Source: Octopus vulgaris (taxonomy: Eukaryota). Taken from it: DNA of 64,000 bases. Every line of letters starts with the position of its first letter. Position 1 is the stretch's first letter. A program made the position numbers and the translations under genes. Below the pieces are notes generated by a model. It made no database searches. It saw nothing but the letters and a program-made list of their open reading frames with translations, and was not told the origin of the DNA. Of the stretch, positions 1 through 64,000 are shown one piece after another. The stretch lies in contig OX597827.1 of the NCBI GenBank assembly GCA_951406725.2, forward strand, positions 18,104,001-18,168,000. Direction: 5' to 3'.

Positions 1-289
1 CACAGACACGAATACTTCTGATCTTTCGGATGCTTTTATGCTATGTAGTTAGGTAAGGGCAGATTTTAAATATAACGAAATATAACTGATTGTCCTCTGG
101 TTACAAAAGAATATCTTCTTTTCATTGGCCATTTAAGATCACGGGATGAAACTGAAAATTTAGTATCTACTGATAAATGAGAGGCAATATTTTATTCTGA
201 CTAGAAGTAATCAATTTTGCTTTCTGTAGAAATTTCAGCGAAACTAAATTTTATTCAAAATTTATGAGATGATATTAACAGCCAATAGT

Positions 290-464
290 TTAAAATTGGT
301 CAAAAGGAGTTCTGTTGGTGGCAGCAATATGACAGTTTAACAGTTCGGGCCTATTGCAATATTTGCAGCTTTTCACAGCTACATGGTCAGCAGATGTAAG
401 ACGTAACGAGGAGTCTCGTTGGAAATATTCCAGGATATACTGAGCAACACCTGTTTCTCTCGTC
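290..464 (-). CDS. Candidate terminal coding exon of unidentified minus-strand gene (..TRETGVAQYILEYFQRDSSLRL..PFDQF*)
   Basis: Non-repetitive sequence; acceptor TTTTTTCCTCTCCAAG|G at 465/464; phase 2, compatible with donors at 4221 and 5773; open to TAA at 292-290. Protein not recognised. Confidence 0.3.
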
Positions 465-543
465 CTTGGAGAGGAAAAAAGGCACATACTGAATAAACTT
501 TCATCTACAGTATATACATATAAATATATATGTATGTGTGTTG

Positions 544-582
<39 letters not shown>

Positions 583-1100
583 TTATGCATGTGTCATTAA
601 GAAGACGACTGTGTTTGCATTTTATTATTTAGATTTTAGATTTTTTTCAAATTTTCTTGTCCGTTTTTGGTGGTTAGTTTGAAACAATAGAGTTCCTAGA
701 TCCTTAAGAAGGATAAATGATAGTGAAGGTGCTTTGTCTTGTTGTTAAGGAAGTCAGGCTCACAATTATAAGGTTGTCAGTTCGACTTCTGGACTGGGAA
801 GTGCGTTGAGTCCTTGACCAAGGCACATAATTTTATGCTGCTTGAATCTACTTAGCTCAAATAAGTAGAGATCCTTCTCTCACTATCTCTATCTCTTTCT
901 GTTTTTCTCTCTGTTTCTCTCTCTCCATTTACATTTCTCTCCAGCAGCCTCATCTTCGATGATCCACTGAGGCATGAACAGGAGGCGTGAAGGTGTCTAT
1001 ACCTGCTCATTATTACACGGCAGTTAATTGACTAGTCCCCTCGCCCAAAATTTCTGGCTTTATGCCTTTAGTAAAAAGGATTATAACACGGCAGAAAAAA

Positions 1101-1500
1101 GGCGGCGACCTGGTAGAATCGTTAGCACGGTGGACAAAATGCTTAGCGGCATTTCGTCCGTCTTTACATTTTGAGTTCAAATTCCACCGAGGTCGACTTT
1201 GCCTTTCATCTTTTCAGGGTCGATAAAATAAGTACCAGTTGATGTAATCGAGAGTCCCCTTCCCCCAAATTTCAGGCCTCGTTCCTTTAGTAAAAAGGAT
1301 TATCAGATGGCAGAAAAAATCGCCGTGCTGATGGAGTAATTAGCAAGCCGAGCGTTCTGAGTTCAAATTCCGCAGAGGTCGACTACGCCTTTCATTCTTG
1401 CGGTGTCGATAAAATAAATATCTGTTCAGTACTCGAGTAATGTAATCGTATAAACCCTTCCCTAGAAATTGCTGGCCTTGTGCTAAAATTTGAAATAATT
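1101..1500 (+). mobile_element. Two adjacent SINE family A copies (second degenerate)
   Basis: GGCGGCGA.CTGG.AGAATCGTTAGC head, GAGTTCAAATTCC B-box, GGTCGACTTTGCCTTTCATC...GTCGATAAA..AGTACCAG core repeated many times in window. Confidence 0.85.
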
Positions 1501-1822
1501 ATTACATGGCAGAACAGATAACACGCCGGACTAAATGCTTGGCGGTGTTCATACTCTGGACCAATGCTTATCTAATCACTAAATTACATTTCTTTGATAT
1601 ACCGTTGGTTATAACCCCAATGGTTTGGTGGGGAGCGGTGTGTATGTTGATGCAGCTAGGTGAATAGGCCAGTGATATGGGTAGATACTAATGAAATGTA
1701 TTAATTAAAAATAATTAATAGACTAGTGTTTCCCGAAATAATATTTTAAGATAGGATGTACTGAATGCCCTAAGCAAATGTTTTGATATGCTTATACTTT
1801 TTCTTATCTTTGGTAAAGACCA

Positions 1823-1871
<49 letters not shown>

Positions 1872-1872
<1 letters not shown>

Positions 1873-2046
1873 GTAAAATAATATGTGACAATTATTCGCT
1901 GGCCAAGATAAAACTCTGAGTTTCGGATGCCGAGGTGGAAATCCACACCACCATCTCTTCGGTTATCTGGTCATCTGAAGAAACCTCTATTTACATAATA
2001 CTGAGGTCTCTTTCTTTTGTTATCTTGTTATCTTACCGTATTTACC
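1872..2046 (-). mobile_element. (TA)n-adjacent Penelope-type non-autonomous element with degenerate HHR motif (1903-1970)
   Basis: Minus strand CCAGATAA-CCGAAGA-GATG..CATC-C-GAAA-CTCAGAG-TT-TTATCTTGG; related segments at 19741-19806 and 36770-36909. Confidence 0.55.
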
Positions 2047-2281
2047 TTGATTGTGATGTTGAACTTATAAATATATATATATCCCACTAGGCCGCTGGTG
2101 ACAAAAAAATTCTACAAAATTTTTTTGCCACCCTATATTGATTAATTATGAATTTTCTGGTTATCCGTAATATATATATTTGCTATATTTGGCGCGAGTG
2201 CGATGATTTGAAAATTTTAGGTCAGATATTGCCGAGGCAGGGACAGAAGTGCCTCGTGAAAATATCTGTTCCGATCTGGCT

Positions 2282-2388
2282 ATTTCTTACTGACGAATCT
2301 AAGGGCCTATGGAAGATTGGCTTGATTTAATTTAATCAGGTTAGTTTACCATTAAACAGTAGATGAAACGGTGCATCGTATAAGAAAT
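2282..2388 (+). ncRNA. Type I hammerhead ribozyme, copy 1
   Basis: Stem I ATTTCTTA(2282-89)/TAAGAAAT(2381-88); CTGACGA 2290-96; stem II ATCTA/TAGAT; GAAA 2365-68; stem III ACGGTGCATCGT; GUA triplet, predicted cut after 2380. Confidence 0.85.
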
Positions 2389-2770
2389 TACAGGGTAAAC
2401 GTTTTTTTAATTTTCTCCTGGTTTGCGGAATTAATGTTATTTTGCGGTTGAAGCTTTGGCTGTTATTTCTAGTGGGTGAATGGCCTATTATGGCCGTTCC
2501 TTGATTGTGATGTTGAACTTATAAATGGTCTATGACTATTTAATTTTCTCCCACTAGGCCGCTGGTGACAAAAAAATTCTACAAAATTTTTTTGCCACCC
2601 TATATTGATTAATTATGAATTTTCTGGTTGATTCCGTAATGGAATCGGCGGCTTATATTTATTTGCTGCCAATAAATTTGGCGCGAGTGCGATGATTTGA
2701 AAATTTTAGGTCAGATATTGCCGAGGCAGGGACAGAAGTGCCTCGTGAAAATATCTGTTCCGATCTGGCT

Positions 2771-2877
2771 ATTTCTTACTGACGAATCTAAGGGCCTATG
2801 GAAGATTGGCTTGATTTAATTTAATCAGGTTAGTTTACCATTAAACAGTAGATGAAACGGTGCATCGTATAAGAAAT
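2771..2877 (+). ncRNA. Type I hammerhead ribozyme, copy 2
   Basis: Same motif; CTGACGA 2779-85, GAAA 2854-57, predicted cut after 2869. Confidence 0.85.
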
Positions 2878-3260
2878 TACAGGGTAAACGTTTTTTTAAA
2901 TTTTCTCCTGGTTTGCAGAATTAATGTTATTTTGCGGTTGAAGCTTTGGCTGTTATTTCTAGTGGGTGAATGGCCTATTATGGCCGTTCCTTGATTGTGA
3001 TGTTGAACTTATAAATGGTCTATGACTATTTAATTTTTTCCCACTAGGCCGCTGGTGACAAAAAAATTCTACAAAATTTTTTTGCCACCCTATATTGATT
3101 AATTATGAATTTTCTGGTTGATTCCGTAATGGAATCGGCAGCTTATATTTATTTGCTGCCGATAAATTTGGCGCGAGTGCGATGATTTGAAAATTTTAGG
3201 TCAGATATTGCCGAGGCAGGGACAGAAGTGCCTCGTGAAAATATCTGTTCCGATCTGGCT

Positions 3261-3367
3261 ATTTCTTACTGACGAATCTAAGGGCCTATGGAAGATTGGC
3301 TTGATTTAATTTAATCAGGTTAGTTTACCATTAAACAGTAGATGAAACGGTGCATCGTATAAGAAAT
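3261..3367 (+). ncRNA. Type I hammerhead ribozyme, copy 3
   Basis: Same motif; CTGACGA 3269-75, GAAA 3344-47, predicted cut after 3359. Confidence 0.85.
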
Positions 3368-3492
3368 TACAGGGTAAACGTTTTTTTTAATTTTCTCCTG
3401 GTTTGCGGAATTAATGTTATTTTGCGGTTGAAGCTTTGGCTGTTATTTCTAGTGGGTGAATGGCCTATTATGGCCGTTCCTTGATTGTGATG

Positions 3493-3523
<31 letters not shown>

Positions 3524-3721
3524 TATATGTATGGATGTATGCACGTATGTATGTATGTATGAATGTATGTATATATGAATGTATATATATATATGTATAC
3601 ATATGTATATATATATATATGTATGTATATAAATGTATATATATAAGTATATACTCATACATATATATATAAATACACACATATATATATGGTGTATGTA
3701 CATATCTATGTATATATATGA

Positions 3722-3789
<68 letters not shown>

Positions 3790-3797
<8 letters not shown>

Positions 3798-3941
3798 AGT
3801 GAATTGAAGAAATGGAGCTGAACGAAGATTGAACAGAAATCGTTTTATTTCATTGTGCCTTTCGAAACACGTGTAGAATGAAATAAAACGATTTCTGTTC
3901 AATCTTCGTTCAGCTCCATTTCTTCAATTCACTAATAATAT
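3790..3941. repeat. Perfect inverted repeat, 65-bp arms, 22-nt spacer, at start of a (TA)n-flanked element (to ~4092)
   Basis: 3790-3854 is the reverse complement of 3877-3941; spacer GTGCCTTTCGAAACACGTGTAG. Confidence 0.95.
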
Positions 3942-4220
3942 TAAAATTCAATTATCCGCACCAACGCACGGTTGCAACACCATATGGTTGTACCTCCAAC
4001 CGTGCTGTCTTCTGCTGTGATTTTTGCTACCAAGGTATCGGTTAAACTTTTGATTAATCTGCTACAAGATTATTCATCTTTCTATTTCACAATATATATA
4101 TATATATATATAAATATATATATATATGAAAAATTTGTCACGTTTCCATCATTAAACGAAGATACCCTTCGGGTTTCACTAAGCCGTCAATCAACCATAC
4201 CAGTTCTCCCTTCTGTTTAC

Positions 4221-4529
4221 CTTGAAGAACTGCAGTATGCAATGAGGTGTTTTCTATGGGGCTGCAGGCGTATCAATGGCCGAAATTTGTGAAAGGGTTT
4301 CAGTAGGGAATGGAAACTGTGATTTGCCACTATGGACGAATGAACTGAAAAGTTCAAAAGTGATCGCGCAGGTGTTGTGCACCTTGGGGCCGGACGCCTG
4401 GTTACGTTCTGCGCTGCTGACACGATATTGAAGGAGTTTGTGACATGGTTGGATTGACTGTTGATGAAGTGGCACATAGTATGGAAATTAGACATAGGTT
4501 TTTTTCTGCTTGTGAGTCTGTGAAATCTT
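4221..4529 (-). CDS. Candidate exon (ATG at 4495) encoding a basic, D/E-free N-terminal peptide
   Basis: Acceptor TTTATTGCAG at 4530, donor AAG|GTAAAC at 4221 (phase 2); upstream 82-nt intron starts CAG|GTAAGT at 4611; frame open throughout. Confidence 0.5.
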
Positions 4530-4802
4530 CTGCAATAAAGTTGATCATAGTTAACATAATCACAGTGACAAGTTAAATGATGTTTCGTTTTCAAACTTGC
4601 GTTGTACTTACCTGAGAGGAGAGAGAGTGGAAAGAGAGAGGGAGGGAGACTGAGAAGAGACTGATAGACAGATAGACAGAGATAGCAAACTGTGATACAC
4701 AGGAGAAAGGAAGTGAGTGAGAGAAAGAGAGAGAGAGATTACCATCCAATGCGCTAGTGATACACACAACTAATTTCTCCGTCAGAAGACTTTATAAAAA
4801 CA

Positions 4803-5188
4803 CTAGCAGTATCGCCCGGCGTTGCTCGGGTTTGTAAGGGAAAAAAACTATAAAGCATTTTTAGAGAGTTATAGCCAAAAAATAGCAAAAAAATGGGAAA
4901 AAAATTATGGTAAATTTATTTTTGAGAGTTAAAAGGTCGAGTTGCGTCCCCTAGACAGTCTGTGGTTTGTGTTTCTGATTCTCGATCCCATGTCGAATTT
5001 ATCGATTTTTTTTCAGAACTGAAGGAATTTTTCAAAATTTTCGCTGCGTTAGTTTTGAATTATGACATTGGGTTATGTGTGTGTCAAGTTTCATCAGAAT
5101 CGGTTGAAAGCCGTGGTCAGGGTGAGGGTACAACCTAACGGACACACAGACACGCAGACAGACAAACTGCCGTTTATAGAGAGAGAGA
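4803..5188 (-). mobile_element. Non-autonomous Helitron
   Basis: Minus strand starts TC, ends hairpin CCCGAGCAACGCCGGG then CTAG, between A and T; related copies at 20598 and 29049. Confidence 0.8.
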
Positions 5189-5772
5189 TTACTGGAAGCG
5201 AGGTCGTTAACCGTCGCTACACTGCCTGTAAAAATATTTGTCAATCTTATACGTCCCTTCATAAACTGTTCAAAGTGAAAGGCTTTTTTTAAAAGTCTCT
5301 GTTTCATTGTCTATACGTTGAAAAACACAGAAACACGCGTGTGTGGTTACAGCCAAAACAAAAATAACTATATATATTATATATATACATATAGCCTTTT
5401 TTTTAAGTCTGTCCTGTGTTGTGTTGTGTTGACAGATTTGCACTGAAAATTCCCGTGTTTTTAGTCAGAACTTGTTAGTAGAAAAATTACAAGAGCATTA
5501 TTGGAAATTAGTGACTTGCCCTTGTAGATATACATTTATAGATAGATCAACAGACAGATCGACAGACATGATCGATAGATAGGTTGTTAGATAGGTAGGT
5601 AGATAGATAGGTTGATAGATAGATAGGTAGATAGATATATAGATCGATAAGGTAGGATAGGATAGGATAGATAAGTAGTTATTCAAGTTAGCATCATTCA
5701 CAAGATGCATTTCAGAAGGGGAAGCATAATCGAAATGCAATCGAAAATGGGAATGATTCATTCATCGATTAC

Positions 5773-5967
5773 CTGAAGCCATTTCCGCGGGTGTTTGGTG
5801 ACGAAGCGAGGCTGCTATACCCACTGGCGCTATTTCCGGATCCGTTTCGAGAAATTGCGCATGGCGATGATGCCTTTCCGCTAAAACTGTTGCTACGTTC
5901 GGGTGGAGAACCGGCTACTATTTGTTTGTGCGGGGAGTTTTTGCCTGAACTCGCCAGCATTTCCCGT
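5773..5967 (-). CDS. Candidate Ser/Gly/Pro-rich exon (MLASSGKNSPHKQIVAGSPPERSNSFSGK...GNGFR)
   Basis: GC/CpG-rich island in AT-rich DNA; donor CAG|GTAAT at 5773 (phase 2); possible acceptor CCACAG at 5968 or ATG at 5960; only open minus frame. Confidence 0.55.
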
Positions 5968-6067
5968 CTGTGGTAGGACGTTGGTGGATGAAATTAATCC
6001 CTTTTCGGGGTCCTTTAAAGAGAATTTGGGGTTAAAGTATTTTAATGAAAAGCATATTTTTAACATA

Positions 6068-6134
<67 letters not shown>

Positions 6135-6318
6135 CATTATTATTTAAGTATTTATTTACTTACACGAGAATATATTTCTCATTCGTGGAATGAATAAACA
6201 CTCCTTTTTAGGTCCCTTAAATGAAGATGAGTTCAAATTATATGTATACATGAATACGTGTATGTGTGTGTTTGTGTGTGAGTGTGTGTGCGTATGTGTG
6301 TGTGTAAGTATATATGTA

Positions 6319-6358
<40 letters not shown>

Positions 6359-6381
6359 TACTTATATATGTATATACAGTC

Positions 6382-6414
<33 letters not shown>

Positions 6415-6434
6415 TATATACATATATAAATATG

Positions 6435-6506
<72 letters not shown>

Positions 6507-6963
6507 CATATATATACATACATATTCATACATATATGTATACATGAATGAATATATGTATGCATACTTAGAAAGAGCGGGATATAGATTAAGTGAAACT
6601 ATTTTAGGAAAACAGGATATGATTGCTAAATTAAGAAGCATAGTCAAGTCAAACATCGAATTGCCTAATAGAAAACTAATAGAAAGCAATAACAGTGCAA
6701 TAACAAACAGAGAACACATGCATAAAAAAAAATTAGTAACTGCTTCGATGTTATAACGGAGACGTCTAATGAAAACAATCTGACAAATGAAACGACGATA
6801 ACTGTATAAGATGCTTTCTTAAGTGAGTATTAAGAAACCAGACGATAAAAATTACGTACAAACTCAAAAGGATATACCCGCTCAAATATGTATACAAACC
6901 TCTTCTGAAGCACTGAACAAAAGTAATATAGCTGATTGCAAATAGATAGATAGATAGATAGAC

Positions 6964-7074
<111 letters not shown>

Positions 7075-7126
7075 AAGACAGATAACAGACAGACATATAG
7101 AGAGAAAGAGAGAGAGAGAGAGATAA

Positions 7127-7171
<45 letters not shown>

Positions 7172-7191
7172 AAGAAAGAAAGAAAGAAATA

Positions 7192-7274
<83 letters not shown>

Positions 7275-7599
7275 TATATATATATGTGTGTGTGTGTGTG
7301 TGTTAAGGTATGTATTTCTCAAATAGAAAAAGCGTAACGGGGTTCGGGGAGCAGAATATTTTAACTACAGGTAGATCATGTCGACCAGCTTTTGCACGGT
7401 TACTGTGTGCCCAGTATCCCGGCCTTGTGTTAACCCGCATCTACGATGCCAAACAGAATTCATAATCTCGATACATTTCCCCCTTTTATAAAGTGAAAAA
7501 CCTCTTCATTTTACGTAAATACACACCGTTCTTGATTTATCGCTAATATTATGTAGTCTAAAATCATGTTTTATATATGAGTATGTGTGTGTGTATCTA

Positions 7600-7735
7600 T
7601 GATAGATCGCTACACATTCTTTATTTTCTCTCCTTGTTTCTTTCTATGTTCCTTTCTGTGGAAGAGCGTAGGCTCGAAACGTTAAAGACTTTTTAACTTC
7701 TCGAGCGTTATACTAATACATCTGTTTGTTGTCTA
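7600..7735 (+). mobile_element. Short Penelope-type element with degenerate minimal HHR (7652-7687)
   Basis: CTTT-CTGTGGA-A-GAGC-GTAG-GCTC-GAAAC-GTT-AAAG; similar to 46750 and 48610 elements. Confidence 0.6.
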
Positions 7736-8297
7736 TATATATATATGCAAAACGATATCTTGTACACACCTAGGCTCTTTTATCTTCGCCTCGAATTTGA
7801 CGAAGAGAATTGGTTCTTCGGAATTAAAAACTGATAGGGTAGCAGCAGTGGTCAGACGTAGGAGGCAAGCAAAGTAAGGAACACCAGAAGCGCAACAACA
7901 AAGAGATTAAAGTAGATTCGGCTGAAGGATTGTTAATGGCTTTGTTGCGAGAATAAGAACGAAATAAGATATCCCAGCAAGGTCATAACAAGAGAACAGT
8001 GTTCAAAATAGAAGTGTGAAGAACATATATCATTGTAGAAGTAAGAGTTAAAGTTTAGTGCTTAAGTAAATGAATAAATGGAAGTAGGTGGGAATTGAAA
8101 AGTCCATAGATTAATGAAGAGATAAGTAAAAGGATGATTAATACTTAAGTGGGTAATAATCTTGATTATCTACTGAATCATAAATAATGAAGCACTTTAG
8201 ATTTTAAATTAAAGAATGAATAATTAAGTGAATACATTGTTGTTGTTGCTGCTGTTGTTATCATCATCATCATCATCATCATCATCATTATTATTCA

Positions 8298-8530
8298 GGG
8301 CAGCGAGCTGGCAGAAACGTTAGCACGCCGGGCGAAATCCTTAGCGGTATTTCGTCTGCCGTTACGTTATGAGTTCAAATTCCACCGAAGTCGACTTTGC
8401 CTTTCATCCTTTCGGGGTCGATAAATTAAGTACCAGTTATGCACTGGGGTCGATATAATAGACTTAATCCCTTTGTCTGTCCTTGTTTGTGCACTCTGTC
8501 TTTAGCTCCTTCTGGGTAGTAAAGAAATTA
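8298..8530 (+). mobile_element. SINE family A
   Basis: Full head, B-box, core and tail. Confidence 0.9.
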
Positions 8531-8629
8531 TTGACTACTTTTATCTTGTTTGTGAAACCGAAAGTAATTATATGTACGAATGTGTGTGTGTATACATATA
8601 TACATACACACACACATGCATACATACAT

Positions 8630-9103
8630 GTATGTTCTTTCTTTCTTGGTCTGGCCGTTCTCCGTGCAACATCGATATTCCTCCTTGTGTTTGTGAAATC
8701 TTGTATCCCTGCCATAAGGCTTCATTTCGACACACGCCAGCTTAATTTAACTCGTCCTTAGTCGAAAGACACCTGTTGTTATGTCCTGTTATTATTTTTA
8801 CTGTATTTATAGTTGTGTAACTTTCTCCGTTTTTTTCCGTCCTTGTTTTTGTATACATTCGCTGCTTTCTTCGAATGAATCTAATGCTCTTAGCTTAGTT
8901 TTTCCTTGGGGCTGGCCAGATTGGAGCAATCTCAAGTATAATCAGCCGAAATTGCAAAGATAATCTGGTGTTTGACTGAGGAAAGAAAACTTCGAATGAC
9001 CCGTCCTTGATTTCTTTGTATCGTCTATCTGGATGTTTTGTTGTCCCATATTTGTATCACCTAACTGTCCGGATGGTTTGCATTCTTGTCCCATTTTGTA
9101 TCA
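8630..9103 (+). mobile_element. Unclassified (TA)n-adjacent repeat; relative at 50045-50310 on minus strand
   Basis: Shared AATCTAATGCTC.TAGCTTAGTTTTTCCT.GGGGCTGGCC...GACTGA.GA...TTCGAATG blocks. Confidence 0.7.
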
Positions 9104-9104
9104 T

Positions 9105-9186
<82 letters not shown>

Positions 9187-9262
9187 CACTGTGATCACCA
9201 TGACCAACCAGGCTGTATGTATGCATGCATGCATGTATGTATGTATGTATGTATGTATGTAT

Positions 9263-9540
9263 ACCGTACCGGATCTAAGACAAATGAGGCCCTGTGCTAG
9301 TTAAGTTATGAGTCCCATTACTTAATATAAAGGGGCCTTAATTGGCCCCTTTATATTAAAAAATAACGTATAAAGGCGTTCACATTATTAATTTCACTAT
9401 TATAAATTTTAGGGAAAACATTTGAACGCTCGACATTTGAAAAATTCATCGTAAAAATTTGGGGGCAGGAAGATAGGTTCACCAGCACCACCCACCGATC
9501 TGATCTAGCACACCTGAGCACAATGGTTAATCTGGCACTC
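9263..9540. mobile_element. Possible degenerate MITE
   Basis: Imperfect terminal inverted sequences (CCGTACCGGATCTAAG / GTTAATCTGGCACT). Confidence 0.35.
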
Positions 9541-9666
9541 GATGGATGGATGGATGGATGGATGGATGGATGGATGGATGGATGGATACAAAGACAGAGA
9601 GAACGAAAAAGAAACAAGGCGATAAAAAACTGCATTAGTTTGCGCCGACGCGAAGCTCAGAAAACC

Positions 9667-9888
9667 TATTTTTTATTACCCACAAGAGGCTAAACACAGA
9701 GGGGACAAACAAGGACAGACATAGGTATTAAGTCGATTACATCGACCCCAGTGCGTAACTGGTACTTAATTTATCGACCCCGAAAGGAAGAAAGGCAAAG
9801 TCGACCTCAGCGGAATTTGAACTCACAACGTAACGGCAGACGAAATACCGCTAAGCATTTCGCGGGCCGTGCTAACGATTCTGCCAGC
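9667..9888 (-). mobile_element. SINE family A
   Basis: Reverse complement of family A. Confidence 0.9.
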
Positions 9889-10085
9889 AATACCGAAAGC
9901 CTCTCATGGACGTTAATAAATATTTAAACTTTACCGTGTATCTTGGGTACGTTTCTTTTCACCCTCGTAAACACAAATGCTCATACGTGTACGAACGTGT
10001 GTGCGTATGTAAAGTCTGTGCACGCGTGCGCGTGTGTGGATGCACGCAAGTATGCATGTATGCAATTATGTATGTATGTAGAAGG

Positions 10086-10287
10086 CGGCGAAATGCTTAG
10101 CGGTATTTCGTCTGCCGTTACGTTGTGAGTTCATATTCCGCCGAGGTCGACTTTGCCTTTCATCCTTTTGGAGTCGATAAATTAAGTACTAGTTACGCAC
10201 TGGGGTCGATATAATCGACTTAATACCTATGTCTGTCTTTGTTTGTCCCCTCTGTGTTTAGCCCCTTGTGGGTAATAAAGAAATAGG
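10086..10287 (+). mobile_element. SINE family A, 5' truncated
   Basis: Core and tail match family A. Confidence 0.85.
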
Positions 10288-10787
10288 TATGTATGTATGT
10301 ATGCAGATATGCATGTATGTATGTATGTATGTGTGCATATAGGTAGGTATGACGGTAGGAGTACATCAAATTCTGCAAGAGAGAACGATAGACTTGCAGC
10401 CACAAATAGCAAGAACATTCGCAGACAGTGCCGAAATAAAATCATTTTCGGTCTTTTGTTTGTTTTTTGCTTCTATTTTCGTTTTTATACCAATTATTGA
10501 CATCAGCAGAGAAAGAGATGAGATGAGATGAGATGAGAAGAAAAGCAGAGCGGGGAAGGCGAAGAGGTGGAGAAGCACTGAGAGAGGGTGATGGAAGTTG
10601 AAGAACGAGGAAGAATGAAAGTTAGATGTGTGGAATAGATAGAAAGGGAAGAGCATAAAGAAAGACTGAGAGTGTGGTGGTGGTGGGGGGGAGAAGCGTA
10701 AAGGATGACAGATAGATAGATAGATAGATAGATAGAGGGGGAGATAGAGACAGACAGATAGACAGACAGACGGACAGATAGATAGAC

Positions 10788-10870
<83 letters not shown>

Positions 10871-10927
10871 CAGGTAGAGGGACAGACAGACAGGCAGGCA
10901 GGCAGACAGGCAGGCAGGCAGATAGAC

Positions 10928-10974
<47 letters not shown>

Positions 10975-10975
10975 C

Positions 10976-11038
<63 letters not shown>

Positions 11039-11071
11039 CAGACAGAAAGACAGGCAGACAAACAGACAGAC

Positions 11072-11107
<36 letters not shown>

Positions 11108-11134
11108 TGAGAGGTAGAGGTAGAGGGAGAGTGG

Positions 11135-11183
<49 letters not shown>

Positions 11184-11580
11184 GTGGAATCCAATGTTAC
11201 ATAATAAGGAATAAAGTGTTAAGCAGGGAAGAATTCCTGCCGTAAGTTTTGAAGATTTTCCATAAATCCTATGGAAACATTTCAAGTTTGGTTGTCTGGA
11301 ATTTCGTTATTTCATGTAATTCTTATTGTACGTTCATCTTTGGATGTTTTTCTTTGGATTTTTTTTATCCTTGTTGTTTTGTTGGGGGTTTTTTTGTTGC
11401 TTTTGTTTGTTCTTTTTTTTTGTTAGTTTTTTTTTTTCGTAATATCTACTTCATACCGTATCGTACGTTCGTAGTCGTTGACCGTGTGTGTCTGACGAAT
11501 TTTGATCGTTTTATCGGCATTCCAGCCGTGACCATCTCGCCTATTCTTTTTTTTTTTTTTTTTTTTTGCCCCGTATATGT

Positions 11581-39437: not shown

Positions 39438-40190
39438 CGGAGGCGCAATGGCCCAGTGGTTAGGGCAGCGGACTCGCGGTCGTAAGAACGCAGTTTCGAT
39501 TCCCAGACCGGTGAAAGAGTACAGCGGGGTTCACCACCCCCACCCATCCCCGCCGGAGCCTCGTGGAGCTTAGGTGTTTATGCTCAATAAACACTCATAA
39601 TGCCCGGTCTGGGAATCGAAATCGCGTTCTTACGACCGCGAGTCCGCTGCCCTAACCACTGGGCCTTGTGGTTGTGAGTGTTTATTGAGCGAAAACATCT
39701 AAGGTTCCGGTAGGGGGTGGTGGCGACCCCTGTTGTACTCTTTCGCCCCAACTTTCTCTCACTCTTTCTTCCTGTTTCTTGTCCCCGACTTCCTACGCAA
39801 CCGCTGAGCCTGGATGCGCATTCATCCATCCGTCGATGCTCTCGGTGTCGGGGGATTGACCTGCTTTCTCTTCTGCGGGTCTTACGAATAGCAAAGGACC
39901 ACGTTTCGGACTTCTCCCACTCTGGGACGAAGACCGCTTCGCTCAACAAACAAACAAACAAGCATCAACAACAACAGCGGCGGAGGCGCAATGGCCCAGT
40001 GGTTAGGGCAGCGGACTCGCGGTCGTAAAAACGCGGTTTCGATTCCCAGACCGGGCATTGTAAGTGTTTATTGAGCAAAAACACCTAACCTCCACGAGGC
40101 TCCGGCGGGGCTGGGTGGGGGTGGTGAACCCCGCTGTACTCTTTCACCACAACTTTCTCTCGCTCTTTCTTCCTTCTTCTGCCACAAAGA
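39438..40190. mobile_element. Cluster of SINE family C pieces (direct, inverted, direct, direct)
   Basis: Heads at 39438(+), ~39665(-), 39981(+); body with tail type 4 at 39668-39960. Confidence 0.85.
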
Positions 40191-40249
40191 AGAAGAAGTA
40201 GTAGTAGTAGTAGAAGAAGAAGAAGAAGAAGAAGAAGAAGAAGACAACA

Positions 40250-40720
40250 GCAGCATTAACAGTCCTACTGGGGATACAGGATCGAACTCACTATCCAGGC
40301 AACAACTTAAATCGGATTGCTGAGGAGATAGTGCTGCCCGATGACTTAAGATTGAGGGTGGTAGTGGAGTGCAGGCCACCTGTATGTTTTGCATGTGGGG
40401 AGAAAGGCAACATGAAGGCGAGATGCCCACAGAGAGAACAGATGGAGAAGCAGGAGAGTGCGGACCAGGTGGTACAGGTCGAGATGGAAGAAGAAACAAC
40501 GGAGGAGGGGATTCACGGTGGTGGGAAGAAAACGAAGTGGAAGAGTAAGCCCGCCGCCAGGGAACCAGAAAACGAAGAAAGAAAAGGTGGAGATGAAAGA
40601 TGCGACCAGAAGGAAAGAAGACAAAACGGGGGTGGAGAAAGAAAGTGAAAAAGCAAAGGACCACGTTTCGGACTTCTCCCATCTTGCGAGCTCTGGGACG
40701 AAGACCGTTCGCTCAACAGC
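40250..40720 (+). pseudogene. LINE ORF1 (zinc-knuckle) fragment joined to a 3' tail, Tx1/L1-like
   Basis: LRVVVECRPPVCFACGEKGNMKARCP (CX2CX4[H>N]X4C); followed by the tail shared with SINE at 39890-39948. Confidence 0.65.
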
Positions 40721-41059
40721 AACAGTATCAGCAACAATAAATAGTAATTTTTAAGACATAAGGGTGGCGGGGTGAACACGAAATGTGTTTGTGAAGAGAC
40801 AAGAGTACAGCCTAATATATTGTCCCTCAGTATATAACTGGTATTTTGTTATTTCTACTCTAATCGGAAGGATAAAATGGTAAAACTGATCTCGTTGAGA
40901 TTTGAACTAAATACTTCTAGGGCTTTTTTTTTTTTTTTTGCTTCTGGGCCCTAATGGACCACATATTTTCTGAAAGGCGAAAAGAAGGGTGTCGATTTCA
41001 TGGACTCTAGTATGTTAAAGGTACTTATTGCATTTATATTTTGAATTAATACAAGGGGT

Positions 41060-41275
41060 GGAGGAGCTAGCAGAATCGTTAGCACGCCGGACGAAACGCT
41101 TAGCGATTATTTCGCCTGTCTTTATGCTCTGAGTTCAAATTCCGCCGAGGTCGACTTTGCCTTTCATCCTTTCGGGGATCGATAAATTAAGTAGCAGTTG
41201 CGTACTGGGATCGATCTAATCGATATCCCCCTCCCCCAAATTTCAGGCCTTGTGCCTATAATAGAAAGGATTATT
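41060..41275 (+). mobile_element. SINE family A
   Basis: Family A motifs. Confidence 0.85.
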
Positions 41276-41343
41276 TTGAATTAATGTGAAGGCAGTGAGT
41301 TGGCAGAATCGTTAGCACGCTAGTGCATACACACATACATACA

Positions 41344-41721
41344 TGATGATGATGGCCGTCCACTCGTGACCGAGGAAGACCATTGCCGACCTTCAGGAAC
41401 ATTGTGCGCTCCAGGACTAACTTATATTTTACATTTGCGGCTCCGTTGGTGGCTAATGAGCCCTGCTCTTGACAAGCACACACGACTGCGAACATTGCAG
41501 ACCAAGCTTTCCCCATTCACTTTACGAGCCGTGCGCTCTCACGCAGCTCGCTTAAGTTCTTCATGCTGGATACGTGCTCTCCCAAAAGTGTCGGTCCCCT
41601 CCTGAACCTGCTTCCTCCATCTGTGGCGATGACAGGCATTGTTCTCCCAGCCAGTGTCCTGCATATGACAGGCCTTTAATGAGGACTTGACACAGTCATT
41701 AAATCGCAGCCTTGGTTTCTG
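41344..41721 (-). pseudogene. 3' end of RTE-clade LINE
   Basis: QKPRLRFNDCVKSSLK..WENNACHRHRWRKQVQEG, C-terminal zinc-finger-like CNVRSRVCLSRAGLISHQR, (CAT)n tail. Confidence 0.8.
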
Positions 41722-42485
41722 CATACATACATACATACATACATGCATACATACATACATACATACATACATACATACATACATACATACATGCATACAT
41801 ACATACATACATACATACATACATACATGCATGCATGCATGCATACATACATACGTGCATGCATGCACGCATACATACATGCATGCATACATACATGCAT
41901 GTATGCATGCATACATACATGCATACATACATACATGCATACATACATGCATACATACATGCATTCATGTATGCATGCATACATACATACATGCATGCAT
42001 ACATACATACTTAGCGGTTCGGCAAAAAAGTCCGATAGAATAAGTACTGGGCTTACAAAAGAATAAGTCCCGGGGGTCGAGTTGCTCGACTAAAGGCGGT
42101 GCTCCAGCATGGCCGCAGTCAAATGACTGAAACAAGTAAAAGAGTAAAAGAGTATTACTGTTAGAGGAAGGGGAGATCTGCAGTTGCCCAAACATGTAAT
42201 TCTTCCTCGCCACCTTATGGATGTTTATCGCGGGAATGGCGAAGCACACAAACCTTGGCACCGGTGCTCGTCCCCCGGCATTGCGCCAGAATTGCAAAGA
42301 CGTGAAGAAAATACCAAACAGACGCCTCATCCAATGTTCTAACAATTACGCCCCGCCATTCCCGCCCAAGTCTGATACTTTATTTATCGACCCCGAAACA
42401 TAACATACATGTATACCCATATGCACATCCATACTAATTTACATATTCTTAGTTACATATATATATATATATATGTATATATATG

Positions 42486-42518
<33 letters not shown>

Positions 42519-42749
42519 GTATATATATGTATATATATGTATATATATATATGTATATATATATATCACAGATCTATACATACAAAGATGCATGTATACA
42601 AACATATGTGGATTCATTCATACGTATATGCATATATATGCATACATGCACAGAGACACATTCATTCATAAATATACATACATACACACCGGCACACGTA
42701 CATATCCATAGCAACATGTATAACTATATATACGCAGCCACATGTATGC

Positions 42750-42830
<81 letters not shown>

Positions 42831-43086
42831 CACATCCACACATGCATACATACATACATACATACATACATACATACATACATACATACATACATACATA
42901 CATACATACATACATACATACGTAGGTATACAGGTGTGTAGATTATCAGGTGCAGATTAGCAGGATGTAAGAAAAACAGTACGTCATTCAAAGAAAGGCA
43001 ACGGGAGAGAAAACGTGTCTGCGCACGCGCTCGTATGTGTGTGTGTGTGTGTGTACGTGCGCGCGCATGTCCGTGAGAGAGAGTGT

Positions 43087-43121
<35 letters not shown>

Positions 43122-43255
43122 AAGAAAGAACGAGTTTGTGGGCCTGTACGTATGTGTAAGAGTGTAAGAGAGAGCGTGAAAGAGAGGTTGTGTACAGGTG
43201 AGGAATGAGAAATGGAGGGGAAGAAATAGCGGGTTTGTGTAGGTCTGTGTCGATC

Positions 43256-43293
<38 letters not shown>

Positions 43294-43525
43294 GTATACG
43301 TAGAAAAAAAAGAGTGAGAGAGAGAGAGGGAATGAGAGAAAGTGAGAGGGAGAAGGGTGGAATGCAACAAGTTATTTTCAGCCGATATTTCGTTAAAACA
43401 AAGTTGCTGTCAGCCAACTTAACTACCGACAACAGTATAAACCGTTATACCGTTAATCTGGAATTCTGCTATAACCATTATAACATTATTCTCTCACATC
43501 AGCTGTTTTGCTGAAGGCAAGTTAA

Positions 43526-43942
43526 GGATCTTTTCGGTTTGAACGGTAGTTTTTTCTAGCGGTGTCATATGAAATTGTCACCCATAATTATGACCCTAGT
43601 ATCGATCTATTGCATTTCAATCTGTTTTAGGTTTAGGGTTAGGGGTGGGGGAAGGGTATCTTTTTTTCTTCACAAATGTAAATAAACCCAATCTGTTTCT
43701 TAAACGAGGGACATATTCATACGGCACAGAATGTATTTTACCTCAGTGGACGTCATTGATTGGTTGAAATTGCAGAAATTGAAGAAAAAAACCAACAAAT
43801 ATCTTACAAACCATAGAATTTTCTCAATAAAGCCAAGAGAAAAAGATGTTTTATAAATACATTCTACCAGTATACGAAGTTTAAAAGTGTTTAGTTACGT
43901 GGAAATTATTTTTAAAAACTGCCGTTCAAGCCGAAAAGATCC
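43526..43942 (+). mobile_element. Non-autonomous TIR transposon, 8-bp TSD CAAGTTAA
   Basis: ~28-bp imperfect TIR GGATCTTTTCGGTTTGAACGG.AGTTTT at both ends; internal TTAGGG repeats. Confidence 0.92.
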
Positions 43943-44394
43943 CAAGTTAAGACTTCAGTAGGTAAAACACATCGACAACAGTGTTCCTTAATTCCGTTGA
44001 TCCGACAAACCGCTATACCGATATACCATTGTTGTCTCTCATTCAAGTGTTCAATAAAGACAAAGTTAGTATTATGTAAGCTAAACAGACGATAACGAAG
44101 TAACGTAATACCGTTAATCTGATATACTAGTATACCTCTATACTGTTATTCTTTCCCATCAGTCGTATAACGAAGGCAAGTATAAAGTTAAGTAGGCAAA
44201 TGAGAAACATTAGTATACACACTGATAATATGATATTCTGGTAAACCGTTATTCCATTATACAAATAACTTGTACACTCAAGTAGGTAACCTGACATGCT
44301 ACTTTGCACTGTTATTTGTTGGGATTGTTGCAGAGCTATGGCACTCTCTAGCGGTTCCCGGTTCCTTGGTGCATTACTGGTATATCGGGATATA

Positions 44395-44837
44395 GGATCT
44401 TTTCGGTTTGAACGGCAGTTTTTTCTAGCGGTGTCATATGAAATTGTCACTCATAATTATGACCCTAGAATCGATCTATTGCATTTCAATCTCTTTTAGG
44501 GTTACGGTTAGTTAGGGTTAGGGTTAGGGTTAGTTAGGGGTGGGGGGAAGGGCATCTTTTTTTCTTCACAAATGTAAATAAACCTAATCTGTTTCTTAAA
44601 CGAGGGACATTTTCATACGGCACATAATGCTTTTCAACTCAATAGATGTCATTGATTGGTTGAAATTGCAGAAATTGAAGAAAATAAACAACAAATATCT
44701 TACAAACTATAGAATTTTCTCAAGAAAGCCAAGAGAAAAAGATGTTTTATAAACACATTCTACCAGTATACGAAGTTTAAAATTTTTTAGTTACCTAGAA
44801 ATTATGTTAAAAACTGCCGTTCAAACCGAAAAGATCC
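44395..44837 (+). mobile_element. Same TIR family, 8-bp TSD GGGATATA
   Basis: Perfect TIRs, TSD, internal (TTAGGG)n. Confidence 0.92.
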
Positions 44838-44977
44838 GGGATATATAGTAGGGAACATATAACAAGGTGTGTAAGTGTGTGTGCGCATGTGGGTGTGTGC
44901 GCATGTGTGTGTGTGCTCATGTGTGTGTGTGCGCATGTGTGTGTGTATGTGTGTGTGTGCGTGTGTGTATACATACA

Positions 44978-45393
44978 CTTTACTCTCTTTCACTCTTTTA
45001 CTTGCTTCAGGCATTTGACTTTGGCCATGCTGGAGCACCGCCTTTAGTCGAGCAAATCGACCCCAAGACTTATTTTTTCTACGCCTATTACTTATTCTAT
45101 CAGACGATTTTGCTGAACTGCTAAGTTACAGAGACGTAAACACACCAGCATCAGTTTTGTTGAGTGGGGGAGAAACACAGACACACAAACATATACACAC
45201 ACACATACATATATATACATATACATATATACGACGAGCTTCTTTCAGTTTCCGTCTACCAAATCCACTCACAAGGCTTTGGTCGGCCCGTGGTTATTGT
45301 AGAAGACAATTGCCCAAGGTGCCACGCAGTGGGACCGAACGGGAACCATGTGGTTCATAAGCAAGCTACTTACCATACAGCTTCTCCTACGCC
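44978..45393 (-). mobile_element. SINE family B
   Basis: Reverse copy. Confidence 0.85.
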
Positions 45394-45925
45394 TATGTTT
45401 GTATGTATGTATGTATGTATGTATGTATGTATGTACGTACGTACGTATGTATGTATGTATGTATGTATGTATGTATGTTTGTATGTACGTACGTACGTAT
45501 GTATGTATGTATGTATGTATGTAATGTATGTATGTATGTAAGTATGTATGTATGTATGTATGTATGTATAGGTGTGTACTTGTGTGTGTGTGTGTGTGTG
45601 TGTGTGTGCAACATAATTTATTGCGCCATCAATTCTGTATCTTTCGTTGGCCAATCTCGAACAGGAATCCAACAAAACAAAAACGCTTCTCTCTTCCTAT
45701 CTTTGATGTGAAATAAACAGATGGCTCCGGGCTTGGCCTTTGTCAGATGTTTTGGTTTTTCATATACATACATGAACACACACACACATACTCTCATAGA
45801 CATACACATATATCAGTGTGTGTATGAGTTTTGTTATTTTACTTTCCTAACCTGGAATGGGTCCTCTCTGTCTATGTCTAGCGTTCAGTCATGCCTGTTC
45901 CTCCTGTATGAATGAGTGCATAACT

Positions 45926-45956
<31 letters not shown>

Positions 45957-46005
45957 AAACAAGTCAAAAATAGAAAATGCTAAGATAATTTTATAGTGAA
46001 TCTTT

Positions 46006-46044
46006 CAGTACCGGTTTCAGTCATTTTGAGACCTTTTTCAACTG
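46006..46044 (-). ncRNA. Minimal type I HHR, U3-A8 variant (left arm of fold-back)
   Basis: CAG-TTGAAAA-A-GGTC-TCAAAAT-GACT-GAAA-CCGG-TA-CTG on minus strand. Confidence 0.6.
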
Positions 46045-46324
46045 TAACGATTAAATAATTAAATTTAGAAAAATTAGAAGAAAAGTTTTTTAAAAGAATA
46101 TTTCTATAGTAGTGTTCAGATGTAAGTGGCATTCTGCCTTTCTCTGACTCCCTTGTTTGCACTTGTGTGTTCGAGGTCGAACACACAACGACCTCGAACA
46201 CACAAGTGCAAACAAGGGAGTCAGAGAAAGGCAGAATGCCACTTACATCTGAACACTACTATAGAAATATTCTTTTAAAAAAACTTTTCTTCTAATTTTT
46301 CTAAATTTAATTATTTAATCGTTA

Positions 46325-46362
46325 CAGTTGAAAAGGTCTCAAAATGACTGAAACCGGTACTG
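46325..46362 (+). ncRNA. Minimal type I HHR, U3-A8 variant (right arm of fold-back)
   Basis: CAG-TTGAAAA-GGTC-TCAAAAT-GACT-GAAA-CCGG-TA|CTG. Confidence 0.6.
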
Positions 46363-46411
46363 AAAGATTCACTATAAAATTATCTTAGCATTTTCTATTT
46401 TTGACTTGTTT

Positions 46412-46461
<50 letters not shown>

Positions 46462-46525
46462 ATATTGTAGTGCGCTTGAATATTGTCAATATCATTCAAG
46501 ATATCTGATGATTATATATATATAA

Positions 46526-46556
<31 letters not shown>

Positions 46557-46844
46557 CTTTACTATAGCATCATAAAATTATCGACTGCTATTTCCAGTAA
46601 ACATTGGTGTCTTGTTGTACCACTATTTTATATAAATATAGTTTCGCACTGGGGGCGATATAATCGACTCAATCCCTTCGTCTGTCCTTGTTTGTCCCCT
46701 CTATGTTTAGCCCCTTGTGGGCAGTAAAGAAATACATATATATATATAGTAAATCCCAAAAAGAAACGAAGAACAAACGCAAGAAAAAGGAGGATGTGGT
46801 ACATGCAAAGTATTAGCAGACGTTCAGGGAAGGAAAGAAAGGTG

Positions 46845-46879
46845 GTTTTACGTTTCGAACAAAGTTCTTCTTCAGAAAC
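46845..46879 (-). ncRNA. Minimal type I HHR in a Penelope-type element (~46750-46960)
   Basis: GTTT-CTGAAGA-A-GAAC-TTT-GTTC-GAAAC-GTA|AAAC. Confidence 0.7.
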
Positions 46880-48228
46880 AGAAGAAAGTCTTAAGAGAAA
46901 AGGAAGATGGAGGGGGAAAATCGCCAACGATACACATATGGTTACATTTTGAAATGACCGGAAAGGAACGGATGAAGAAAAAAGTTCTTTCTAAGACAGG
47001 AGAATGTGATATACCATTGTCCGTTGCTTGCTGACTTGCTTGTCTGCTTGCTGACTTGCTTGTCTGCTTGCTAAGTTTGTTGTTAGCATGCTGGCTTATT
47101 TCGTTGCTTCCCGAATTTGTTTGTTTGTTTGTCGTTTTGCTTTTGTAATTTTTTTTTTTTTTTTTTTTACTTTCTTGTCGCCATCGTTTAGCTCCCCGGC
47201 CAACCTTGATTGGACAGACCTGTAATCAAAGGCGTTCCAGCCGTGTCAATCCCTTCATTTATTTGGACACTATCGGCTGTCCTTGTTACATTTTAGGTTC
47301 TGATCCAGCAGACTTTATGATAAATGACCGATACATATATAATGGTTAACAACATAGTAGTAGTGTACCGTGAGTGCACCTGAACGGACTAGTTTAGTGG
47401 ACAGTGGTCTTAGGCTGGACATTGCCAAATTGATACGGTATTTATTCAATATCACAGCTACAGAGGATATGTTCCGAGACTGGACAGCACCAGATTGCAA
47501 TAGTACCTATTGTTATCATGGTGGCTAGTTAGAGGTCTGAAGCTGGACAATGCCATATTGATAAAGTTGGACATTACTATATCACAGCTAGGTTGGCTGT
47601 GGACTGAAACTGGACGTTGTCATATTGATAAAGTTCCTGTATATTATGACAGCTAGCTAAACTGTAATTTGAAACTAGATATACCGATTCAACGTGGAAT
47701 AGATTCACTGGTACAGCACGGTGGACTGATTGGTGGACAATGGTCTTAGGGTGGACACTACCAACATTGGTACCTACGTACTATATTTCTACTGCCCCGA
47801 CTAGGTGGACATATTAATGGACGGTAGTCCCAAACTGGATATTCCCAAACAAAGATTCACCTCGTATTAACCAATAACAACAACTACGAAGATGATGAGT
47901 TTGAATAGGGTGTGAACATGTAATTAAGCACTGTGACAATACGCGAAGCTACTCACACGTATAAACAAGATGCTACAATGTGCCAAACATACAAGGAAAA
48001 GTTCTGTAACTCACGTGACTCCGGGTGTTCAGAAATACCCTCTGCAGTAGTTCTTATGTGACTACCTGTGACTCTTCAAGTATTGGTAATGTCTGTTCTG
48101 CAATACAATAGTAAAAGTGAAAGTAGAAAAATGGATGACGTCGTTACAGGATTGTTATAATGTTACGACGGCATGATACATAGTTGCAGTTAGAGCAGGA
48201 CAGATTAAAGATAGATAGAGAGATAGAG

Positions 48229-48269
<41 letters not shown>

Positions 48270-48284
48270 CACACACACACACAC

Positions 48285-48397
<113 letters not shown>

Positions 48398-48558
48398 AAG
48401 ATAGATTTATACATATACATATATATGCGTCTATATATCTGTGGATATCTATATACATAATAAATATATAAACATTTATATCTTTATATACACATATACT
48501 TATACATATATTTAAGTATTTGTATGCGTGTGTATATACATACATACATACATACATG

Positions 48559-48609
<51 letters not shown>

Positions 48610-48612
<3 letters not shown>

Positions 48613-48819
48613 CATGTTTACCTCGTGAAAACCAGTCGCGATTTTTCACTCAGACCGCCCGCCTCGGGATCTTTCTTTCTCTTATGTTTCCGACGAAGAG
48701 CTCCGCTCGAAACGTCATACCCTCCTTCTTCCCGTTTTCCTGAGCGCCTAATAATAATACTTTAATTGTTCCACCTCCTTGTGTTGTTGTTTTTTCTGTT
48801 TTCTCGTTTGGATTAACCT

Positions 48820-48820
<1 letters not shown>
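48610..48820 (+). mobile_element. (TA)n-embedded Penelope-type element with HHR motif (48686-48720)
   Basis: GTTT-CCGACGA-A-GAGC-TCC-GCTC-GAAAC-GTC-ATAC; 3' part similar to 46750 element. Confidence 0.65.
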
Positions 48821-48883
<63 letters not shown>

Positions 48884-49459
48884 TGAGTTTATGTATGTGT
48901 GTGTATATATATCTGTGTGCGTGTTTGTATGAAGTAATGATTTATAAAGTTTCGACTTTCACTAAAATGTGTTGCACGTGCTTTCGCGCGCGCGTGAGTG
49001 CTTGCGCGCGTGAGTGCTTGCGCGCGCGCGCGAAGGTGTATGTCTGTGTGTGTTTGTGTGTGTGTGTGTGTGTGCGTGTGTGTTTGTGTTTATTCCATTC
49101 GGTCTCATTAATTGCTCCTCAGCCTCAATTAAAGAAACGACATCCACATTGTTTACATCAACCGTCTGTAGTAAACATGTCATCTTACACCGTTGACGTA
49201 TCACAACTCTGCGTTTGTGTATGTGTGTATTTGTATGTATGTGCAAGCAAGCACGTGTAGTATGTGTGTGTGTGTGTGTGTGTGTGAGTGTGTGTGTGTG
49301 TGAGTGTGTGTGTGTGTTAGCGTGTGTACGTATGTGTATGTGTGTTTGTGCGTGAATGTGCATGTGTGTGTGTGTGCGTGTGTATGCGCGTATGTGTGTG
49401 CTTTTGTACAAGAAGGATAGTGCGCGTGCAAATGCATGTTCGCGCGCAGACATGCTTCG

Positions 49460-49516
<57 letters not shown>

Positions 49517-49778
49517 TGTGTCTGAATCTGTTCAGAGTTCCTCTATAATCATAGCTAAATTTTTATTTTCATCCTCTTTCTACAACCATCAAGACTACGA
49601 GTTCGATCCCACAGCGTGGCATCTTGGACATATGTCTATTTCTTTTTCTTTTATGGCCTTATATCCCCCCCCCCCCCATATCTTATAAGGAAAATTAAGA
49701 CAGGAACTGTATATATGAATTCGGTGGAATTTACCTGTATTTCAAACGATACAGCTTTGTAGAACAACGTTAAACGTA

Positions 49779-49820
<42 letters not shown>

Positions 49821-49823
49821 TGA

Positions 49824-49872
<49 letters not shown>

Positions 49873-49957
49873 GAATATTCGACCACTACTCACACATTAA
49901 TTCAATTTACAGTCTAATTCAGTTGATTGAACGACCATCCGAATTACGCATAAATAC

Positions 49958-50039
<82 letters not shown>

Positions 50040-50310
50040 ATATGTAAAAAATACAAACTGGAAGAAGAACGCAAAACATTTAGAAGACGATACAAAAAAC
50101 ACGAACGGGACATTCGAAGCCTTCAATCTTCAGTCAAGAACCGGATCATCCTCGCAATTTTGGCTGATTAATCTTGAGATCGCTCCTATCCGGCCAGCCC
50201 CCAGGAAAAACTAAGCTACGAGCATTAGATTTCTTGGAAAAAGGATCGAATGCATACGAAACAAGGACAGAAAAACGGACGATGCCACACGAATATAAAT
50301 ACAAAAAACA

Positions 50311-50441
<131 letters not shown>

Positions 50442-50468
50442 CGTATATAATTTAGTTATAAGGATTCA

Positions 50469-50502
<34 letters not shown>

Positions 50503-50781
50503 GCATATTATGAACAGATAGATAGATAAGTTTTAAGTGTGTGTATCTATGTTTGACTTTACAAACCATTAAAAATGAAAAGGAATCCGTCGTTTTTTAC
50601 AAGTTTTTTTCCGTCTCTACTCTCGTCGTTCCCGTTCCTTCAGGATTGGAAAAAGATGCTCGGAGTTTACAACGGCGATTAATTTTCAACTTTGAATGAA
50701 TGACTGAATGAATGAATATATATATTGCTCGCGCACGTGCACACATATAAACATGCACGCACATAAATATATATGCACTTG

Positions 50782-50867
<86 letters not shown>

Positions 50868-51143
50868 ACATACATATTATATATATATATACATGCATAC
50901 ATATATATACTATAATATATATATATATGCACACACATACATAATATATATACATATACATACATATATATATTATATATATATATATATATAAAGCTAT
51001 TTAAATATATATACATGCATATATATACAGATACACACACACATTTATATATATATAAACATATATATATATATATACATATATATATACATATACATAT
51101 ATATATATATACATATATATATATGTTTATATATATATATATG

Positions 51144-51232
<89 letters not shown>

Positions 51233-52901
51233 CACACACATATATATAAACATATATATATATATGTGTATATATACATATATACACACACCACATGGAG
51301 ACGTAAAGTTCAGTAAGCAAGCAGCACCAACCTCTTGTTGTCTGTTATGAAATAAAAAACCTTGTCTGTTCTTCCGTTCTTAACTGTTGCTTTACTTAAC
51401 ACTGTTTTGGCTCACTTACCTGGCTTGGCTTTATTTATATATATATACATATATACATACACACTATATATATATATATATATATATATGACAGAAATGA
51501 TAGAGGGAAAGGAAGAGGCAGAGGGAGAGCAATTGAGCGCAAATAATGAGCCTGTGAGAGGGGCAACTGGGTAGGAATTAGTGAGGGGTGGTTTGAAAGA
51601 CGGGTTTGAGGGCGAGATAAAGAATGGAGGAAAAGTGAGGGTAGATAAGGTGGGAGAGAGAGAGCGAGGAGCTGGCTTTTCGGGGTATAGTGGCAGGGGT
51701 GGAACTGTTTATGTTGATGGTGTTACGATGCTGGTTATAAAATGGTAATGGTGGTGGTGGTGGTTTGTTTTCAGGAGTTACTTGATGGTGGTGGTCGTGA
51801 TAATGATGAGTGATACTGATGTTGTTGTTGCTGTTGTTGTTGTTGTTGCTGTTGTTGTTTTTTTCTTGCTGGTGGTGGTGGTGGTACCGGTGGTTACTGG
51901 AGGTGGTGATGGTCATGGTGATTAAGATGCTGAAGTTTGTTGTGGTGGTGGTGGTGGTGGTGTTGGAGGCGGTGGAGAATGTTGATGACGAGGTGTCTAG
52001 TGATGGAATAAACTGGAAAGTTGTGAAAATTGTAATGATGTGGCGGTGGTGTGTGTGTGTATGTGTGTGTGTGTGCGTGTGTGTGTGCGTGTGATGTTGG
52101 TAAAGGTGGTGGTGGGTGGTGGTAGTAGTGGTGGGTGTGATGTTGGTGTTGGAAGTGTTAGTGGTTATAATATCAGTAGTGTTAGTAATGATGTTAGCTA
52201 TAAGATGGCCGTTGTGGTGGTGGCGAGCGGCGGTGGTGATGGTTGTGGTAACGGTGGTGGTTGTGGTGGTGGTAGTGGTGGTGGTAGTGGTGGTGGTAGT
52301 GGTGGTGGTAGTGGTAGTGGTGATGGTGGCGAGCGGCGGCGGTGTTGGTTGTGGTAATGGTGGTAATGGTGGTGGTTGTGGTGGTGGTAATTGTAGTGGT
52401 GATGGTGGCGGCGAGCGGCGGTGGTGTTGGTTGTAGTAATGGTGGTGGTTGTGGTGGTGGTAGTGTTAGTGGTAGTGGTGATGGTGGCGAGCAGCGGTGG
52501 TGTTGGTTGTGGAAATGGTGGTGGTGGTGGTGGCGGCGGCGAGCGGCGGTGGTGATGGTTGTGGTAATGGTTGTGGTAATGGTTGTGGTGGTGGTGGTGG
52601 TGGTGGTGGTGATGTTAGTAATAGGGGGTCGGAGAAAGGTGTTGGTAGTGGTATGGTTGTTTGCATTAATATTTCAATATCCTCGCTTTTCTGTCCACCA
52701 CCAACGTACCCCCCCCACACACACACACTTGACCTGCTAAAAATAACTGACAAATTTCCCCTCATATCAAACTCTATCATATTACTAAACGAACATCTAC
52801 ATTGAAACAAAATGGCTTCAGATATATAAGAAGACAGTACGGTCATGGATGGAGCGCCTTTTTTCCATAGCTCTGCTCCATCAACACTGTTCTGTGGCTA
52901 A

Positions 52902-52962
<61 letters not shown>

Positions 52963-53497
52963 TTTTTATATAACCTGTAACATTTAACAATGAACCATCC
53001 ACGTAGTCACTCGACCTGCTAGAAATAGCAACCGCTCTCTCTCTCTCTCTCTTAAATCAATCTCTACAGTCTTACAAAAAGAAGGAACACGTTACAGGCC
53101 CGCCCGGCTTACATAGATTGCATTTGAATGTTAGACAGAATTGGTCAGGGCTGGAACGCCTTTGGTCTTAGGTTTGTTCGATCAGGATTGATCTGATGGT
53201 TAATAACCATCGACACTGTCAAACCAACGCAGCATACACACAAAACCCACACCCATAAAACAACAACAACAACAACAACAATGGCAACGATAACGACGAG
53301 GATGGCAATGATAACAACAACGATAATAATAACTGCAACGACAACAACGACATCAACAACAACAAACACGTAACAACAACAACACATAAACACACTCAAC
53401 GACATCTTCACCGCCAACACGACTAACAAAAGCCACCGGACCAACACCACTAAGAACACACACACTCACACATACAGCTACAAGGTGTACACACGCA

Positions 53498-53929
<432 letters not shown>

Positions 53930-54310
53930 ACAACAAGAACATCCTGTTCTTACCAGAGAGATGCGCCATTCCTTATCAGTGCTGATGTGTGCGAAAAAAG
54001 AAACTGGAGTGAAATGAAGAAAAACGATGGAGCGAGAGACAAACAGACAGACAGAAGTAGGAGAGTGAGTGAGTGAGTGAAGAGAGAGAGAGAGAGAGAG
54101 AGAGAGAACTAACTACGTAAACACACACACACCCACACACATACATATGCACGCGCGTACACTGCTCTCTTCTTATCTCTCGTAGTCTCTCTGTCTTGAA
54201 TTGCCAGCATTGACCACACCCTTGAGGAATCTTTCCAACTTTTTTTTTAACCTTTTTCCACCACTGCTGCCACCACCATCTCGCCACTGCTGCCATCCAT
54301 AGCTCTAGCA

Positions 54311-55402
54311 TTGCCACTATCAACCACCACCACCACTAGCAATCCCAACACCACCACCACCACCATTGCTGCTGCTGTCACTAATACCACGAGCACCTCT
54401 ACTGGCAACACAACATCTAGCCACACCTCCACCACTAGCAACATCTCCACCACTAGCAACATCTCTACCACTAGTAACGACTCTAGCACAAGCAACACTT
54501 CAACCACTCACAACATCTCCGCCATTAGCAACACCTCTACCACTAGCAACACTTCCATCACTAGTAATATCTCAACCCCTAGCAACATCTCGAGCAACAC
54601 CTCTACCACTAGCAACAGTTCCATCACTAGTAATATCTCAACCCCTAGCAACATCTCGAGCACTAGCAACGCCATCGCCACTAGCAACATCTCCATCACT
54701 AGTAACATCTCAACCACTAGCAACATCTTTAACACTAGCAACACCTCTACCAATAGCAACATCTCCACTATTAGCACCGCCTCAACCAATAGCAACGCTT
54801 TCTCTACAAGCAACACCACCACTAGAAACATCTCCACCACTAGCAACATCTCCACCACTAGCAACACCTCCACCACTAGCAACACCTCCGTTGCTGGCAA
54901 CATTTCTGCCACTAGCAACACCTCCGTCACTAGTAACATCTCAACCACTAGCAACATTTCTACCACTGGCAACACCTCCTCCACTGGCAACACCTCCTCC
55001 ACTTGCAACACCTCTACCAATAGCAACATCTCTACCTCTGCCAACGCCTCTACCAATAGCAACGCCTTCTCTACAAGCAACACTACCACTAGCAACACCT
55101 CCACCATTAGCAACACCATCACCACCACGACAACTGCTATAAATACCACTAGCAGCGCAACCACCACTAGCAATGCCATCATCGCAACCAACACCACCAT
55201 TAGCAACATCACCACTACCGTCACCACAGGCAACATCACTACTACTAGCAACACCCCCGCCATTAGCAACACTCCACTACTACCGCCACTAATAGCACTA
55301 GCACCACCAGCAGCAACACCTCCACCACAGGCAACACTCCCACGCAGCCAACACCACGACAGCCAACACCTCCACTGCAGGCAACGCCTCCACCACTACT
55401 AA
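54311..55402 (+). repeat. Degenerate 18-bp minisatellite (ACTAGCAACATCTCCACC) with open Thr/Ser/Asn-rich frame
   Basis: Periodic TSNIST translation; several frames open, no ATG start. Confidence 0.8.
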
Positions 55403-55629
55403 AATCCCCACCACTATCAACACCACCACGACGTATCCAAGGACGTATTGGATAATACAAAACTTAGGTGTACTCCTGTTCGAAATAGATTATCACTGAT
55501 TCGGCTAGTGTCAATGTTATCGTTGTTTATTATTTGATCTAGCCACCAACAAAGCGCTGACTATGCAAATCAGATTTTCTGGTTTAGAGGCGTCTATAAT
55601 GGTAGTGACCACGTACATACATATACACT

Positions 55630-55724
<95 letters not shown>

Positions 55725-55740
55725 TGATAGATTGATAGAT

Positions 55741-55820
<80 letters not shown>

Positions 55821-55825
55821 GTAGG

Positions 55826-55889
<64 letters not shown>

Positions 55890-56128
55890 AAGATAGATAG
55901 ACAGACAGACAGAAGTACACACACACATATATGTGTGTGTATATATGGATGATTGTGTGTGTTTGTTTATGTATACAGAGAGAGAGAGGGGGGAGAGTGA
56001 GATATACCATACACACCCTATTTTTCCATAAACAGAGGGCAAGACACATGGGTGGTGTCTGATGAAGTATCTCAAATAGGTCAAACATATACGCGCATGC
56101 ACGCGGACACACAATGACAAAGGAAAAA

Positions 56129-56165
56129 TATCGACGTTTCGGGTAATTTGTCCGTTGTCAAGATA
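56129..56165 (-). ncRNA. Degenerate minimal HHR, U3-A8 variant
   Basis: TATC-TTGACAA-C-GGACAAATTACCC-GAAAC-GTC|GATA; weak stem II. Confidence 0.45.
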
Positions 56166-56661
56166 ACCGGATAAATAGAAGATCTATGGTAAAAAGAAAT
56201 GTGCATGTGTGTGTGTGTGTGTGTGCTCCAGACAGCATGATAAATGATATACTGATATCATTAAACGCAATACTAGAATTATCTTATGGCCACTCTTCTC
56301 CAAAACATCAACACTGCAATCACCATAAACAACACCACTACCAACGTGGACACCTCTATTCGGTCGTCTGGTTTGCTAGAAACAACAGCTGAATATCCCT
56401 CACATCACACCTTGCCATCTTACTAAACGAAAACACGTTGAACCAGGTAATCCAAGGTGAACTCTGCCAAGGTAAAAAAAAAAAAAAAAAAATAGAAGAA
56501 AAACCGTCATTGAATTTCAGAGGCGTTTAGCTGGTATTTCTAGCAGACCGTCCGATTTTGTACACAGTCATTCGCTGGCTTGCAATATTCACACTTCATG
56601 TTGACGCATCTGTGTAATAAAACGTCCACAAATACACATATGACGTCATAAGTATGTTGTA

Positions 56662-56701
<40 letters not shown>

Positions 56702-56704
56702 ACT

Positions 56705-56736
<32 letters not shown>

Positions 56737-56839
56737 CACACACACACGTACAGACCAATACTTTACAATACATAAAATGCCGAGATAATCAGATAAGTAC
56801 ACTTTATGTAATCACATTTCACGTCTTCATGTGTGTGCG

Positions 56840-56981
<142 letters not shown>

Positions 56982-57402
56982 ACATATATATACATATATA
57001 TACATATATATACTTATAAGTATATTTATAAATATATACGTACATGTATACATACATACATATATGCGTGTATATATATATATATATAAATGCTTGGTAA
57101 TATAAATACTTACATTACTCAACACAAATCATTATGTCGGTAAGTGTGTATGTGTGTGTGTGCAAGCGCGTGTGTATACGTACATGCATATCTACATAAT
57201 TACATATACATACACATGCATAAAAACACACCACATACACACACAGAGACACACACACACAACACATACACATACGTCATTATACTATTATAGCTGTGTA
57301 CGTGTGAGTCTACCTGCGTGCTTCAATGCACGTATAGCTATATTTCCGCATAATCAGTTATATGACGTCAGCAGGTATAATCTGTGTACCTCTGTATGTT
57401 TG

Positions 57403-57484
<82 letters not shown>

Positions 57485-58160
57485 TGTTTATGGACTCAGG
57501 TGTAGTCGTGTGGTTAGGAAGTTTGCCTCACTACCATGCACTTTCGAGCTCTAGTCCACTGCTCAGCATCTAGTACAAGGATCTTGTGTTAAATAAAACT
57601 TGGAAACGAAATTTCTTTGATGGAAACTATGCAAATACTCGTTGAACATGTATGTATGTATGTATGTATGTATGTATGTATGTATGTATGTATGTATGTA
57701 TGTGTGTGTATGTATGTATATATGTATGTATGTATACATGTATGTATGTATGTATGTATGTATGTATGTATGTATGTATGTATGCACGTATGTATGTATG
57801 TATGTATGTGTGTGTATGTATGTATATATGTATGTATGTATACATGTATGTATGTATGTATGTATGTATGTATGTATGCAAGTATGCATGTATGTATGTA
57901 TGTATGTATGTATGTATGTATGCATGCATGTATGCTTGTATGTATGTATGTATGTATGTATGTATGCACGTATGTATGTATGTATGTATGTGTGTGTATG
58001 TATGTATATATGTATGTATGTATACATGTATGTATGTATGTATGTATGTATGTATGCAAGTATGCATGTATGTATGTATGTATGTATGTATGCATGCATG
58101 TATGCTTGTATGTATGTATGTATGCATGTATGTATGTATGTATGTATGTATGTATGTACG

Positions 58161-58530
58161 TACGTGGTCTGATCAAAAGTATACGGATTGTTGCCATAGT
58201 AACGAAGTTGAAGCTCGCAGTGTGAAGCCGCTTGACACAGATTAACCAGGAACTTTGCTGCGCATGCGCACTAAGCTTTTACATTCTAGCTCACTTCCGC
58301 TGTTTACAGCAGTGCTTGGAAGGAAGATGCGTAGCATGTGCGTAGCGATCACACGCTACACACCTTCCTTCCAAGCACTGCTATAAACAAAGGAAGTGAG
58401 CTAAAACGTTAAAACTGAGTGCGCCTGCACAGCAGAGTTGAAGGTCAACCTGTGCCAAGCCGCTTCACTCTGCGTGCTTTAGCTTCGTTACTATGGCAAC
58501 AGTCCGGATACTTATTGATCATACCTGGTA
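58161..58530. mobile_element. Mariner-derived fold-back MITE with TA ends
   Basis: ~180-bp imperfect inverted arms TACGTGGTCTGATCAAAAGTATACGGA... / ...TCCGGATACTTATTGATCATACCTGGTA. Confidence 0.85.
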
Positions 58531-58820
58531 TATATATATATGTATGAATGTATTTTTTTTTTCATCTTGTCTTGTATCAACCATTAGATTGAGACCATTC
58601 TGGAGCATCACCATGACGAAGTTCTAGTCGAAGGAATTGGCCTTAGTACGTTTATTAAGCCTTGTACTTATTCCGTCGGTCTCTTATCACATTTCGGGGG
58701 TTTTCCCTGCGTCTCTATCCATTTCCTTTTTTGTATTAGGAATTTGGTAACTATTTCCTGAACATGAATTGCAAATGTATTACGCAACAAAGTGGGAGTT
58801 AGTGATCTGGTCATTGGTAC

Positions 58821-59982
58821 ACGACAGACTACTCTGACTATCAACGTTACTGCTATCCTGATTATTGGTCAACGACAGACTACTTTGATTGTCAACGTTA
58901 CTGTTATCTTGATTATTGGTCAACGACAGACTATTTTGATTATCAACGTTACTGCTATCCTGATTATTGGTCAACGACAGACTATTTTGATTATCAACGT
59001 TACTGCTATCCTGATTATTGGTCAACGACAGACTATTTTGATTATCAACGTTACTGTTATCCTGATTATTGGTCCACGACAGACTACTTTGATTGTCAAC
59101 GTTACTGCTATCCTGATTATTGGTCCACGACAGACTATTTTGATTATCAACGTTACTGCTATCCTGATTATTGGTCAACGACAGACTATTTTGATTATCA
59201 ACGTTACTGTTATCCTGATTATTGTTCAACGACAGACTATTTTGATTATCAACGTTACTGTTATCCTGATTATTGGTCCACGACAGACTATTTTGATTAT
59301 CAACGTTACTGTTATCCTGATTATTGGTCAACGACAGACTATTTTGATTATCAACGTTACTGCTATCCTGATTATTGGTCAACGACAGACTATTTTGATT
59401 ATCAACGTTACTGTTTGTTATCCTGATTATTGGTCAACGACAGACTATTTTGATTATCAACGTTACTGCTATCCTGATTATTGGTCAACGACAGACTATT
59501 TTGATTATCAACGTTACTGTTATCCTGATTATTGGTCAACGACAGACTATTTTGATTATCAACGTTACTGTTTGTTATCCTGATTATTGGTCAACGACAG
59601 ACTATTTTGATTATCAACGTTACTGTTTGTTATCTTGATTATTGGTCAACGACAGACTATTTTGATTATCAACGTTACTGCTATCCTGATTATTGGTCAA
59701 CGACAGACTATTTTGATTATCAACGTTACTGTTACCCTGATTATTGGTCAACGACAGACTATTTTGATTATCAACGTTACTGTTTGTTATCCTGATTATT
59801 GGTCAACGACAGACTATTTTGATTATCAACGTTACTGTTTGTTATCTTGATTATTGGTCAACGACAGACTATTTTGATTATCAACGTTACTGTTATCCTG
59901 ATTATTGATCAACGACAGACTATTTTGATTATCAACGTTACTGTTTGTTATCCTGATTATTGGTCAACGACAGACTATTTTG
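58821..59982. repeat. 51-bp minisatellite, about 22 units, with 55-bp variants
   Basis: Unit ACGACAGACTATTTTGATTATCAACGTTACTG(C/T)TATCCTGATTATTGGTCA. Confidence 0.97.
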
Positions 59983-60049
59983 AGAAAAGCCGTTAGAAAA
60001 CCGATTATAGCAGCGACTCCATCTAAGAATATCTGAAGAAAGAATATTA

Positions 60050-61465
60050 TTCCGAAATATCATATCAGACTCTGGATGACTAAATTACAACAGGTATTTA
60101 GCCCATTGTCTGTATCATAGTGCATTGTTGTACCATTCAAAACTTTTTATTGGTTATCAATGTTACTGTCATCTGCTAACATATCCATACATGGTTCTCC
60201 GTTGATATACGATCATCTTTTCATCTGGTGATATGTTGCGGAAAAGTCGTGCAACTTCTTGGAGCATGTATTCAAGTTAATCAGACAGGTAATATTTCTC
60301 GAGGAGCTGTTTAGCAAGATTCATAATGTTATCCGTCTCGTGTAAACGGACTTAGTCAGTGGATGCACTCCGCGGTTTAATGGTTAAAAGACGAAGCAGA
60401 AGAAATATTAGGGGACATTCAAAACTTGTTCAATTCCTTGACGATCTTTGTTACAGGTATCATTGTAAGATATATTTTCATCTTGCCCTGGGTGCATGCA
60501 ACATCCCTAATAAGATATAGAACAAACACTAATGCTATTGATAGAGATTCTACTCGCCTGATTTAAAATCTTGCCTCCTTTTCCAACCATATAGTAACAT
60601 TTATTCTGGCCCAACTCCAAAACATTATTCTTTAAGGAAGTTGTAACCAGTTCAAGACACTTTTTATATCATGCATATTCCTGGCATATATCTTATTTCT
60701 TTACTGCACACAAGGGGCTACACACAGAGGGGACAAACAAGGACAGACACACGGATTAAGTCGATAACATCGACCCCAGTGCGTAACGGGTACTTTTTTT
60801 AATCGACCCCGAAAGGATGAAAAGCAAAGTCGACCTCGACGGAATTTGAACTCAAAACGTAACGGCAGACGAAATACCTATTTGTTTTTTACCCACAATG
60901 GGCTAAACTCAGAGAGGACAAACAAGGACAAACTAATTAAGTCGATTACATCGACCCCAGTGCGTAACTGGTACTTAATTTATCGATTCCGAAAGTCGAC
61001 CTCGGCGGAATTTGAACTCAGAACGTAACAGCAGACGAAACACGGCTACGCATTTCGCCCGGTGTGCTAATGTTTCTGCCAGCTCGCCGCCTTCCTGGTA
61101 TACATCTGCAGAGGAGAATGGGTAACCTTGGTACTCCTGGCTGCCAGTGAACCACTGAGATATCTTTCAAGTTCCTGGAATTGAATGACTGAAAATGTAA
61201 ACAGCATCACAAGGAGACTGTCTCCTCGGGTTATATATCTCTGCCCTTAAAGAACAGCTCGATCACTCCTTGTATTAAACTTCAAGGTGGTGGCTCAATC
61301 AGGTCAGTTATGGCTTTCATGATTCTCTCTAGAATTTTGGCAGTCGAAGAACATCCAGCATCCACAAGTGGCTGACAGACTCAGAAGCCTTCTTATAGTC
61401 TGGCCATATTGAAACCATGCTCCTTCTATGCTGCCGCACCTCTGACAATACAGTTTTATTGATCA
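60050..61465 (-). pseudogene. Decayed non-LTR reverse transcriptase (R4/Dong- or NeSL-like), split by SINEs
   Basis: SIWPDYKKASESVSHLWML (WIDYKKAFDSVPH-like) and RGDSLL (QGDSLSP-like). Confidence 0.6.
60693..61091 (-). mobile_element. Two SINE family A copies
   Basis: Reverse family A motifs twice. Confidence 0.85.
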
Positions 61466-61974
61466 TAAGTATGTATGTATGTATGTATGTATGTATGTAT
61501 GTATGCATGCATGCATGCATGCATGTATGGATGGATGGATGGATGGATGGATGGATGGATGGATGTATGTATGTATGTATGTATGTATGCATGTATGTAT
61601 GTATGCATGCATGCATACATATATGTATGTATGTATGTATGTGTACATGCATGCATGCATACATGTATGTATGTATGTGTGTATGTACGTACGTATGTAC
61701 AGCGTGTTCGGGCTAAATTTGATGATATTTCATGAGCCCTTTTTTCGGCTTGATTTACTGGCGAACAGTCAACGGCGATGGAGAACATAAAGATTAAATT
61801 TGAAATAAGGAAAAATTTAGCTGATATGGAAGATTGAAAGCCATCTGAATATTGAATAAGTGTTTCCTTTGTCTTGATGATTTGCGCTGGACACCAAAAA
61901 GCCAGCATCATGACTGCTGCTCAATGTTCTGGTGAACATTGTAAAGGCTGTGAGACATAACATGGACACTTAGA

Positions 61975-62207
61975 TATTTCTTTATTGCCCACAAGGGGCT
62001 AAACTCAGAGAGAACAAACAAGGCCAGACAAACGGATTAAGTCGATTATATCGACCCCAGTGCATAACTGGTACTTATTTAATCGACCTCGAAAGGATGA
62101 AAGGCAAAGTCGACCTCAGCGGAATTTGAACTCAGAACGTAGCGGCAGACGAAATACTGCTAAGCATTTCGTCCGGCGTGCTAACGTTTCTGCCAGCTCG
62201 CCGCCTT
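61975..62207 (-). mobile_element. SINE family A
   Basis: Flanked by ACATGGACACTTA duplication. Confidence 0.9.
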
Positions 62208-62388
62208 AAAACATGGACACTTACAACGAAGACTACCAAGCCGTGGCCAGCAGGAAAAGAACACAACAAGCATTATGACTGCGTGCACACGCCGGAGTTC
62301 ATCCCCATATCTTTGAACAGGGCCTTCGGCTCAATTCAAATGACCATGCGAGGCTGCTGGAAACTAGTCAAACCCTGGCTGGAGAGGA

Positions 62389-62697
62389 ATTTGTTTTTGT
62401 TCCTTCTCGAGCCATGCCTGGTTCATAAGCGCCGGTTTCCCGGTTTTCTTGGCGTATAGGTTCTCCACCTGGACGGGACGCCGGTCCGTCGCAGGTGAGC
62501 TGCAAGATGCAGGAGGAAAGAGTGAGAGAAAGTTGTGGCGAAAGAGTCAGCAGAAGTCTCGCCATTACCTTCTGCCGGAGCCACATGGAGCTTAGATGTT
62601 TCGCTCATAAACACACACATCACCCGGTCCGAGATTCGAACCTGCGATCATTCGACCACGAGTCCACTGCTCTAACCACTAGGCCATGTGTCTCCAC
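62389..62697 (-). mobile_element. SINE family C (tail type 1), TSD CTGGAGAGGA
   Basis: Direct repeats flank the insertion in the transposase. Confidence 0.9.
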
Positions 62698-63289
62698 CTG
62701 GAGAGGATTGCTGTTAGAAGGTCACATGTGTAACAGCAGGATTTGGCTCCTTGCCATACCTCCTGAAAGAGTCAGAAGTGGTTGCCGGAGAATTCCTACA
62801 ACTTCACCAGCCCCAAATTCCGGCCTCCTAATTTCCTCCGATTACAATCTCTTGGATTACTGTGTGTGTGTGTGGAGCACCGTTGGGAAAGACATCAACC
62901 GACTCTGCCTACAACACCAAGGCCGAGCTAGTCGCCAAAATCAAGGTGTTCGAAGATCTTCCAAGGGACACGTCCAGGTGGGGAACCTATACGCCAAGGA
63001 AACCGGGAAACCGCCCCTTATGAGCCAGGAATGGCTCGAGAAGGAACAAACAACAAAAAAACACAGTGAGGAACGCATGCAACTGGTTTCGAAACCGTGT
63101 TGAAACTGTGATGGAAGCTGAGAGCAGCTACGCTGAGTAAACAGTTATCTCCCAGTCATAATCCAGTTGAAAGTTGCTGGCTTTTGTAAATACTTTTATT
63201 TTTTGTACGAAGCGTTGTATTTTCTTTTCCTTTTATGCAAACTGTTAAATTAAACCCAAACACCTATATAAACTGTACATACATGTAAG

Positions 63290-63638
63290 TGTGTATGTAT
63301 GTATGTACGTATGTATGTGTGTGTATGTGTGTATGTATGCATGCATGTATGTGTGTGTGTATGTATGTATGTATGTATGTATGCATGTATATATGTATGT
63401 ATGCATGATGTATGTATGTATGTATGTATGTATGTATGCATGCATGTATGTGTGTATGTATGCATGTATGTATGCATGTATGTATGTATGTATGCATCCA
63501 TGCATGTATGTATGTATGTATGTATGCATGTATGTATGTATGTATGTATGCATGTATGTATGTATGTATGTATGTATGTATGCATGTATGTATGTATGTA
63601 TGTATGCATGTATGTATGCATGCATGTATATATGTATG

Positions 63639-63672
<34 letters not shown>

Positions 63673-63706
63673 TGCATGTATGTATGCATGCATGTATATA
63701 TGTATG

Positions 63707-63738
<32 letters not shown>

Positions 63739-63858
63739 CATGTATGTATGTATGTATGTATGTATGTATGTATGCATGTATGTATGTATGTATGCATGTA
63801 TGTATGTATGTATGTATGTATGTATGCATGTATGTATGCATGCATGTATATATGTATG

Positions 63859-63892
<34 letters not shown>

Positions 63893-64000
63893 TGTATGTA
63901 TGCATGTATGTATGTATGTATGTATGCATGTATGTATGCATGTATGTATGTATGTATGTATGTATGTATGCATGCATGTATATATGTATGTATGTATGTA
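63290..64000. repeat. (TATG)n/(CATG) compound microsatellite
   Basis: Direct reading. Confidence 0.95.

What the first reader, a model, noticed from the sequence alone, without database searches (positions are those of the whole stretch)
2297..2400. Atypical HHR architecture: 58-nt loop II with sub-hairpin and a 7-bp pseudoknot candidate
Seen in all three copies: loop II (2302-2359) contains CTTGATT/AATCAGG, plus GTTTACC (2344-50), which is complementary to GGTAAAC (2394-2400) just 3' of stem I. Stem III ACGGTGCATCGT is self-complementary with one G-U. AGATT (2314-18) could compete with stem II. Known: stem I-loop II tertiary contacts boost HHR activity, and palindromic stem III allows dimeric cleavage. 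Inference: the long loop would evade standard HHR descriptors.
Basis: partly seen in the sequence, partly recalled or inferred. Interest (0 to 1): 0.75.

Follow-up and report, generated by a model that had tools for sequence, protein, structure and literature searches.

The report
Long-armed hammerhead in animal retrozyme
This is a likely self-cutting hammerhead RNA in a 490-base protein-free jumping repeat of a known kind; its 'long loop' is predicted to fold as a long stem, the proposed 7-pair knot is not supported, and a different short knot upstream likely braces the ribozyme.

Summary
All strings sit where stated, in a type I hammerhead within a 490-bp tandem repeat (857 exact core matches genome-wide). 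The interpretation needs correcting. The '58-nt loop II' folds as an 18-bp rod on a 7x7 internal loop, and the rod covaries across relatives (36 compensatory cells; 0 of 500 shuffles reach that). GUUUACC lies inside the rod. Freeing it costs 11-13 kcal/mol against about 10.8 gained. Its pairing with GGUAAAC shows no compensatory cells, fails in four of eight families, and the closing C occurs in 15 of 797 copies. A different contact fits better: GGCU (2278-81), just 5' of stem I, with GGCC (2304-07) in the internal loop. It is possible in 20 of 20 representatives and switches to GGU/ACC in one family, but cross-family covariation is modest (p 0.02-0.13). Dimeric cleavage is supported: the unconstrained fold of two units is the double hammerhead. 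The element is a non-LTR retrozyme with Penelope-type insertions. This scan noted the family before on other DNA of this genome. Cleavage and expression are untested. A new variant of a known kind.

The parts
2046..3492 (+). Single-armed insertion of a ~490-bp non-coding retrozyme repeat (array 2082-3492, 2.9 units; short 5' piece 2046-2070); 3' end about 132 nt past the third predicted cut, joined to (AT)n at 3493
2282..2388 (+). Type I hammerhead, copy 1: stem I 2282-89/2381-88, CUGACGA 2290-96, GAA 2365-67, predicted cut after GUA 2380
   Evidence: stem I covaries; N7 free
2771..2877 (+). Hammerhead copy 2, predicted cut after 2869
3261..3367 (+). Hammerhead copy 3, predicted cut after 3359
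2297..2364 (+). Stem II domain: 5-bp base AUCUA/UAGAU (A-U at 10.1-11.1), internal loop 2302-08 / 2353-59 (3' side A-rich), distal rod
   Evidence: compensatory AUCUG/CAGAU subfamily
2309..2352 (+). 18-bp distal rod of stem II with AU-rich apical loop; contains CTTGATT/AATCAGG, AGATT and GTTTACC
2278..2281 (+). GGCU just 5' of stem I: predicted 5' strand of a short pseudoknot
2304..2307 (+). GGCC on the 5' side of the stem II internal loop: predicted partner of GGCU
2368..2379 (+). Palindromic stem III; -0.2 kcal/mol as a hairpin, -17.5 as a 12-bp helix between neighbouring units
2344..2350 (+).
2391..2420 (+). Weak 3' hairpin holding the conserved GG(W)AAAY-GTTTTT motif; GGTAAAC (2394-2400) is part of it

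Best explanation
The region is a type I hammerhead motif in a ~490-nt non-coding tandem repeat, whose stem II is predicted to be a long rod with an internal loop, and which likely cuts as a double hammerhead braced by a short GGY/RCC pseudoknot rather than by GUUUACC/GGUAAAC. Shown: core, stems, copy numbers, covariation of stems I, II, III and the rod, fixed insertion ends in (AT)n. Inferred steps: (1) read-through transcription of the array; (2) stem III palindromes of neighbouring units pair into a 12-bp helix, so each core cuts the other unit's GUA site and releases a 489-nt monomer, while a lone unit or circle would cut poorly; (3) GGCU 2278-81 pairs with GGCC 2304-07 to hold stems I and II side by side, and the rod closes the internal loop and presents that strand; (4) Penelope-like RT/endonuclease supplied in trans copies the RNA into AT microsatellites.
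For: Rod: z -4.69; 95.1% of 427 cells paired, 36 both-side changes, 0 of 500 shuffles as high; kept with different letters and lengths in eight families. Double hammerhead: the unconstrained MFE of 2262-2912 is the double hammerhead (-192.9 kcal/mol, 9.2 better than two single ones; stem III inter-unit P 0.91-1.0); 115 of 117 distinct copies have a fully self-complementary stem III, including a TGCA to TATA centre in 8 (TATA found with a pattern that did not ask for a palindrome). GGY/RCC: with fixed windows and no anchoring, nt -14..-6 pair with nt +4..+13 by 3-6 bp in 20 of 20 representatives; summed duplex energy -55.2 against -22.6 +/- 5.4 for shuffled flanks (0 of 2000); five control windows average -0.3 to -3.5 against -6.9; freeing the loop-side strand costs 0-3.4 kcal/mol, and freeing both strands in both units 2.5. 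GGC/GCC becomes GGU/ACC in family F3; subfamilies extend it (GGCUG/CGGCC, GGCCG/CGGCC, AAGGCU/AGCCUU). Spacing from the core is 6-9 nt and 5-9 nt, where canonical 6-bp stem I and 4-bp stem II loops meet (PMC4209133, passages). Mobility: 62 of 62 internal 3' ends in 37 loci fall at +125..136 (33) or +231..240 (29), followed by AT repeats; 22 of 37 loci are head-to-head with one end of each kind, as described for Penelope-like elements (bioRxiv 2021.04.23.441226, passages).
Against: No cleavage, probing or expression data. GGY/RCC covariation is modest: cross-family permutation p 0.022 anchored (one of 20 anchors was misplaced) and 0.071 unanchored (median 0.031, maximum 0.13 over 320 choices of representatives); counts of flanking paired cells were not significant (p 0.45-0.81; helix length p 0.22); on the MAFFT alignment, which is out of register there, only 54.7% of cells pair. 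The window's own helix is only 4 bp with one G-U. The eight families share ancestry. F7 and F8 are single damaged copies picked from a search whose control count was nearly as high (34 against 24). The 10.1-11.1 pair is G-C in 0 of 117, which may lower activity (recalled). No autonomous partner homologous to the unit was found.
Confidence: 0.62

Rival explanations
1. One reading: GUUUACC pairs with GGUAAAC as the stem I-stem II contact of the active ribozyme, or as an alternative fold that switches it.
For: 7 bp (with G-U) remain possible in 53 of 56 F1, 17 of 19 F2, 6 of 13 F3 and 3 of 5 F6 copies; 14 of 19 F2 copies have a perfect AUUUACC/GGUAAAU, an A-U where the window has G-C. 86.9% of cells pair on alignment A1. 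The rod keeps an A-A mismatch at 2313/2348 in several families. Net energy is near zero in F1-F2, so it is not impossible.
Against: 0 both-side changes; 396 of 500 shuffles pair as well; matched against swapped families p 0.52. 0 of 24 F4 copies reach 6 bp; weak or shifted in F3a, F5, F8, though GG(W)AAAY stays conserved there. C2400 in 15 of 797 copies, and T dominates in four other data sets. Costs 11.1-11.9 kcal/mol or 13.1 per unit against 10.8 of stacking before any loop penalty. The rod is local and is transcribed first (inference).
Confidence: 0.12
2. No Watson-Crick tertiary contact: the ribozyme works as a double hammerhead with non-canonical contacts or none, GGY and RCC are kept for another reason (protein or RT recognition), and the rod is a tolerated AT-rich outgrowth that adds to the self-pairing of the RNA.
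For: Covariation tests on GGY/RCC are borderline. Rod length runs from about 5 to 19 bp, and its apex varies by ATTTA units. The mussel retrozyme hammerhead lacks the usual loop contacts and still cuts at about 0.1 per min (PMC7229834, section 14).
Against: GG and CC stay complementary while stems I and II around them turn over; GGU/ACC switch in F3; 0 of 2000 shuffles.
Confidence: 0.2
3. The motif is no longer catalytically useful; the repeat spreads as uncut multimeric RNA and the hammerhead is a passenger.
For: Fixed ends lie 131 and 236 nt past the cut, not at it. Eight of nine Xenopus retrozyme dimers did not cut in vitro (bioRxiv 10.64898/2026.07.22.740005, part 3). Weak 10.1-11.1 pair.
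Against: Stems I, II, III covary around the core in all families and N7 alone varies freely. The core letters were demanded by my patterns, so their constancy is not independent evidence.
Confidence: 0.06

Closest known systems
Animal non-LTR retrozymes (Cervera and de la Pena 2020, PMC7229834, passages and section 14; Li et al. 2026, bioRxiv 10.64898/2026.07.22.740005, parts 1-3 of 5)
   Same: Non-coding tandem units, one type I hammerhead each, low GC (37%), highly self-paired unit (65% paired; 24 of 107 consensus pairs with both-side changes), dispersed monomers to multimers.
   Different: Unit of 470-495 nt, above the 170-400 nt of the 2020 paper but within the 51-972 bp of the 2026 preprint; stem II domain of 43-69 nt instead of a 4-bp stem with a small loop; longer 12-nt palindromic stem III; expression and circles not shown here.
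Pseudoknotted hammerheads (Perreault et al. 2011, PMC3088659, passages and section 10; figures not seen)
   Same: A short helix joins stems I and II; about 40% of hammerheads are said to use one, in all three types, including the human C10 hammerhead (5 bp).
   Different: Here the stem II partner would sit in an internal loop capped by a long rod rather than in a terminal loop; 3-6 bp; untested.
Hammerheads of Penelope-like elements and dimer-cleaving type I hammerheads (Cervera and de la Pena 2014, PMC4209133, passages)
   Same: Weak palindromic helix III that favours the dimeric fold; helix II larger than usual.
   Different: Their helix II is 6-8 bp with conserved G10.1-C11.1; here 5 bp plus internal loop plus 18 bp and no G-C at 10.1-11.1; no ORF between the copies.
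PK hammerhead (Zhan et al. 2024, PMC11300833, passages)
   Same: Pseudoknot helix and an A-rich strand nearby.
   Different: There the pseudoknot replaces helix II itself; here helix II is intact and the knot is peripheral.

Membership tests
Hammerhead ribozyme, type I | Core C3 U4 G5 A6 N7 G8 A9, G12 A13 A14, A15.1-U16.1, H17 | tested here: met
   CUGACGA 2290-96, GAAA 2365-68, GUA 2378-80
Hammerhead ribozyme, type I | Three helices around the core, helix I open | tested here: met
   8-bp stem I, 5-bp stem II base, stem III; covariation
Hammerhead ribozyme, type I | Paired 10.1-11.1 position, usually G-C | tested here: inconclusive
   A-U in the window; over 117 copies A-U 69, G-U 18, A-C 24, U-U 4, A-A 2, G-C 0; some may be read with an extra base after A9 as in PMC4209133
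Hammerhead ribozyme, type I | Match to an Rfam hammerhead model | tested here: not met
   No hit at E up to 10; a short-stem-II candidate and a shorter relative are missed too, so the test is insensitive here
Hammerhead ribozyme, type I | Self-cleavage after H17 | not testable with these tools
   Needs in vitro transcription
Non-LTR retrozyme | Tandem non-coding units each with a type I hammerhead | tested here: met
   (41 distinct cut-to-cut monomers of 444-499 nt); no ORF of 150 codons over the array
Non-LTR retrozyme | Dispersed, high copy number | tested here: met
   857 exact matches, control 0; 230 more in related families, control 1
Non-LTR retrozyme | Penelope-type insertion structure or pLTR kinship | tested here: inconclusive
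   Fixed 3' ends, 5' truncation, inverted arms and (AT)n targets are met; no sequence kinship to the one ORF-bearing family examined
Non-LTR retrozyme | Expressed as unit-length linear and circular RNA | not testable with these tools
Pseudoknotted hammerhead (Perreault type) | Helix of 4 or more bp between stem I and stem II peripheries, conserved in homologues: GUUUACC/GGUAAAC | tested here: not met
Pseudoknotted hammerhead (Perreault type) | Same, for GGY/RCC | tested here: inconclusive
   3-6 bp in 20 of 20, 4 or more in 18 of 20; cross-family p 0.02-0.13
Pseudoknotted hammerhead (Perreault type) | Rate falls on disruption and returns on compensation | not testable with these tools
   Bench test

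The most novel reading that the evidence does not exclude
A hammerhead architecture not found in the papers searched: a double hammerhead in which a short GGY/RCC pseudoknot docks the 5' flank of stem I into an internal loop of a long stem II, leaving a variable rod free to project as a handle, with GUUUACC/GGUAAAY possibly an alternative fold in some families. Long-stem-II hammerheads would then be a large overlooked class in this animal lineage, shared by retrozymes and their Penelope-like helpers.
Probability: 0.4. Interest if true: 0.55.

Novelty: new variant of a known kind. Interest (0 to 1): 0.38.

Why it matters
Hammerheads, their pseudoknots, dimeric cleavage and retrozymes are all known, so this does not open a new class. 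It would add a natural case of a stem I-stem II contact made through an internal loop, with eight diverged families as a ready set of natural compensatory mutants, and it suggests that searches with short loop II limits or a fixed G10.1-C11.1 pair may miss over a thousand copies in one genome. A stem II that tolerates rods of 5-19 bp beyond the contact is also of interest as a natural insertion site for ribozyme switches.

Tried and rejected
Rfam on the whole window: the 150 rows shown of 346 were microsatellite-driven miRNA and snoRNA matches. AGATT competing with stem II: P 0.0. GTTTACC/GGTAAAC: see rival 1. RCC pairing with the 3' GG instead: control windows -2.7 and -3.5 against -6.9. Alignment-column count for GGY/RCC is weak because MAFFT puts the families out of register; RNAalifold on A1 recovered only stems I and III. 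A pattern search for further families without the TGCA centre gave 34 hits against 24 in the control; only L140 and L160 were kept, because they align with the unit. Sequencing runs: no RNA holder listed; expression therefore stays open. Search for an autonomous partner: no long Penelope-type ORF attached to the repeat in the loci read; one abundant neighbouring ORF family has only a weak GIY-YIG match (E 0.72) and no similarity to the unit. The descriptors of Perreault et al. were not found in the 11 supplement files held, so loop limits of published descriptors were not checked. Paper searches: hammerhead+retrozyme+octopus, hammerhead ribozyme+cephalopod, hammerhead+extended stem II+internal loop+tertiary (0 papers); none listed this architecture, but figures and most supplements were not seen and subscription papers are not covered. 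A Pol III terminator role for the T run after GGTAAA was considered and left open: the unit holds other T runs and must be read through.

Full report
Setting. The window comes from a 2.8-Gb, microsatellite-rich animal genome; a cephalopod is my guess from its make-up and from earlier notes, not a tool result. The finding lies in a tandem repeat at 2082-3492, period 490, 2.9 copies, 96% matches. Each unit holds a type I hammerhead motif: stem I 2282-89/2381-88, CUGACGA, stem II base AUCUA/UAGAU, GAA, stem III ACGGUGCAUCGU, predicted cut after GUA 2380. Rfam gives no hammerhead match at E up to 10, but it also misses a short-stem-II candidate from the same genome.

The long loop is a rod. Folding 2297-2364 gives a 5-bp base, an internal loop and an 18-bp rod, -22.4 kcal/mol, z -4.69. 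AGAUU and GUUUACC pair with each other's neighbourhood in the same rod, with P 0.91-1.0 except A2348. An exact pattern finds 857 copies, control 0; looser ones find 230 and 10 more, controls 1 and 1, which fall into related families that align over the whole unit. On 30 sequences (A1) the rod has 95.1% of 427 cells paired and 36 both-side changes, 0 of 500 shuffles as high; that control ignores relatedness, but the slid controls reach only 21-55%. Rod length varies from about 5 to 19 bp.

The proposed pseudoknot. A 7-bp match is expected in 2-10% of shuffles. Freeing both strands costs 11.1-11.9 kcal/mol in one unit and 26.2 for two units, against 10.8 of stacking. On A1 it has 0 both-side changes and 396 of 500 shuffles pair as well. 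Matched families pair no better than swapped ones (p 0.52). The closing C is rare: 15 copies against 782 with T, and T dominates in four other data sets. Against my reading: 6-7 bp remain possible in most F1, F2 and some F3 and F6 copies, and 14 of 19 F2 copies have a perfect A-U version; that change also improves the rod. No F4 copy (0 of 24) reaches 6 bp, yet GG(W)AAAY-GTTTTT is kept there, inside a weak 3' hairpin. Its conservation therefore has another, unknown cause. Counts use 117 of 132 distinct contexts; 15 decayed, misparsed or unassigned ones were dropped, and F5 was not caught by that filter.

A better contact. All eight families keep GGY 6-9 nt before the core and RCC 5-9 nt after it while the stems around them change. 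In the window GGCU 2278-81 can pair with GGCC 2304-07. F3 has GGU/ACC; other members extend the helix in matching ways (UUGGC/GCCAA, CUGGCA/UGCCAG, AAGGCU/AGCCUU, GGCCG/CGGCC). With fixed windows the pairing is 3-6 bp in 20 of 20 representatives, -55.2 summed over eight families against -22.6 +/- 5.4 for shuffled flanks (0 of 2000), and the strands are nearly free. True covariation is only modest: p 0.022 anchored, 0.071 unanchored, median 0.031 and maximum 0.13 over 320 choices; paired-cell and helix-length counts were not significant, and the out-of-register alignment count was weak. I found this pairing after seeing the data. I put it at about 60-65%.

Dimeric cleavage. Stem III is worth -0.2 kcal/mol as a hairpin and -17.5 as a duplex. 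It is fully self-complementary in 115 of 117 copies; the TGCA centre was required, but the outer pairs were free and a TATA centre came from a pattern without that demand. The unconstrained fold of two units (2262-2912) is the double hammerhead, 9.2 kcal/mol below two single ones. This matches what is described for metazoan type I hammerheads (PMC4209133, passages).

The element. Cut-to-cut monomers are 444-499 nt, with a conserved multi-hairpin fold (24 of 107 consensus pairs with both-side changes in 12 monomers). In 37 loci all 62 internal 3' ends fall at +125..136 or +231..240 and run into AT repeats; 22 loci are head-to-head pairs with one end of each kind, 13 are single-armed like the window's, 2 were cut by the locus edge. 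Such partial tandems, inverted truncated copies, tails and microsatellite bias are described for Penelope-like elements (bioRxiv 2021.04.23.441226, passages). An abundant ORF family with a weak GIY-YIG match ends in its own type I hammerhead with a 53-nt stem II domain and also runs into (AT)n, but is not similar to the unit; calling it Penelope-like rests on recalled motifs.

Comparison. It works like, and on the testable features belongs with, animal non-LTR retrozymes (PMC7229834; bioRxiv 10.64898/2026.07.22.740005). Stem I-II pseudoknots are common, about 40% (PMC3088659). What differs is the long stem II with the contact likely made in an internal loop, and the lack of G10.1-C11.1. My searches did not list this layout, but figures, most supplements and subscription papers were not seen. 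Earlier notes of this scan describe the same family elsewhere in this genome; I confirmed their two-armed, two-ended insertions myself.

Verdict. New variant of a known kind, interest 0.38.

Noticed in passing
window 1872-2045, minus strand: A different ~175-bp repeat (1312 first-look candidates) with a hammerhead-like core C(C/U)GAAGA...GAAAC UCAGA GUU, 6-bp stem I and 31-nt stem II; most copies read have U4 changed to C. It sits head-to-head with the retrozyme and ends in (AT)n.
   Followed up: partly
window 20018-20170: Fragment of the same retrozyme without the hammerhead.
   Followed up: no
window 3790-3940: Near-perfect inverted repeat whose right arm starts with GAAACACGTGTAG, like the 3' half of a hammerhead; weak similarity to the ORF-bearing family's loci.
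   Followed up: partly
L182:2150 and L181-L209: Abundant ORF family (17,214 first-look candidates; GIY-YIG E 0.72) with a type I hammerhead whose stem II domain is 53 nt with an internal loop and distal hairpin; AGGGU/ACCCU could form a similar flank-to-loop contact in some copies.
   Followed up: partly
L127, L133, L135, L161: Further hammerhead-like motifs with ~57-nt stem II domains and an ACACGUGU/ACAUGUGU stem III, a separate family.
   Followed up: no
window 2394-2408 and all families: GG(W)AAAY-GTTTTT is conserved 14-25 nt past the cut in all eight families without a clear pairing reason; possibly a protein or RT signal.
   Followed up: partly
window 58705-59883 and 54340-55173: Minisatellite arrays of 51-bp and 18-bp period.
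   Followed up: no
window 46140-46228: Perfect 40-bp-arm inverted repeat.
   Followed up: no
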